Shown here: positions 1-64,000 of the stretch, piece after piece
How the letters are laid out: each line of letters begins with the position of its first letter
How positions within the stretch are numbered: position 1 is the stretch's first letter
Source of the DNA: Thermoproteota archaeon
GTDB lineage: Archaea > Korarchaeota > Korarchaeia > B14-G2
DNA: 64,000 nt
NCBI GenBank assembly: GCA_037917675.1
Contig: JAVCBW010000025.1
Location: 32,001 to 96,000, forward strand
Reading direction: 5' to 3'
Translations under genes and position numbers: made by a program
The notes under the pieces: generated by a model
Database searches by the model: none
Told to the model about the DNA's origin: nothing
Seen by the model: only the letters and a program-made list of their open reading frames with translations

Positions 1-382
1 TGATCTTCCTCTTGTTCAAGGCGATCCAGTACTCTACTTCAGCTCCAACAGCTATCTTGTCTCTTAGCTCAGGATCTTCTGGAAGCTCGGCTTCAAATGT
101 CTCGAAGGACTCTAGATCCATTAGCTGGACTTCAGACGGCCCTACATACGTTACTTGAGCCACTCTCTTGTCTATAATTGGGATCTCTACCCTAGCGTCT
201 ACAGGGAGTATAGCTTCTCTCCTCTTCTTATCGAATGCACCTATTGCCTGTATTCTGACTTTTGCTGCACCATGCTTTCCTGGCTTTGACTTGTCGACTG
301 AGATGATCTGGCAGGCCTCTCCATCTATAACTATATAGTGGCCTTTCTTAAGCTCTCCAGCTGTCTTGTATGTGGTACTCAA
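1..382 (-). CDS. eif5a: Translation factor aIF5A/eIF5A (3' end outside window)
   Basis: Manual translation from TTG at 382: MSTTYKTAGELKKGHYIVIDGEAC...SKPGKHGAAK (hypusine motif). Confidence 0.95.
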   Translation of the reverse strand, partial: MSTTYKTAGELKKGHYIVIDGEACQIISVDKSKPGKHGAAKVRIQAIGAFDKKRREAILPVDARVEIPIIDKRVAQVTYVGPSEVQLMDLESFETFEAELPEDPELRDKIAVGAEVEYWIALNKRKI

Positions 383-408
383 CTAGCACCCCTGTTTGCT
401 GAGGGCTT

Positions 409-855
409 TTACCTATAAGACTTTTGTACCCTCGCTCTAGCAGATCTTCCTCCAAACTTCTTTGGCTCAGTTTGCCTTGGGTCTCCAGCTATTATGGTGC
501 GGTCGTACTCTATGTATGCCTCTTTGAGCTCTTCTGATCTTGTCCACTCTACGAGAGCTCGCCCTATGGCCATTCGAGCTGCATCAGCTTGAGCCATGAA
601 GCCCCCTCCTTTAACTGCTACATGTATGTCAAGATTTCGAATAGAGTCCTCGCCTAAGACTAGTTCCGCTATCTTCAGCGGCTCTAGTATCTTTGCTCTA
701 ACGAACTCGTTTGGTGCAAACACATTTACTAGGAAGCCGTTTATTCTAAGCTCACCTCTGCCTGGCTTAATTACTGCAGCAGCTCTTGCAGTCTTCCTCT
801 TGGCTGAAGCAAACACATAAGGCCTCTTCTCGGCTTCAAAGCTCATGGATTCCAC
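409..855 (-). CDS. rps9: 30S ribosomal protein uS9
   Basis: KRKTARA, GGG..AQADA, EPKKFGG..ARARVQKSYR. Confidence 0.97.
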   Translation of the reverse strand: MESMSFEAEKRPYVFASAKRKTARAAAVIKPGRGELRINGFLVNVFAPNEFVRAKILEPLKIAELVLGEDSIRNLDIHVAVKGGGFMAQADAARMAIGRALVEWTRSEELKEAYIEYDRTIIAGDPRQTEPKKFGGRSARARVQKSYR

Positions 856-1295
856 CCAAGACGCCTAGCTACTTCCTCTACTGTAACATATTTCCCGCTT
901 AACCTCCTAGCACTGGACTTAGGAAGCTTGCTGCCATCAACCTTCTCAACATCTTCAAGGTGCTTTGGAGTACCTATGAAAACCTTCAGCTTCCTTAGTG
1001 CTTCTCTGCCCCTGTACTGATCTCTTGGAACCATGCCTCTTATGGCTCTCCAGACTATCCTATCAGGTCTTCGCGTTGCAAAGGAGCCTTTAAGAGGTGA
1101 AGCTCTGTCTTTCCTATGGAGCCTAGCCAGGTAATCCTCAAATGTAACATCTGATCTCCCAGATATCACCGCCTTCTCACAGTTTACAACCCACACCCTA
1201 TAGCCTTCTAGAAGCTTTTTTGCTACAAAGCTTGCCATCCTACCTAATATCAATCCTGATGCATCAACTACTATCACGTCTCTGTCTAGCTGCAT
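843..1295 (-). CDS. rpl13: 50S ribosomal protein uL13
   Basis: VVDASGLILGRMAS, VVNCEKAVISG, RAIRGMVP. Confidence 0.97.
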   Translation of the reverse strand: MQLDRDVIVVDASGLILGRMASFVAKKLLEGYRVWVVNCEKAVISGRSDVTFEDYLARLHRKDRASPLKGSFATRRPDRIVWRAIRGMVPRDQYRGREALRKLKVFIGTPKHLEDVEKVDGSKLPKSSARRLSGKYVTVEEVARRLGWNP

Positions 1296-1305
1296 GTCTT
1301 AGACC

Positions 1306-1641
1306 TCATATGATTAACTTGATGTTAGGGCCTCTTGGAGGCTCGTCTAGCTCCCACATGTATATATACTTGCATCCGGCTTCCTCCAGCTTTTTAAGGC
1401 TTCCCTTGGTAAAGGATACTGCAATCACTGTTATCTTGTGGTCTATTTTACCTCCACCTAAAACTACTCCAGGAACTACAGCTATGTCACCTTCCCTTGT
1501 CAAGTAGTTCAGTTTTTCAACATTTACTTCAACCATCTTTCTTCTAGGTCTCTTGACATATCGATAAACTACCTTCCAGAGCTTTGAGTAGTTTTTTAGC
1601 GTTCTGAGCTTCTTCTTGGCTAGATACCTATGGGATACCAT
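1306..1641 (-). CDS. rpl18e: 50S ribosomal protein eL18
   Basis: RPRRKMVEVNVEKL, VVPGVVLGGG; canonical position before uL13. Confidence 0.93.
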   Translation of the reverse strand: MVSHRYLAKKKLRTLKNYSKLWKVVYRYVKRPRRKMVEVNVEKLNYLTREGDIAVVPGVVLGGGKIDHKITVIAVSFTKGSLKKLEEAGCKYIYMWELDEPPRGPNIKLII

Positions 1642-1672
1642 TGTGACGCACCAGAAGTCTCTCCTATCAGAG

Positions 1673-1769
1673 TGCGGGGGGTGGGATTTGAACCCACGAA
1701 CCCCTAAGGGACAGGGTTCATGAGGAGCTCCTCATCCCTGCGCCGTTGACCAGGCTTGGCGACCCCCGC
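1673..1769 (-). tRNA. tRNA-Leu(GAG) with 12-nt intron at 37/38 (1718-1729)
   Basis: Cloverleaf with long variable arm; CAGGG-ATGAGG^AGCTCCTCATGA^A-CCCTG, central helix AUGA/UCAU. Confidence 0.92.
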
Positions 1770-1867
1770 ACCACTGAGTGTAGTGGGCGGGGAGTTAAAA
1801 ACTAATCGCCTAGTGTAGCTGGTAGGAGCCTGCCTTATGCTGGTGGAAAAAGTGCTAGATTGGGCTG

Positions 1868-2686
1868 TCATATGACTACAGCTTCTAGTATTCCCTTTGT
1901 ATACTTTTTGAGCTCTTCTAGCTTCTTCACTAGAGTGTCTAGAGCCCTCTCAACTATCTGCTTTGGAGGGATGGCGCCTACAGACTCCAGCTTGAATATG
2001 AAGCATGATGGGTCTCCTTTCACCTCTATCGCAGCCTTCGGGCACTTCCTCACGCAAGACTTGCATAGGGAGCATTCCTCCTGGCTTCTAGCTACTATTT
2101 TTCCATTTTCTTCTATTAACACGTGCTTCGGGCAGTATTTTATGCAGATGCCGCAGGAATCGCATTTCTCTAGATCTATTGTGATTATTGGCATGTACTT
2201 GTATGAGACTGTTGAGACTGGCTGCCACTTAGCATGGTCCTTTCCAGTCCCCAGGCGGGCTACAGCCTGCAGGTTGAGCCTCTCTCCTTTCATTAATGTT
2301 ACAATGGGTATCTTTTGGGAGACTGGCTGGACATCAGGTGCTGTTGATTTAAGTGAGCTTGAGTAGATAACCTTGTAATCTACATCACTTTTCTCATCTA
2401 GGTCCAGGACTACAGTACACTTAGGGCAGCCTCCTCCACCACACTCACATTCTGATGGCAGGTTTAGGGAGTTTATGTCTGCCTTTAGTGGTATGAGGCT
2501 AAGCCTATGAGCAATATACTCATCAAAGAAGGCAGTAGTATTCTCGAAGAAGATGACTTCATCTATAGCTAGTGTGGGGACTTCTGTGAGGATCGCCCTC
2601 CTGAGGGCGTTAGCTTTAGCAGGAGAGGCTTCCCTCAGAATAAACTTCATTTTGACCCCTTCAATCTCCATCTTCTCGATTCTCAT
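1868..2686 (-). CDS. rpoD: RNA polymerase subunit Rpo3 (D) with ferredoxin-like Fe-S insert
   Basis: ANALRRAILTEVP, AHRLSLIPL, GKDHAKWQP, two CxxCxxCxxxCP motifs. Confidence 0.97.
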   Translation of the reverse strand: MRIEKMEIEGVKMKFILREASPAKANALRRAILTEVPTLAIDEVIFFENTTAFFDEYIAHRLSLIPLKADINSLNLPSECECGGGGCPKCTVVLDLDEKSDVDYKVIYSSSLKSTAPDVQPVSQKIPIVTLMKGERLNLQAVARLGTGKDHAKWQPVSTVSYKYMPIITIDLEKCDSCGICIKYCPKHVLIEENGKIVARSQEECSLCKSCVRKCPKAAIEVKGDPSCFIFKLESVGAIPPKQIVERALDTLVKKLEELKKYTKGILEAVVI

Positions 2687-3632
2687 AGCTACCTCCTCTT
2701 CTCTTGCTGAGAAGAACCTCAGCCCATGGGTTGTCCTCGAAGACGTCAGATTGTGGAGGGGGCTCCTGACGAGATAGGTCTATGCCTGTAGAGACTTCCT
2801 TGTCAGCATGTTCTAGTGGCATCTTATGGGACAATGAGGCTTTTGACTGAGAGGCTTGTGTGCTGGATGCTAGCAGCGATCTCAGTTCTCTCTTTAGTGT
2901 GTCAAGCTCTCTTGAAAGGCTCTGGAGATCTTGCATCTGCCTACTGCTCCCAGCTTTCTCTAGGAGGAGAGGGAGGAGGATGGAGTAGTATTTGTTTCTC
3001 TCGCTTAGAACCTCGCGTACAACTTCTCTTATCGTGTCTGATAGAATGTTGATGCTGCGAATTAATGCTCCTAGTTGCTCTGCTGTGATCGTCAGCTTTT
3101 CTTCGCTAGGCTCTTTTGAGCATGGATGCCTATGTGGGTGCGTTGAGGAGCTTTCAGAAGAAAACTTCTTTAGGACTTCACTTCTCATGGCTGTCTGTGG
3201 TGGCTGATCAGCTGTGGTTTTATGCTGTATGTCGTGTCGCCTCTGAGAGGTCCTTAAGGCTATGGAGCTGATGTCTTCTACTGGAGATGTGGCATCAGGG
3301 ACTACTTCTACTATCTCCACCTTACCTGGATCATCTAGGATTGAGTTGAGCTCTCTCTCTAGGCTATCTAGGTCTGAGGAGACTATTTCAGGGACATACA
3401 CGATTATCTTGTCTGCTTCCTTCTCTATCTTCCGTATTTCGCTGACGAGCGACGTTAGAGGGCCTTGATCCACATCAAACTCTCTTACAGCGATGACGAG
3501 ATCTCTGATGCGTCTTCCCTCCCAGCTAGGTAAGCTGAGGTTTATTGGGTCATATTTCCTAAGTAGGCTTCTTCTTTCCTCTAGCTTCCTTAGAGTTATC
3601 CTTTGCCTCGTGACTCCACCTAGAGCAGCCAT
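2661..3632 (-). CDS. Hypothetical protein, arcadin-2-like C-terminal helix
   Basis: 323 aa; globular N-terminus, S/Q/P-rich linkers, short coiled coil, terminal DVFEDNPWAEVLLSKR; tightly coupled between rps11 and rpoD. Confidence 0.55.
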   Translation of the reverse strand: MAALGGVTRQRITLRKLEERRSLLRKYDPINLSLPSWEGRRIRDLVIAVREFDVDQGPLTSLVSEIRKIEKEADKIIVYVPEIVSSDLDSLERELNSILDDPGKVEIVEVVPDATSPVEDISSIALRTSQRRHDIQHKTTADQPPQTAMRSEVLKKFSSESSSTHPHRHPCSKEPSEEKLTITAEQLGALIRSINILSDTIREVVREVLSERNKYYSILLPLLLEKAGSSRQMQDLQSLSRELDTLKRELRSLLASSTQASQSKASLSHKMPLEHADKEVSTGIDLSRQEPPPQSDVFEDNPWAEVLLSKRRGGSYENREDGD

Positions 3633-3634
3633 GT

Positions 3635-4042
3635 TTACACTCTTCTCCCTCTTCTGCCTCCAGCTCTCCTAGTTCCATCATGTGGTATGGGCGTCACATC
3701 TTCTATCCTTCTTATCCTGAGGCCTGCTCTAGCAAGTGCTCTAACAGCACCCTGAGCACCTGGCCCAGGTATCCTGGAGCCGTTTCCGCCTGGAGCCCTT
3801 ATTTTTATGTCAATTACTGTGATGCCAGCTTGCTTTAGATCTCTTGCCACAGCATGTGCTGCCTTCAGGGCAGCATAAGCTGAGCCCTCTTCTCGATCTG
3901 CTTTGACGAACATGCCGCCAGAGTATCTGGCTATTGTTTCTCCACCAAGAGGATCCGTTGCATGAATTATCGTATCATTGAACGATGAATATATATGTAC
4001 TACAGCTACCTTCTCAGGCGTCTTACCTGACATCAGCATCAC
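3635..4042 (-). CDS. rps11: 30S ribosomal protein uS11
   Basis: [29 protein letters not shown]. Confidence 0.97.
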
Positions 4043-4518
4043 CCTCCTCTGCTCCTGAGCTCAACCTTATCCTCTTCATCTACTGGCACAAGGTAGCTTG
4101 GTGTCTTAATAACTCTACCATTTACCGCTATGTGACGGTGGGTTATGAGCTGCCTAGCATGCCATATCGACTTTGCAAGGCCCTTCTTGTATACGACAGT
4201 CTGCAGCCTTCTATCGAGGACATTTGATACAGTTAACCCAAGTATGTCATCTAATGTCGACTCAGGCGGTAATACCCCCAGTTTTGTAAGCTTCGATAGT
4301 ATCTGGGACTGTAGAGGCTCTCGTTGGTCTTCTGGTAGAGCCTGGAGCTGCATCGCTATCCTGCGATACTTCCGGACTATAGCAGCAGCCCTCCATATCT
4401 CTCTCTTGTTTCTTAAACCATATTTTGCTACAAGCTCAAGCTCCTTTTCAAGGCGAGCTTTATCCCATGGGTGCTTTGGAGTTATGTACTTCTTTCTCTG
4501 CTTCCTCGGGTCACCCAA
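4039..4518 (-). CDS. rps4: 30S ribosomal protein uS4
   Basis: [36 protein letters not shown]. Confidence 0.97.
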
Positions 4519-4528
4519 CTACTACCAC

Positions 4529-4987
4529 CTACTTCTTCTTCTTACTATACCCTACAGTACGCCCTCTTCTTCCTGTTGTCCTTGTTCTCTGCCCTCTGAC
4601 TTTGAGGCCCAGCATGTGCCTTATTCCCCTCCAGCACCTCATCTTCTTCAAGCGGTCTATATCCATCTTTTCAACAAGCTTAACCCTAGAGCCTACTATG
4701 TGCTTGTCTTCTCCTGTTATAGGATCCCTTCTCCTATTATATAGCCAGGAGGGGATTCCATACTTATCTGGGCTTTTCAGCACATCCTCTATCTTCTTTA
4801 TGTCTTCGCTAGAGAGGAATCCAAGTGGTTTTAGGGGGTCTAGGCCGAGTATGCGTACTACTGCATTTGAAAAGCTGTAGCTTACCCCAGGTAGCTTTGT
4901 CAGAGCAAACAAGACAGCCTTATGGCCTTCTAGATCTGTATCGAACATCCTGACTATATGCTTGAGCTTCTCTCCTCCTTCAGCCAT
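4529..4987 (-). CDS. rps13: 30S ribosomal protein uS13
   Basis: IPSWLYNRRRD, RGIRH..GLKVRGQRTRTTGR. Confidence 0.97.
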   Translation of the reverse strand: MAEGGEKLKHIVRMFDTDLEGHKAVLFALTKLPGVSYSFSNAVVRILGLDPLKPLGFLSSEDIKKIEDVLKSPDKYGIPSWLYNRRRDPITGEDKHIVGSRVKLVEKMDIDRLKKMRCWRGIRHMLGLKVRGQRTRTTGRRGRTVGYSKKKK

Positions 4988-5006
4988 ATGCAGCCCTCAG
5001 CAGCTA

Positions 5007-5104
5007 CGCCGGGGGTGGGATTTGAACCCACGCGGCCACAAAGGCCACGGGCTATCTTCCACATGGCTCCAGGCCCGCCCCCTTCCTGGCTAGGGCACCC
5101 CGGC
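5007..5104 (-). tRNA. tRNA-Ser(GGA) with 13-nt intron, probably at 37/38
   Basis: Long variable arm, G73; CGGGC-CTGGAG^CCATGTGGAAGAT^A-GCCCG; central helix weak. Confidence 0.88.
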
Positions 5105-5114
5105 TCCTATAAGC

Positions 5115-6105
5115 TCACCACACTCTAGGGTATATATCCCTATCCATTAAGACTCTGATGGTCTTAGCTGCTCTACCATACTCTCTCTCTAGGAGCTCTT
5201 CTGCAGAGAGTAAGGTGATGGCTAGAGCTATAGCTTCCCCTTTCAATGTCATTACTACAACAAGGTCTCCCTTCTTGATACCTTTAGTCAGCTTACAGAT
5301 TCCAGGTATCCCAAGGTCTGCTCCATAGCATATTGCATTGACAGCTGTGTCCTTAACGTATAGCTTAGGTAGATGGGATAGAGCTTCTTCCATGGGCACT
5401 ATAGCTCTCCTTAGGTGAGAGGCATCACCTTCCTCCCTCCACTTCCTTATAGCATACTCTAGATAGTGGAGTGTTGTAAGCCCCTTCTCCTCAGCTAGTG
5501 GCCCCACTTGGATTCTCCTAAGCTCCACCATGTGTGCGCCAGCTCCCATAGCCTCTCCGATGTCATGTACTAGCTTCCTGATGTAGGTTCCTGCTTCACA
5601 TGTCACTCTAAGAAGGACGTATCTTCCCTCTTTCTCTAGGAGCTCTATTGCATATATCTTCCTGACTCTGAGCCTTCGCTTGACAGCAGACTTTAGAGGG
5701 GGCCTCTGGAAGATCTCTCCTGTGAACTGTTTCAGTGTACTAGCTAGAAGGCTGTCAGGCACGTCTCTGTGAAGCTTCATAAGGCACACGTAGGTCTTTG
5801 GTGTCGTCAGTAGAACCTTGCTTATCTTTGTAGCATGCCCTAGGACTACTGGGAGCAGGCCGCTGGCAGGAGGATCTCCCCTGCCCTCCCTAGAGGGCAG
5901 CTAGGGTCCCGCAGTGGCCTACCTTAGCCTTGAATCCGAGAATAGCCTTAATCCAGCTTACTACATCACCTGATGTTGGGCCCCTCGGCTTGTCTAGAGG
6001 GATGACACCAGTCTTGAGGAGGAGCTCAGGTGGCCGCTTATATGGAGGGACACCATAGCTTGGATCAGTCTCACATTCACATATTGTAACCAGTTCCTGA
6101 GCCAC
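5115..6105 (-). CDS. cbf5: H/ACA pseudouridine synthase Cbf5, two exons (6105-5901 and 5875-5115; 321 aa spliced)
   Basis: LDKPRGPTS..GHCGTL|D-PPASGLLPV restored by removing 25 nt; QRPPLKSAVKR, CEAGTYIR, C-terminal PUA domain. Confidence 0.95.
5876..5900 (-). other. 25-nt BHB intron inside the cbf5 catalytic Asp codon (G^AT)
   Basis: GGA-CCCU-AG^C-UGCCCUC(UAGG)GAGGGCA-GGGG-AG^A-UCC: complete hBHBh'. Confidence 0.95.
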
Positions 6106-6392
6106 TAAGACTTCACCTGCCTCTTAACTATGTCTTTCTCTGAGAGTATGTTTGCTTCAAGAAGTTTCTTGGCTACTTCCTCGTCGCTTGCATCCTCCTC
6201 TATGTCGAGTGCATAGGGGAGAGGCTCCAGGTGCTTTATGTTGCACTTTCTCCTCCTAACACCTGTAAGATTCGGTGGGCCTGTTATCAGCCTGTAGTTC
6301 TTGTCGATAACCCTCACTACCACGCATTTCCTTCCAGCTTCTCGGCCAGCTGTCTTAACACAGACCCTACCTACACCAAGCAGATATGCCAT
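6105..6392 (-). CDS. rpl14e: 50S ribosomal protein eL14
   Basis: VGRVCVKTAGREAGRKCVVV, TGVRRRKCNIKHLEP. Confidence 0.97.
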   Translation of the reverse strand: MAYLLGVGRVCVKTAGREAGRKCVVVRVIDKNYRLITGPPNLTGVRRRKCNIKHLEPLPYALDIEEDASDEEVAKKLLEANILSEKDIVKRQVKS

Positions 6393-6406
6393 GGTCCAGC
6401 ACCTCG

Positions 6407-6703
6407 CTAGCTCTGGGCTTCAAGTAGATGAAGACCTTCTGCTATAACCTCCCTCTTAATATTTTCTCTCAGGCACTTTGGGCAGAGGTATCCTCCATAG
6501 GGCCTGTTCGGCCTCCTCATGGACTTGGAGAGCTTCCTTATCTCGGCTTTAGGGCCTGTTGGGACAGCATTTAACCTTCCCTTGCAGATGGCGCACTTAG
6601 CATAGCTATGCCTCTTCTTCTTATAGTGTATCACAGTGCGGCCACCAGGTGTCCTTACAAATCGCCTCTTCAGGCTCCTAGACCTGTATCTTGGCGCAGG
6701 CAT
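6407..6703 (-). CDS. rpl34e: 50S ribosomal protein eL34
   Basis: [24 protein letters not shown]. Confidence 0.97.
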
Positions 6704-6706
6704 CTG

Positions 6707-7240
6707 CTACACCTCAGGTTGCATGCCGAGTAGCTTATTCAGTATGACAGATGTGGTGAGAGAGAATAACATGTAGAAGCCGATATAGCCAAGCTCCCAT
6801 CCTGACATGACAGAGCCTCTATGAAAGAGGCCTTGAAGCGGAAGAGGGAATGGCAAAGCTACTATCGGTATCTCTAGGTACATGCCTCTGAGCACATAGA
6901 AGACTACGATCATGGGAATCATGAGAAGAGCCGTTGGCATAAGCTGCATCTTAAGAAGCTCCGACTTTATGGGTGCTATAACCCTCTCCCTGCGTTTTAC
7001 CTGGGCTTCAAGCTTCTTCTTTACCTTTGGATCCTTCTCTCTGAGCGCTTGGAGCCTTAGCTGGTCAAACTCCCTCACTTTGACCATGTACTCTCTAAGC
7101 TTCTCTTGGTCTACAAGCCTTCTGTTGACTAGAATCGTGGCAGCGTTTATCAGCAGAGATAAAGCTGCTAGGAACGCCATGGAGTATGGTGGTGTCCTTA
7201 GAAGCATCAGTAGATCACTCAGCTGCATAGGTGATGTCAC
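6707..7240 (-). CDS. DUF106 / EMC3-TMCO1 (Oxa1 superfamily) membrane protein
   Basis: TM-coiled coil-TM-TM layout, LPFPLP, conserved position after secY. Confidence 0.85.
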   Translation of the reverse strand: MTSPMQLSDLLMLLRTPPYSMAFLAALSLLINAATILVNRRLVDQEKLREYMVKVREFDQLRLQALREKDPKVKKKLEAQVKRRERVIAPIKSELLKMQLMPTALLMIPMIVVFYVLRGMYLEIPIVALPFPLPLQGLFHRGSVMSGWELGYIGFYMLFSLTTSVILNKLLGMQPEV

Positions 7241-8661
7241 CTCCCAAAGATCCTCCTTACCACAGGATACATTTCTTCTAGCCTCTCTCTCATTAAGATC
7301 TCATAGAACGAGTAGAGTATGGATACAGCCAGCAGGATGCCAGATCCAGTTCCCAGAGCTCCTAGCATATCTGCAAATGCTGAGAGGAGCGCTATAAAGA
7401 TGCCTCCAAGTATCGTCACAGCATTGATGTACCTCCTGAGCCTCTGTGCTATTATCTTGGGTGAAGCTCTGGATCCTGGGATTTGTAGCCCTGACTTCAC
7501 CAGTTGAGTAGCTACTGAGTCAGCATCCATGCCTGCTGTATAGACCCACATTACTGAGAAAGCTATACAAACTATGATCAGGAGAAGAGTGTATACTAGG
7601 GTCTTCACTGGATACGTGAACACTGAGGAGAGGCCTTGTGGAGGAGTTAAGTAGTATGCTAGCCCGCTGACTGGCACTATGTCACCATAGCGGGTATAGT
7701 TGTATACTCCAAATATCCTGACCACCGTTGAGGCAAGCTTAGAGCTACTGTACCCGAATTTCTCCCAGAGTATCCTGCTTACTAGGGATAATTCCGCAAA
7801 GAAGGCTGCACCGAATATTATAGGTATGTTTGAGACATATAATAGCTTAATGGGGTACTTACCCCGGTATCCTCCGTACCTAGTATATGCTAGGGGAACG
7901 TTTATGTATACGTTGAAAGCTACTATGACTATTGCGAATGCTATAAGTGTTGCTATGAAGCCAACCACATTTGGGGCATATGACCGGTTTACTGCTGCAG
8001 GGCCCTCTAGGATAAGAGCGGGAAATGCCCCTACAACAACCTCGCCAAGCTCAGGATACTTTACTTTAAGCGGAGAGAAAGACTTCCAAATCACTTCCTG
8101 TGCAACAGATGCAAGTATAAAGAGGCTTATACCACTGCCAATACCCCATCTAGAGCATAGCTCATCAAGCATCATCAAGAGGAAGCTACCAATGAAAAGC
8201 TGAAGGATTATGGCAGCTGCAATACCTCTTGAAATCTGGACGCCTATCCTGCCAAATCTGCCTGATAGCACATAGACTGTAGCTTCTACCAAGATCACTA
8301 TTATACCAAGGAGCTTTTGAGCTGCCTGGAATACTTTACGGTCTTCAGGATCACTGAGGTCAAGCTTGATCAATCTTCCCCCTACAAGGATCTCCATGAC
8401 TATGCCAGCTGTGACTATGGGGCCTATGCCAAGATCGATGAGAGAACCGGCGTTTCCAGCCAAGATGAACCTAAATGAGGCAAAGTAGTCTTTGGCTCGT
8501 TCTGAAGCTCCATATATAGGTATTTCCGCTAGGATGAAGTATGCTAGGAGCACTAGTGCTGTCCAGAAGAACTTGGATCTCAGGACTACCCTCTTCTTTG
8601 GTGGCTCCACCTCAGGGATGATCTTGACAGCAGATAAAACAAAGCTTCTAAGAGATGGCAT
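7237..8661 (-). CDS. secY: Preprotein translocase SecY
   Basis: LGIGPIVTAGIV, WGIGSGISLFI, YPIKLLYVSNIP, GTGSGILLAV. Confidence 0.98.
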   Translation of the reverse strand: MPSLRSFVLSAVKIIPEVEPPKKRVVLRSKFFWTALVLLAYFILAEIPIYGASERAKDYFASFRFILAGNAGSLIDLGIGPIVTAGIVMEILVGGRLIKLDLSDPEDRKVFQAAQKLLGIIVILVEATVYVLSGRFGRIGVQISRGIAAAIILQLFIGSFLLMMLDELCSRWGIGSGISLFILASVAQEVIWKSFSPLKVKYPELGEVVVGAFPALILEGPAAVNRSYAPNVVGFIATLIAFAIVIVAFNVYINVPLAYTRYGGYRGKYPIKLLYVSNIPIIFGAAFFAELSLVSRILWEKFGYSSSKLASTVVRIFGVYNYTRYGDIVPVSGLAYYLTPPQGLSSVFTYPVKTLVYTLLLIIVCIAFSVMWVYTAGMDADSVATQLVKSGLQIPGSRASPKIIAQRLRRYINAVTILGGIFIALLSAFADMLGALGTGSGILLAVSILYSFYEILMRERLEEMYPVVRRIFGR

Positions 8662-9118
8662 GTGGAGTGCTCACCACCTCTATAATGCCACCTGCTTCTT
8701 TAACCTTCTCAATAGCAGATTTAGATGCTGCAGCTGCTATGACGTGAAGAGGAGTGGAGATGCTACCTCTACCTAGGAGCTTCCCATAGCCTAACTCTAT
8801 CAGGTTTACTACAGGCAGGCCTTTTTCATCTCTTTCGGATGGCCTAGCCTTTTTCGCTAGCTCTTCAAGCTGATCTACATTCAGAATGGGCTTCTCAACC
8901 TCGGTTTTCTTGGTTGGTGGCTTAAATCCTCTTCTACCTGCACCGAAGTAGTCTGGTGCATGCTTGACTATCCAGGTCCACTTATGCTTCTTAAGGCCAG
9001 CTTTCCCGAATCCTCCTCTAGCTCCGCTCCCTCTATGCTGGCCCTGTATCCCATATCCGTGGGTTCTAGAGCCTCTTAGCTTCCTGGACTTCTTCCTAGG
9101 TCTTTTCCATGGCATCAT
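8648..9118 (-). CDS. rpl15: 50S ribosomal protein uL15
   Basis: RGSRTHGYG..GQHRGSGARGG, KLLGRG, SKSAIEKV..AGG. Confidence 0.96.
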   Translation of the reverse strand: MMPWKRPRKKSRKLRGSRTHGYGIQGQHRGSGARGGFGKAGLKKHKWTWIVKHAPDYFGAGRRGFKPPTKKTEVEKPILNVDQLEELAKKARPSERDEKGLPVVNLIELGYGKLLGRGSISTPLHVIAAAASKSAIEKVKEAGGIIEVVSTPHAIS

Positions 9119-9609
9119 AGCATCCTCCTGATCAGCTTGTTTATAGCCTCACCTCTATACCCGAGCTCTCCCTTATCTGTTACATGTCTTTTTGTTGTCT
9201 TCTTAAATCCTCCTCTAGGCGGATGGAGCCTGAAGACTGGCTTGATGAACTTTAGCCTTCTGATGTCAGCTTTCCCTGAGTATATTGCATCTGCGAGCTC
9301 CTCTATAGTGCTGAACTCCGACTTCTTTCTCAAGTATTCGTCTGTTATCCTTACGTTTCCGGGGCCTCTCCCTCTCTTCGCGATGAGATCTCTTAATGTG
9401 TCTTTAGATATCTCTCCATAGGTCACGTAGTCCTTAACTTTATGGAGCATCCCTTTGATAGATGGGGATTCTCTGACCAATATCATGTGGAACTTTCTTG
9501 TAAGCCTGAGGAGCCTTAGAGTATGCCTTATATCTGGGTGGACCCCTACAGTCCCTCTTATTCTTATTACAGCAAGCAGCTTACCTAGCTGGTCGCCCAT
9601 CTCACACAC
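9115..9609 (-). CDS. rpl30: 50S ribosomal protein uL30
   Basis: AVIRIRG, GMLHKVKDYVTYGE, FRLHPPRGG. Confidence 0.96.
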   Translation of the reverse strand: MCEMGDQLGKLLAVIRIRGTVGVHPDIRHTLRLLRLTRKFHMILVRESPSIKGMLHKVKDYVTYGEISKDTLRDLIAKRGRGPGNVRITDEYLRKKSEFSTIEELADAIYSGKADIRRLKFIKPVFRLHPPRGGFKKTTKRHVTDKGELGYRGEAINKLIRRML

Positions 9610-9612
9610 CAG

Positions 9613-10209
9613 CTAGAACTGGAATGCATGCTGGCTCTTGAGAGCATTATACACAGCATAGGCGAAGTTTATCCTAGTGCTCTTGCTTCCTTTCGTAAAT
9701 GACTTTATATCCTCTACACCAGCCATCATGAGAACCTTTTTCCCAGACTCTCCTATTACTAAGCCGCTGCCACGTGGTGCAGGTAGGAGATAGACTCTGA
9801 CGCTCCCAGCTTTTCCATAAGCCTTGAACCTTAGTGAGTGAGGAAGATTACACATACACCCCCATGCTCCACATCCTCTCAGTACAGGTATTATCGATAG
9901 CTTTGCTTCTCTCAGAGCTGCTCTTATAGCCTCTCGGAAGTTCCGTCCCTTACCTATCCCTATGCCTACATAGCCGTCCATGTTCCCTACTACAATGCAT
10001 ACTCTGAAGCTTGTGAGCTCTCCTGCGTCAGTTTGTCTCTGTACCATGTCTACGCTGATCAGGTCTTCTTTAAGGTCAGGCAGCAGAGTATCTACTATTT
10101 CAGGCTCTTTGATGGGGATTCCAAGCTTAAATATCTCGTCTATCGATGTTATCTCTCCCTCCTGTACCATCCTACCAAGCTTGGTTCTAGGAGCCCATTC
10201 CTCTGACAT
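9613..10209 (-). CDS. rps5: 30S ribosomal protein uS5
   Basis: WAPRTKLGRMV, VQRQTDAG, PAPRGSGLV. Confidence 0.97.
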   Translation of the reverse strand: MSEEWAPRTKLGRMVQEGEITSIDEIFKLGIPIKEPEIVDTLLPDLKEDLISVDMVQRQTDAGELTSFRVCIVVGNMDGYVGIGIGKGRNFREAIRAALREAKLSIIPVLRGCGAWGCMCNLPHSLRFKAYGKAGSVRVYLLPAPRGSGLVIGESGKKVLMMAGVEDIKSFTKGSKSTRINFAYAVYNALKSQHAFQF

Positions 10210-10211
10210 GA

Positions 10212-10802
10212 CTACACCTCTAGCTTCTTTACCTTCTCTAAGACCTCCTCGAATGCTCTAGGCATCTCCTCTGGGAGGAGGCCTAGCCTCAGGTACCCAG
10301 AGAAAACTCTCTGGTATTTCTCTGGGCTCTTCTCTTTTAAATGCTTGGCGTAAGATGCTATATCCTCTCCTCGAATCCTATCGTCTGAGGGCAGTATCTC
10401 TGGGCTATGAGGAACTCTGCAGCCTGCATCAAGAAACCCCTTCAGAGCAGCATATACTCTGGCTCCAGGTACACTCCGATATAGGCCTATGTCTAGTATA
10501 GCCTCTGTTATACCCTTCTTTCTAGACTTTAAGCCTGCCAGGAACCCTGTTAGGTATGCGGCAGGAGTATTTGACCTAGAGTAGAGCCACCCTAACTTCT
10601 CAAGCTCCTTTGAGAAAGCCATTACTAGGGTATGGTCTCCTTCTGGACGTGCCTCAACGACTTGCACTCTGATATGCCTGTTGCTCCTCCTTACTACTAG
10701 CCTAGGCTTCCCACTTAGGAGGAGCCTATACCTCGCATAGTAGTCTGTCTTACCTTCTCTCCTTCTTCTGAACCTCACCTTGTACCTTGGCCCTCTAGCC
10801 AT
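10212..10802 (-). CDS. rpl18: 50S ribosomal protein uL18
   Basis: [25 protein letters not shown]. Confidence 0.97.
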
Positions 10803-10813
10803 ATCCGATCTAC

Positions 10814-11278
10814 CTATATCTCTTTTAGAACCTCCTCTATGATATCTGGCTTCTGAGCCAGCCCCTCTTTTTCAATGAATAGCCTTAGGTGGTTTACGTT
10901 TCTGAACATTGATAGCCGCCTATATAGCCAGCGGTATACCCTCCTCGTTATTATACCACGATCCCTCATTTTTCTCAGCTCCCTCCTTAGAGGCCTTATC
11001 CTCTGGATCCACCTACGCTTTCTGGGGAGCCTAGCATACATGGAGCCCTTCCTGCTACCAGGGCCTCTTTTCCTCTTCCTCGGCTTCTTAGCGTGTGCAG
11101 TACCCGACTTCTTAGGCTTCTTCCGTATTATGCCTCGCTTAGCTAGCTTTCTCATCTCCTCTCTTGTAAGAGCTTCTTCCACTAAGTTTATCCTCTCTGG
11201 ATCGATCCATACCCTTGAAACACCGCAGCCAAGCACCTCTGCAGCTAACCTCTTCTTTGTAGCTAGGTTACTCCCCAA
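10814..11278 (-). CDS. rpl19e: 50S ribosomal protein eL19
   Basis: [26 protein letters not shown]. Confidence 0.96.
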
Positions 11279-11690
11279 CTTCAGCCACCTCCTTTGGCGG
11301 GTTTGCTACTAGAGCTCCCATCTTCTCGGCCTTCTCGTATATTTCAAGCTTTTTCTTAAAGCCTACAGCTCTACCTATAATTACAATGTACTTGTCAAGG
11401 TTGTCTTTGACTTTCTCTAGCTCTGAGACATTGTGTACAATGAGGGGTATTCTCCCAGAGGGATGTAGACCTCTTATAGCCTTCATTGTCCTATAGCCTA
11501 CTTTAACTAGAGCAGGTCTCCCTGATAGAGCTTTTCTATGTGGGTTGTCTAGGCCTCTAGGCCTCTTCCATCTGTCTCTCACCCTTTTGAACTTTGCTGC
11601 AGCCAGATTTGTGAAGTTTGGCTTCTTAAACCTCCTCCTGAGCCTTCTGAGCTTCGATGGTGATATGCCTGCTAAGCACACTTTTTGCAT
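11268..11690 (-). CDS. rpl32e: 50S ribosomal protein eL32
   Basis: WKRPRGLDN, RGLHPSG, VHNVSEL; start moved to ATG at 11690. Confidence 0.93.
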   Translation of the reverse strand: MQKVCLAGISPSKLRRLRRRFKKPNFTNLAAAKFKRVRDRWKRPRGLDNPHRKALSGRPALVKVGYRTMKAIRGLHPSGRIPLIVHNVSELEKVKDNLDKYIVIIGRAVGFKKKLEIYEKAEKMGALVANPPKEVAEVGE

Positions 11691-11691
11691 G

Positions 11692-12273
11692 CTATTCTCC
11701 CTCAACCACATAGATTCCATCTTGGAAGACTCTCGGATCCTTTCTCTTGATCCTCGTAGCAAGCCTTATGTTAGCAGCTGTTTGGCCTACTTCCTCTGGG
11801 GATATCCCAGTTATATATAGGTAGTCTCCTTCAACTCTAATCTTAGTTTTCTCCCCAACGATTTTAGCTACTCTCGGGCTTCTTTCTCCCAGGAAGTTCT
11901 CTATTATCACAAGTCTCTTCTGCTCATCGATCTTCACCCTCATCGGGAAGTGTGAGTATGCAATTATCATCTTCTTCTGGAACCCTTCAGTTACGCCTCT
12001 TATCATATTCTTGACATGAGATCTCATCGTCTTGACTAGGGATGACGTCTTCTTCCTGACTTTATCTGTGAATATTATGAGCTCAGAGTCTACTTTCAAG
12101 ACTTTGACGAGCCTAGGGTCATATTTCCTTCTAAGTGAGCCTAGTGGCCCGTTTACAATGATGTGATCCTCATGAACCTCAACCTCAACTCCTTTAGGGA
12201 TCTCTAGCTTAACTAAGTCTACTAAACTTGTGTCGAGTATTGTTCCCTTAGTAGCAGTAGGCAAGGAGGACAC
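11692..12273 (-). CDS. rpl6: 50S ribosomal protein uL6 (true start probably somewhat downstream)
   Basis: [34 protein letters not shown]. Confidence 0.96.
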
Positions 12274-12640
12274 CTCCTATCCCAAGCTTCTTTGCCTCCT
12301 CGTGTGTCATGACACCTTGATCTGTTGATACTATGAGTATGCCTATGTCTCTAGCTGGGAGGTACATCTTCTCATATTGAATCCATTCACCCTTCCCAAC
12401 TGAGAATCTTGGCTTGACAGCGGCTATCTTATTTATTCTCCCTGACAGTTTGACTCTATACTTTCCGAATCTCCCATCTGGTATGTACTCGAATTCAGCA
12501 ATATACTCCTTTGTCTGGAGGACTCTGAGAACTCTTGTTATAAGCTTTGATGAAACCGTTATCAGGCATTCTGTCTTCCCTAGCGCTACAGCGTTCTGGA
12601 TAGTTGATAAAGCATCAGCTAGTGGATCCATTCTAGTCAA
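12248..12640 (-). CDS. rps8: 30S ribosomal protein uS8
   Basis: [26 protein letters not shown]. Confidence 0.97.
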
Positions 12641-12652
12641 GGTGCCTCACCC

Positions 12653-12814
12653 TTAGTTGTATTTTCTCCAGCCCATCCTCTCAGCTACTTCCCTAAAGCA
12701 CTGGCGGCATAGGTAGAGGCCATACTTTCTAATTATGCCACGTCCTCTTCGGCCGCAGCGTTTGCATTGAGGAGTGTCTAGAGGCTTCCCATGCTCGTCT
12801 GTGATCTTTCCCAC
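12653..12814 (-). CDS. rps14: 30S ribosomal protein uS14 (Zn-binding; missed by ORF track)
   Basis: GTG start; [28 protein letters not shown]. Confidence 0.95.
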
Positions 12815-12816
12815 TG

Positions 12817-13365
12817 CTAACCACCTATTACCTCTATACCGAAGTTTTTCTTAAGGAAATATATAGCTTCTTCTCTGGTTATCACAGCTTTTTGAGGTAT
12901 TCTTCTTCTAGCTATCTTACGTCTGGCTATCCTGTATCCAGGTCTTTCGAGAGAGACGCAAACATCCATTCCAAATATCCCTATTTTAGGATCGTATTCT
13001 ACTCCTGGAATCATCAGATGCTCTTTTATACCAAAAGCAAAGTTCCCATAGTTGTCAATGCTTGACTCCTTTATTTTATTTCCTACTGCCTGAAAAAGCC
13101 GTTTAAGCATTTCCTCAGCACGCTGGCCTCTAATAGTCACACAGCAGGCTATAGGCTCTCCCTTTCTTATGCCAAACCCTTTTATGGTCTTCTTTGCGGT
13201 CCTAACTGACGGCTTCTGGCCAGATAGTTGCTCTAGGACCTTCTTAGCTCTCTCAAGTGGGTCGCCACTTCTCCCTACGCATATGTTCAAGACTACTTTC
13301 GATAGCCGTGGGACTAGCATTGGGTTGCTTCTCCATCTTCCCTCGATTTCAGCCTCTGAAGTCAT
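12817..13365 (-). CDS. rpl5: 50S ribosomal protein uL5
   Basis: [33 protein letters not shown]. Confidence 0.97.
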
Positions 13366-14102
13366 GGTTCCACCTTTATCAGAGGCTTTTCTGCGCCTAC
13401 AACCATTATTCTATCCTTTCTAGCATACATGGTTGCTCCATCTGCCCTCAGCTCTACTAGAGGTACTGAATATGGTTGAGGTATTATTCTATGTATTACC
13501 CCTTTGACTCCTGCTCTATCTCCTAGGAATATCATGGCTAGGTTGCCTGCTTCAGCTTTTATATGAGCCTTGACCTCCTGCTCAGGGACTGTGATTAGGA
13601 GCGAGTCTCCTATAGAGATGCTATGAGGAGGCAAGACTGAGTCAATTATCATGTTTCTGCCATCATGGAGTGTCACCTGGAACCTGCCACTCTTCACGTT
13701 GAACTTCTTTATCACCTGGCATATCTTGAGATTGATTTCTGACCTTGGTATTGTTATGAAGTATATTGGGTTGGCTTTGTATGGGACACATCTTAGGTAG
13801 AGTTCTTCATCTGGTATTGAGAGGGTGTCCATGAGGCCGACAGGGAACTTGTAGTCTCTCCTAGGCTTTCCATCTACAAGCACTCTTCCAGCTTTTATGA
13901 CTTTCTTCGCTTCTCTTGCAGTCGAGTATAGCTTAAGGACATCTCGAAGTACAACTAGGAGAGGTATACTCAGAACCATTGGATGTGGTCCAGGAGAAGG
14001 CTTTACAATCCACTTGCTTACCTTCCTTGGGATCCTCCAGGTTTTAGGTGCGACAAGCCTCTTGAGAGTTCTTGAGCCTCCCTTCTTACCCAACTTCGCC
14101 AC
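13362..14102 (-). CDS. rps4e: 30S ribosomal protein eS4
   Basis: LKRLVAP, PSPGPH, FPVGLMD, LHDGRN. Confidence 0.97.
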
Positions 14103-14469
14103 CTCTTCGCTCTACGATAGCTTTTCTAAACTCATCTTTTAGATTGAGCTCAGTGACCATGACTTTGGATGGGTGTATTGGTACTAAGACCTCTGAGCCA
14201 TCGGTTTTCTTCCTGACAATCTTCTCCACGTATATTCGCATCCTCTTCTTGTCTACTCTGGTTATCTTCCCCTCAAACCCTGTGAACTCTCCTCTCATCA
14301 CCAGAACTTTGTCGCCTGTCCTCAGAGGGATAGACCTGAATCCGTATTTCTCTCTTAGAGCTGGAGATAGTGGGGCAGACAGCAGCTTGTGTCTAAGGTG
14401 ATATGGCATGTTGTATAATCTTTTCCTCTGCTTTCTAGGCTTAGATGATATGTCTCTTCGCAGCTTCAA
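14086..14469 (-). CDS. rpl24: 50S ribosomal protein uL24
   Basis: [25 protein letters not shown]. Confidence 0.97.
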
Positions 14470-14895
14470 CTAGACCACCATCGAGCATACTCCAGCTATG
14501 GAGGGAAATCTCTCAACTGCTTCCCTTGCAACTGGCCCCTTTACCTCAGTTCCTCTCGGCTTTAGGTCTGCATGCACCAGGATAGCAGCATTGTCCTCAA
14601 AGACTATGGTCTCCCCAGTCTTCCTCTTGAATGGCATCTTCTGCCTTATGATGACAGCCTTCTGAACTGTGTGCTCTAGCTCAGGTGTCCCCTCTTTGAC
14701 TGTGACTACGACAAGGTCCCCTACGGCAGCTGATGCAAGCCTGTTCTTAGTTCCCTTATACCCTGTTACGCCGATGATCTGTAGGAGCTTTGCTCCTGAG
14801 TTATCAGCACACTTCACATATGCTCCTATCGGAAGCCCTCTAGCTGTCTTCAGCCTTATTTTCAGAGCTCCCTTCTTCCTCACCGACCTAGACAT
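14470..14895 (-). CDS. rpl14: 50S ribosomal protein uL14
   Basis: CADNSGAK, FEDNAAI, KGPVARE. Confidence 0.97.
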   Translation of the reverse strand: MSRSVRKKGALKIRLKTARGLPIGAYVKCADNSGAKLLQIIGVTGYKGTKNRLASAAVGDLVVVTVKEGTPELEHTVQKAVIIRQKMPFKRKTGETIVFEDNAAILVHADLKPRGTEVKGPVAREAVERFPSIAGVCSMVV

Positions 14896-14902
14896 GTTGT
14901 AG

Positions 14903-15241
14903 TCACCTTTTCTCCTTCTTGCCTATGACTACATGAGCTACAGTCTTAGCTAGTCTCCTACACTCGTGTATTATAACAGCATCACCTTCTTTTATCAAGT
15001 GATCTATGCACTGTGGGATGTGAGCATGTATCTTGCTTCTCTTCTTCTCATACCTCTTGAATTTGGGGACATACTGTAGGTAGTGAGTCATCACTGTGCA
15101 GGTTCTAGCCATCTTCTTGGAGATGACAACACCCTCTCTCCTCCTCCCTCTGAGAGAAAGACCTCCATGAAATGGACACTTCTTGTCGTTACAAGAGGCT
15201 TTAGCATCTGGTGGAGGCTCTATCCTTGACACTATAGCCAC
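14903..15241 (-). CDS. rps17: 30S ribosomal protein uS17
   Basis: CNDKKCPFHG, KFKRYEKKRSKIHAH, ECRRLAKT. Confidence 0.96.
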   Translation of the reverse strand: MAIVSRIEPPPDAKASCNDKKCPFHGGLSLRGRRREGVVISKKMARTCTVMTHYLQYVPKFKRYEKKRSKIHAHIPQCIDHLIKEGDAVIIHECRRLAKTVAHVVIGKKEKR

Positions 15242-15540
15242 CTCCCGTACTTGGCTAGCCTTTTCTCTGGAGCATAAAGTAGCTTATCACCTAGCACCTT
15301 GATCTTATCACAGTGGGGTGTCTTGAATATGAATGTGACTCCTTGCTTGGGGATGATCTTCAGTCCACTGTGAGTCTTTATCTTAAATGTATTCTTCGTC
15401 TCATCTGCTATTATACCCCGCTTGCCTATTAGGCGGGGGTCACATGCATCAGCTACCTCAACTTCTAATCCTATGAGCTCATGTGCCAGGATATTCCGTG
15501 GTGTTATCTTAGCTTTAAGCCCAGTGGGTTTAGCTAATAT
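15232..15540 (-). CDS. rnp1: RNase P protein Rpp29/POP4 (probable ATA start; missed by ORF track)
   Basis: ITPRNILAHELIGLEVEV...G.IADETKNTF..IIPK...PEKRL; canonical position between uL29 and uS17. Confidence 0.9.
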   Translation of the reverse strand: MLAKPTGLKAKITPRNILAHELIGLEVEVADACDPRLIGKRGIIADETKNTFKIKTHSGLKIIPKQGVTFIFKTPHCDKIKVLGDKLLYAPEKRLAKYGRWL

Positions 15541-15740
15541 TTTAACCCCCTCTCTCTAAGAACTGTCAAAACTCTTGCTATATTCTTCCTGATGCTCTTG
15601 ACAGGTAAGGCTTTCTCTGGGGGGCCACCCATTGATAGCTGTGTTCTGGCTTTAAACAGCTCTAGCTTAAGCTCATTTAGCCTCTTTATGAGGTCTTCCG
15701 TTGGCATATTTCTGAGCTCATCCATGACTTTCTTGGTCAA
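15534..15740 (-). CDS. rpl29: 50S ribosomal protein uL29
   Basis: ELRNM..L.ELKLEL, IRKNIARVLTV. Confidence 0.95.
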   Translation of the reverse strand: MTKKVMDELRNMPTEDLIKRLNELKLELFKARTQLSMGGPPEKALPVKSIRKNIARVLTVLRERGLKY

Positions 15741-15744
15741 GATC

Positions 15745-16419
15745 TCACCTTTCTTCCTCAGCTTGCGGCTCTTTGGTGATCATCTGGTCATATAGCACCT
15801 TTGCTCTCTCATGATCGATCTCATACTCGTCAGGCAGCCTTTCTGAGCGTAATATCTTCACCTTAACGCCTATAACACCCTGTTTAAGCATAGCTTCAGC
15901 TACGCCTTCGTCTACAAGCTCTAGTGCTGGCTGGCCGCTTTTCAGCATGACACCGTCCCTTAGGACTAGCCTTCTAGCTCTTTCACCTGAGATCTTTCCT
16001 TTTATCCTTATTTCTGCGCCTAAGGCCCCGCTCTCCATTATCCTCCGCAGGATCAAGCTAGCAGCTCTTCTGGGCTTGTAGCCTCGCTCTATCATCCTAG
16101 CAATCCTGTTGGCAGCTATCGAAGCAACCAGATATGGTCTATCTAGCTCTATGGTCTCTATTCTCGGCGAGTTAAGCTTAAACTTCTCCTCTAGCATCCT
16201 AGATAGTCTGAGCGCATTTTTCCCATGCTTCCCTATCACTATAGATGGCCTCTCTACAGACAGAACCAGCCTATCCCTTATTGGAGCTCTTATCAGCTGA
16301 AGCTTGCTATAGCCTGCTCTCTCAAGTGCCTCCCTGAGGAACTCATCTAAGGCAACTCTCAGATATGACTCTTCAAGGACTCTCCTGACAATGCTTTTAG
16401 GCTTCTTTTCCATACTCAC
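15745..16419 (-). CDS. rps3: 30S ribosomal protein uS3
   Basis: RAGYS, RPSIVIGKHG, GALGAEIRIKGKISGERAR. Confidence 0.96.
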   Translation of the reverse strand: MSMEKKPKSIVRRVLEESYLRVALDEFLREALERAGYSKLQLIRAPIRDRLVLSVERPSIVIGKHGKNALRLSRMLEEKFKLNSPRIETIELDRPYLVASIAANRIARMIERGYKPRRAASLILRRIMESGALGAEIRIKGKISGERARRLVLRDGVMLKSGQPALELVDEGVAEAMLKQGVIGVKVKILRSERLPDEYEIDHERAKVLYDQMITKEPQAEEER

Positions 16420-16898
16420 TCTCTCTCCCTCTCAGCTAAAAGCAGCTCAATGTGGACTAGCTGTTCTACTCTTGGTGTTGCTCTCCCAAAGGCTCTTGGG
16501 AAGTATCTGAGCAGCTTTGGACCTTTGTGAGCAGCTATCCCCTTTATGTACAGGCTGTCTGCGTCAAGTCCCTTGTTTTCAGCACTCCATACCCCGTTTT
16601 CCAGCAGTCTTAAGATTATCTTGGAGGCCTTCACAGGATATCTTCCAGACGGAGGAGCTTTAAGCCCCTTCCTGTGGCCGACTCCCTTAACATACCTCTT
16701 GAAGGGTATCGGCTTTCTGAGAGCTATCACATCCTCTAGGATTCTCCTAGCCTTCTCCACGCCCATTCCCTTTATGAATCTACAGAGCTCTACACACTCC
16801 TTATAGGAGACCCTCTGGTCTCTAACACTGACTCTGACCTCTGTATCTCCCGGCTCAGGTAGACAATAGCCGAAGCTCGGAGACATCGACTCCACCAC
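16416..16898 (-). CDS. rpl22: 50S ribosomal protein uL22
   Basis: GRYPVKAS, PRAFGRATP. Confidence 0.96.
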   Translation of the reverse strand: MVESMSPSFGYCLPEPGDTEVRVSVRDQRVSYKECVELCRFIKGMGVEKARRILEDVIALRKPIPFKRYVKGVGHRKGLKAPPSGRYPVKASKIILRLLENGVWSAENKGLDADSLYIKGIAAHKGPKLLRYFPRAFGRATPRVEQLVHIELLLAERERE

Positions 16899-17002
16899 TT
16901 TATGTTTAGAGAGCTGCTTACCTCTTAGCTAGAAGTAGTGTGACAGTATTGCTTTTTAACTTAACTTACCCTATAAACTTGGAGCATAGTGAGGGGGGGC
17001 TC

Positions 17003-17320
17003 TTGAAGCTCCTGAACACAGCATGCGATCCATCATGTGAGTACTTTAGATGTGAGAGAAGAGCAATGGTCAAGCGTAGGGGAAATCCAAGGATAATGTG
17101 CGCGTATATTGGAGACGAGTGCATGGCAGGTAGATGCCAATATGCTTTTTGTAAGTACTTCGCACTCCTTCCAAGTGGCGAGTGTAAGAGGAAGATGAAG
17201 AGTAGCAGTAAGGTGCCTGCTAAAAGAGGGAGACAGGAGCCTAAGGAAGCGAAACTTGAGGAGAAGGCTCTTAGTATGCTTAGGAAGAAGGTAGGTAGAT
17301 CAGCTCCAGAGCTTGAGTAA
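17003..17320 (+). CDS. Cys-rich small protein with basic tail (putative metal-binding)
   Basis: 8 Cys: CDPSCEYFRC..C..C...C...C...C; TTG after GAGGGG SD-like sequence. Confidence 0.7.
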   Translation: MKLLNTACDPSCEYFRCERRAMVKRRGNPRIMCAYIGDECMAGRCQYAFCKYFALLPSGECKRKMKSSSKVPAKRGRQEPKEAKLEEKALSMLRKKVGRSAPELE

Positions 17321-17321
17321 T

Positions 17322-18179
17322 CTATACCCTCCTCTTTTTATACAGCATCGCTAGTACAGCGTTCACAGCTACCAGGACGATGGTCATGGCAGCCATGAAG
17401 GCTGAGGTCAGCGCGCTTCTTGGAGGTTTAAGAACTACCTCATATGGCTCTATCTCAGCTCCAGTATACAGCCAGTCTATTCTACTAAACCTCAGAGAAT
17501 AGGGCTTTGGGCTAACAGTTACCAGCTTGTACTCTGGTGATGGAAGCACTAAGGATAGCTTTGCTACAGCTGGAGCCGGCAGGAACCTGAGGACCGGATT
17601 CAAAGATATCTTATACTCCCCATTTCTCTCTTCTGTAATCCCCTTCTTAATCTTCAAGTAAATGGAGAAATCCATCATTAGAGTATAGTTGAACTCTACA
17701 CCTGTGTAGATCAGATAGAGCACCTCTAGCCTCTCAATAGCAACCCCATCAAGCTCTTCAGAGAATATCCTGTACCTTGAAGATATCCTGATGGTGTTTG
17801 TATCGCTGTCATATGCTACATCTATCTGAGAGAGCTCTCCTACCGGAAGGTAAAATCTCTTGATCAGGTTTAGAGCATGAATGTTTGTTATGCTCTCTGC
17901 CAGCTTCTCCATATATTCTCGTGGCTTAGCTCCTGCTACAGGAACTATCGCAAGACCATAGTATCCTTCAAGCCCCAATGCTGCCTCTTTAAGGAGAATA
18001 AATCCCTGGTACTCTAATGAAGGATCTTGAGCTAAAACGTATAGGGGAAAACGGATAGTTCCATTACATACTGCACTACCATCATCATCTAGGTAGATGT
18101 TGACAGCAGGATATATAGGCCTAGGCTGAGCTACAGATAATACCCCAGAGACTATGATGGTGAGAGCTATAGATGCCAT
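17322..18179 (-). CDS. Secreted/surface protein with C-terminal TM anchor
   Basis: Signal-like MASIALTIIVSGVLSVAQ; terminal hydrophobic helix followed by KKRR. Confidence 0.65.
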   Translation of the reverse strand: MASIALTIIVSGVLSVAQPRPIYPAVNIYLDDDGSAVCNGTIRFPLYVLAQDPSLEYQGFILLKEAALGLEGYYGLAIVPVAGAKPREYMEKLAESITNIHALNLIKRFYLPVGELSQIDVAYDSDTNTIRISSRYRIFSEELDGVAIERLEVLYLIYTGVEFNYTLMMDFSIYLKIKKGITEERNGEYKISLNPVLRFLPAPAVAKLSLVLPSPEYKLVTVSPKPYSLRFSRIDWLYTGAEIEPYEVVLKPPRSALTSAFMAAMTIVLVAVNAVLAMLYKKRRV

Positions 18180-18286
18180 CAACTTCACGAAACTACCACC
18201 GCAAGCAGTTTTATCATAAGATATTAAAAGCATTGGGCAGGGTATGATGCTGCGTTTGTAGCATTTAAATACTTTGCTACATCTCA

Positions 18287-18903
18287 TGAAGCAAAATTTG
18301 AAGTTACTTAGGACTGGGAGAGTAGCAGAGATACTTGGAGCGAACAGGGTTACGGTGATTAGGTGGGTCAAGCAAGGTAGGATTAAGGCTGCGAGGATTG
18401 GCAGGGAGTTTAGAATTCCAGAAGATGAAGCCAGAGGGTTACTTAAAGGCAAGATTACCAACACAGCAGCCATCTGTGCAAGAGCTTCTTCATCAGGCAG
18501 AAAAAGCTATTTGGAAAAGCAAGTTGAACACTTGAAGGAGTATTGACCAGCTAAGGGATACAATGTCATTGATGTTTTAACAGGCGTTGCATCAGGTTTA
18601 AACAAAAGGCGTAGAGGATAAAAAATTGTTTGGTATGTTGTGAATGGAAAAGTTGACGTTATAGTTATTAGCTATGAGGATAAGCTTACAGGTTTAGATT
18701 CAGATATTTAGAAGAGTCCTTTAATTCTCATGAAGTTAGGATTGAGGCTGTATCTTGGTGAAGAACCTAAAAGCTTGCAACAAGAACTTATCGAAGACAT
18801 GATTGCCATTGTAACCTCATTTGCTGGAGGGTTATATGGAATGAGAGGCCGCAAAAAGAAAGAAATGATTGAGATATTCAAATAAGCGGTTAGAGACTGT
18901 TAG
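18287..18903 (+). mobile_element. IS607-family serine recombinase TnpA remnant (pseudogene), no tnpB
   Basis: HTH LLRTGRVAEILG..IRWVKQG, CARASS (YARVSS-like), VASGLNKRR, ELIEDMIAIVTSFAGGLYGMR; in-frame TGA and frameshifts. Confidence 0.85.
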
Positions 18904-18904
18904 G

Positions 18905-19389
18905 CTCACAGCGAGGTTTTAAGCTCTCAAACTTCTTAAGCATCTTTATAACTTTGCTCTTCAACCTCTAGGGTAAGTATTTATCGCTTAGATAGCTTTC
19001 AATGTCTTTAAGCCTCCTCCTAACCCATCCTACGTCTCCGTTCTTAAGGCTAGCTTAAGCTCTCCCTCGAGCACTTTTAAATGGTATTCGTAGACGGCTT
19101 CAGGGTTTTCAACTATAACCCTTGAAGTAATCCTTAAACCCTTCCCTTTAAGGTATTCTATTTCGAGGAGCTCGTGGAAGAGCAGGTAATCGTTCGATAA
19201 TGCTTCCTCGAGCGAGTAGGCGTCTTCCTCGTAGGTTTCGGCGGTTAAGTACACATAGACCTCTTCAAGGGAAACGTTAAACTTCCTCCTAACCCTCTCC
19301 GATAATTTACCTACCCGCTTCTTAAACCTCTCTCCCATATCATCTCCTGCCGCGATGACACTTACATAACTAGTAATTGGGTGACACAA
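18905..19389 (-). pseudogene. Disrupted hypothetical gene (FHELLEIE motif)
   Basis: 119-aa ORF whose coding-like sequence continues in a shifted frame (WVRRRLKDIESYL*). Confidence 0.45.
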
Positions 19390-19453
19390 AAGTTATAGAT
19401 GTGGCGGCGGCTCGCAAAAGCTATAAATACAGTGGAAAACCGAAACGATTTCT

Positions 19454-20599
19454 GTGAGAGTGCTGATAGTCTCCACGTATCCTCCACAGAGATGTGGCAT
19501 TGCAGAGTACACTAAGGCCTTAGCTAGAGAGCTGTCTGAGAAGCATAATGTTGAAGTCGCGGTGTTTGCTGAGAAGAGGGAGTGGATCAAAAAGCAAGTG
19601 ACATTGGATAGTGGAGTGCTTGTAGTTAGAGGCTGGAGTAGGAATGGTAGAGTAGATTTACTTAGAGCCTTAAGATTACTTGTCTCCTTTAGGCCAGACA
19701 TAGTACATATCCAACATGAGTATGGGCTCTTTAGGAATAGAGTAGCATTCATATTAAGTCTCCTCTTCCTCAAGCTTTTGAGAATCAAAGTTGTTATAAC
19801 ATTTCACACAGTATGTGATGTTTCGCAGATGATTAGAAAGAGAATAAAGCCTACTTGGGATAAAGTGGTCAGTAAACTAGCTGATGCAGCAGTAGTGCAT
19901 ACTAGGCAATCAGCTAGGCTTCTGAGAGCATATGGGTGGGATAGGAATAAGTGTGCTGTGATAAAGCATGGAGCCATTGAGGTGAGGAGTATTGAAGACG
20001 AGGAGAACCATAAAGAGGTGAATATACTATTTATGGGGTTCATAACCCCCAGGAAAGGCATCGAACTCATCATAGATGCGCTTTCGAAGCTTAGAGAAGA
20101 TGGTGTTGGAAACTGGTTTTTTACTGTAGCAGGCTCCCTCCATCCAGCTTCTCTGAGGAGAGACCTACCATATCTGAGAACTTTGATGGAAAGGACAGCT
20201 AAGCTCAACTTAGAGGAAAAAGTAAAGTTCATAATCGAATACTTGAGCCATGATAAAATAGGAGAGCTGCTAAGGAAAGCTGACATAGTCGTGCTACCCT
20301 ATAGGGAACTATATGGTGCAAGTGGCATCTTGAGGCTTGCAGCATCATATAGGAAGCTTGTAATCGTATCTGATGTCGGAGAGCTCTCAGAGGAGGTAGT
20401 GGATATGGTGAATGGGTTAATATTCAAGGCAGGAGACTCAGAGGAGCTTACTAGGAAGCTTAAGCTGGCTATCTTAGATGGAAACCTGAGGAGAAAGCTT
20501 GGACGACAGTTATATGCTACTGTAGCTGCTAGAAGCACCTGGAGAAACATGGCTGAGCTGACTATGGATGTCTATGAGAGAGTTCTCACAGGAGGCTAG
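19454..20599 (+). CDS. Glycosyltransferase family 4 (GT-B)
   Basis: STYPPQRCGIAEY, DIVHIQHEYG, GFITPRKG, ADIVVLPY. Confidence 0.93.
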   Translation: MRVLIVSTYPPQRCGIAEYTKALARELSEKHNVEVAVFAEKREWIKKQVTLDSGVLVVRGWSRNGRVDLLRALRLLVSFRPDIVHIQHEYGLFRNRVAFILSLLFLKLLRIKVVITFHTVCDVSQMIRKRIKPTWDKVVSKLADAAVVHTRQSARLLRAYGWDRNKCAVIKHGAIEVRSIEDEENHKEVNILFMGFITPRKGIELIIDALSKLREDGVGNWFFTVAGSLHPASLRRDLPYLRTLMERTAKLNLEEKVKFIIEYLSHDKIGELLRKADIVVLPYRELYGASGILRLAASYRKLVIVSDVGELSEEVVDMVNGLIFKAGDSEELTRKLKLAILDGNLRRKLGRQLYATVAARSTWRNMAELTMDVYERVLTGG

Positions 20600-20653
20600 C
20601 ATGACAGACTGCAAGGTTTTAATTGTAGCGAGCAAGATAGCTTATGATCAGCT

Positions 20654-23176
20654 TTGGTGGAAGGTTACCTGTTATCCGTATGCTATGACAGAGATCTAGA
20701 GGTGGCAGCAGCTAAGCTTTACATTGAGGAGGAAAAACAGGTTAGGATTGTCCACTTGAACAGAGACCATAGACCCTACCTACTGACCAATGTCCCTCCC
20801 GAGAAGCTCAGTAAAATGCCTGAGATAGTTGGGCATAAGGGATTTCTGAGGGTTGAGAAGGTTATCAAGCATGACATTCTCAGAGACGCTGATGTAGTGC
20901 TAACTAAGGTCGTAGCAAAGGATCCTCTTGCCATAGGAGGCAGAGCTGAAAGCCTTCGAGAGATCATCAAGAGAATTTCACCTGAAGCTAAGGTATGGGA
21001 AGCTGATATAAAGTACAGAAACTGCTACATCTATGATAAGCTCCTAATACCTGGCATGAGATACAAGCTGGCTGGAGACGGGGAGCTCGAGCTGATAAAG
21101 CCTGAAATAAGCAGAGACAGGATAGAGCACATCCTCAGCAGGCTTGAAGATAGAGATGATGAGGCGCTCCAAGTTGCAAAGGAGATAGTGACGATTCTTG
21201 AGGAGGAAGCTCCAAGCATGGAAGCACTTGCAATGGACATAGAAGTAGAGACCACGCAGTATAATGTGATACCAGATCCTAAGGAAGCTGAGCAGAGAGT
21301 AATTGCTATTGGACTAGCATCGAGCGAGGGTAAGCCTCCTAAGATCCTACTGCTAGCAAAAAGCCAAGATCTAGATGAAAGTTACATTGAGCAGAGTAGC
21401 ATGTTAAGAGAAGCTGAGATAATTACTTATGCCGATGAGAAGACACTGATAATGGAGCTTCTTAGAACTCTCGAGAACACACCTCTCTTAGTCACATTCA
21501 ATGGAACAAACTTCGACCTGCCTTATCTGAGGCATAGAGCACAGAAACTTGGGATTCCTGAAAGTGATATCCCAATAGTAGCTAAAAGAGATCATTATAC
21601 TCTTAAGAAGGGAGTTCACATAGATCTTCATAGAGTGTTCAGCAATAAATCTCTAAAGAACTATGTGTATGCTGGGAAGTATAGGGAGGTAAGCTTAGAT
21701 TCGGTTTCACAAGCCCTGCTTGGAGAAAAGAAGAGGACTCCACCTAAGGAGTTCAAGACAGAAACGATAACAAGAATAGCAGAATACTGTCTCTATGACA
21801 CACTGCTCACACTTAGGCTCTTCACATATAGGAATAACATGCTACTTAAGCTTCTGTTCCTGTTCATGAGGATATCGAAGCTTTCAATGGAGGATGTAGC
21901 TAATACGGGGATATCTAACTGGATAAAAAATATGATGTACTTTGAGCTTAGAAGGAGAGGATATCTCATCCCAACGCCGGAAGAAGTGTTGAATAAAGGC
22001 AGAACAGTCACCACAGCTAGGATAAAGGGGAAGAAGTATCTTGGGGCTATAGTCATAAAGCCTAGGCCTGGTGCTTTCTTCAATGTTGCATGCTTAGACT
22101 TTGCTAGCCTGTATCCGAGCATAATAAGAAAGTATAGGATAAGTTTTGAGACAATAAATTGCCCTCATCACGAATGTAAGAGCAATAGGATACCTGAGGT
22201 AAACCACTGGGTCTGCAGGAAAGTAAGGGGGATCTTCCCTCTCATAATAGGCATACTTAGAGACATAAGAGTTGGATGGTATAAGAGTGCTAGTAAGAAT
22301 AAGGAGCTTCCAGAAGACAGCAGGCTGTGGTATGAAGCAGTACAGCAGTCTCTGAAGGTGTTTCTAAACGCCTCCTATGGCGTGAGCGGAGCAGAGACCT
22401 ATCCGCTGTACTGCCCTCCCGCTGCTGAGAGCATAGCGGCACTTGGTAGATATGCCATACAGAGGTCTCTTGAAATAGCTAGTGTAATGGGAGTTAAAGT
22501 GCTATATGGAGACACAGATAGCTTATTCATAAAAATCAGGTCAGAAGAAGATGTGGAGAGGCTTGAGAGAGAGATAGAGTCTAAGCTTGGGATGGATCTC
22601 GAGCTTGACAAGATTTACAGATATACTGTGTTCTCAGAGAGAAAAAAGAACTATCTTGGAGTTAGTGTGGATGGCGTTGTTGACGTGAAAGGCATGACTG
22701 GGAAGAAAAGGAATACGCCCAGGTTTATAAGAGAAGCCTTCCAGCAAGCCTTAGATGAGCTGAAGAAGGTGAAGACTCCTGAAGAGCTTGAGAGAGCCAA
22801 GGCCAGGATAATTGAGATAGTTAAGGATGCAAGAAGAAAGCTCGTTGAAAGGAAGCTTGCACTTGAGGACCTAGCTTTTGAAGTTATGCTAAGCAAACCC
22901 CTTGACAAGTATGAGAAGACTACCCCACAGCATGTCAAAGCAGCTAAGATGCTTCAGGAGAGGGGGGAAATCATAGCTACCGGGAAGATAATAGCATATG
23001 TGAAGACGAAAACAAGAGAGGGAGTGAAGCCTATAGAGCTAGCAACCATCGATGAGATCGATGTAGAGAAGTATGAGGAGTACTTGTTCAGCACATTTGA
23101 GCAGCTTCTTGACGCCCTTGGAATAGACTATGAGATACTAAGAGCGAAAACAGCTACCTTAGACCAGTTTTTCTAG
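20654..23176 (+). CDS. polB1: DNA polymerase B1 (crenarchaeal type)
   Basis: ExoI DIE, FNGTNFDLPY, DFASLYPSI, K..LNASYG, YGDTDS, C-terminal PIP-like TLDQFF. Confidence 0.95.
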   Translation: MVEGYLLSVCYDRDLEVAAAKLYIEEEKQVRIVHLNRDHRPYLLTNVPPEKLSKMPEIVGHKGFLRVEKVIKHDILRDADVVLTKVVAKDPLAIGGRAESLREIIKRISPEAKVWEADIKYRNCYIYDKLLIPGMRYKLAGDGELELIKPEISRDRIEHILSRLEDRDDEALQVAKEIVTILEEEAPSMEALAMDIEVETTQYNVIPDPKEAEQRVIAIGLASSEGKPPKILLLAKSQDLDESYIEQSSMLREAEIITYADEKTLIMELLRTLENTPLLVTFNGTNFDLPYLRHRAQKLGIPESDIPIVAKRDHYTLKKGVHIDLHRVFSNKSLKNYVYAGKYREVSLDSVSQALLGEKKRTPPKEFKTETITRIAEYCLYDTLLTLRLFTYRNNMLLKLLFLFMRISKLSMEDVANTGISNWIKNMMYFELRRRGYLIPTPEEVLNKGRTVTTARIKGKKYLGAIVIKPRPGAFFNVACLDFASLYPSIIRKYRISFETINCPHHECKSNRIPEVNHWVCRKVRGIFPLIIGILRDIRVGWYKSASKNKELPEDSRLWYEAVQQSLKVFLNASYGVSGAETYPLYCPPAAESIAALGRYAIQRSLEIASVMGVKVLYGDTDSLFIKIRSEEDVERLEREIESKLGMDLELDKIYRYTVFSERKKNYLGVSVDGVVDVKGMTGKKRNTPRFIREAFQQALDELKKVKTPEELERAKARIIEIVKDARRKLVERKLALEDLAFEVMLSKPLDKYEKTTPQHVKAAKMLQERGEIIATGKIIAYVKTKTREGVKPIELATIDEIDVEKYEEYLFSTFEQLLDALGIDYEILRAKTATLDQFF

Positions 23177-23607
23177 CGTACTCCTATGGGTATGTAGGGC
23201 TCCTTTATGCTCCTCTCCTCCCGCTTCCTAAACTTTATTCCATACTGTATTATCCCACTTTTTCCATTAACCCTAACTTTCCTGAAGCAAGCCTCTAGCT
23301 CCATACCTACTCTCAGCTCACTTGGAGGAATATCAGTTATCTGACCAATAACTTTGACACCATCTATCTCCACAAGGCCTATAGCATATGGTGTCTGCAG
23401 CTCAAATCCCTTTGGTGGGAAGTAAATGACGCTGTAACTTATCAGCTTACCCCTCCTTGGAAGCTTTATCCTCTTCATCTCTTTAGACTTACAGTTTGGG
23501 CAGATAATCCTTGGAGGATAAAACTTGCTACCACATTTCTCACATAAGGATGCTTCCAGCCTATACCTGTAAGGTATTTCTCTCCAGTATCTTGGAGCCG
23601 AGGACAT
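23173..23607 (-). CDS. DUF35 Zn-ribbon/OB-fold scaffold of the thiolase-HMGS complex
   Basis: CEKCG..YPPR.ICPNC; operon with thiolase and HMGS. Confidence 0.92.
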   Translation of the reverse strand: MSSAPRYWREIPYRYRLEASLCEKCGSKFYPPRIICPNCKSKEMKRIKLPRRGKLISYSVIYFPPKGFELQTPYAIGLVEIDGVKVIGQITDIPPSELRVGMELEACFRKVRVNGKSGIIQYGIKFRKREERSIKEPYIPIGVR

Positions 23608-24770
23608 TAGCCTCCCCTCTCAAAGACTATAGCAGCTGCATTTGAAGCAACTCCGCCTACACTTACCATGAGAGCTCGGCTTGGGCTGTCAACTTGGAGG
23701 CTGCCTGCCTCGCCTATCAGCTGCAGGGAAAGCTCAGCTGCCTGGTATACTCCAGTAGCTCCTATTGGATGACCTCGGGCTTTAAGTCCACCGCTTAAAT
23801 TTACAGGGATCCTTCCATCAGGCTCAAGGTCTCTGCTCTCAACGAGTTTATAAGCTTCTCCTCTCTTAGCTAGATTTAGCGCCTCCATTATCATGAATGC
23901 CATGAATGGAAATGAGTCATGTAACTCTGCAACGTCTATGTCGTCTATCGAGCAGTTGGCCATTTGAAAGGCTCTTTCAGCTGCCTTGCTTACTGCCTTC
24001 AAAAAGAGAGGGTCCTCTCTGTCCTTTATGCTTATGGCATCAGTTGCCTGACCTAGCCCTCTTATGAAAACAGGGGTATCAACCACCTTCTTAGCCTCCT
24101 TCACATTAGTGATTACGAGAGCAGCAGCACCGTCTCCTACAGGAGAGCAGTCAAGTAGTCTTATTGGATCAGCTACCAGTGGAGAATTTAGGTACTGTTC
24201 TACTGTCACAGGGAACCTAAGCTGAGCATATGGATTTTTTATTGCATTTTGATGCATAAGAGAGACAAATTCTCCAAACGCCTCCCTCTTCACTCCATAC
24301 TTCTCCATGTACATTCTCATCAATAGAGCGTTTGCAGCCTGAAATGTCACCCCATAAAACTTCTCATATTCTGCATCTAGGCAGCAGGATATTACATCAG
24401 TCACCTCGGTTGAAACTAGCTCACTCATCTTCTCAACTCCAACCAGGAGGACGGTATCATATATCCCTGAGGAAACAGCTGCAGTAGCCTGAATGAGCGC
24501 TACAGCTCCGGAGGCACAGGAGGCCTCTACCTTGACTGCTGGAGCTGGCGTTAAGGCCAGATAGTCTGCTATGAGGTCAGCTAGGCTCTCCTGATCACAG
24601 AATAGCTCAGAAGCCATATTGGATACATATATGGCATCTATCGTGGGGTTTCCTGCATCATCTAGCGCTTTAAGGCCTGCTTCTACTGCTAGCTCTCTTA
24701 TAGACTTACTCCAGTGCATTCCTACCTTAATCATGCCTAGCCCTACTATGGCAGCTAATCCTCTACCCAA
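23607..24770 (-). CDS. Acetoacetyl-CoA thiolase (mevalonate pathway)
   Basis: VEASCASG, ELHDSF, SGGLKARGHPIGATG. Confidence 0.93.
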   Translation of the reverse strand: MGRGLAAIVGLGMIKVGMHWSKSIRELAVEAGLKALDDAGNPTIDAIYVSNMASELFCDQESLADLIADYLALTPAPAVKVEASCASGAVALIQATAAVSSGIYDTVLLVGVEKMSELVSTEVTDVISCCLDAEYEKFYGVTFQAANALLMRMYMEKYGVKREAFGEFVSLMHQNAIKNPYAQLRFPVTVEQYLNSPLVADPIRLLDCSPVGDGAAALVITNVKEAKKVVDTPVFIRGLGQATDAISIKDREDPLFLKAVSKAAERAFQMANCSIDDIDVAELHDSFPFMAFMIMEALNLAKRGEAYKLVESRDLEPDGRIPVNLSGGLKARGHPIGATGVYQAAELSLQLIGEAGSLQVDSPSRALMVSVGGVASNAAAIVFERGG

Positions 24771-25845
24771 TGTTACCCACCTTGTCTGATGGAAGTATGA
24801 ACTTCCCTCTATGCTTTCCGTATACTGCGTAGGATACGCATCTCCTCCTTTCTATCAGGTCAGAAACAAGTGGGGCAAAGCTCTTCTTCTCTTCTATAAG
24901 CTCTGTTACAAGGATATCAAAGGCATCACTTCCAGCTCCAGACCCATATGATACGAGGAGCACACGCTCACCTGGGCTAGCATGGTCAAGAACATTGCAT
25001 AGCCCTATGAGAGCTGAGGCACTATAGGTGTTTCCTATCCTGTCTACAACTAGGCCATACTGCATTTGCTCCCTGCGGAAACCAAGTATGCTTCCTACCT
25101 TAACTGGGAATCTACCATTAGGTTGATGGAATATAACATGCTCATAGTCTCTTGGAGTAGCTCCAATCTCCTCCATTAGAGCCTTAGCTGCGCTTATGAT
25201 ATGGTGGAAATATGCGGGCTCTCCTGTAAAGGCTTCAGCATGACGGGGATATGGCTCAAACGGCCGCCTCCAGAAGTCAGGAGTGTCAGTTACATATGAT
25301 ACTGATGCGGTTATTATGGCAGCTGACTCAGCTTCCGGCCCAACTACTATAGCAGCGCTCCCTGCTGCAGCAGAGAACTCTAGGTCATCTCCAGGAGCGC
25401 CTTGCGCTGTATCCACCCCTATCGCCATGCCATAATTTATCATCCCTGATGAAACTAATGCCATACAACACTGGACAGCTTCAGTGCCTGCCTTACACGC
25501 AAACTCGAAGTCTGCAGCTAGCACCCTTGGAGTAGCACCCACAGCCTCTGCTACTATCGTGCTTGTTGGCTTAACAGCATAGGGTTTGGACTCTGTTCCA
25601 ACGAATACTGCACCTAGTAGAGAGGGATCTATTCCAGCTCTCTGGACTGCATAGTGTGCTGCCTCAACTGCCATAGTTGCAGTGTCTTCATCTATGTTCG
25701 GGACAGATTTTTCAAGTATCCTTATGCTCTTCTTCACTTTCTCCTTAGGTTTGCCCCATATGTCTGCAATCTCCTCTATCTTGATCCTAAGCCGAGGAAC
25801 ATATGCTCCCCAACCTACAATGCCGACTTTCCTAGCTGGCTTCAT
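24763..25845 (-). CDS. hmgS: Hydroxymethylglutaryl-CoA synthase
   Basis: GTESKPYAVKP, EFACKAGT, FHQPNG, GNTYS. Confidence 0.95.
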   Translation of the reverse strand: MKPARKVGIVGWGAYVPRLRIKIEEIADIWGKPKEKVKKSIRILEKSVPNIDEDTATMAVEAAHYAVQRAGIDPSLLGAVFVGTESKPYAVKPTSTIVAEAVGATPRVLAADFEFACKAGTEAVQCCMALVSSGMINYGMAIGVDTAQGAPGDDLEFSAAAGSAAIVVGPEAESAAIITASVSYVTDTPDFWRRPFEPYPRHAEAFTGEPAYFHHIISAAKALMEEIGATPRDYEHVIFHQPNGRFPVKVGSILGFRREQMQYGLVVDRIGNTYSASALIGLCNVLDHASPGERVLLVSYGSGAGSDAFDILVTELIEEKKSFAPLVSDLIERRRCVSYAVYGKHRGKFILPSDKVGNIG

Positions 25846-25992
25846 CTTAATTCCCCGCTTAGCTTAGTGTAAGCCCTATAGAACCGCTGGAAAACGCTGG
25901 TATAGTTGCAATAGTTTAGTTACCCTGCTATCAGTTAGCTTTAAACTTTACCATATGCCAAAATATTATATGTTGATAGGCGAACATCAGCT

Positions 25993-26721
25993 TTAGGTGA
26001 CTAGGAGCTTACGTAGCGCACTGACAAGCTCAGCCACAGAAGGTAGCCTTGAGATTATCAGAGGAACACCCATGAGCTCCGTTAGCTCTATTGCCAGGTC
26101 GTCTGCTCTAGAAGCCCCGTGTACAACCAGCGCTCCAGGTTTTACATTAAACACCTTTATGGCAACAGCAAGTGTCCGCCCTCCAGTCTGCCTAGCATTG
26201 GTGAAAATCAATGCTCTCTGCGTCGTGACTCCGAATATGTTATAGAAGTCTTGACCTGAAAGCTCTCTAATAGCTTTGAGCGCATCTACTATCGTATATC
26301 CATATACGTGGCCATTTAGAGCACTCTTGCATGAGTATACATCTCCTGATATGATTTCAACTAGCTTCGATATTTTAACTGGGTGAGAGAACTCCTTCAT
26401 GTCGATCACAGAGGATGGAAGAGGTATAGGGGTCAATGTTTTTGCTAATAACCGGGTTACATGGCCTCCTGACTTGAGATCTGCCTCTATTAATGCGTTC
26501 ACAAATCTCTTCAGCACATAGGTTCCAGGGCTCTTCCTTCTCCCAGACTCATAGTCTGATATGACTGAGGGAGATATCTCAAGTTGCTCAGCCAGCTTAC
26601 TCTGCTGTATCCCAAAGTACTCTCTCCACCTTCTCATAGCCTTTCCTGGGCTATCAGACATCACTATGTCTCCAATTATCTTCCTAGCTACATAGTCACG
26701 GAGAACCTCTATGGAAGACAT
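25993..26721 (-). CDS. XRE-family HTH transcriptional regulator, upstream of HMGS
   Basis: PGKAMRRWRE..SPSVISDYESGRRKSPG; TTQRALIFT. Confidence 0.88.
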   Translation of the reverse strand: MSSIEVLRDYVARKIIGDIVMSDSPGKAMRRWREYFGIQQSKLAEQLEISPSVISDYESGRRKSPGTYVLKRFVNALIEADLKSGGHVTRLLAKTLTPIPLPSSVIDMKEFSHPVKISKLVEIISGDVYSCKSALNGHVYGYTIVDALKAIRELSGQDFYNIFGVTTQRALIFTNARQTGGRTLAVAIKVFNVKPGALVVHGASRADDLAIELTELMGVPLIISRLPSVAELVSALRKLLVT

Positions 26722-26856
26722 GTTGTCCTTATTTAGGCTTACGTCGAATTAATAACTGTTTCGTATCATAGCCAAATATAGTGGAGTTTATAGTAGTAAA
26801 GATAACTTGATGCTCTCTTATTAGAGAGCCTGTAAGATAACCTATTTAAGGCATGT

Positions 26857-27464
26857 ATGGGAGGAAGGCTTGGTAGATCCTTGGGAGCCCATGATAGGAT
26901 ATATTTCCCGGTAAGTGAGGTGTTTAGGCTGGTGATAGCCTTTATACGAAGGAGGTTTCGCAGAGTACTGCTAGCGGTGAGTGGAATAATGCTTTCGATC
27001 GCATTCTACACGACGCTTGCCCTTACAGCTATAGTAGTGAGGGGAGATGTAAGCATGTTGAAAGACTACTACATATGGATGCTCATCTTATCTATTCTCG
27101 TGGCTGGAGCAGGGATAATGAACTCGGTATTTATGGCTGTTGTAGAGAGAACTAGGGAGATAGGGGCGATGAAGTGTCTTGGTGCGCTGTATAGGCATAT
27201 CCTCGAGATTTTCCTAATGGAGAGCGCATTACTAGGATTTATGGTGGAATTTTGGGGTATGTTCTCGGGGTATTCGCAACGATAGCTTTAACATCAAAGA
27301 CTCTGAGTGCTACAGCAGCATTTGAGATCCCAGGTGGATCTATGCTAGCATTATTCGCTCAAGCCGAAGCCATATCTATTGGATTATCAGTTTTAGCTGC
27401 AGCATACCCAGCTTATAGGGCAGCTAAGCTAGATCCTGTAGAGGCTCTAAGGTTCGTCATATAG
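26857..27464 (+). pseudogene. FtsX-like ABC permease, frameshifted near 27241
   Basis: V.ERTREIGAMKCLGA..FLMES.LLG continues as GGILGY..YPAYRAAKLDPVEALR in a shifted frame. Confidence 0.8.
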
Positions 27465-27474
27465 GGGAGTGTTA

Positions 27475-28220
27475 GTGGCTAGCGAGAAGTTGATTATACA
27501 CGGTAGAGACTGAAGAGCTGAAGAAGTACTATAAGATGGGACCAGAGACGGTGAAGGCGCTCGATGGAGTGAATCTCAGGGTTGTAAGGGAGGTACGTGA
27601 GTATAATGGGTCCTAGCGGGTCAGGTAAGACCACGTTCTTCAACATGATCGGTGGGCTTGATAAGCCAACTGCAGGCAAAGTCTACGTAGATGAAGTAGA
27701 CATATCGAAGCTAGATGCATATGAACTCGCATGGCTGAGGTGTAGGAAGATCGGGTACATCTTCCAGACATTCAATTTGATCCCAGTGATGACAGCACTA
27801 GAGAATGTCATGCTTCCAATGATATTTGCTGGCATAGACGCGGAGGAGAGGAAGAGGAGGGCTATAGAGCTCTTGAGAAGAGTTGGTTTAGGCGACAGGC
27901 TCGAGCATAAACCTGTTAAGCTATCAGGAGGACAGCAGCGTGTAGCTATAGCTAGAGCCCTAGCAAACAACCCAGCTATCATGCTTGCAGATGAGCCTAC
28001 TGCAAACCTAGATCTAGAGACTGGACGTAGCATAACAATGCTTCTGCACAAGCTAAATAGTGGGAAGAGAGTGACTGTAATGGCTGCAACACATGATCTT
28101 AAGATGATAGATGTAAGTGATAGAATAGTGTGGCTCAGAGATGGGAAGATAAGGAAGGTGGAGAAGAGAAAGGAGGTGTCGCTTAGAGTCTATAGGATTG
28201 AGGAAGCTAAGCGGCTATAA
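27475..28220 (+). pseudogene. LolD/MacB-type ABC ATPase with 5' frameshifts
   Basis: VETEELKKYY..VKALDGVNL in another frame upstream of GPSGSGKT; LSGGQQR, DEPT. Confidence 0.8.
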
Positions 28221-28616
28221 AGTGGATGCTAACAGCTCCTTTACCACTTTGTGGTAAGCCGTGTCCTCTTCTATGACTTCTGTATATCTCTTGGTTATCC
28301 TGGCAAGTAGCACAGCTAGGATATGATAGCAGAAGGAAGTGCTTCTGTTCACTATCACGCTTATAAGATGATCTTCACACGAGCAATAGCAGTATGGTAT
28401 GACTAGATACTCTCTTTCCCTCCCAACTACGCACCATATGGAGTCTCTGCTCGGGATGAAAACGTATCTTTTGACCTTCCCTTGTGAAACAGCTTCTAAA
28501 GCCCTCTTAGCCCTGCTTCCATACATGCTAGCTATAGTTTTAATAGCATCCTCCTCAGAGACTGTGGATAGTCTTTGATAGAGCAGAAGAGCTGTCTGAG
28601 CTATCATAGATGCCAT
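28215..28616 (-). CDS. SWIM zinc-finger protein
   Basis: YCSCED...CYHILA. Confidence 0.85.
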   Translation of the reverse strand: MASMIAQTALLLYQRLSTVSEEDAIKTIASMYGSRAKRALEAVSQGKVKRYVFIPSRDSIWCVVGREREYLVIPYCYCSCEDHLISVIVNRSTSFCYHILAVLLARITKRYTEVIEEDTAYHKVVKELLASTL

Positions 28617-29327
28617 GAGAACACCCGAGTATACTCCAGTGAAGAGGAGGAGATACTGATAGTAAGGTGGCTGCCGGGGCTACTGGTTAGACTTGGAGTT
28701 ATTAGGATTCTGGTAGTTGGAGACCTACATATTGGATTTGAGAGAGAGCTTGCCATGCGGGGGATACACCCGATCTCACAATGGAAGAGGTTCCTTAACA
28801 ACATAGCTATGGCAGGTATGAAGCTAAGAACCAATACTCTGGTTATATTAGGTGATTTAAAGCATGACGTCATTGGAGGGGGAAGAAGAGAGCTAGCTGA
28901 AGCAAGTATGCTTCTCAGGAAGCTAAAGGTGGTCTTCGAGAGGATAATTGTCACACGAGGAAACCATGATAGCTTGTTACGTGATGCATTGGAAGATATG
29001 GGGGTAGATGAAATCGAGTTTAAGGAAGCTAGAGGCTTCTCAGCCAGGAGCATATACTTTATGCATGGGCACGCTATTCCAGGAGATGAAGTCGCTAGGA
29101 GTAAGGTGGTTCTGTTAGCACATGCACATCCAGTCTTACCAGGCATGAGAAGTAGGGTTCTGGTAAAGGGAGATGTTCAGTTGGCAGGTAATAGAGCGTG
29201 CTTCTTTATAATACCTGCGATGAGCTACCTTGTGCCCGGGCTGGACTACAGAAGAGCTATCGACACCATCCCGCTGCTTAGGAGAAATAGGGCTTTGATA
29301 ACAGATGCATATACCATAGAGGGATAG
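28575..29327 (+). CDS. Calcineurin-like metallophosphoesterase (start uncertain)
   Basis: DLHIG, GDLKH, GNHD, MHGH, AHAHP. Confidence 0.88.
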   Translation: MIEQKSCLSYHRCHENTRVYSSEEEEILIVRWLPGLLVRLGVIRILVVGDLHIGFERELAMRGIHPISQWKRFLNNIAMAGMKLRTNTLVILGDLKHDVIGGGRRELAEASMLLRKLKVVFERIIVTRGNHDSLLRDALEDMGVDEIEFKEARGFSARSIYFMHGHAIPGDEVARSKVVLLAHAHPVLPGMRSRVLVKGDVQLAGNRACFFIIPAMSYLVPGLDYRRAIDTIPLLRRNRALITDAYTIEG

Positions 29328-29329
29328 AC

Positions 29330-30736
29330 TTGTGGGATGTAGTTATTGTGGGATCTGGTCCTACAGGGATATTTACAGCATATGAGCTTGTAACAAGATC
29401 TGATAAGCTTAAGATAGCTATCCTGGAGAGAGGTAGAGATCTTAATAAGAGAGCGTGTCCGATGTTCTTAGGAGAAAGATGCAAGAGATGTAAGCCCTGC
29501 CACATGGTCTCTGGCTATGGGGGGGCTGGAGCTTTCTCTGATGGCAAGCTTAACTTATCCCCTGATGTGGGAGGGAGGCTTCTAGAGTACATTGGACGAA
29601 GGGAGCTGACTGAGCTCATAAGATATGTGGATAGCATTTACATCAAGTTCGGTGCACCTACTGAGCTCTATGGGACAGATACTGATAGAATAGAGCAACT
29701 TAGGAGAGAGGCATTAAGGGAAAACTTGAGGCTACTAGTGTTTCCAGTAAGACATATGGGAGAGAAAAGTAGGGATGTCTTAGAGAACCTCAAGAAGTAT
29801 CTTGAAAACAAGGGGGTTGAGTTCTACTTTGAGACAGACGCAAAGGATGTAATAGTTGGTGGAGGAAAAGTAGAGGGAGTCGTGTCATCTGATGGAGAAG
29901 AGTTTAGATCAAGATATGTCGTCTTAGCACCAGGAAGATCAGGAGCATCTTGGCTTAGAAGGGTAGCGAAGAAGCTTGGGATAGAGGTCTATAATGATAC
30001 TGTCGATATTGGAGTTAGAGTCGAGGTACCAGCTGAGATCATGGAACCCTACACGAGTGTACTCTATGAGCCAAAATTCATATATTACACTAAGTCTTTC
30101 GATGACAAAGTGAGAACTTTCTGTGTTTGTCCTCATGGTGAAGTCATCACAGAGGTCCATGATGGAGTAGTGACAGTTAATGGGCAGAGCAGAACAGATA
30201 ACATGACGAAGAGCACAAACTTTGCCGTGTTGGTTAGCACTAGATTTACAGAGCCATTTAGAGACCCCATTTCATATGCTCTCGACATCGCAAGGCTAGC
30301 CAACAACATAGCAGGGAATAGGCCGATAATACAGAGGCTTGGAGACCTTTTAAGAGGGAGGAGGTCAACATACGAGAGAATAGAGAGAAGCATAGTTATT
30401 AGGACGCTTGAAGACGTCACACCAGGAGACTTAAGCTATGTCCTTCCATATAGATACCTTAGGAATATAATTGAGATGTTAGAGCAACTTAACAAGGTGA
30501 TGCCAGGAGTCTATTCAGATCATACACTCCTATATGGAGTTGAGATAAAACTATACTCATCTAGCTTAAAGCTGAAGAGTACTCTTGAGACCGAGATCAG
30601 AAACCTCTATGCCGGCGGAGATGGGGCAGGAGTGTCTAGGGGGCTTGTCCAAGCTTCAGCTTCAGGAGTCATAATAGCTAGGTCGATCCTGGAGAAAGAA
30701 GGCTATACTCAACCTAATGGGGGCGCTGGGATTTGA
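29330..30736 (+). CDS. FAD-dependent oxidoreductase
   Basis: IVGSGPTG, GGAGAFSDGKL, GDGAGVSRG. Confidence 0.9.
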   Translation: MWDVVIVGSGPTGIFTAYELVTRSDKLKIAILERGRDLNKRACPMFLGERCKRCKPCHMVSGYGGAGAFSDGKLNLSPDVGGRLLEYIGRRELTELIRYVDSIYIKFGAPTELYGTDTDRIEQLRREALRENLRLLVFPVRHMGEKSRDVLENLKKYLENKGVEFYFETDAKDVIVGGGKVEGVVSSDGEEFRSRYVVLAPGRSGASWLRRVAKKLGIEVYNDTVDIGVRVEVPAEIMEPYTSVLYEPKFIYYTKSFDDKVRTFCVCPHGEVITEVHDGVVTVNGQSRTDNMTKSTNFAVLVSTRFTEPFRDPISYALDIARLANNIAGNRPIIQRLGDLLRGRRSTYERIERSIVIRTLEDVTPGDLSYVLPYRYLRNIIEMLEQLNKVMPGVYSDHTLLYGVEIKLYSSSLKLKSTLETEIRNLYAGGDGAGVSRGLVQASASGVIIARSILEKEGYTQPNGGAGI

Positions 30737-30806
30737 ACCCAGGTCTCCAGCTCCCGAGGCTGGAAGGATAGGCCACTGTAGCTAGAGGTAGCTACCCCAC
30801 GCCCCC
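30718..30806 (-). tRNA. tRNA-Pro(CGG) with 14-nt D-loop intron (about 17/17a)
   Basis: GGGGGCG..GUAG-CU^ACCUCUAG-CUAC-AG^UGG; stem CCAGC-CTCGGGA-GCTGG. Confidence 0.88.
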
Positions 30807-30865
30807 AGGATAGCGTGCTGCTTATAGGTATAAAAGCTTCTCACAGCAGCCTGCTCTACTGTGGG

Positions 30866-31387
30866 TTAAAGCTGTAGGAGATGAGACTTCAAGCTTACAA
30901 ACTCCTTCCTCAAATCCTCTGCTATAGTGCTTAGAGAGGAGGAAATCACCTTTGTGTCTGCTATGACTGGCATGAAATTTGTGTCACCAGCCCATCTCGG
31001 TACTATGTGGACATGGAGGTGGTCTTCAATACCTGCTCCAGCAAGCCTCCCGAGATTTAGCCCTATGTTGAAGCCATCAGGGCGATACTTCTTTGAGAGT
31101 ATTCTGACAGATTCCCTAATTAGCCTCCACATAGACTTTACTTCGTCATAGGATAATGACAAGAGATCGCTGATATGTCTTGTTGGAGCGACCATTAGAT
31201 GACCAGGATTATATGGATACTTGTTTATGATGACTAGCGCGTGCTCATCGATGTAGAGAAGCAAACTTTTATCTCCGCTTTTAGCAGCTGCATCACAGAA
31301 GATGCAGCCTCTATCTATACCTCTACTTATCTCCTCTATGTATTGTCTCCTCCAAGGAGCCCATAGCCTCTTAATCAAGCCCCCCAC
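30866..31387 (-). CDS. HIT family hydrolase
   Basis: LWAPWR, CIFC, NKYPYNPGH, HLHVHIVPR. Confidence 0.93.
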   Translation of the reverse strand: MGGLIKRLWAPWRRQYIEEISRGIDRGCIFCDAAAKSGDKSLLLYIDEHALVIINKYPYNPGHLMVAPTRHISDLLSLSYDEVKSMWRLIRESVRILSKKYRPDGFNIGLNLGRLAGAGIEDHLHVHIVPRWAGDTNFMPVIADTKVISSSLSTIAEDLRKEFVSLKSHLLQL

Positions 31388-31724
31388 CTTGAATGATTAG
31401 TATTGCTTCAGCCAGATCCCCTTTAGCCTTCTTCAAGGCATTTATAGCACTATCTCTGCTACATCCCGTCTGCTCTACTATGAGCCTTATGTCCTCTTCA
31501 TCTATCTCAAGCTCCTCTTCCATCTCCCTTCTGACAGGTGTGCCAACTATCTGCCACTGCTCCAGATCCTTCAGCTTGATAATAGAGACTGTAGGTGCCT
31601 CAAAAAAGTATTCAGCATCCTTAGTCTTTATGATAGCGTACTCTACATCCTTAACCTCGGTTATACTCATGCCCATCTGTTTCATGAGCCTTCTGAGCTG
31701 ACGTGGGGCTAGACCGCGAGTCAT
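31371..31724 (-). CDS. nac: Nascent polypeptide-associated complex protein
   Basis: PRQLRRLMKQMG; UBA domain EEDIRLIVEQTG..GDLAEAI. Confidence 0.93.
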   Translation of the reverse strand: MTRGLAPRQLRRLMKQMGMSITEVKDVEYAIIKTKDAEYFFEAPTVSIIKLKDLEQWQIVGTPVRREMEEELEIDEEDIRLIVEQTGCSRDSAINALKKAKGDLAEAILIIQGGGLD

Positions 31725-31793
31725 CTACCGCACCTGACACTTATAGGAGAGCCAAATTTAAGTTGAGATAGCTAGCACCATAGTGGTGAGTAT

Positions 31794-32300
31794 GTGTTCG
31801 AATGTGAAGTCTGCGGCAGGCAAACTGATAAAGTTATCAAGAGGCAGATTGAGGGGACCACAGTTTCTGTATGCCCCGCATGCGCAAGGTATGGAAGTAG
31901 TGTGAGCTTATTTGCTATGAAGAAAAGAGAGGCAAGACAGAGGAGGCGCCATGTTCAGGCGAGAAGGCGTAAGCTACATGCAGTGAAGGACTTGTATGAG
32001 AGGTATGAGGTCGTTGAAAACTACCATCTTATCATAAGGAGGAGGAGAGAAGAGCTTGGGATGAAGCAGAAAGACTTTGCAAAGAGACTTGGAATAAAAG
32101 AGTCGATGCTACAGAAGATGGAGGCAGGGAAGTTTATACCTGATATACCGACATGTATGAAGATAGAGGCGATACTTGGCGTCAAGATACTGAGAGAAGC
32201 TGTAGACGAAGAGGTTTTAGCTAGGTTTGAGGGAAGGGCTGAAGTAGAACCCACGATAGGTGAGGTTCTCGAGATAAAGAGGAGAAAAGCAGGGAAGTAA
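31794..32300 (+). CDS. mbf1: Multiprotein bridging factor aMBF1
   Basis: CEVCG..CPAC plus XRE HTH, PTIGE. Confidence 0.92.
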   Translation: MFECEVCGRQTDKVIKRQIEGTTVSVCPACARYGSSVSLFAMKKREARQRRRHVQARRRKLHAVKDLYERYEVVENYHLIIRRRREELGMKQKDFAKRLGIKESMLQKMEAGKFIPDIPTCMKIEAILGVKILREAVDEEVLARFEGRAEVEPTIGEVLEIKRRKAGK

Positions 32301-32363
32301 GTTAGGCAGTTGACGATCAGGTAAGGTTAAGTATCATAGGAGCTTATCATAGTAGGGAGAGAT

Positions 32364-32885
32364 ATGAAGAACAACAGACTAGCAGAGCTCATAACGCTTC
32401 TGGTTAACGGCCATGGTGACGAGGAAATTCTGAGAGTAAGCAATGTGCTACTAAGGGGGGAAGCTGAGGAGAGAAGGATAGCTGAAGCTGCAAATCTTAA
32501 ACTTCAATTCGTGAGGAGGGCGCTCTATAAGCTCCATGAAAACCACATCGTGAAGTATAGGAAGGTCAAGGATAATGAGAAGAAGTGGTACGATGTCTTC
32601 TGGGAGCTTGATATAGAGGGGCTTAAGATGAGCTTGCGTAAGAGAGCAAATAACGTCATAGAAACACTAACACGCAAGCTTAAGTATGAAAAAGGCAACA
32701 TAATCTATGCGTGTATAAGCGATGAATCCCATCTAAGGGTATCACTTGAGCAAGCAGCTGAAAGAGACTTTAACTGCCCTATATGTGGTTCCCCCCTATA
32801 TCCGAGTAATAGCGAGAAAGTTATCAATAGGCTTGAGGATGTGATCAATAAACTTGAGCATATAGAGATGTTTGTGAGGAGGTAG
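32364..32885 (+). CDS. tfe: Transcription factor E alpha
   Basis: wHTH VRRALYKLHE..W, Zn ribbon FNCPICGSPL. Confidence 0.9.
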   Translation: MKNNRLAELITLLVNGHGDEEILRVSNVLLRGEAEERRIAEAANLKLQFVRRALYKLHENHIVKYRKVKDNEKKWYDVFWELDIEGLKMSLRKRANNVIETLTRKLKYEKGNIIYACISDESHLRVSLEQAAERDFNCPICGSPLYPSNSEKVINRLEDVINKLEHIEMFVRR

Positions 32886-32889
32886 CAGC

Positions 32890-33573
32890 ATTAGGATAAC
32901 CATAGCAGATAGACTAGACATTCTTAGCTGGAGGATAGCTAAAAAGGCTTCCAGAGACTTCAAGCTATACTTAGAGAAGCTAGCAGAGAACCTCAAGATA
33001 GATGAGATTAATGTCAGAGAGTACCATGGGTGGATAGATGTAGATGTGTGGGGAGAAGACGATGAAGCTTTTTGCAACTTTCTAAGCGTCAGATTTGGGA
33101 GAGTAAAGAGGATGAGAGAGGTTAAGGAGAGGGAGGCTGCTAGAGGAGTCTTTCTAGTGAGCGAGAAGGCAGAGGAAGTCGTAGGTAAGGTGTTCTTAGA
33201 GGGTAAGCCAGTACAGCTAGCTAGCAGAGGGGAAGCTAGAGGAATCCTTGAAGAAGCTTGGGTACCTATGTGGATACGAGTTTTAAGGGAGGGTAAAGAA
33301 ATGCATGCTCTGCTACATGAAAGGCAAGCTAGATTCTATAGGAAAATAGCCATTGGAGGGTATGTGCAGGTTGTCATAAATGGAGTTGTATCAGAAGTAG
33401 AGAAGAGGTTGCATATGTCTGGATGCAGGGGGTTCAGGGATGGCGCATTAGTCTATCAGCTTATCTGCCCAGAGAATAGCATAGCAGACATAATAGGCCT
33501 CTTAAGAGCAGAGAAAGCCTATAGGTTTGTAGTCATACGCCCTCGAGAAATCCTTAAGTACCTAACTAGATAG
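32890..33573 (+). CDS. Conserved hypothetical protein after tfe (DUF2110-like; probable ATT start)
   Basis: Frame open from 32890; WIDVDVWGEDDEAFCNFL..RFG; SD GAGGAGGT upstream. Confidence 0.6.
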   Translation: MRITIADRLDILSWRIAKKASRDFKLYLEKLAENLKIDEINVREYHGWIDVDVWGEDDEAFCNFLSVRFGRVKRMREVKEREAARGVFLVSEKAEEVVGKVFLEGKPVQLASRGEARGILEEAWVPMWIRVLREGKEMHALLHERQARFYRKIAIGGYVQVVINGVVSEVEKRLHMSGCRGFRDGALVYQLICPENSIADIIGLLRAEKAYRFVVIRPREILKYLTR

Positions 33574-33583
33574 GTGTATTGGA

Positions 33584-33694
33584 GCCGGGGTGCTCTAGAG
33601 GGTTGACCGGAGAGCCTGGTAGGAGGCAGAGGAGCCTAAGCCTGCTAAGCCTGTGGCCCTTGTGGCCGCGTGGGTTCAAATCCCACCCCCGGCG
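33584..33694 (+). tRNA. tRNA-Ser(GCT) with two introns: 16 nt at 15/16 (33599-33614) and 10 nt at 29/30 (33630-33639)
   Basis: Helices CUCU/GGAG and AGGC/GCCU, each with 3-nt bulges; spliced product gives CAGGC-CTGCTAA-GCCTG and a long variable arm. Confidence 0.9.
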
Positions 33695-33702
33695 CTTAAA
33701 GT

Positions 33703-33788
33703 GGGCCGGTGGTCTAGGGGTATGACTCAGCTGGCATGAAGCCGCCCTCACGAGGCGGAGGTCGAGGGTTCGAGTCCCTCCCGGCCCA
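33703..33788 (+). tRNA. tRNA-Val(CAC) with 14-nt intron at 25/26
   Basis: GG-UAUG-AC^UCAGCUGG-CAUG-AA^G-CC; CCGCC-CTCACGA-GGCGG. Confidence 0.9.
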
Positions 33789-33830
33789 CTATAGGTGTGC
33801 TGCTGCTATACTACCTGTTACGTACTAAGT

Positions 33831-34150
33831 GGGCAGCGGTGGCCCCCTCAGGTGGATGAGGCTTCCCTTAGCCAGAGGCAACGTGAGGGTGATTCCACCC
33901 CTTACCTGAGAACGCCTAGTGTCCGCCTTAGGAGTGCTCTCTTCCGAGCCTCCTCCGGTTCGGCGGCAAGGAGTAGGGTGGCTCCTCTCCAGGAGCTCCT
34001 ACTCCTCCACAGGCCCCTCAGGCGGTAGCTTCATCACCCCCTCACGTGCATAGCTAGGGGAGGCCTCACCGCCCTTCGGGTTCATCTGGCCCCAGCTTAG
34101 TCTTCTGGTTACAGGGGGCGACTACACCCCCGGCCCTACCCACCGCTGCC
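33831..34150 (-). ncRNA. ffs: Signal recognition particle (7S) RNA
   Basis: Terminal helix GGCAGCGGUGG/CCACCGCUGCC, Alu UGUAA, helix 8 AGG-CUC-GGAA-GAG-AGCA; TATATAAG upstream. Confidence 0.92.
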
Positions 34151-34187
34151 TCTCTTCCATGGGGGAGGGGGGCTTATATAGCTTCCG

Positions 34188-34952
34188 CTAGAGGATCATG
34201 TTGCCTATTTTCTGTAGAGTCCTCAGTAAGCCTATTAGTGAGCCTGCTCTTTGAAATTCTAGTTTGAGTAGCAACCTCCTCAGCTCACCTATCATGCTAC
34301 TAGACTTCATGGGACATTGGTGAGCTATTGGTATCTGAACAGCTTTTGTGAGTTCTATTGATAACACTTCTATAGCGGGCAATGCTAGATTTCGGTTAGA
34401 AGCCTGTGGGAGGGCTGAGGCAAGAAGAGTACGCACTAGCGGATTATGTTGCTGATAGGCTATATAGGCTAGGGCTAAGCTGCAGTATTCATCTAATGTT
34501 AATGGAATGACTGCTTTGTTGCATCCTTTTAGATCAGCGAACTCTAGTACAGCTCTAATAACGCTGCTTATACAGGATAGACAGTCGCTTGGTGATATCG
34601 TTATGCTAGATAGCTTTATCCAGTAAGGGATGCACAGGCTAGATGCTATAGAATGAAATGTGGTGAAGTCGATGGTATTTGGAGCTACTAGCAACGGATT
34701 AACCTTTACGAGTCTGAACTCGCTCTCTAGCTCCAGGAATAGTGATAGAAAACAAAGGTCTTCTAGGCTGGGTCTGATAGCGATAGCTATTGCATCAGTT
34801 GGTGACAGTAGCTCTAGCTTCCTGATGACTCTCCTTATAGCCCTGTCTACTGCCTGCCTCAAACAGGGTCTGCAGTAAGCCATGCCAGAGCTTTTCTTGA
34901 CGTATATAGGAGGCCTTAGCCTGCATACACTGCACTCAGAGAGCTTCATCAA
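34188..34952 (-). CDS. TtuA/NcsA/Ctu1-like paralog with degenerate PP-loop (Ctu2-like)
   Basis: N-terminal CxxC..CxxC Zn finger, IRKLELL...IAIAI then RPSLED instead of SGGKDS; CLSC; TLDE. Confidence 0.6.
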   Translation of the reverse strand: MMKLSECSVCRLRPPIYVKKSSGMAYCRPCLRQAVDRAIRRVIRKLELLSPTDAIAIAIRPSLEDLCFLSLFLELESEFRLVKVNPLLVAPNTIDFTTFHSIASSLCIPYWIKLSSITISPSDCLSCISSVIRAVLEFADLKGCNKAVIPLTLDEYCSLALAYIAYQQHNPLVRTLLASALPQASNRNLALPAIEVLSIELTKAVQIPIAHQCPMKSSSMIGELRRLLLKLEFQRAGSLIGLLRTLQKIGNMIL

Positions 34953-34969
34953 AGCACCTTCAGTTATAA

Positions 34970-35692
34970 GTGTGGGGCATCAGGTTGATAAGGATGGTGT
35001 TGCAACCTGGAAGGAAGATAGTAAGGGAGGGGGCTGAGAGAGAAGTAGTTTATACGAGGGAGCAATGGGAACTTCTCAGAAGGAAACGTGAGCTAGCTAT
35101 TAGGGTTCTTAGCAAAGCACGTGAGCTCGGTATAGTTGGTGGGGGGGTTCATGGGAGTGTTGCCCGAGGAGATGTGAGCTATAAAAGCGACATAGATGTA
35201 TTTTTTGTTAGAATAGTTCCTATCCCTCTCATAGAAGTCTTTAGAGATACTATAGAGGAGGTATCGTGTGTTAAGGATGTTAAGCTCATACAGCCATGTC
35301 CAGGTAGGGCTCTGAAGCTCTATATCCATCTGGATGGAAACGTGTCGGTTTCGTTCCCGGTGACGCCACTCAGCAAAACAGAGTATGAGTTCTATAGGTT
35401 CGGTGGAGCTATCGACCTAGATGAGCTACTTAAGGGGAAGAGAGTGCCGGGAGTGAATAAGAAGCTTCTGATGATAGAGCCTACCTCCTTTGGGCATATG
35501 GAGTATCCGATAGTCGGGCGCGAGTGGATAGCTGCACAAAAACTCGGTATCAGCATAGATACTGTCATGGAGAGAGTCAGAGTTCTCACTAGAAGAAGTG
35601 AGGTAGGTAGAACTGGTGTGTATATTGAGATCGATGTCAAAGGTAGCCTCGCTGAGGCAGTAAAGAAGGCTGTTAAAAGAAGCTGGCTGTAA
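34970..35692 (+). CDS. Pol-beta superfamily nucleotidyltransferase (archaeal)
   Basis: VHGSVARGDV..SDID, EFYRFGG, RVPGVNKKL, GRTGVY. Confidence 0.88.
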   Translation: MWGIRLIRMVLQPGRKIVREGAEREVVYTREQWELLRRKRELAIRVLSKARELGIVGGGVHGSVARGDVSYKSDIDVFFVRIVPIPLIEVFRDTIEEVSCVKDVKLIQPCPGRALKLYIHLDGNVSVSFPVTPLSKTEYEFYRFGGAIDLDELLKGKRVPGVNKKLLMIEPTSFGHMEYPIVGREWIAAQKLGISIDTVMERVRVLTRRSEVGRTGVYIEIDVKGSLAEAVKKAVKRSWL

Positions 35693-35740
35693 AATGCGGG
35701 TATTATATGGGAACTCGGCTCTTAGCTAAATGGGAGGATT

Positions 35741-36019
35741 TTGAGAGAAATATTCCTACTACATCTTGTGATCTTTGCAGCAGCTAGGCTTGGAGAGGAG
35801 CCTTTTGAAGGGGTTTCAGAGAGAATCGAGAAGTTTTTCCATGGGCTAGAGCAGCTAATTCAGGACATAAAGAGCCTGTTCATGGAGCTAGGGCAGGTGC
35901 TAGCTGGAGCCCTTATAGTAATTGGAGCTATACTGTGGGCTTCAGGAGTATTTAGGTATACTGGGTTCAGACTGATGACTGGAGGAGTCCTTCTCTTAAT
36001 ACTGCTCTTGCTGCTATGA
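35741..36019 (+). CDS. Small membrane protein, VirB2/CedA1/TedC-like pilin candidate
   Basis: Amphipathic helix plus two TM helices: LIVIGAILWASG..YTGFRLMTGGVLL. Confidence 0.5.
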   Translation: MREIFLLHLVIFAAARLGEEPFEGVSERIEKFFHGLEQLIQDIKSLFMELGQVLAGALIVIGAILWASGVFRYTGFRLMTGGVLLLILLLLL

Positions 36020-36020
36020 C

Positions 36021-37073
36021 TCAGGATATTCTGAATCGAAGCACAGCCATGATGCCACCAAGGTTCTCTAGCATCTCCCTGGATGGAGAATCAGAGTGTA
36101 TAATCCTGTATTTACACCCAGTCTTCTCACACATTTCTAGAAGGCGTTCTATAGCATCTCTATGACTGGCCATGAGAGAAGGGCTCAGCACAACCAGCTC
36201 AGCAGCCCCATAGTAGACAGCCTGCTCCACGCTCTCAAGGCCATAAGCTACCATATTGGGGTTCTTAGCAAGTCTCTCCAATATATTCTCAATTATCCTG
36301 TTGTCCTCTGTGATCGTGAGATCCTTGAGAACCTTCTGGAGAGAGCTAGACCGCAGGCACTCCATTAGGCCAGGTACTCCTGTAGAAGATGCCTTTACTG
36401 CAATAAGCTTATTAGATAGAGCTGGAGCCTGCTCTCGGATCTTATCCAGCATTGTTTCCTTGAAGAACCCTGGGCCTGCTACTATGATGTAGTCAGGAGA
36501 AAGAGACCTAGCCTTCTCTATGATGGTCTTTGCGGCATCTGTTAGGCTTCTGCTGTATATAGCCTCGCCTGCTCCAGTAGGTTGCCTATATGAGCCAAGA
36601 TAGCCTCGTGTAACTAGCTGATACTGCTCGTCTCTAATCTGGTATATCTCAAACTCCTCTTGGTCTACTAGTACTATGAGCATTGTAGTTCTTGGTTTGA
36701 GCGCTTTATCTAGCATATCTAAGTGTAATTTGAGCCACCTTTCCTTGTAGATAGATATTTTCTTGCCAGATGCTATCTCTATGGTATGGTAGAGACCGAG
36801 TATACTATATTTGCTTGGACACTCTCTTATGATACCAAGCACTCTAAGCTTGGATGCAAGAGGATCTAGATGGGTGGATTTCACCTCTAGCGTGATAGGG
36901 ATCTTCACGATGGCTGGATCAGTTGGCCTCAGCGATCTTGAGTGCTTTATCTTTCTCAGCGTTATGGCTCTTATGAGGTCACCTGGCTCAATTATTCTTG
37001 AAAGATAATATAGGTCATCTACACTCTGAGGTACTAGCTCAAGCCAGTTCTTATCTAGCCATTGTATCTTCAA
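36021..37073 (-). CDS. pelA: mRNA surveillance protein Pelota
   Basis: DDLYYLSRIIEPGD, YHTIEI, IIVAGPGFFK, VAYG, LGGIMAVLRF. Confidence 0.94.
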   Translation of the reverse strand: MKIQWLDKNWLELVPQSVDDLYYLSRIIEPGDLIRAITLRKIKHSRSLRPTDPAIVKIPITLEVKSTHLDPLASKLRVLGIIRECPSKYSILGLYHTIEIASGKKISIYKERWLKLHLDMLDKALKPRTTMLIVLVDQEEFEIYQIRDEQYQLVTRGYLGSYRQPTGAGEAIYSRSLTDAAKTIIEKARSLSPDYIIVAGPGFFKETMLDKIREQAPALSNKLIAVKASSTGVPGLMECLRSSSLQKVLKDLTITEDNRIIENILERLAKNPNMVAYGLESVEQAVYYGAAELVVLSPSLMASHRDAIERLLEMCEKTGCKYRIIHSDSPSREMLENLGGIMAVLRFRIS

Positions 37074-37076
37074 ATC

Positions 37077-38234
37077 CTATCCCTGTTGCAAGGCGGACTT
37101 CGTGACTATCCTCATCCATGCTGGTACCTTTACGACATCAACTGCCTTGACGCCAGCTATGACTTTAACACCTCTAGATGCTGCAGCATCAACTATCCTC
37201 TGTGTGATAAAGCCGTCATATACTATGTACTCTATTTCTCCTTTCATCGATGTTAGTTCCTTGTATAGAGCATCTACCTTACATCTGCGAATGACATTGA
37301 AGTCTTTGTCTAGGAGTAAGGCTTCAAGCTTCCCTTCTACCTGGGGGAACAGGTCTGAAAGCTTTTTGCTGACATCAGGAGAGACAGCCTGTATCTGGGT
37401 GGACTTCAGGTGCATTGCCTGACGGTACTCGTCAGCTGGGACAGCGTTCCTAAGCGCCTGCCGGATCTCCTTGGCAGATAGCTCTTCTACGCTCCTGCCA
37501 GGAGGTGCTATTGCAATGTAATCTACATCCATGTGTGAAAGGACATTCTTTAAGACGAGTTCTCCACCGCGATCACCATCCACAAACACCGTGACATTCT
37601 TGCGCTTACTTAGCTCGATTAGAGACTTGGGTATTGTTGTTGCGCCACCAATTGCTATGACGTTTCTCCAGCCATACTTGAGCATCTGAATGACATCAGC
37701 ACGCCCCTCAACTACTATTATGTCGTCAGAAGATTCTATCGCTGGCCCACAAGGTAGCTTCTCAGGGCCATAGTAGGATAGCTCAGCTAAATGTCCTTCC
37801 TCCTGGATCCTTTCAAGTATATCAGCTGTGTCAGCTGTCAAGCTTGCAGTCCAGCTTCTGAGTATCTCGATTGCCCTTCTCATGATCTGCTTTCTCCTCT
37901 CTTCTCTGGCATCGACTATCCTCTGGAGTTTTATCCTAGCTGGGTAAGGTCCCACTTGGTCTACTGACTCGAAAGCAGCTGCAAGCAGAGCAGTCTCTGG
38001 CCTGCTCATGTTAGATGTTACTATGATGTGGCCCTCTGTAGCTCCATTTCTCTGCCTCAACTCAGCCTTAATGCGGCCGATCTTCCCTATTCTCTGGAGC
38101 TCTCTTAGCTCAAATGGCTCGCCTAGAAGACCTTCGAGCTGGCCGAATATTGCACCTATGACGTCACTGTCCTCAACTAACCCCTTAACGCTCAACTCAA
38201 AGTGCAAAATGTATTTGTATGACTCTTTCGCCAA
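37077..38234 (-). CDS. dnaG: Archaeal DnaG (primase-like, exosome-associated)
   Basis: DVIGAIFGQ.EGLLG, VVEGRADV, FVDGDRGG; TTG start at 38234 after SD GAGGTG. Confidence 0.94.
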   Translation of the reverse strand: MAKESYKYILHFELSVKGLVEDSDVIGAIFGQLEGLLGEPFELRELQRIGKIGRIKAELRQRNGATEGHIIVTSNMSRPETALLAAAFESVDQVGPYPARIKLQRIVDAREERRKQIMRRAIEILRSWTASLTADTADILERIQEEGHLAELSYYGPEKLPCGPAIESSDDIIVVEGRADVIQMLKYGWRNVIAIGGATTIPKSLIELSKRKNVTVFVDGDRGGELVLKNVLSHMDVDYIAIAPPGRSVEELSAKEIRQALRNAVPADEYRQAMHLKSTQIQAVSPDVSKKLSDLFPQVEGKLEALLLDKDFNVIRRCKVDALYKELTSMKGEIEYIVYDGFITQRIVDAAASRGVKVIAGVKAVDVVKVPAWMRIVTKSALQQG

Positions 38235-38240
38235 GTCTAC

Positions 38241-38364
38241 GCACCTCTGGGGGTGGTAGGTGTGTGTCTGCCTACTGATTAACGGGATCATCGATAAGCC
38301 AACGCTTACCTCTCATCACCCGGCTCTAACAAAGGCAGACAGCCCCCACCACATTCCCCAGCAT
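38241..38364 (-). ncRNA. Structured RNA in dnaG leader: long hairpin with K-turn, closed by a putative BHB (107-nt excisable segment 38247-38353)
   Basis: Stems GGGG/CCCC, GUGGUGGG/CCUACCAC, UGUCUGCCU/AGGCAGACA, CGGG/CCCG, GGUAAGC/GCUUAUC; UGA and GAUGAU K-turn strands; TTTTAAG box at 38380-38386. Confidence 0.7.
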
Positions 38365-38486
38365 CTTAGGAAGAAGCTACTTAAAATCTTTCATAGAAGG
38401 TTTAATGATGCTCTCAACAAATTAATAGGAAACGTAGCAGCTTAAGGGTAGGTGAGAATCAGATAGCATAGCTTAGGCTGATCAGA

Positions 38487-39659
38487 ATGCCTACAAATCT
38501 ACCAGCTGAGGCCTTATCAAAGTGGGAAGAAGTTCAGAAAGCTAGAACCCCTGAGGAGAAGCTTAGAAAGCTGCAGGAATTCTACTCGATGATCCCAAAG
38601 CATAAAGGGACAGAAAAGCTGCTTAGGCAGGTTAGAAAGAAGATAGCTAGACTTAGAGAGGAGGTGGCGTCTAGAAGAGAAAGAAGGAAGGGGATAGGCT
38701 TCTTCGTGGAGAAGAGGGGAGATGTACAGGTGGTGCTATTTGGGTTTACGAACAGTGGAAGAAGCACTATCTTGAACAAGCTTACAGGTAGAAGGTTGAA
38801 GATTTCATCTAGCCCATTCACTACAGTAGATAAGCCGGAGACAGGTGTGTTTACATGGGAGGGTGTGAGCATCCAGCTAGTTGAGGCACCACCGGTTGTT
38901 GAGGATCATGATAGCGTATTTACATCCAGGGCATTAGCGCTTGTGAGAAATGCAGATTCTGTTGCAATAACTTTGGACTCCTCTAATAACCCTATAGATC
39001 AGCTGATTAAGCTAGCAGACACGCTTAAGATGGGAGGGATCTCTCTGAAAAAGCCGAGAGCGTACATCGATGTAGAGCCTAATCCCAGTAGAAATGGGAA
39101 CCTTGTGAGAGTAAGGGGGAAGCTATGTGGGTGTACAATCAGAGATGTAGAGGAGGCGTTGATCGAGCTCGGAGTGAAGAATAAGATAGTAACCATATAT
39201 GGAGAGGCAGACCTTAGCTTAATAGAGGAACATATAACCATGATGCTTAGGTATAAGCCACCTATGATTATGGTGACAAAGCTAGATATGTTAACATACA
39301 GCGAAGCAGACAGCATCTTGAAGGAGATTAAGAAGATAGCTGGTGAGACGTTGGTCATAGATGCGAGAAGAAGCCCAGATGCTATAAAGAGAGAGATGGC
39401 CGAGTATCTGTTACATAAGCTTGGGCTGATTAGGGTATATACGTGGGGGAGGTATGAGAAACAGCCAGCAAGCAAGCCTATAGTAGTGAAGAGGGGAGCT
39501 ACTGTATTAGAGGTAGCTGGTAAAGTTCATAGCAGCCTTTATGAGAGATTTAAATACGCGCTTGTCTGGAGAAGAGGAGACTTGGACAAGAAGCCTGTAA
39601 AGGTCGGTAGGGGATATACTGTAGAAGACCTAGATGTGATAAGGATAGTGGGAGGCTGA
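38487..39659 (+). CDS. DRG/OBG-family GTPase with TGS domain
   Basis: MPTNLP, PKHKGTEKL, GFTNSGRST, TKLD, C-terminal TGS. Confidence 0.88.
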   Translation: MPTNLPAEALSKWEEVQKARTPEEKLRKLQEFYSMIPKHKGTEKLLRQVRKKIARLREEVASRRERRKGIGFFVEKRGDVQVVLFGFTNSGRSTILNKLTGRRLKISSSPFTTVDKPETGVFTWEGVSIQLVEAPPVVEDHDSVFTSRALALVRNADSVAITLDSSNNPIDQLIKLADTLKMGGISLKKPRAYIDVEPNPSRNGNLVRVRGKLCGCTIRDVEEALIELGVKNKIVTIYGEADLSLIEEHITMMLRYKPPMIMVTKLDMLTYSEADSILKEIKKIAGETLVIDARRSPDAIKREMAEYLLHKLGLIRVYTWGRYEKQPASKPIVVKRGATVLEVAGKVHSSLYERFKYALVWRRGDLDKKPVKVGRGYTVEDLDVIRIVGG

Positions 39660-39699
39660 GGGCAAAGCTTTTATCATCTATCAGCTTAAGCCTATGGGT

Positions 39700-39813
<114 letters not shown>

Positions 39814-39815
39814 CC

Positions 39816-40493
39816 TCACTTGGCCTTGCTAAGTCGAGTAACTTTTGTTCCATGTGCAGTTATGACCTCTGTGACTAAATCCTTTGGGAAAACACCACAT
39901 TCTACTACTCCAGCAATATTCTTTACAGATGATACTATGGCATCAGGTGAGGCAGATACTTCATGCATCTCGATTAGATAGTTACCATTATCAGTGATAT
40001 ATGGTTTAGCACCAAGCATCCTGATGGAGTACCTCATCGCATGGCACTCTCTGGCAACTCTTCTGGCAGTAACTTTCCACATGAATGGGATAACTTCCAC
40101 AGGTAGAGGGTGCTTTGAGAACAACCTAGGAACAAGCTTACTACTATCACATATCACAACATACCTGTTGCTGATCTGAGCTATCATCTTCTCTCTTGTA
40201 AGAGCTCCGCCCATCCCCTTCAGGAGATTAAGCGCCGGGTCTACTTCGTCAGCGCCATCAATCGACAAATCGAGCCCAGAGACTGGGTCATCGAGGATAG
40301 GGATGGCATAGGCTTTTGCAAGAGCCTCTATTTGAGAGGAAGCTACTACACATCTGACTCTGATGCCTTCTCTAGAGAGACGTTTCGACATGAAGTACAG
40401 GAACCATGCTACAGTCGATCCGCTTCCAACACCAATAACCATGCCATCTTCTATTAGCTGAGAAGCAAACTTGGCTACAGCAATCTTCTCCAT
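39816..40493 (-). CDS. rpiA: Ribose-5-phosphate isomerase A
   Basis: GVGSGSTV, DGADEVD, KGMGGALTREK, TDNGNY; start trimmed to exclude the tRNA. Confidence 0.95.
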   Translation of the reverse strand: MEKIAVAKFASQLIEDGMVIGVGSGSTVAWFLYFMSKRLSREGIRVRCVVASSQIEALAKAYAIPILDDPVSGLDLSIDGADEVDPALNLLKGMGGALTREKMIAQISNRYVVICDSSKLVPRLFSKHPLPVEVIPFMWKVTARRVARECHAMRYSIRMLGAKPYITDNGNYLIEMHEVSASPDAIVSSVKNIAGVVECGVFPKDLVTEVITAHGTKVTRLSKAK

Positions 40494-40510
40494 GCGAGCC
40501 TTCTCCTGAG

Positions 40511-40609
40511 AGCCCCGGGTGGGCTTTGAACCCACGACCTGCGGCTTACAAGGCTCGGCTAGAATCCGCCGCTCTGCCAGCTGAGCTCACCCTGCAATGC
40601 CACCGGGGC
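40511..40609 (-). tRNA. tRNA-Thr(TGT) with two introns: 14 nt at 8/9 (40588-40601) and 12 nt at 30/31
   Basis: GC-CCCG-GU^GGCAUUGC-AGGG-UG^A-GC; GAG-CGGC-GG^AUUCUA-GCCG-AG^C-CUU; U73. Confidence 0.85.
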
Positions 40610-40693
40610 GCCGGGGCTCTGTATAGCATGCCATCACAGGTTTTTTATTCTTTGAGGTGGTACAGCTAGCTATGTTGATATACACTTGTAATG

Positions 40694-40781
40694 AGCCGCG
40701 GGCGGGATCCTCTATAGGAATTCGAACCCGCGACCTCCGGCTTACCAAGCCGGCGCTCTAACCAGGCTGAGCTACCGCGGC
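40694..40781 (-). tRNA. tRNA-Thr(GGT) with 13-nt T-loop intron (59/60)
   Basis: CCGGC-TTGGTAA-GCCGG; GGGTTCGAA^TTCCTATAGAGGA^TCCC. Confidence 0.88.
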
Positions 40782-40860
40782 CCAAGAAGGTGATAAGAGA
40801 GGCTTAAAAAATTAGCGTGCTTGCCGAGATGAAGCTGTACTATAGAGCTGGTGAACACTA

Positions 40861-41606
40861 TCATTGAGAGGGGTTCATGGCATTCTTATATCTAAGCCTG
40901 TATCTAGCTAGTAGGTACACAGCTGTGAATATGAGAGCAATAAGAGGAAGCTTGATCAGTAGGCTTGAGAGCTTGCCAGAATAGAGCTCTATCATAATGA
41001 TATCCCCAGGGTTGAAGCCTCCGACTACAAGTGTGGTTTTCAGAATCTGAGAGACATCTGAGATGCAAGGAAGAGACGAAAGCTCCTCAATTAAAGTCGT
41101 ATTCTCTGCAAACTGCATCAGCTTCCGCAGGTGAAGCAGGCTGACAAGGAGGCCAGCGAGCTTAGATCAGAGAAAGGGGGAAAGGTGGCTTCATTCATCG
41201 TGGCATAGAGGCATGCCTCCATGCAGACCTCTACATTATAGATGTTAGAGGTAGCAAGGGTATTTGAGGAAAGCCATTCTCCCAGCAAGTAAGGATATTA
41301 CATCCGTGGGATCTAGTCCTCTAGTATCTATGATAGCCTTTTTGAGATATCAGCTAGCTGGATTATTCTATGGGTAGTAGAGCTGGAGGAGACATATGCT
41401 ACTACAGAAGAGAAACGTGAGGATATGGGAGACAGAGCCATATAGGTCTGCTTTAGATCAACTAGAAGTATGGAGTGGTCTATGGAGCTAGCTGCATAGA
41501 TAGCAGTCACAGCTAGCTGAAAACCTGATGGAAAAGCATAGCTATATGACACGAGAAGGAGAGAAGCCAATAAGCATGCTGAGAGACAGCATATCCTCAT
41601 GTGCAT
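40861..41606 (-). pseudogene. Fragmented secreted/membrane-anchored protein gene
   Basis: Signal-peptide ORF (41328-41606) and C-terminal TM ORF (40861-41118) separated by stop-interrupted frames. Confidence 0.4.
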
Positions 41607-41649
41607 AGAAAGCTAAAGCAGACTTATGAGCATTAGCTACCGTGGCTAG

Positions 41650-42684
41650 ATGAGGAGGAACATGACATGCACTGTAGTAGTAGGTGGTTTCTACGGGGAT
41701 GAGGGAAAGGGGAAAGTTATATCCTACTTAGCATGGAAGGACAGACCATATGCAGCAGCTAGAGGAGGAGTGGGGCCGAATGCTGGGCATACTGTTGTAG
41801 TGGATAGGAGAACATATAAGCTTAGGCAGCTTCCCTCAGCCTTTGTAAGTAAAAACACTAAGCTGTACATTGGAGCTGGAGTACTGATAAATCCTAGAGT
41901 GCTATTCAAGGAGATAGAAGAAACGAGATGTAAAGGGAGAGTATGGATAGATGGTAACTGCGGCGTTATCGAGGAAAAACACATCGAGGAAGATAGGAGG
42001 AGTAGGCACCTAAGTGGGAGGGTTGGGACAACAGGAACTGGATGTGGCCCAGCTAATGCTGAAAGAGCCCTCAGGACGCTTAAGATAGCACGTGAAGTAG
42101 AGTCGCTGAAGGAGTATATAGCAGATGTTGCACTAGAGCTAAATGAAGCATTAGATAGTGGACATGACATCCTCTTAGAAGGTACTCAAGGCACATTCCT
42201 CTCACTATACCATACAGACTGCTATCCATACTGCACGTCAAAGGATACAACAGCATCAGCTGTGTGTTCAGATGTAGGAATAGGGCCAAGGAAGGTTACA
42301 GATGTCATATTGGTATTCAAGGCGTATACGACAAGAGTAGGAGGGGGGCCCTTAGAGGGAGAGATACCAGTAGAGAAAGCGAAAGAGATGGGTATACTCG
42401 AGATAGCTACGGTCACTGGAAGAGTGAGAAGAGCTGCCCCATTTAATTTCAAGCTTGCTAAGAGAGCTGTCATGCTGAACTCAGCTACACAAGTTGCAAT
42501 AACTAACATAGATAGATTATATCCAGAAGCTTATGGAGTGAAGAGCTTTGAGAAACTGCCTACTAAGGCGAAAGCATTCATTGAGACTGTAGAAAATGAG
42601 CTGAGGACACCGGTAACCATGGTCTCAACAGGACCTAGCGTTGAAGACATGGTTGACATTAGAGAAGAAAAGCTAAGTAGGTGA
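41650..42684 (+). CDS. purA: Adenylosuccinate synthetase
   Basis: GDEGKGK, GPNAGHT, EGTQG, TRVGGGP, TVTGRVRR. Confidence 0.97.
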   Translation: MRRNMTCTVVVGGFYGDEGKGKVISYLAWKDRPYAAARGGVGPNAGHTVVVDRRTYKLRQLPSAFVSKNTKLYIGAGVLINPRVLFKEIEETRCKGRVWIDGNCGVIEEKHIEEDRRSRHLSGRVGTTGTGCGPANAERALRTLKIAREVESLKEYIADVALELNEALDSGHDILLEGTQGTFLSLYHTDCYPYCTSKDTTASAVCSDVGIGPRKVTDVILVFKAYTTRVGGGPLEGEIPVEKAKEMGILEIATVTGRVRRAAPFNFKLAKRAVMLNSATQVAITNIDRLYPEAYGVKSFEKLPTKAKAFIETVENELRTPVTMVSTGPSVEDMVDIREEKLSR

Positions 42685-42725
42685 TGAGGTAAAGTTTAAA
42701 GGATAAGGAGGCATAGAGTTCAAGT

Positions 42726-42826
42726 GGGCCCGTAGCTCAGCTAGGATCAGTAGATAGAGTTAGAGCGGGGGCCTCCTAACAGTGGAAGATAGCCCCAGGT
42801 CGAGGGTTCAAGTCCCTCCGGGCCCG
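42726..42826 (+). tRNA. tRNA-Arg(CCT) with two introns: about 13 nt in D-loop and 12 nt at 37/38
   Basis: GCTAGGA^TCAGTAGATAGAG^TTAGAGC; GGGGC-CTCCTA^ACAGTGGAAGAT^A-GCCCC. Confidence 0.87.
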
Positions 42827-42840
42827 CTGGGGGAGCAACC

Positions 42841-43404
42841 TTGATAGTAATAGATCAAAGACTTCTCGAGAAGTATACTGGAGCTCCCCTAGAACATGAG
42901 CTGATTATGGTCAGAATTAGATACAGCACTGCTAGGAAGCTCCAGGAAGTCGTCAGTGAAACAAGTAGAGTTAAAGAAGATGCCATACTAAACGTTGTTA
43001 TTCCAGCAGACTTCATCTTTTCCCTCAGACACGTGTTATCTGCATTCATACATTGGTTTAGGTCGCTTAGAAGAGGAAGTAGGGTAAGAGATCCAAATAT
43101 AGAGTTTCTCAGGTACTACTTTGCAGCCAAGCAAATAAGAGACGTTAAAAATATCTTAAGAAGAGCCTCTTCCAAAGACTTTGTGTGTATAGCCTACGGA
43201 GACAGGAAAGGGGTTTTGGATAAGCTGAAAAGCATGCAAGAGGCAGAGATTTTGGAGGATGTTATGGTGGGAGCATGTGATGTTAGGCGGCTATCGAAGG
43301 TCTTTGGTGTTGAAATCGAGGCATTTAACAGAGGAGGTGGAGAGATCTCTGCACTAGAGCTTGGAATACTTGAGAAAATAGCCTTGCTTGACGTACGTGA
43401 GTAG
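42841..43404 (+). CDS. cgi121: KEOPS subunit Cgi121-like
   Basis: ADFIFSLRHVLSA, IEFLRYYFAAKQIRD, LEKIALL. Confidence 0.78.
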   Translation: MIVIDQRLLEKYTGAPLEHELIMVRIRYSTARKLQEVVSETSRVKEDAILNVVIPADFIFSLRHVLSAFIHWFRSLRRGSRVRDPNIEFLRYYFAAKQIRDVKNILRRASSKDFVCIAYGDRKGVLDKLKSMQEAEILEDVMVGACDVRRLSKVFGVEIEAFNRGGGEISALELGILEKIALLDVRE

Positions 43405-43405
43405 C

Positions 43406-43927
43406 CTACTCGAGTATGCTTCGATCCCTCATCAAATCAACAAAGAACTTCTCTAAATCCACTTCTGCTACCAGTCTACCACCGATTTCTAGGTGTCTAC
43501 TTGACTTAAGTAGGTAGCCCTCTTCAACCAGCTTATCTAGTATGGATTTTGCAGTACTATATGTATGTCTTCTTCTCAGTATGGTTATCGCTCTGTCCTC
43601 GCTTATTCTTCCTCCTGCCTCTATTATGTGAGCTGCTATTATAGCTAGGGCTCCAAGCTCCATTAAGGTCAGTGTAGATGCGCTGTGAGAAGACTGAAGG
43701 ACAAGAAACAGCCTTGTATTCGGCTTTACTTCATCCCAGCTAGCCACTTTCTTGTAGCCATCCACAGCTACCAATTTTAAGCCAAGATCTTGAAGAACGC
43801 TGTCCAATCTGGCCAGCTTTTCCCTCCAGCTCTCCCTGTATATGGTCATTATTTCACTAGCAGGTATTCCTTTTCTTCTGCCTTTTTCTGATGAAAGCAA
43901 AGCTATTACCCTCTTATCTTCTTCCAT
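43406..43927 (-). CDS. Tandem winged-helix KITE protein (Nse1/Nse3/ScpB-like)
   Basis: L..VLQDLGLKLV; LAIIAAHIIEAGGRISE; LDKLVEEGYL...IGGRLVAEV; overlaps kleisin gene. Confidence 0.7.
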   Translation of the reverse strand: MEEDKRVIALLSSEKGRRKGIPASEIMTIYRESWREKLARLDSVLQDLGLKLVAVDGYKKVASWDEVKPNTRLFLVLQSSHSASTLTLMELGALAIIAAHIIEAGGRISEDRAITILRRRHTYSTAKSILDKLVEEGYLLKSSRHLEIGGRLVAEVDLEKFFVDLMRDRSILE

Positions 43928-45060
43928 CGGAGCACCTCATCCCACTTATCATAGGTTACTGATGTCAGTATTACATGAGGCTCTTCAGCAGGCTCAGGAG
44001 TGATTAATATCTGTCCGTCATCTATTTTTAGGGTAGCTAGGCCTCTTTTAACTAGGAAGCTAGTCAAGTAAGCTCTGTTAATGGTCTCCGTGAAAGTGGA
44101 GGTAGTTATCCAGCTAAAGTATTCAACTGGCTTAAGCGCAGCCCTATGTTTTAGCTCAGTTAGAAGGTTAGCTAACATGTCTTCGAATTTCCTAGAGTCC
44201 AGTACACCCATCTTCCTTGCAGCTTCTATATCTAGCTCCACGCTGACCTTTACTGTACTTTCTGAGGGCTTAGAGCGGCGGTTCTGAGCAGCAAGTTGCA
44301 GCTGAGATATAGCCTTGGAGAGATTTTCATGAATTATTGTGTTTGGTGTGAAAACAGGGTTTACATAGGAAAGTAGCTTCTTGCCGAGTTCCTCTTCTCC
44401 TATAGATTCTATGAAATCTGTGAACCCTCTCGGTAGCTTAAGGCTGCGGGCTATCCATTTTCTCTGCGCTTTAAGCACCTTTGCAGCCTTTAGGAGGGCT
44501 TCAGCATCCATCAGAATATCTTCTCGGCTCTTCCAGATGTCATAGTACTCTCTGAGCAGCTCAATGTACGTGTCTAAGTCTAGATCAAAGGGGTCTGCTT
44601 CGTGGCTTAAAACCTGTGCAGCAAGTAAAATCAGCTTTTTTAGCGTAAATCTTCCTTTTGAGATAATGCGGTCTATATGTTGCTTGTATTCTTCTATCTC
44701 CTCATTTAGATCTAGGTGCTGAATGTGGTGAAGAATTGGGTTTTCTCCTTTCCTATAGAGCGAGAAAAGCAGGTCAGCATAGCTTAGTATAAGAGCGAGC
44801 GTTTCTCCTGCGCTAGTCAATTTAACTATGGTATAGCTTTTATCTCGGTCTTTCACACGCTTGACTTCTATAAGGCCTACTTCTATCAGCTTTTTTACAG
44901 CACGAGATACGCTTGGCTGAGAGGATCCTACTTTAGCCGACAGCTGAGTTATTGAGATCCCCTCAGGTATCTGGTCGAGTGTGTCTATTATCCGGAGTGT
45001 AAGTGAGCCGTGTTCACCAGTTAGCTTTGCTAGCAGTGATATGAATCTTGAGTACTTCAC
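43906..45060 (-). CDS. Kleisin (ScpA/Nse4-like) fused to an N-terminal MarR-like wHTH
   Basis: HTH SITQLSAKVGSSQPSVSRAVKKL; kleisin N-domain DPFDLDL..AEALLKAAKVL; C-wHTH YLTSFLVKRGLATL..GQILI. Confidence 0.7.
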   Translation of the reverse strand: MKYSRFISLLAKLTGEHGSLTLRIIDTLDQIPEGISITQLSAKVGSSQPSVSRAVKKLIEVGLIEVKRVKDRDKSYTIVKLTSAGETLALILSYADLLFSLYRKGENPILHHIQHLDLNEEIEEYKQHIDRIISKGRFTLKKLILLAAQVLSHEADPFDLDLDTYIELLREYYDIWKSREDILMDAEALLKAAKVLKAQRKWIARSLKLPRGFTDFIESIGEEELGKKLLSYVNPVFTPNTIIHENLSKAISQLQLAAQNRRSKPSESTVKVSVELDIEAARKMGVLDSRKFEDMLANLLTELKHRAALKPVEYFSWITTSTFTETINRAYLTSFLVKRGLATLKIDDGQILITPEPAEEPHVILTSVTYDKWDEVLRWKKIRG

Positions 45061-47852
45061 TTTGGGACCCCACAGTAGTTGACTGTAACAACTTGGATGT
45101 TTCCTTTACTCCAGTCCATTGCTGGAAGCGGGCCTGGAGTCACTAGAAAATACTGGCCTATGCTTTCCCTTTTCGAGATGGCTGAGTATAGCACTTCAAG
45201 CACTCTAGCCTTGTTCATCGGATCTAAGTGGACATCAAACTCATCTATAGCTTTTATCGGAGAAGAGCTGCACTCCTGTAGTGCAATTAGGAACGATAGA
45301 GTTGCTAGCGCCTTTTCTCCCCCACTTGCCTTAGCCCTCCTTAGCTCTCGCTCACTGGACTCATGGAATTTAGCTGATATTTCAAGCCAGCTGCTTTCAG
45401 GATCATCCTCTATGTGTAGGATTATCCTACCAGTGGCGCCTACTCCTCTTAAGAGCTCTTGATACCGTGAGTTAGCTTCCCTTATTAGGGATCGGAGCAT
45501 TTTCTTCCAAGTCGCGATTCTCTTGCTCAATTCAGCTTCAAGCTTTAGCTTCCTCTCCTGTATCCTCTCTATGTTCTCTCGTGTCATATTATACTCTCTT
45601 AGAGCTCTCTTATACATCTCATCTGCAGAGAGTATCACGTCTCCAATGTTTTCTAGTGAAACCTCGACTCTAGCTAGCTCCTTTAAGATTTCTTCCTCTG
45701 ATGGAATAGAATCTAGATGCTCTATTGACTTTGGTAAGTTCTTAGATATCTTCTGTATCTCCATTGCTAGGGTTTCTGCCTCTGTGGATAATTCTCTTCT
45801 TCTGGCGTCTAAGAAAGAAAGCTGATTACTTATCTTTCTCACCTTTTCCTGAAGCAATTCTCTCTTCGCTCTCACCCTCTTTAATCTAGATTTCGCCTCT
45901 GATAGCTGACTGTCTGTCTTAGAAAGCTCTTTGAGAGCAGTTTCAAGGCGTATACTCAGCTCACTCACCTCCTTCCTCAATTTCTGGATTTCCTCTTGAA
46001 TATCTGTCTTCTCTGATAGCAATTCGCTCAGCTTTTTCCTGAGAATTTCTTGTTTAGCTAAAGCTCGCTCTACATCTATCAGCTGCGTCCTGAGATCTCT
46101 CTCTTCTCTTCTAAGCTCCCTCAGCTTGGCCTGTAGTCTTCTTCTCTCTCGCTCTAATGTTGACAGATCTGCCTGTGAGCTGCTCTCTGCCTGATGTGAA
46201 GAATGAATGAAAGTTGATATTATAACGAGGTTGGAGCCTACTTGGATAGCTTCTCTTCTCGAGCTTGTTTTCGGTGAGAAAGTTACTTCACCTGGCTTCC
46301 TAGGAAGCGAGTCTGAGAACTTGAAGCCTGATAGTTGACGTAGAAGAGCAGACAGTACTACCGCAGCTGGAAGCCTAGCTTTGAGCCTAGTGCCTTCAGG
46401 AAGAGCAAACTTGGCTACCTCTCTGCTTGGAGTATTTACGCATGCTATTGTGATGTTGATGCCGTTAGCTGCTCGGTAAGCCTCTAATTCCTTGAGAGCT
46501 TCTAGGCTCCACGTTACAGCTATATTGGATGGAGCTATACCGATCAGCTGATGCAGAGCCTGTGGGCAGGGGTCTATTAGCTCGGTGAGGAATGCCCACT
46601 TTCCAGCAAGCTGACGCTTGAGCTGCCTGATTAGCTTCTGGTAGGTGGGTGCCGAGCCTAAGGTTTCTTTGTAGATCTTAAACGCTTTCTGAGCCTGTAT
46701 CTTGCCATCTAGCTCGTCTAGCCTCTGCTCCAGCTCAGTGACTTCGCACTCCACCTCTTGCAGCCTGTCCTCTATGTTAGGCTTCCTAGATGCTAGCTGC
46801 CTTAGATTCTCTAGCTCTGCCTTAGTTTCTTCTATGCTTCTATCTATTTGAGTGATTTTGCTCTGTGCTTGCTTTAGATCAGCAGTCTTTCTGTCTTTTA
46901 GTGTTGATAGATGGGCTATCTCCCCTTCTATTTTGCGTATCTCAGAGTTGAACGCTTCTATCTCATCTGATAGCTGGTCTTCTAGCCTCCTGAGGCTAGC
47001 TATGGCTCCACTCAGCTTTATCCTTTGAAGGGAAACAATACTAGACTCTACTCTAGATAACTCAGCTTTAACTGTGGCCAGACGTGAGGCTAGCATCTGT
47101 CTTCTCTTAGCTAGCTTATAGGCTCTAGCGAGCGTGAGCTTTTCTTCAAGTTCTTCTCTTATGCTTAACAACTTTTTCCTCTCATTTAGTTTCTTCCACT
47201 CAGCTTCCCAGTACCTTAGCTTCTCTTCTGCCTGTTTTAGTATGAGAGACGCCTCCATTTCATTTATTCTGATTTCCTTTAACTCCTCTCTAGCTTCAAC
47301 TATTCTCTTACGATAGGGAGTTATCTGAAGCACTTCTTCTACTAACCTAAGTTTTTCTTCAGGTTTTAGCGCAAGAAACCTTGGACCCATGTCCTGCTGC
47401 ATAAAGACTAGCGGATTCTCTGGATTTATTCCAGCACTCAGCAGGTATGTCCTAATGTCCTTAGAAGAGATTTTGGAGTATGATTTCCAGCTCTCTCCCT
47501 TTATAGCAAAGTGTGAACGCCCGTCTCTGTAGATTACCCGCTTTATTTCAATGATGTCATCTTGTATCTTAGGGAATAGCTTTCTTCTATCAGGTAGAGT
47601 ATTTCTCAGCTTCAGAATGATCTCACTCTTACTGGCACCCTCTCTGATTAGGTCGCTGAGGTTTGAAAGCCCGTCCCTCCCTATGCCTAGCGCGGTAGCT
47701 CCCAGACCTGCTGCGATGCCTATAAGCAGACTCGACTTTCCAGAACCATTTGGGCCTACTATGAACACTACACCATCCTCTATGAAGTCTATGTGAGCTA
47801 GCTCATATACCATAAAGTTCTTTAGAGTTATGCTCTTTATCATGGGAATCAT
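45057..47852 (-). CDS. SMC ATPase of the Smc5/6-related (coalescin/arcadin-4-like) group
   Basis: LKNFM, GPNGSGKSS, Q-loop FMQQD, coiled coils, hinge-like centre without CxxC hook, SGGEK, DEFDVHLD, VTP. Confidence 0.85.
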   Translation of the reverse strand: MIPMIKSITLKNFMVYELAHIDFIEDGVVFIVGPNGSGKSSLLIGIAAGLGATALGIGRDGLSNLSDLIREGASKSEIILKLRNTLPDRRKLFPKIQDDIIEIKRVIYRDGRSHFAIKGESWKSYSKISSKDIRTYLLSAGINPENPLVFMQQDMGPRFLALKPEEKLRLVEEVLQITPYRKRIVEAREELKEIRINEMEASLILKQAEEKLRYWEAEWKKLNERKKLLSIREELEEKLTLARAYKLAKRRQMLASRLATVKAELSRVESSIVSLQRIKLSGAIASLRRLEDQLSDEIEAFNSEIRKIEGEIAHLSTLKDRKTADLKQAQSKITQIDRSIEETKAELENLRQLASRKPNIEDRLQEVECEVTELEQRLDELDGKIQAQKAFKIYKETLGSAPTYQKLIRQLKRQLAGKWAFLTELIDPCPQALHQLIGIAPSNIAVTWSLEALKELEAYRAANGINITIACVNTPSREVAKFALPEGTRLKARLPAAVVLSALLRQLSGFKFSDSLPRKPGEVTFSPKTSSRREAIQVGSNLVIISTFIHSSHQAESSSQADLSTLERERRRLQAKLRELRREERDLRTQLIDVERALAKQEILRKKLSELLSEKTDIQEEIQKLRKEVSELSIRLETALKELSKTDSQLSEAKSRLKRVRAKRELLQEKVRKISNQLSFLDARRRELSTEAETLAMEIQKISKNLPKSIEHLDSIPSEEEILKELARVEVSLENIGDVILSADEMYKRALREYNMTRENIERIQERKLKLEAELSKRIATWKKMLRSLIREANSRYQELLRGVGATGRIILHIEDDPESSWLEISAKFHESSERELRRAKASGGEKALATLSFLIALQECSSSPIKAIDEFDVHLDPMNKARVLEVLYSAISKRESIGQYFLVTPGPLPAMDWSKGNIQVVTVNYCGVPK

Positions 47853-47860
47853 CTCCTAAG

Positions 47861-47973
47861 CGGGCCCGGCGGGACTTGAACCCGCGCACATGGCTTTCTT
47901 CAGCCACCGGAGGCCACCGCTCTACTCTATCTATGAGCCTCTTTCGAGAGGATCCTAGCTGAGCTACGGGCCC
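47861..47973 (-). tRNA. tRNA-Arg(CCG) with two introns: about 28 nt in D-loop and 11 nt at 37/38
   Basis: GCTAGGA^TCCTCTCGAAAGAGGCTCATAGATAGAG^TAGAGC; GTGGC-CTCCGG^TGGCTGAAGAA^A-GCCAT. Confidence 0.85.
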
Positions 47974-48021
47974 TATCTTTAAATCTCTCCTAGGGTCGTA
48001 ATAAGATTTCTGGGGGGTTCT

Positions 48022-49368
48022 ATGAGTAGTCTTTGGAGACGTATTGGTGCACACAGCCATATCAGGGGGCTTGGTGTTGAGGGTATAGAGCCTAAGCCCA
48101 TTGCTGACGGGATGGTTGGGCAGATTAAGGCTAGGAAGGCTGCGGCAATAATAGCTAAAATGATTTCAAGAGGAGTAATGGCTGGAAGAGCTATATTGCT
48201 TGCCGGGCCTCCAGGAACAGGTAAGACGTCGATTGCTGTTGGATTGGCTAAGGAGCTGGGAGTAGATGTCCCATTTGTCCAGATATCTGGTAGTGAGATA
48301 TACAGCAGCGAGCTCAAGAAGACAGAGGTTCTCATGAGAGCCATGAGGAAGGCTATTGGAATTAAGATACATGAGCGAAGGAAGATCTATGAGGGAGTTG
48401 TTGTAGAGCTCAATATCAACATGGTTCAAAGCCCATATAACCCGTATCAGAGGATCCCAGAATCCGTGAGATTGACTCTCAGAGCAGGAGAGGAGAGAGA
48501 GAAGCTTAGGGGAGATAGGAGTATAGCTGAGCAGATTATAGCACAGGGCATATCAGAGGGAGATGTCATAATGATAGATTCTGAGACTGGAAGAGTCATT
48601 AGAGCAGGGAGATGCAGCGAGTACGCAGAGGAAAAATATGAGGTAAGCAGTGAAAAGCTTGTTCCAGTACCTCCTCCACCAGTGCTTAAAGAGAAGGAGT
48701 TCGTATATACGATGACCCTCCATGACTTGGATGAAATGGAGGCTGGACGGTCTAGAGGAGTATTTAGCTTGCTATTCGGTGGGGGAGAAGAGAAGGAGAT
48801 AAGCCCTGATGTGAGAGCTGCTGTCGATGAGCGGGTGAAAAAGCTTGTAGAGAACAGGGGGGGAGATAGATGGGCGGAAATAGTGCCAGGGGTCCTCTTC
48901 ATAGAGGAAGGACACATGCTCGATATAGAGGCTTTCTGCTTCCTCAACAGAGCTATTGAAAGCGAGCTGGCACCGATAGTCATAATAACAACAAACAGGG
49001 GGGTGACTAAGATCAGAGGAACCGACATAGAAGCACCACATGGAATGCCTCTTGACTTACTGGATAGACTATTCATAATAACAACAGATACCTATAGCGA
49101 GGAAGAAGTAGAGGCTATCATAAAAGAGAGAGTCAAAGTGGAGGGAGTCAGGATGGATGATGAGGCACTTGCAGTCCTAACTAAGCTTGGGGTTGAAAAA
49201 TCGCTAAGGTATGCCATCCAGCTTATAGCACCAGCATATGAAGTAGCTAGAGCTAAAGGAAGAGACGTAATAGTCAGAGATGATGTTGAAGATGTCGCAG
49301 AGCTCTTCTCAGATGTCAAGAGGAGCGTGAGCCACCTTAAGAAGTATGAGAGGGAGCTTCTAGCATAG
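48022..49368 (+). CDS. tip49: TIP49/RuvBL-type AAA+ ATPase
   Basis: GAHSHIRGLG, GPPGTGKT, GSEIYSSE, TLHDLD, PHGMPLDLLDR, SLRYA. Confidence 0.96.
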   Translation: MSSLWRRIGAHSHIRGLGVEGIEPKPIADGMVGQIKARKAAAIIAKMISRGVMAGRAILLAGPPGTGKTSIAVGLAKELGVDVPFVQISGSEIYSSELKKTEVLMRAMRKAIGIKIHERRKIYEGVVVELNINMVQSPYNPYQRIPESVRLTLRAGEEREKLRGDRSIAEQIIAQGISEGDVIMIDSETGRVIRAGRCSEYAEEKYEVSSEKLVPVPPPPVLKEKEFVYTMTLHDLDEMEAGRSRGVFSLLFGGGEEKEISPDVRAAVDERVKKLVENRGGDRWAEIVPGVLFIEEGHMLDIEAFCFLNRAIESELAPIVIITTNRGVTKIRGTDIEAPHGMPLDLLDRLFIITTDTYSEEEVEAIIKERVKVEGVRMDDEALAVLTKLGVEKSLRYAIQLIAPAYEVARAKGRDVIVRDDVEDVAELFSDVKRSVSHLKKYERELLA

Positions 49369-49375
49369 TGGTAAG

Positions 49376-50068
49376 ATGAAAGCTGTAGTGCTTCTCGGAG
49401 GAGCATTCTTCAAAGGGAGAGGGGCGGCAGATAGGCTGAGAGAGCTCTGTGACACCATATTTACTGCATTTATTGAAGGATATAGGCTTGGAGTAGTAGC
49501 AGGCGGCGGTGAGCTAGCACGAAAGTACATTAAGCTGGGAAGGGAGCTTGGACTCAATGAGTGTATGCTGGATCTCATAGGGATAGAAGCTACTAGAATG
49601 CATGCGCTACTTGTGTTCTACTTACTTAGAGATAGGGTTCCTACCAGATTTCTGTGGAGCATTGAAGACATACACGAGCTAAGGGGGGAGATTGCTGTTT
49701 GCGGAGGCATCTCACCAGGCCATTCAACAGATGCTACCGCAGCTCTGTTAGCAGAGGCCCTTGGAGCAAAGCTGGTCATAAAACTCACAGAGAGCGGAGG
49801 AGTATATAGTCGATGTGAGATGGGAGAAGGCACCATATTGAAGGAAGTCACTACCGAAGAGGTGAGAAGGATACTAAAGGGTTCTGGAAAGAAAGCAGGA
49901 GAATATGAGCTATTAGACCATGTTGCAATCAATATCATCGAGAGATCTCAGCAGGAATGGAGAATAGTGCCGGCAAGTAAGCCAGGGATTGTGCTTGATA
50001 TATTAAGGGGGAGAGGAGAGGTGGGTACAAGAGTTGTAGTAGGGGGGGGTCTTGAGGAGAAAGAGTAA
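49376..50068 (+). CDS. pyrH: Uridylate kinase
   Basis: VVAGGGELARKYI, DLIGIEATRMHA, PGHSTDA, AGEYELLD. Confidence 0.9.
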   Translation: MKAVVLLGGAFFKGRGAADRLRELCDTIFTAFIEGYRLGVVAGGGELARKYIKLGRELGLNECMLDLIGIEATRMHALLVFYLLRDRVPTRFLWSIEDIHELRGEIAVCGGISPGHSTDATAALLAEALGAKLVIKLTESGGVYSRCEMGEGTILKEVTTEEVRRILKGSGKKAGEYELLDHVAINIIERSQQEWRIVPASKPGIVLDILRGRGEVGTRVVVGGGLEEKE

Positions 50069-50378
50069 GAAACCTAGCGTAGTAGGCTATGTCATATCTG
50101 AAATCTTTTATGGTGCAGTGTTGGCAGCAATAGCCTTTGGAGTGTCCTTTGCTATCGGAGAGTATGGGGTATGGGTCTCACATCTCTGGATGCTTAGCAG
50201 AGAAAAGACAATGAGGATATTTTATCTCCTCATAGTGGCCATATCCTCGTTTTTCCTGATAATACCGCTCTACAATAAGAGGTACATGCAGCTCTTTGGA
50301 AGCTTAATTGTTCTAGCAGCCCTGTGGGCATTAGCACTTAGAACCTTGGATCCAGTAGCGCTAATATTTGGAGGATAG
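50052..50378 (+). CDS. Small hypothetical membrane protein (3 TM)
   Basis: Three hydrophobic segments; overlaps pyrH stop. Confidence 0.6.
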   Translation: MRRKSKKPSVVGYVISEIFYGAVLAAIAFGVSFAIGEYGVWVSHLWMLSREKTMRIFYLLIVAISSFFLIIPLYNKRYMQLFGSLIVLAALWALALRTLDPVALIFGG

Positions 50379-50463
50379 TGCTCCGGGCGGGATTCGAACC
50401 CGCGCTAGCGGCTTTCTCCTTCTCGAGAGGCCGCCGTGCTTGGCCTGGCTACACTACCGGAGC
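50379..50463 (-). tRNA. tRNA-Glu(CTC) with 10-nt intron at 37/38 (50414-50423)
   Basis: GCTCCGGTAGTGTAG..; GCGGC-CTCTCG^AGAAGGAGAA^A-GCCGC; helix CUCU/GGAG. Confidence 0.88.
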
Positions 50464-50508
50464 ACCTATGCTTACTCTGAGCGGAGGTTCTTAAACTTGT
50501 CGATCTCT

Positions 50509-51078
50509 GTGAGAAGACTTTGTGTAACTGGAACACCAGGAGTAGGAAAGACCACTGTTAGCCTCAGGTTAGCAGAAGCCATAGGTGTTAGGTATATAGA
50601 TCTTGGTGATCTCGTTATTAGACGTGGCTGGATATGTGGATATAACTACGCGAGAAAGAGTTTTGTAGTAGATGATAAGCTACAGAACCAACTTAAACGA
50701 TATCTTATAGAAGTTAGGGAGTATGTTATAGACACTCACTACTGTGAGCTTATTCCTTCAGAGTGTATAGATGTAGTAGTAGTGCTCAGGTTTAATCCAA
50801 AGCTACTTTTTGAGAGACTCTCTAAAAGGGGATATGGTATCAGGAAGATATGTGAGAACACACTAGCTGAGTTGCTGGACTACTGTCTGATAGCTGCTAT
50901 AGAAGCCCATGGGAAAGATAAGGTTATTGAGGTGGATGCAACTGGAAAGAAAGCTGATGACATAGTAAATGAAATACTCAGAGTGGCTTCTAGGGGAGAG
51001 AGAAAGGTAGGTGTGGTTAACTGGCTTCAGGAGGTTGATAGTGAGTTTTTATCAAAACTGGAGCAGGGGCTTGAATAG
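50509..51078 (+). CDS. AK6/Fap7-type adenylate kinase
   Basis: VTGTPGVGKTT, VIDTH, VVVLR..L.ERL.KRGY..KI.EN..E. Confidence 0.9.
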   Translation: MRRLCVTGTPGVGKTTVSLRLAEAIGVRYIDLGDLVIRRGWICGYNYARKSFVVDDKLQNQLKRYLIEVREYVIDTHYCELIPSECIDVVVVLRFNPKLLFERLSKRGYGIRKICENTLAELLDYCLIAAIEAHGKDKVIEVDATGKKADDIVNEILRVASRGERKVGVVNWLQEVDSEFLSKLEQGLE

Positions 51079-52813
51079 TCTTGACGAAAGCCCACCCAGC
51101 CCTCAGGCTCACTAGCATCTTAGATGTAGAGGACGATACTGCTAGTATCTTAGATGCCACCTTGATATCATCTAGGGAAGCCTGACGTAATATCACTTTA
51201 GTTCCGGTGTTTTGAAGTATTGCAGTGGATAATCTTGAAAGAGATTGCGCAGTCATTATCAGACAGACACCAAATTTCCTAGCTTCAGATACAAGATAGT
51301 CTATTATCGAGAGGTCGTTCTGGCCATACTCAGGGGAGATCTTCTCAACTTCCTCTAGAAGCACAGCTAGCCGTAGGTTAGCTGTCTCACCAGATAACTT
51401 TATGGCATCATATATGTACCGTAGAATTAAGTAGACGAGGAGCTTTCTAAGCTCGCTGGAAAACACTGTGGAGAGATCTATGATACAAGGCTTTGACGAG
51501 AGCACATCCCATTCGATGGAGCCTGAGGAAAACAACTTAGCTCCTTGGCCTCTGGTGAATTTTGTAAGCTTACGAAGAAGAGCCATCTTGGTCTCATATT
51601 CTGCATAGCTTTTCACACTGAGGGATTCTATGGCATCAACTAGCTTCCCTATAGAGGGATTATCAGACTTCGCTACTGCTTCGAGAGTTTTAGAAAGCAT
51701 AACGGACTGTGGGAGGGTTAGATCTAAGACCTCAGTGAAGACATCTACTATGAATTCAGCGTATTCGCTGCTATATCCAGTAAAAGGGTTTGCTAGCAGA
51801 TTTATCTTAAGGGATCCATCTTCTATGGACAATTTCATGAAGCCAGATAGATCTCTGTACTCTCCATGTAGGTCGAACACTAAGACAGGCACGTTGAGCT
51901 TGGTAAGCTGTAAGATTAAGCACTTAGCTAGTGTTGTCTTTCCTGATCCTGTAGCACCAGCTATTAGTATGTGAGACAATAGTTCTTGTAATGGAAGCAG
52001 GTAGTCTATCGGTGATGATATCACAGGGATGCATGTACCTAAACTTACTGCTGGCCCCTTTGGAGCTGGTGGGGGGGCTACTGTCCTAGAGCCGCCTATA
52101 TCAGAGAGCTTTTGAGCAGGGATATCCAGTGGAAGCAGCAAGCTGAATCTTTCAATAGGTGATTGAAAATCCAAAGATTGAGAGTGGGTATACAGAGGGC
52201 ATAGTACAGCTTGCAAATCTCTGATTGAAATAAGTTCAAACTTGAATTCAGGATAGAAGCTTGACATGATTGATAACATAATGTCTAAAGCAGTTGAGAC
52301 CTCCTCAATGGACTTGTAGCCAACATATTTGGACCATAAGATCAAGGCAACATCCATGCAAGCTACTTTATCGCCTACTATCCTCGGAATGCTCTTTGAA
52401 GATATTGTTAGAGTATACATTATGTTTAAAGACGATCTCTCGACGATGCTGGCCATAGATGATAATACAGGAAGCTTATCTACTCTTCTATGCGCATTCT
52501 CTGCTTCAGCTGCATCACTGATAGACGCTACTCGGATACCAGCTACAACATACTTTTTCCCATCTAGTTCTACTAGAAAAACACCATCAACGTTTTTCAG
52601 GATAGAGAGGGAAGATGCTGACAGCATTCTGTAGAACCCTACCTTAGCTAACAGAGCGAATAGAGCACCTACGGGGAGTAATATGTATAGAAACGCCTTC
52701 TTGAGGCCGAGTGTGACTTGTATACCGGACTTAGATAGGTATATGAGAATAGCTACCACTACAAGCAGAGAAAATATAGCAAGCTCTACTTTGCTTACCT
52801 CCTTCTGAGTCAA
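51017..52813 (-). CDS. Membrane-anchored HerA/VirB4-like ATPase (CedB-like)
   Basis: Two N-terminal TM helices; HILIAGATGSGKT, VFDLHGEY, LLEEVE, EARKFG, TAQS. Confidence 0.75.
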   Translation of the reverse strand: MTQKEVSKVELAIFSLLVVVAILIYLSKSGIQVTLGLKKAFLYILLPVGALFALLAKVGFYRMLSASSLSILKNVDGVFLVELDGKKYVVAGIRVASISDAAEAENAHRRVDKLPVLSSMASIVERSSLNIMYTLTISSKSIPRIVGDKVACMDVALILWSKYVGYKSIEEVSTALDIMLSIMSSFYPEFKFELISIRDLQAVLCPLYTHSQSLDFQSPIERFSLLLPLDIPAQKLSDIGGSRTVAPPPAPKGPAVSLGTCIPVISSPIDYLLPLQELLSHILIAGATGSGKTTLAKCLILQLTKLNVPVLVFDLHGEYRDLSGFMKLSIEDGSLKINLLANPFTGYSSEYAEFIVDVFTEVLDLTLPQSVMLSKTLEAVAKSDNPSIGKLVDAIESLSVKSYAEYETKMALLRKLTKFTRGQGAKLFSSGSIEWDVLSSKPCIIDLSTVFSSELRKLLVYLILRYIYDAIKLSGETANLRLAVLLEEVEKISPEYGQNDLSIIDYLVSEARKFGVCLIMTAQSLSRLSTAILQNTGTKVILRQASLDDIKVASKILAVSSSTSKMLVSLRAGWAFVKTIQAPAPVLIKTHYQPPEAS

Positions 52814-52815
52814 TG

Positions 52816-53643
52816 CTACTCACAGCTAGATATGATGCCTGATAAAGCCTTCATGTGGTCGTGTAAGGAAGACATATGTAATTCTGCTAACTTACATAGC
52901 ATAGACTGAGTTATTGCACCTCGTTTCCTTCCCCTTAGCTTCCTCAGCACTGTCGAGTAGGATAGATATACTACTGCTGCTGCGATGGCACTAGGCCTTT
53001 TACCAACGTAATATGACTTAGGGACCTTTGCTGCCATCTTAAAAGCTTCCCTCCTGACTATAGGTAGTAATTTGAGATCCTCATTAGATCTCTTTAATGA
53101 CAGTATATGCTCTATTTTCGAGAGCAAATTTTCAACATACAATGGGAGCATAGGTGGGTTAACTCTGGAAATTGAGTTATATGCCATTAGATTCCTCATC
53201 AGAGTTCTAACTTTGATTCTTCTGCCCATTTCTGAGACAAGAGGCACGACATCAGAGATTTTAATCGGTTGAAGCCCTCCTACCTCCCTAACTGCAGCCA
53301 ATATGGAGACAATAGCTATATATGTTGAGTTAGTGAACTTGCTTCGATGGTAAGTGATTAAGTAGGAAGCTGTTTCAAGAGCTTTATCTCGCACAGCCCT
53401 TGATAAGGATAGCGAGTCGCAAACATATTTTATTACTGTATTAGTCCTATAAACAGCCTTCCTATAGGCATTTCCATTCGATTTAGACTCCATTGGTTTA
53501 AATGATCTATAATGATTCATATTGAAGTAGGATATACTTGACATATCACGCCTTAAGACTTCATCTATCACCAATCCACAGTTTGGGCATATTATCTCAA
53601 AGCCTTGTACAACACACTCTACACCACAGTTTGGGCAAGACAT
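52816..53643 (-). CDS. Divergent TFB (TFIIB) paralog
   Basis: CPNCG..IICPNCGLVIDE Zn ribbon; cyclin folds (GKRPSAIAAAVVY, ITQ); no recognisable B-reader. Confidence 0.8.
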   Translation of the reverse strand: MSCPNCGVECVVQGFEIICPNCGLVIDEVLRRDMSSISYFNMNHYRSFKPMESKSNGNAYRKAVYRTNTVIKYVCDSLSLSRAVRDKALETASYLITYHRSKFTNSTYIAIVSILAAVREVGGLQPIKISDVVPLVSEMGRRIKVRTLMRNLMAYNSISRVNPPMLPLYVENLLSKIEHILSLKRSNEDLKLLPIVRREAFKMAAKVPKSYYVGKRPSAIAAAVVYLSYSTVLRKLRGRKRGAITQSMLCKLAELHMSSLHDHMKALSGIISSCE

Positions 53644-53771
53644 CTAAGCTACACACCAGCTGCCACCATGTATCAGGTTGTTTTAATTAATTTAATATGT
53701 TTCTTTCAATAAATCCTTCAGTTTAACTAGGGGAGAGTATAGATATGTAATAACTCCTATATTTAGGGGTA

Positions 53772-54161
53772 TTACTTGGGAGCAATGCTCAGAAAGTTCC
53801 CTCTTAGAATAAGGTATATGTGGTTGCCTTCCCTGAGATCAATAATAGGTAATTTGCCGACGGCCAGGAAAAGCAGCCCTCCTATAGACGCAAGAATCTG
53901 CGTTTCTTTCTTATCGTGCCTAATTCTATAGACTATCCCACGAACGACAACTCTCTGCTCTCTACTTGGCTCAGGTCTTGATTTCGTTATGATCAACTCA
54001 CCCTGCTCACCTACCTTATATATGGCTAAGTTACGAGGTAGCTCCAGTTTGAAGGCACATGGCTCATCTACGGCTTTAAAGTTCAAAACATCAATATCAT
54101 AATCAGGAGAGAGCTCAATGTGGTCTAGCACCACCTTCCATCTCATCATCTGAAACCCCAC
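53772..54161 (-). CDS. rpo8: RNA polymerase subunit Rpo8 (G, Rpb8 ortholog)
   Basis: GIVYRI....ASIGGLL...G...L.EGNHIYL pattern of the Rpb8 OB fold. Confidence 0.75.
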   Translation of the reverse strand: MGFQMMRWKVVLDHIELSPDYDIDVLNFKAVDEPCAFKLELPRNLAIYKVGEQGELIITKSRPEPSREQRVVVRGIVYRIRHDKKETQILASIGGLLFLAVGKLPIIDLREGNHIYLILRGNFLSIAPK

Positions 54162-54202
54162 AAGGTATTAATCTACAGGACCAGTTACCTACGGGTGGTA
54201 GC

Positions 54203-54631
54203 TTGGAAAGCCCGAGGAGAAGCTTCCTTAAAGAACTTTTGCAGCTAATAGGAGAGACTGTGACAGTGTTTACAAATGGTGAAAGAATAGAAGGAGTTCT
54301 TCTGGGAGTAGATACAGGTAGCATGAGCGTTTGCTTAGCTAATGCAACAACAGAAAAGGGGAAGTTCCATAGACTAATAGTTCCAGGAAGCAACATTAGG
54401 AGTATAGCGAAGATAGAGGCTTCCCTTGATATGAAGAAGCTATATGATGAGATAAAAAAGAAGTTTGATCCAGATCTCATCGAATATGACCAGAGTAAAG
54501 GTGAAATAAGAGTGCTTCAAGGTAGGGTGATCGTCACGAAGAGAGGAGTAGCATCTGAGAAGAAGGATAGGATATATGAGATGGTTAAGAAAATTTACGA
54601 TAAGTTCGTTGAAGAAAGCGAGAGGAGCTAG
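54203..54631 (+). CDS. Sm-like protein with C-terminal domain (SmAP3 type)
   Basis: LIGETVTV..G..IEGVLLGVD..MSVCL.NA; IVPGSNIRSI plus extension. Confidence 0.82.
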   Translation: MESPRRSFLKELLQLIGETVTVFTNGERIEGVLLGVDTGSMSVCLANATTEKGKFHRLIVPGSNIRSIAKIEASLDMKKLYDEIKKKFDPDLIEYDQSKGEIRVLQGRVIVTKRGVASEKKDRIYEMVKKIYDKFVEESERS

Positions 54632-54639
54632 CTTCCAGC

Positions 54640-54942
54640 TTATAGCCGGACTCTTCCACTCTTTTTGATTATATAAAGCTTCAACAGCTTTTCATCAAGT
54701 ATTATAGTATGTGATATCTTCTTAACAAGCTTAAAGGGAATGAAAACGCAGCCCTCTTTATCTCTTCTGAAGAAAGTAAGAATCTCAGCAGTTTCAGGTT
54801 CATCGAGCTCTGGCTCACATACTATGCTTAGTATCTCTCCAGTAAGCTCATTAACAACAAGATCCCTTAACCTGCCTATCAAACGGCCATCATCTGTTAG
54901 AATTTGGAGATCCTTTAACCTACCGACAGAGAACCTTGGCAT
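54640..54942 (-). CDS. PRC-barrel domain protein
   Basis: ILTDDGRLIGRLRDLVVN..TGEI; IPFKLVKKISHTII. Confidence 0.85.
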   Translation of the reverse strand: MPRFSVGRLKDLQILTDDGRLIGRLRDLVVNELTGEILSIVCEPELDEPETAEILTFFRRDKEGCVFIPFKLVKKISHTIILDEKLLKLYIIKKSGRVRL

Positions 54943-54964
54943 TCACACTACACCTCCAGCCTAG

Positions 54965-55049
54965 TGGGCCGGGAGGGACTCGAACCCTCGACCTCCGCCT
55001 CGTCAGGACGGCTTCATGCCACTGAGTCATACCCCTAGACCACCGGCCC
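54965..55049 (-). tRNA. tRNA-Val(GAC) with 13-nt intron at 25/26
   Basis: TATGAC^TCAGTGGCATGAA^GCCGTCCTGACGAGGCGG. Confidence 0.9.
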
Positions 55050-55129
55050 ACAAGGAGTTTCTAGGATAAGCATGTTAAAAAGGTTTCAGTTTTTGGGTTC
55101 CAGCTCTAGGGGCCAGCTTTAGAGAAATA

Positions 55130-55220
55130 TGGTGGACCGGGCGGGATTTGAACCCGCAACCTCCGCGACTATGCCTACATGATGCCAACGCGGCGCGCTA
55201 CCAGGTTGCGCCACCGGCCC
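55130..55220 (-). tRNA. tRNA-Ala(GGC) with 14-nt anticodon-loop intron; CCA encoded
   Basis: G3:U70; CCGCG-TTGGCA^TCATGTAGGCATAG^T-CGCGG (exact site uncertain). Confidence 0.87.
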
Positions 55221-55280
55221 AGTAGTAAGTTACTTAGAAGACCAGTCTTAAACTTTTCCGTCAAGCAAGGAAGTTAAAAG

Positions 55281-55475
55281 CTACCACAGCCTCCTTCTTG
55301 TCAATGTGTCCTTGTTCTGCCACCGGTACTTCCTTATTCTCTTAAGCCTACCATAACCACAGGCAGCACAGACCCTTCTTGTAACATGGTATGCGTGCCT
55401 GCCACATCTCCTACATCTTATGTGAGTTCTCCCTTTAGACCTCTTTCCCATGGATGGGGTTCCTTTTACCATCAC
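55281..55475 (-). CDS. rpl37e: 50S ribosomal protein eL37
   Basis: [25 protein letters not shown]. Confidence 0.97.
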
Positions 55476-55727
55476 CTACCCCTCAACAGGCGATACTAAC
55501 ACGACATTATCTCCTCTTATTATGATTCTCCCCAAGTGTCTGGAGGGGTCAAGCTGTACAGGATCTTCTCCAGGCCTCCCTATTGCTAGCTCCTCTGCTC
55601 TATCTAATACTATGTTAAGGTGATTATCAAATGAAATAAAGAGCCCTCTTACAACCCCCCCACCTCTGAGCACAACTAAGACTTGTTTGCCAGTGTAGGA
55701 TTCTAGCTGAGTCGCTGGTTCACTCAA
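55476..55727 (-). CDS. Sm-like protein SmAP1 (Lsm)
   Basis: G.FISFDNHLNIVL..AEE, IIRGDNVV; upstream of eL37. Confidence 0.93.
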   Translation of the reverse strand: MSEPATQLESYTGKQVLVVLRGGGVVRGLFISFDNHLNIVLDRAEELAIGRPGEDPVQLDPSRHLGRIIIRGDNVVLVSPVEG

Positions 55728-55809
55728 GCGAGCACACCACTGTTGAGGTCTTCAGGGGAATTAATAAACTAGAGGGATAGGAATTTAAGTAATAGAGCAC
55801 CAGCAGATT

Positions 55810-56190
55810 GTGGCTGAGATGATGAGAATACTTAAGAAAATTTTTTCAAGGAGAGAGGAAGAGATGGAAGTCGAGGAGAGGAGAGAAGACAGTGCCCTAG
55901 AGCTTGCATATGATGCAGTAGTAGTTATCAAGCCCATGAAACTAAGGGACATAACTGATGTAGATAACATAGTGGAGGAAGTTAGGAGCGGGAATATCTT
56001 ACTAATAGACATAGCTCCACTTGCAGAAAGAAACCCAGAGGAGCTACAGAGCGCAGTAAAACAAATAAAAACGCTACTATCCACGATGGGGGGAGAGCTA
56101 GTTGCCCATCAGCATAAGTCAGAGTATCCCATCCTACTAGCTACACCATCATTCGTTAAGGTGTGGAGAAGAGGGAGAGAAAGAAGTTAG
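55810..56190 (+). CDS. sepF: Cell division protein SepF (archaeal type)
   Basis: DVDNIVEEVRSGNILLIDI.PL, GGELV, ILLATPSFVKV. Confidence 0.85.
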   Translation: MAEMMRILKKIFSRREEEMEVEERREDSALELAYDAVVVIKPMKLRDITDVDNIVEEVRSGNILLIDIAPLAERNPEELQSAVKQIKTLLSTMGGELVAHQHKSEYPILLATPSFVKVWRRGRERS

Positions 56191-58160
56191 CGCCTATCTA
56201 GTCTGTATGTCTCTAAGTTATATGGGGCTGTAGACCACATGACACCCCTAGCTCGCATCAGATGCCATAAGTCTCTTGAAAGCTCTGTAGCTTTCTGAGG
56301 TTCACCATGAACTACAAGTATCTGCTGAGGAGTAGGTTTTAGCCCACCAACATAGGATAAGAGTTGTAGTCTATCACAGTGCCCAGACAGCCCGTCTATA
56401 GAGTAGACCTTCATCTTGACATCTACAAGCTTTTCACTTCCATCAGGTAGCCTGATTTTAACACTACGAGCTCCATCTCTTATAGCTCTACCAACTGTCC
56501 CAGCAACCTGGTAGCTGACAAATATCAGGGAGTTTCTTGAATCATCACTCAGCAGTGAGAAGTAAAGAAGAGAAGGGCCTCCAGTCAACATTCCTGAGCT
56601 AGCAAGCAAGACACAGGGGCCTCCTCCGACGACATCCAACTTGTCTCTTCCTAATGCTGGTTCGAAGTACTCACTTAATATGGGAAGCTCTCCTGTCTCT
56701 TTGAAGGTTTTTCTGATAGAAGATGATAAGAAGCTTATGTAGTTTGCATATATTAGAGAAGCCTGATATGTCAAGCCATCAATATATATTGGGACTCTAG
56801 ATAGCTCACGCTGAGATATGGCGCTATGGAGAATAGACATAACTTCTTGGGCTCTTCCAACAGAAAGGACAGGTATAAGGACCTTCCCGCCTTCTTTGAG
56901 AGTCTTATCTACTATAGACAGGAGCTGCTGTTCTGCCGTGACTTGATCCTTTCGCACATCACGTCTACCGCCGTATGTAGATTCCATTATCAGGGTTTCA
57001 ACCTTCTTAAAGTGTGTCGGCGATGAAGACAATAACCTGACTTTTCCAAACCTGAAGTCTCCAGTGTAAAGCAAGTTGTGCTTCTCCTTACCGAGTTCGG
57101 TAGTCAACAGAACCATAGCTGACCCAAGAATGTGGCCAGCAGGATAAAGTGTCATCTTGACATCAGGAGCTATATCCAGTGTAGTATTGTAGTCGACAGG
57201 TATTGTCTGTATAACGATAGAGTCAACTTCTCTCTCAGAGAAGAAAGCAGGAACACCTTCACGCTTACACACACTTAGATAGTCCCTGAATAGCAAGAGC
57301 ATTAGATCTCTAGTTGGCTGCGTACAGTATATAGGACCCTTGTAGCCATACTTTATGAGTAGAGGGAGGCCGCCACAGTGGTCTAGGTGAGCGTGAGATA
57401 TTATCACAGCATCTAGATACTCTGCTAGGAATGGAAGCTTCGAAAACAAGGGGAACTTTTCTCTATATGCTCCTACATTTATTCCGCAATCTAACATGAT
57501 CGTCGATGACGGAGTCTGCACAAGGATACAGCTCCTCCCCACTTCTCTTGCCCCACCAAGGAAGGTAGTAGTTATCCAGTGGTCGTCTGAAAGCACAGGT
57601 CTATGGACGAGTGTTGCAGTATTAGACAGGAAGCTGCTTCTATCTGGGTAGGCAGACATGAGAACCTTACATGAGTATTCTAGAGGGAGAAGAGCTTTCT
57701 TAGCTCGGGGAAGCACATAATATACCTCTGGAAACCACCCTGTCTCTAATAGCAGCTCCTGTCGGCCAGCCTCAGTTAGATAAGAGTAGAGCTTAGAGCT
57801 CCATGTGAGAATGGTAACTGTGGAATCAGGGAGCATGTATATCGTCTTGAAAAGATTCTCTTTCTGCAGATCTACCCTGGCTGCTATGGATTTCAGCTGT
57901 TTCTCGACCTCTTCAGGCTTCTTTAGGATGGAGTGCTCACACCTTACTAGTATCTTCTTCCTGATAGATCTCGCGAGGGCCGCGACCTCATTGCGGTTTT
58001 CGATGAAATACTCTATGTTTCTTGAGAAAATCTTCACAATGGCTCCTTCAACTACAACTTTTGTTATCTTAGCCTCTTGGGGGAAGTGGTCTAGGACTCT
58101 CTTCTCGATCTCAGGTATAGCTGCTGTGACATTCTCCATTGCAGCTCCCTTCCCTAGCAA
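56187..58160 (-). CDS. fttA: Beta-CASP ribonuclease aCPSF1/FttA
   Basis: KH-like N-terminus; LGGAREVGRSC, SHAHLDH, AGHILGSA, MESTYG, GLSGH.D, VHGE. Confidence 0.92.
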   Translation of the reverse strand: MLGKGAAMENVTAAIPEIEKRVLDHFPQEAKITKVVVEGAIVKIFSRNIEYFIENRNEVAALARSIRKKILVRCEHSILKKPEEVEKQLKSIAARVDLQKENLFKTIYMLPDSTVTILTWSSKLYSYLTEAGRQELLLETGWFPEVYYVLPRAKKALLPLEYSCKVLMSAYPDRSSFLSNTATLVHRPVLSDDHWITTTFLGGAREVGRSCILVQTPSSTIMLDCGINVGAYREKFPLFSKLPFLAEYLDAVIISHAHLDHCGGLPLLIKYGYKGPIYCTQPTRDLMLLLFRDYLSVCKREGVPAFFSEREVDSIVIQTIPVDYNTTLDIAPDVKMTLYPAGHILGSAMVLLTTELGKEKHNLLYTGDFRFGKVRLLSSSPTHFKKVETLIMESTYGGRRDVRKDQVTAEQQLLSIVDKTLKEGGKVLIPVLSVGRAQEVMSILHSAISQRELSRVPIYIDGLTYQASLIYANYISFLSSSIRKTFKETGELPILSEYFEPALGRDKLDVVGGGPCVLLASSGMLTGGPSLLYFSLLSDDSRNSLIFVSYQVAGTVGRAIRDGARSVKIRLPDGSEKLVDVKMKVYSIDGLSGHCDRLQLLSYVGGLKPTPQQILVVHGEPQKATELSRDLWHLMRARGVMWSTAPYNLETYRLDRR

Positions 58161-58797
58161 GCTCTCCTTTCAGTGTGAAACTAAGGGTTTTGACCCCCTC
58201 TTTAGTTATGACGGTGACATCTATACCGTCACCAGTACCTGTATCTCTGGATATCGCAGCTTTAACAGCCTCTACAGCTAGCCTGACAGCTTGCTCCTCT
58301 GTTAACTGAGGAGCATAGCCTCTTTCTAGGACTGAGAAAGCCAAAAGAGACCCTGAACCAGTTGAAAGATATTTCTCCTCGCTAACCATGCCTAGTAAGT
58401 CGACATTAAGCAGCTGAGGTGCACCATCTTCAGTAAAGCCAGCTATGATAAGATGTGTGATATATGGGAATTGACGAGCATAAAAAAGCCTATGAGACAG
58501 ATATGTTGCAACTTCCTTTGGAGACAACCTGTGCTTGTTCTCATAGAGCTCATAGTTAGCTACAGCAGATGCTAGTTGTGTTAGGAACTGAGCGTCAGCC
58601 ACTAGCCCAGATATCGTAGCATAGACATTATCAGATACTTTGATAGTCTTTCTGGCAACCTTACTTGACACGAGCATGCCTCTAGAAGCTCTTCGATCGG
58701 AAGCTAGCACTATACCATTGGTGAATACGAGTCCCACAGTCGTTGTCTTTGACTCTAGCAGTGTAGAAGACCTATCTGACCTGAACTCCAACATCAT
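58111..58797 (-). CDS. psmB: Proteasome beta subunit
   Basis: TTTVG, SDRRAS, SGLVADAQ, TGSGS, SRDTGTGDG. Confidence 0.94.
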   Translation of the reverse strand: MMLEFRSDRSSTLLESKTTTVGLVFTNGIVLASDRRASRGMLVSSKVARKTIKVSDNVYATISGLVADAQFLTQLASAVANYELYENKHRLSPKEVATYLSHRLFYARQFPYITHLIIAGFTEDGAPQLLNVDLLGMVSEEKYLSTGSGSLLAFSVLERGYAPQLTEEQAVRLAVEAVKAAISRDTGTGDGIDVTVITKEGVKTLSFTLKGELAREGSCNGECHSSYT

Positions 58798-58851
58798 ACA
58801 AACACCTCACTTGAAGTTTAAAGAGCACCCCCCAACTGGCATAGACCCAAC

Positions 58852-59289
58852 ATGGGGAGGGTTACTCTCATAGGTAAGTTACTAGCTAGAGTAGGCTGGG
58901 AATTTATATTTCTTGGGGAAGCTGCAGCATGCAAAAGATGCGAGTTTAAAACAGTATGCGTCGAAAACCTTCAGCCTAATCTGAGATACATCATTACAGG
59001 TGTGAAAAGCAGGGCATTTAGGTGTCAGTTGCATGGAGAAGTCGTGGCAGTGGAGGTTGAGCCAGCACTTGTCGAAGTGGCTATGGAAAGCAGGAGCAGC
59101 CATGAGGGGGCAGTAACCTTGTTTATCCAGCAGGATTGCAACCTCACATGTCAGAATAAGCAGCTATGCAGGCCTGTTGGTCTCCCTTCCGGAACTAAAG
59201 TCAGGGTTGAGAGCGACCTAGGTGAAATGAGGTGCCCCATTGGAAGGAGGCTGAGAAAATGTCTGGTGGCCCCTCTTTTAACCTCGTGA
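58852..59289 (+). CDS. UPF0179 family Cys-rich protein
   Basis: VTLIGKLLARVG.EFIF.G...C..C....C; C.LH. Confidence 0.85.
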   Translation: MGRVTLIGKLLARVGWEFIFLGEAAACKRCEFKTVCVENLQPNLRYIITGVKSRAFRCQLHGEVVAVEVEPALVEVAMESRSSHEGAVTLFIQQDCNLTCQNKQLCRPVGLPSGTKVRVESDLGEMRCPIGRRLRKCLVAPLLTS

Positions 59290-60000
59290 GAGCTCATAGA
59301 CTTCAGTTAGCTCTAGTCTAGAGATATCTTTAACATATCGTGCTACTAGATTTATGAAATACGCCTTCTTCGCAGCATACTCGCCTAGCTTATCGAGAGA
59401 GACTGGAATTCTAATCTTCACACATCCATCTTCAGCTATAGAAGCTTCAGGCTTGACGCCATATGACTTCTCAAATATCGCGACAACTTTCTCCTCAGGG
59501 GATTCAAGTATCTTCCTGAGGATCACATGATACCTAAGCGTCTTAGAAGCCAGTGGGTGATTAAAGTTCACTCGAACCCTACCTCCACTAACAGACTCTA
59601 TGACACCTCTGACACCATCTATCTCGATTTCCTCTCCAGGTACGACTCTCACACCCATTCTCCTGATCCTCCGCTCAGAGAACATCTTAATCTTAGAGGG
59701 GTCTCTTCTCCCATAGGCCTTCTCAGGAGGGATCTCAAAGATCCTCTCCTCTCCCTCCCGCATCCCTAATATCCCTTCATCTAGGCCTCTAGTCACCCAC
59801 TTAGCTCCTAAAACTAGTAGCGCTGGCTTATACTCTATCTCTTCACTAAGCTTCCCTTCTCTCTCAGCTGTCTCCTTAATTGTAGTTTCAAGAAGCTCAC
59901 CTGTATCCTTGATCCAGCAGTCATAATCAACTAAGACAAAATCCCCTAAGCTAGCTACTCTCCTCTGCTTTTCCACAGCCTCAGCTTCACTGCTAGTCAT
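59278..60000 (-). CDS. slyD: FKBP-type peptidyl-prolyl isomerase (SlyD-like, long form)
   Basis: GDFVLVDY, GLDEGILGM, IPPEKAYG.RDP, VNFNHPLA. Confidence 0.93.
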   Translation of the reverse strand: MTSSEAEAVEKQRRVASLGDFVLVDYDCWIKDTGELLETTIKETAEREGKLSEEIEYKPALLVLGAKWVTRGLDEGILGMREGEERIFEIPPEKAYGRRDPSKIKMFSERRIRRMGVRVVPGEEIEIDGVRGVIESVSGGRVRVNFNHPLASKTLRYHVILRKILESPEEKVVAIFEKSYGVKPEASIAEDGCVKIRIPVSLDKLGEYAAKKAYFINLVARYVKDISRLELTEVYELSRG

Positions 60001-60054
60001 AGGATGCAGGTGGCTTATGCCTTTAAAAATGGTGCCCACACTCACTGAGATAGG

Positions 60055-60879
60055 ATGCATAGGAAGAACAGGCGGGCAGTAGCTCAAGAAGATACTATTA
60101 AGCCTATTATTGAGCTATCCCAAAGGTTCATGAGAAACAGGAGGCTTCTTGAGTTTATGGCTGAAGCAGCTTGTATATCTAGAGAGGATGTAGTGCTTGA
60201 GATTGGAGGAGGAACGGGAGCGCTCACATATGAAATCTTACAGCATAACCCGCGTAATCTCATAGTGATCGAAAAGGATGCGAGGCTTTATATGCTGCTT
60301 AAACAGAAGTTTGCTGAGTATAACAATATCAAGATAATCTTAGGGGATATCTTAGAGTATAAGCCTCCACAAGATCTAACTAAGATAATCTCAAACCCAC
60401 CATATCACATAATCTCGAGGCTACTTACAAGGATGCTAGGATGGAATTTCAAGATTGCAGTACTCACATTGCAAAAGGAAGTTGGGCATAGACTTGTATC
60501 AGAGCCTGGAACAAAGGAGTATGGGAGGTTAACAGTTTTGTATAAGCTAGGACATGAAGTTGAGATCTTGAAGACCGTGCCACCGAGCTGCTTCTATCCA
60601 AAGCCAAGAGTCAGCTCGGTGATAGTAAGGATAAAGAAAACAGATAGATCGAGCCTTGACTACGAGGGGTTCTCGTCGTTCTTAAGAAGCATCTTCTCGC
60701 ATAGGAGGAAAAAGCTAAAGAATAGCTTAAGGAGTATAGGGCTGAGGAAACAGGAGGTTGAACAGCTAATAGAGCGCATCGATGAAGACAAGTTATGTAA
60801 AAGGGCTGATGAGCTAGAGGCTACTGAGCTCTTAGAGGTATATAAGGCATATAAAGCTGTTAAAATGGAGACAGCATAG
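60055..60879 (+). CDS. ksgA: 16S rRNA dimethyladenosine transferase KsgA/Dim1
   Basis: VLEIGGGTGALT, IEKD, SNPPY, QKEV, YGRL, FYPKPRVSS. Confidence 0.94.
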   Translation: MHRKNRRAVAQEDTIKPIIELSQRFMRNRRLLEFMAEAACISREDVVLEIGGGTGALTYEILQHNPRNLIVIEKDARLYMLLKQKFAEYNNIKIILGDILEYKPPQDLTKIISNPPYHIISRLLTRMLGWNFKIAVLTLQKEVGHRLVSEPGTKEYGRLTVLYKLGHEVEILKTVPPSCFYPKPRVSSVIVRIKKTDRSSLDYEGFSSFLRSIFSHRRKKLKNSLRSIGLRKQEVEQLIERIDEDKLCKRADELEATELLEVYKAYKAVKMETA

Positions 60880-61051
60880 CCTTTCTAAGCTTTTTAGCCT
60901 TATTGTAATGTTCTCTGCAAAGCCACAGAGACTTTGTCTTAGCATCGACAGAAAACCCAAGCTGTTGGAGAAACGGCAGTAGAGATCGGCTAGCCTTCTT
61001 CACAGCAGGCTTCCCACAGCCAACTACAGCACACTCCTCAGCAGAACTCAA
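60860..61051 (-). CDS. Small Zn-binding hypothetical protein
   Basis: CAVVGC...LCREHY. Confidence 0.65.
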   Translation of the reverse strand: MSSAEECAVVGCGKPAVKKASRSLLPFLQQLGFSVDAKTKSLWLCREHYNKAKKLRKAMLSPF

Positions 61052-61067
61052 AGCTACTCCCCTAAAG

Positions 61068-61142
61068 TGCGGCCGCCGGGATTCGAACCCGGGTCACCGG
61101 CTCGGGAGGCCGATGTCCTAGACCAGGCTAGACGACGGCCGC
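61068..61142 (-). tRNA. tRNA-Gly(CCC), intronless
   Basis: GCGGCCG..TCGGC-CTCCCGA-GCCGG..GGTTCGAATCC. Confidence 0.95.
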
Positions 61143-61201
61143 CTGCATCAGGTTCAGCTCGAGAGTTAATAAAGGTTAGCTCAGAAGCCATAGAGCATAA
61201 G

Positions 61202-61303
61202 TGGTGCCGTGGGCCGGACTTCCACCTAGTTTTGAACCGGCGACAACGCGGTCTTCAGCCACGCGTTAACATCGCGCGCTCTCCCAGGCTGAGCTACCAC
61301 GGC
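61202..61303 (-). tRNA. tRNA-Phe(GAA) with two introns: 13 nt at 30/31 and 12 nt at 59/60; CCA encoded
   Basis: AG-CGCG-CG^AUGUUAA-CGCG-UG^G-CU; GG-UUCA-AA^ACUAGG-UGGA-AG^U-CC. Confidence 0.9.
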
Positions 61304-61390
61304 ACCAACATAGGTTAGAGGAAGATTCTAATAAACTCTTCTATTTGAGGAGAAGCTGATATGGAGTGTAATTCATGAGAAGAATGCAGG

Positions 61391-61475
61391 TGGGCCGGGA
61401 GGGACTCGAACCCTCGACCTCCGCCTCGTAAGGGCGGCTTCATGCCACTGAGTCATACCCCTAGACCACCGGCCC
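61391..61475 (-). tRNA. tRNA-Val(TAC) with 13-nt intron at 25/26
   Basis: TATGAC^TCAGTGGCATGAA^GCCGCCCTTACGAGGCGG. Confidence 0.9.
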
Positions 61476-61478
61476 AGT

Positions 61479-61643
61479 CTACCTACTCTTTGGCTTCTCA
61501 TGTTTTGGTCTTAAGTTTTTAGACTTACATCTTCTACACTTGGTTGCGCCATAAAAGTTATGTGCTCCACATTCTCTACATATCTTGTATCTTAGCAGTG
61601 CTCTAACTGCTATCTGCCTCTTAAACGGGTCTTCTATCGGCAT
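61479..61643 (-). CDS. rpl40e: 50S ribosomal protein eL40 (missed by ORF track)
   Basis: MPIEDP..KICRECGAHN..ATKCRRCKSKNLRPK. Confidence 0.94.
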   Translation of the reverse strand: MPIEDPFKRQIAVRALLRYKICRECGAHNFYGATKCRRCKSKNLRPKHEKPKSR

Positions 61644-61707
61644 GTAAGATCTCCTCTCCTGGGTCCATCAACATATAAAAGGATTCTTACACAGAGTTTG
61701 GGGAATA

Positions 61708-61952
61708 TGGAGAGCAACCAGGATCTGGAGGTTAAGGTCTTATCAATCGTGGAAAGTAAGGAGGGAGCTCACCTGAGAGAGCTGCTTACAACTACTAGGG
61801 TAGGGCTTGCTAAGCTTAAGCAGGTGCTAGACTCGCTTGAACAAAAGGGGGAAGTTGTGATTAGGAGACATGGAGGCTATACATTCATCTCTATCACAGA
61901 GAATGGGAGAAGAAGGCTGTTAGAAGCTAAAGGCGAGGTAGAAGAAAGCTAG
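61708..61952 (+). CDS. Small winged-helix DNA-binding protein
   Basis: GAHLREL...L..LEQKG.V....ISITENG. Confidence 0.7.
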
Positions 61953-62049
61953 TTCAGAAGCTAGCTCAGAAGAAACGTAGCTTCTATGAGAAGTGTTTAA
62001 TAGAAAGGAGTTAGCTAGATGTAGAGGATCTGCTGAGGAAGTGGTATCG

Positions 62050-62541
62050 ATGAAGTTTCCACTTGATGTATTATGTGTGAAGACAGGGACTTTCTGCCCA
62101 GTATGTAGAGCGAAGATACAGGAGGGGAAGGTTACCCAAACGGATATCGATGTAATTAAGGTTCTGATAGAGACACCAGAAGCTTTGAAGATTGAGGGAG
62201 AGTATGTGAGGAGCATGAGGACAGAAAGAGGAATATGGGTTGTTATAAAGGGGGATATAAGCGACGCTCAAGCTAGATCTCTGAGTAGATCGATAAGCAG
62301 GAGACTAAAGAGCAGAGCTAAAGTCATTAGGTATAGGGAAGGAGAATTAGAGAAGGTCATTGCAAGCATACTCGCACCACATCAGATAATAGGGCTTAGC
62401 AGGAGATACCTCTTCGATGATCTCGTGATACTGAAGATATTCGTGAGGCTTAGAGGGAGAAGAGGGAGGAGAAGCCTAGATGAGGAGAAGGAGATAATCA
62501 GCCAGCTTATTGGCATGCCTATCTTGATTGAGGAAGTTTAA
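62050..62541 (+). CDS. NusA-like KH protein (crenarchaeal paralog)
   Basis: MKFPLDVLCVKTGTFCPVC..KIQEGKVT..DIDV. Confidence 0.8.
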   Translation: MKFPLDVLCVKTGTFCPVCRAKIQEGKVTQTDIDVIKVLIETPEALKIEGEYVRSMRTERGIWVVIKGDISDAQARSLSRSISRRLKSRAKVIRYREGELEKVIASILAPHQIIGLSRRYLFDDLVILKIFVRLRGRRGRRSLDEEKEIISQLIGMPILIEEV

Positions 62542-63763
62542 TGTAGCCTTCATAGTCTTCTATCCTGCTGCTTTTTATGATCTCCCTGAGTACAATGCTC
62601 GCGTAGCCTCCTCGATCAAGATAAAATGACAGGACTACAGAGTCTCTGTCAGCAAAAACATCTAAGAACAGAGGGTATATGACAGCAGGCCTAATCGCTC
62701 CTGCTAGCCGATAAGGCCAGCGCTCTATGTCTGAAATAGAGAGACTCACCTCTCTTAGAGCCTGGACTAGAGCCTGATATAGCAAGCCATGGTAAAGTTT
62801 AGTGGTACCATGACCGGGAATAGGTATACAAATGGATGCAAGTCTAGATAGACATAGTCTAGTTAGTCTAATGGCATCCCAAGATGTTCTCGCTACAACA
62901 TACCTACCGAGGGCTCTCACTATCATGCCAGGGTTCACTTTAGTGAAATCGAAGCCGCTATCAGCCAGGATCGATAGAATCCTGTTAAATAGATAAGACT
63001 GGTAGCTCTGCAGGATTATGGAAAGCACACCTGGAGGTAGCATTGGTAAGATACTCGACAGCGATCTTGCACCACTTTTGAGCTCTTTAATGATCCTGGA
63101 CTCATAGGACAGCTGAGTTGCATATGGTGACTTCCTTATAGCATCCTCTAGGAGCTGGAGATCCTCTTGGAGTATAGCCTTAGCGAGCATCAGGTTTATG
63201 GGAATAGGCACTCCAAACCTCTGGTAGCCAAAGTAGTTAAGACAGCCAGACTCCCCTAGTTCAACAGCTAACTGCTGAGCTCTTTGGAAGGAGGCGCCTC
63301 TTATCCTAACTCTAAAGAAGTTCCCCCGCATCTCTCTGGTGGTAATGGGGTGGTCAGAGCAGCCTATGTACCTGATTCTCAGGCTTGCTGGGATCCTATG
63401 AGCATCTATCCTATGTGTCATGGGGGTAGCTATAACTTGATATGCTACAGCTTTCTTGTCTTTTATCCCAGCATACTGGATGCCTTCTGCAGATATGCTG
63501 GCAGCTCTAGCCAAATGATCCACAGCATGTAGAGTGGTATGCTTTATCTTAGAGAGAATATAGCATCTGTACCTCCCATCCCTCTGGTAAGTTGACTGGA
63601 TCAGACTAGCTCTGATGAAAGGTGGGTAGACTTCATCGACAACAAAATCCCAGGGATAAAGCTTAGCTACACCGCCTGCGCCGGGAGGGCTTGTTGAGTA
63701 AAAGCTCAGCCCTATCTCCATCTCATATGATGATTCCGTTGGAGTGAAAATCATGTCAATCAC
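62519..63763 (-). CDS. truD: tRNA pseudouridine(13) synthase TruD
   Basis: DFVVDE, YAGIKDKKAV.YQ, GNFFRV, NYFGYQRFG, QSYLFN, GGYASIVLRE. Confidence 0.92.
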   Translation of the reverse strand: MIDMIFTPTESSYEMEIGLSFYSTSPPGAGGVAKLYPWDFVVDEVYPPFIRASLIQSTYQRDGRYRCYILSKIKHTTLHAVDHLARAASISAEGIQYAGIKDKKAVAYQVIATPMTHRIDAHRIPASLRIRYIGCSDHPITTREMRGNFFRVRIRGASFQRAQQLAVELGESGCLNYFGYQRFGVPIPINLMLAKAILQEDLQLLEDAIRKSPYATQLSYESRIIKELKSGARSLSSILPMLPPGVLSIILQSYQSYLFNRILSILADSGFDFTKVNPGMIVRALGRYVVARTSWDAIRLTRLCLSRLASICIPIPGHGTTKLYHGLLYQALVQALREVSLSISDIERWPYRLAGAIRPAVIYPLFLDVFADRDSVVLSFYLDRGGYASIVLREIIKSSRIEDYEGYIKLPQSR

Positions 63764-64000
63764 AGCAGTTTGAGCTGGCCAGTTATCTTATCTACCTCAT
63801 CTTCTCTAGCAGGACCTATTGCAACAGCCGTTATAGACCCAGGAGGGACTTCTGTGAGGCCTGCGTCCCTTATAAGGGATGCAGGTAAACCTGCCTTCTT
63901 AGCCATGTTATAGTACCTAATAAGGTCATCCTCTCCACTACACCTAAGAACAACCTTCTTGCCGCCTTCTTCTCTCCACTGCTCATATACCCTAGGACAT
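63760..64000 (-). CDS. pth2: Peptidyl-tRNA hydrolase Pth2 (5' end outside window)
   Basis: W.EEGGKKVVL, IRDAGLTEVPPGSITAVAIGP, DKITGQLKLL. Confidence 0.95.
   Translation of the reverse strand, partial: CPRVYEQWREEGGKKVVLRCSGEDDLIRYYNMAKKAGLPASLIRDAGLTEVPPGSITAVAIGPAREDEVDKITGQLKLL

Follow-up and report, generated by a model that had tools for sequence, protein, structure and literature searches.

A putative H/ACA-type RNA directly upstream of dnaG across the Korarchaeia, and its divergent copy in a sediment Korarchaeote

The DNA analysed here (the window) is a stretch of 64,000 nucleotides from the genome of a sediment Korarchaeote, G000, which belongs to genus g1 of family f1; the sister genome G001 is its sole congener. 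A gene for the archaeal DnaG primase/exosome protein was confidently identified on the minus strand (433 bits with NCBIfam NF003108, against a cut-off of 300), and the N-terminus of the protein aligns with those of relatives from the TTG start codon. The region immediately upstream had been read, from the letters alone, as a K-turn RNA spliced out of the dnaG leader at a BHB motif. Every element listed in that original prediction was found within 38241-38386 of the minus strand, each in its place. The features are as follows, from the promoter to the gene:

38379..38392, minus strand: BRE/TATA element GAAAGATTTTAAGT, read in the sequence; putative promoter
38386-38380, minus strand: TTTTAAG box within the BRE/TATA stretch
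38362-38360, minus strand: GCU, 5' strand of the outer helix of the proposed BHB
38356..38359, minus strand: GGGG, predicted 5' end of the transcript and central BHB helix of the original prediction; partner CCCC at 38249-38252
38353..38355, minus strand: 3-nt bulge AAU (GAU in G001), unpaired in the MFE and centroid folds
38344..38352, minus strand: 5' strand of the clamp (closing) helix, GUGGUGGGG, from folds; partner CCUACCAC at 38253-38260
38333..38341, minus strand: 5' strand of the lower stem P1, UGUCUGCCU, from folds
38323..38332, minus strand: pocket (internal loop), 5' strand UUGUUAGAGC, with little or no pairing in folds
38283..38322, minus strand: upper stem, K-turn and 7-bp apical stem with loop GUUG
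38322-38319 and 38286-38283, minus strand: upper stem, CGGG with CCCG
38318-38311 and 38292-38287, minus strand: K-turn strands UGAUGAGA and GAUGAU
38310-38293, minus strand: apical stem GGUAAGC/GCUUAUC
38274..38282, minus strand: 3' strand of the pocket, UUAAUCAGU
38273-38265, minus strand: 3' strand of the lower stem, AGGCAGACA, overlapping ACACACA
38267-38261, minus strand: ACACACA, three overlapping ACA triplets
38249..38260, minus strand: 3' strand of the clamp, CCUACCAC (38260-38253) and CCCC (38252-38249)
38248-38246, minus strand: AGA, putative 3' bulge, overlapping the dnaG Shine-Dalgarno sequence
38247-38242, minus strand: dnaG Shine-Dalgarno sequence GAGGUG
37077..38234, minus strand: dnaG, TTG start at 38234-38232

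The locus folds with an MFE of -64.7 kcal/mol, compared with -51.2 ± 3.8 kcal/mol for shuffled sequences (z -3.59; equalled by 0 of 200 shuffles). Folded from the predicted start at GGGG, the RNA closes end to end with an MFE of -62.7 kcal/mol (z -4.78; 0 of 200 shuffles), and GGGG pairs with CCCC at probabilities of 0.996-0.998.

The position of the transcript start was estimated from promoter spacing, for which the SRP RNA served as calibration of the distance from TATA box to start. Measured by eye, the TTA core lies 25 nt from GGGG in G000 and 28 nt in G001. In other genera it lies 26 nt (g3), 27 nt (g6) or 29 nt (g2 and g4) from the first paired base of the hairpin, and 29 nt from the clamp in g7. 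A TATA-like box occurs at the equivalent distance in every relative examined. Within the putative BRE/TATA element, TTTAAGTAGC is identical in G000 and G001 and the surrounding spacer varies, and comparison across lineages shows the element, as read, conserved at a fixed distance. Thus, we infer that transcription starts at or within GGGG (38359-38356). With the start in GGGG, transcription would probably leave out the 5' strand of the outer helix. The 14 nt that separate the folded rod from the TTG codon show neither a terminator nor a second promoter, and the transcript would therefore run on into dnaG. The gap between RNA and start codon is about 14-30 nt in g1 and g2, where no second TATA box was seen.

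At the level of sequence, the element is this genome's divergent copy of a predicted single-hairpin RNA that occurs upstream of dnaG Korarchaeia-wide. The hairpin was identified at 30/30 dnaG loci fetched from the class, and all align over their full length (MAFFT). In this 30-sequence alignment, 17 of 25 base pairs have compensatory changes on both sides, including 8 of the 10 pairs of the homologous lower-stem helix, and pairs of the apical stem covary as well. Paired cells amount to 92.9% under the given structure versus 34-51% when the partner strand is slid, and 0 of 500 shuffles reach any of five covariation measures. The alignment therefore shows covariation across the class for all three predicted helices, P1, P2 and apical. 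Columns G-R-G-A-G-G and U-G-A, which make up the putative K-turn, are invariant. After the lower stem comes ACA in 28 of the 30 homologues and UCA in the other two; the distance in the relatives is 16 nt. The check for covariation in relatives that the original prediction had proposed thus found homologues at the same place, and its H/ACA-like, K-turn-bearing RNA between TATA box and Shine-Dalgarno sequence is borne out by covarying homologues throughout the class.

A covariance model (R1) built from these sequences matches a single site in each of 38 out of the 40 class genomes, and every one of these sites shares contig and strand with dnaG and lies upstream of it. Missed were G030, which is 72% complete and in which dnaG was not found, and G038, where a contig end cuts dnaG; wherever the 5' end of dnaG is assembled, which is the case in 38 genomes, the RNA immediately precedes it in the same orientation. 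The model has no match in the three other genomes of the phylum, and among 80 named contigs it gives four further strong matches upstream of dnaG, one of them in Ca. Methanodesulfokora washburnensis. The lowest scores of all are those of G000 (62 bits, a value partly fixed by construction, since G000 is in the training alignment) and G001 (60 bits, likewise in the training set). A hairpin descriptor applied to upstream regions matched 6/80 in the sense and 0/80 in the antisense direction, with 3/80 in coding controls; it is insensitive, missing three of the four strong covariance-model matches, and its match to L109 looks false.

Between GGGG and CCCC the two g1 genomes differ at only four positions, and their flanks diverge. 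The upper stem, 9 bp in relatives, is reduced to 4 bp in g1, and the pocket is altered too. Pocket sequences are AUGA/AYUAGU in g2, AUUGA/AUUGY in g5 and UUAGAGC/UUAAUCAGU in g1. The 5' strand UUGUUAGAGC departs from the class consensus ..NAUGA, and the AUCAGU part of UUAAUCAGU aligns with the class-wide AYUAGU. A closing helix is absent in most of the class. Plain clamp helices of 8-10 bp follow the ACA in G023 and G033 and in the hairpins that precede dnaG in L079, L084 and L095. By eye, upstream regions of family f2 have no uninterrupted clamp like these, and in G008 and G011 the flanks that resemble a helix precede the predicted start. Between the look-alike hairpins of Thermoprotei and dnaG there are T-rich stretches and a separate TATA-like box (also by eye).

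Several features are those of archaeal box H/ACA guide RNAs. Passages of PMC4652768 give three rules for such RNAs: a lower stem of 7-9 bp, a single-stranded ACA 14-16 nt 3' of the pair that closes the pocket, and 8-11 stacked layers (10 in the functional case) from the pocket to the second G·A pair. The lower stem UGUCUGCCU/AGGCAGACA has 8-9 bp, within the first range. The K-turn is recognizable in sequence, with GAU-GA after the 3' strand of the apical stem and GA directly before its 5' strand. The ACA noted in the original prediction 15 nt past the upper stem is indeed present and is the only one within 14-16 nt, but its bases are paired within the 9-bp lower stem; further ACAs lie at 17 and 19 nt. 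G000 has about 7 layers (4 bp of CGGG/CCCG, one A-U or U·U, and two G·A pairs), short of the third rule, and the relatives have 9 + 2 = 11 layers between pocket and K-turn. The pocket sequence led us to reject both a second K-turn and a loop-E motif there. Genes for Cbf5 (324.9 bits), Nop10 (49.4 bits) and L7Ae (97.8 bits) were identified in G000 above their cut-offs; the score for Gar1 (23.2 bits) is below its cut-off of 29.3.

Searched against Rfam, positions 38100-38550 gave 0 matches at E<=10, the whole-window search gave none at the locus, and the hairpins at the loci of seven relatives gave none either; the search that the original prediction had suggested thus matched no described family. 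HgcG (Pab40) was considered as the closest family and has no match on the Korarchaeal loci; on the Thermoprotei look-alikes L079 and L080 it reaches 7-16 bits (E 0.6-5; gathering score 77). Guide RNAs of the H/ACA type from Korarchaeota are absent from Rfam, and no description was found in the literature searched, where the term 'H/ACA' itself was unsearchable. The RNA resembles the archaeal guides (Pyrococcus Pab91 and Pab40/Pf7; HgcE/F/G of Rfam) in being a single hairpin of lower stem, internal loop, upper stem, K-turn and apical loop followed by ACA, in its lower stem of 8-9 bp and in the presence of genes for Cbf5, Nop10 and L7Ae. Unlike them, the hairpin and ACA of G000 sit inside an additional closing helix of 12 bp, the RNA would be fused to an mRNA leader, and it is without an Rfam match or a target found, with about 7 layers rather than 8-11. 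The copies in G000 and G001 are also the most divergent members of this RNA family, unlike the others in the 4-bp rather than 9-bp upper stem, the changed pocket and the added closing helix with its 3-nt bulge.

The reading that we favour, with a probability of roughly 0.72, is that the element is a small-RNA gene of the box H/ACA type, present once per genome across the Korarchaeia, always directly upstream of dnaG, and not an intron. Because transcription appears to start at or within GGGG, the RNA would fold into a closed rod in which the first bases pair with CCCC, just 3' of the clamp GUGGUGGGG/CCUACCAC. The clamp would enclose the H/ACA hairpin and leave ACACA in an internal loop. The binding sites would most likely be the K-turn for L7Ae and the lower stem with ACA for Cbf5-Nop10-Gar1. 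One transcript would continue through the Shine-Dalgarno sequence into dnaG, making the RNA the 5' leader of the dnaG mRNA, and the leader RNA may stay attached or be freed by ordinary cutting or trimming at the foot of the clamp. Small RNAs that derive from the transcript of a neighbouring gene are known among archaeal C/D box sRNAs in mRNA ends. There, as here, one promoter seems to serve both a guide-type sRNA and a protein gene; unlike those sRNAs, the dnaG leader RNA is of the H/ACA type and its pairing with one gene is kept class-wide.

The original prediction had left the target open and proposed a search of rRNA and tRNA; none was found in the rRNA of G000 or of relatives, or in the tRNA of G000. 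For the G000 pocket, the 23S and partial 16S rRNA of the genome, with 16S and 23S of relatives as stand-ins, gave no convincing site in a scan that let the stem borders shift and allowed 1-3 unpaired bases. The best candidate in rRNA lies close to the 5' end of 23S; its pairing contains an internal mismatch, and one of its sides has just 4 bp. The 5' half of 16S is missing from both g1 assemblies (G000 and G001). Among 31 tRNA genes identified by ARAGORN, the best score was 15, and that site is lopsided. A genome-wide scan gave 59 sites at threshold, the top ones being AT-rich intergenic or coding DNA, and 0 of the top sites are in stable RNA. Pockets of relatives likewise had no target in their own rRNA loci (G004, G006, G020 and G023). 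The motif TTAAC..CTCT, which the G000 pocket shares with Thermoprotei pockets, had 0 matches in six rRNA loci, its longer form had 0 genome-wide, and nothing was found for Thermoprotei pockets in Korarchaeal rRNA, which is a poor stand-in. With at most one mismatch, ACTARTTNTCAT is no commoner in five genomes than its reversed control, and its four exact matches lie in unrelated contexts. A pattern match on the 23S antisense strand led to a region whose sense sequence, GCAUGAAUGGAUCAACGAG, resembles the g2 pocket rather than complementing it. This was judged to be chance, and the matching CUGC varies among g2 species.

With no target found, an upper stem down from 9 bp to 4 bp and an altered pocket, the RNA of g1 may guide poorly or have been retargeted, and it may have been retained for some different function, for instance to bind proteins or to protect the dnaG message. 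Comparison of this copy with its relatives tells the surviving parts (K-turn, apical stem, lower stem and ACA) from those free to change (upper stem and pocket). If the RNA is a working guide, its target would be a pseudouridine yet to be identified; if it is not, an RNP scaffold would have been reused as an mRNA leader. Occurrence once per genome, under structural selection and tied to one essential gene throughout a class, is unusual for a guide RNA.

The second of these possibilities can be taken further. The RNA may no longer be, or may never have been, a guide in g1, acting instead in cis as a structured leader derived from an H/ACA RNA, which would bind L7Ae and/or the Cbf5 complex and set the stability or translation of the dnaG message. 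Although compatible with the small-RNA gene, this is rather unlikely. The strict linkage to dnaG (38/38 genomes with an assembled dnaG 5' end) is what a cis-acting leader would give, as are the distance of about 14-30 nt to the start codon in g1 and g2 with no second TATA box seen, the variation of pocket sequences between genera and the lack of a target found in any lineage, but orphan guide RNAs are common and both g1 assemblies lack the 5' half of 16S. The Thermoprotei look-alikes also have a separate TATA-like box, so that linkage there need not be transcriptional. The upper stem of g1 is too short by the rule in the passages of PMC4652768, yet the RNAs of G000 and G001 are nearly identical; against this, ACA and lower stem are kept at the canonical 16 nt in 28/30 homologues, as a Cbf5-bound guide needs. 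There is a possible precedent for the protein binding. Daume et al. 2017 is said to concern L7Ae on mRNA K-turns, and the part of PMC7714728 consulted here lists that study among the few cases of proteins on archaeal 5' UTRs.

A bolder version, which we consider improbable, is that in Korarchaeota the H/ACA RNP assembled on the dnaG leader is itself the functional product, so that the level of DnaG, a primase that also partners the RNA exosome, would be coupled to how much L7Ae and Cbf5-Nop10-Gar1 is available. Genus g1 would then have dropped the guide role and kept the leader role, and its bulged closing helix would be a site of release or processing, possibly by a splicing endonuclease cut at the single true bulge.

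The splicing proposed in the original prediction makes the H/ACA-like RNA a BHB-flanked intron in the dnaG leader, cut by EndA at AA^U and AG^A, so that GGGGAA is joined to AGGUGC and the excised RNA is circular. BHB introns do occur in archaeal mRNAs, as in cbf5 of Crenarchaeota (PMC2738675), and the portion of PMC7714728 consulted includes a 5' UTR case, HVO_1309 of Haloferax, which is similar in its leader position. As in such introns, a 4-bp helix with 3-nt bulges can be drawn here: in both G000 and G001 an hBHBh' motif is available, with GGGG/CCCC, bulges AAU or GAU and AGA, and an inner helix of 8-9 bp. EndA is encoded in the genome at 137.8-138.7 kb of contig C1, a spliced leader would retain AGGUG 8 nt before TTG, and the same window contains a convincing BHB intron in the cbf5 mRNA, at 5850-5935, whose 3' bulge is likewise AGA. 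A search for sequencing runs listed three of DNA, two of which are possible sources, and none of RNA. Energetically the two are alike: the BHB fold of the dnaG leader is 4.2-4.8 kcal/mol worse than the favoured fold, and in the cbf5 control the outer-helix probability is at most 0.008 and the enforced fold costs 4.9 kcal/mol. Because the cbf5 BHB pays the same penalty of 4-5 kcal/mol, folding energy cannot decide on the BHB and was set aside as a test.

What speaks against a BHB is the outer helix. Its core in G000, GCU/GGU, is a single G-C between two G·U pairs, extended at most by one more U·G to 3-4 pairs, with a pairing probability of 0.001. The original prediction had itself warned that CUGGGG/CCCCAG pairing competes with the BHB, and rightly: the rival U-A (0.987) and C-G (0.583) pairs would abolish the 3' bulge. 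In the congener G001 the outer helix is 2 bp (U·G and C-G) followed by a mismatch, with no compensating change. Three further pairs after a 3-nt skip, with G·U allowed, are expected by chance in about 5% of cases (0.375 cubed). The TATA spacing puts the start at GGGG and thus the outer-helix 5' strand probably outside the RNA. Homologous clamps in G023, G033, L079, L084 and L095 have no bulges, and the family works without a BHB, since f2 upstream regions show no uninterrupted clamp and the helix-like flanks of G008 and G011 precede the predicted start. Unlike known BHB introns, then, the dnaG leader has an outer helix that is weak, unconserved and probably upstream of the start, and its homologues lack the motif. 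The cbf5 insert must also be removed to restore the catalytic GTLDP motif, whereas nothing in the dnaG leader requires removal. BHB excision is therefore very improbable, and the same evidence from the outer helix, the start and the clamps, which are uninterrupted where present and mostly absent, also speaks against the circular RNA and the control of dnaG by splicing. A bulged terminal helix beside a promoter can imitate a BHB, and folding energy alone cannot tell the two apart.

That the hairpin is a chance structure of the promoter region, with no function of its own, has a negligible probability given that 0/200 shuffles fold as well and that the structure is conserved class-wide with compensatory changes.

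The element on the minus strand upstream of dnaG belongs to a family of conserved, structured RNAs with H/ACA anatomy, present as a single copy. The parts listed in the original prediction were all found, with correct coordinates. From 38392 to 38232 the order is:

38392->38232 (first part), minus strand: BRE/TATA-like GAAAGATTTTAAGT, read from the sequence
minus strand: 20-nt spacer between GAAAGATTTTAAGT and GGGG
minus strand: GGGG-AAU-GUGGUGGGG, after the spacer and 5' of the hairpin
minus strand: lower stem, 5' strand UGUCUGCCU
minus strand: loop 5' strand UUGUUAGAGC, between lower and upper stem
minus strand: upper stem, CGGG (5') with CCCG (3')
minus strand: UGAUGAGA, between CGGG and the apical stem-loop
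minus strand: apical stem-loop GGUAAGC-GUUG-GCUUAUC
minus strand: GAUGAU, between the apical stem-loop and CCCG
minus strand: loop 3' strand UUAAUCAGU, after CCCG
minus strand: AGGCAGACA, last hairpin part, after UUAAUCAGU
minus strand: ACACA, then CCUACCAC-CCCC, then AGAGGUG, 3' of the hairpin
minus strand: dnaG TTG start, 7 nt past AGAGGUG; the element stretch ends at 38232

NCBIfam identifies the ORF as DnaG with 433 bits (cut-off 300). Pelota comes next, and upstream lies a divergently transcribed Obg/DRG-like GTPase. The 171-nt element stretch folds with an MFE of -64.7 kcal/mol (z -3.59). None of 200 shuffles is equally stable, and thus the earlier observation is real.

The homologue in G001, the sister genome in genus g1, has just four differences between GGGG and CCCC, and its spacer and upstream DNA have diverged. 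Other genomes gave a short BLAST match to the K-turn region that pointed to their dnaG genes, and dnaG was therefore collected from the whole class. DnaG was detected in 39 of 40 class genomes, and all 30 retrieved upstream regions contain a homologous hairpin, with the consensus CCGCCCGCCA-CUGCAUGA-CCCCGUGGG-UAGGGA-GGAAAGC-GUGG-GCUGACC-UGUGA-CCCGCGGGG-AUUAGU-UGGCGGGCGG-ACA in genus g2. In the 88-column alignment, 92.9% of cells are paired, versus 34-51% with the partner slid, both sides have changed in 17 of 25 base pairs, and none of 500 shuffles attains any of five pairing measures. The proposed check of relatives thus returned covarying homologues. The alignment was turned into a covariance model (R1), which has exactly one match in 38 of the 40 class genomes, on the contig and strand of the dnaG match and just upstream of it. 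The two genomes missed are G030 (72% complete, dnaG not found) and G038 (dnaG truncated by the contig end). In the phylum's three other genomes R1 matched nothing. Across all archaea, 80 named dnaG contigs gave four strong matches; the group is identified as Korarchaeia by one of these, in Ca. Methanodesulfokora washburnensis. The Rfam check matched no described family at E<=10 for the element studied here (genome G000) or the loci of seven relatives. A literature search, in which 'H/ACA' was not searchable as a word, gave nothing relevant on korarchaeal H/ACA RNAs.

The family has the parts of an archaeal box H/ACA guide (lower stem, two-stranded internal loop, upper stem, K-turn and ACA), bearing out the H/ACA-like K-turn RNA originally proposed. 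Both K-turn strands are invariant (3' strand, apical stem-NNU-GA; 5' strand, GA immediately before the apical stem), and ACA occurs past the lower stem in 28/30 sequences. In line with the H/ACA measures of PMC4652768, most of the class places ACA 16 nt from the pair that closes the pocket and has 11 layers between pocket and K-turn. G000 encodes Cbf5, Nop10 and L7Ae above cut-off, and Gar1 sub-threshold.

The G000 and G001 copies are the most divergent, with the lowest R1 scores (62 and 60 bits). Their upper stem has only 4 bp (~7 layers), and their pocket strands are unlike the class consensus, save AUCAGU versus AYUAGU. An ACA had been claimed at guide spacing; it is present at 15 nt, but sits within the lower stem. 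With so short an upper stem, guiding in g1 is likely to be impaired or changed, and the near-identity of the two copies argues for continued selection on the RNA. Scans with the G000 pocket, in which G·U pairing was permitted, stem borders could shift and 1-3 bases could stay unpaired, returned no convincing target in the whole G000 genome, its 23S, 16S 3' half and 31 tRNA genes, or the complete 16S and 23S of relatives. Scans of relatives' rRNA with their own pockets gave none either. The 16S 5' half is absent from both g1 assemblies; the search was therefore limited to the remaining rRNA, and a target in that half is possible. The G000 rRNA contig (C60:1-3896) begins inside 16S (model position ~770) and lacks the 5' half; in G001, 16S was not found at all. 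A degenerate consensus-target pattern occurred at chance frequency, its exact matches falling in unrelated contexts.

Every lineage has a TATA-like box whose distance to the RNA's first paired base is fixed (by eye; TTA core to first paired base 29 nt in g2, 27 in g6, 29 in g4, 26 in g3 and 29 in g7). The distance to GGGG is 25 nt in G000 and 28 nt in G001. Given this spacing, which is similar at the SRP RNA gene of the window, we infer a transcript start at or within GGGG. When folded from this point, the RNA forms a closed rod with its first bases paired with CCCC (-62.7 kcal/mol, z -4.78). In g7 (G023, G033) the first paired base opens an uninterrupted 10-bp closing helix, GGCGUCAGCC/GGCUGACGCC, that encloses hairpin and ACA. 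Thus, the inner and central helices of the original prediction are the form that the closing clamp takes in g1, broken by a 3-nt bulge.

Those helices had been read as parts of a BHB intron cut from the dnaG leader. We consider such excision improbable because of promoter position and comparative evidence, not thermodynamics. EndA is encoded in G000, and a 5' UTR BHB intron is known from Haloferax (PMC7714728). However, the inferred start falls downstream of the outer helix's 5' strand (38362-38360). In G000 that helix consists of G·U, C-G and U·G; in G001 it is down to two pairs, and nothing compensates for the loss. Bulges are absent from the clamps of G023, G033 and three Thermoprotei/Thermofilales contigs (L079, L084, L095); family f2 has no uninterrupted clamp of this type (by eye), and where G008 and G011 have helix-like flanks, these precede the predicted start. 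In the favoured fold the 3' bulge is shut by U-A and C-G pairs (probabilities 0.987 and 0.583, versus 0.001 for the outer helix), a competition that had been flagged at the outset, and adopting the BHB fold carries a penalty of 4.2-4.8 kcal/mol. This energy argument is weakened by a control in the same window:

5115-6105, minus strand: cbf5, interrupted by a 25-nt insert (5876-5900)

Removing the insert restores GHCGTLDPPASG and with it the catalytic GTLDP motif, and the insert is therefore likely an mRNA intron. It draws a perfect hBHBh' (GGGA/UCCU, CCCU/GGGG, bulges AGC and AGA, UGCCCUC/GAGGGCA), a geometry preserved in G001, although the 22-nt insert there is a different one. Here too the outer helix has a probability of <=0.008, and the enforced fold costs 4.9 kcal/mol.

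In G001 (22 nt), G023 (20 nt, by eye) and G020 the split in cbf5 falls at the same residue, and in G004 and G028 the gene is uninterrupted; Yokobori 2009 (PMC2738675) lists Ca. Korarchaeum cryptofilum without a cbf5 intron. In G000 a single 377-aa ORF (C1:137858-138688, plus strand) encodes EndA and contains two nuclease domains (48 and 78 bits).

The clamped H/ACA-like RNA carries its own promoter element, and the 14 nt between rod and dnaG start leave no room for another promoter and contain no oligo-T. A single transcript probably starts with the RNA and continues into dnaG, with the Shine-Dalgarno sequence just beyond the rod and predicted to be mostly unpaired (fold from GGGG). L7Ae and a Cbf5 complex would bind the RNA, which could be freed at the clamp foot or retained as a protective protein-bound leader. 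A spacer of 60-200 nt separates RNA and dnaG in eight g3, g4 and g6 contigs (L026-L029, L046, L049, L052, L053), with a common GGUCGUUUGRRUCGA stretch and, in g4, an extra strong hairpin just before the Shine-Dalgarno sequence.

Single hairpins of H/ACA type also occur 107-194 nt upstream of dnaG in four Thermoprotei/Thermofilales MAG contigs:

L079:986-1064, hairpin
L080:932-1007, hairpin
L084:1020-1094, hairpin
L095:998-1073, hairpin

In three of the four an 8-10 bp clamp straight after ACA closes the hairpin. The pocket sequences of these hairpins are ..AGAGAG and UGUUA(A), and by eye, T-rich stretches and a TATA-like box of their own lie between the hairpins and dnaG. They come from a self-made descriptor, insensitive and not very specific (sense 6/80, antisense 0/80, coding 3/80), and a weak R1 match (19.3 bits, E 0.016). 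As a lead, not a result, this suggests that clamp and dnaG neighbourhood may predate Korarchaeia.

Elsewhere in the window, 39707-39790 (plus strand) and 40714-40774 (minus strand) match the Rfam tRNA model at positions 8-63 only (31.8 and 34.2 bits). ARAGORN calls the second (tRNA-Thr, 40708-40780) and not the first. Both are candidates for tRNA genes with introns or other unusual features.
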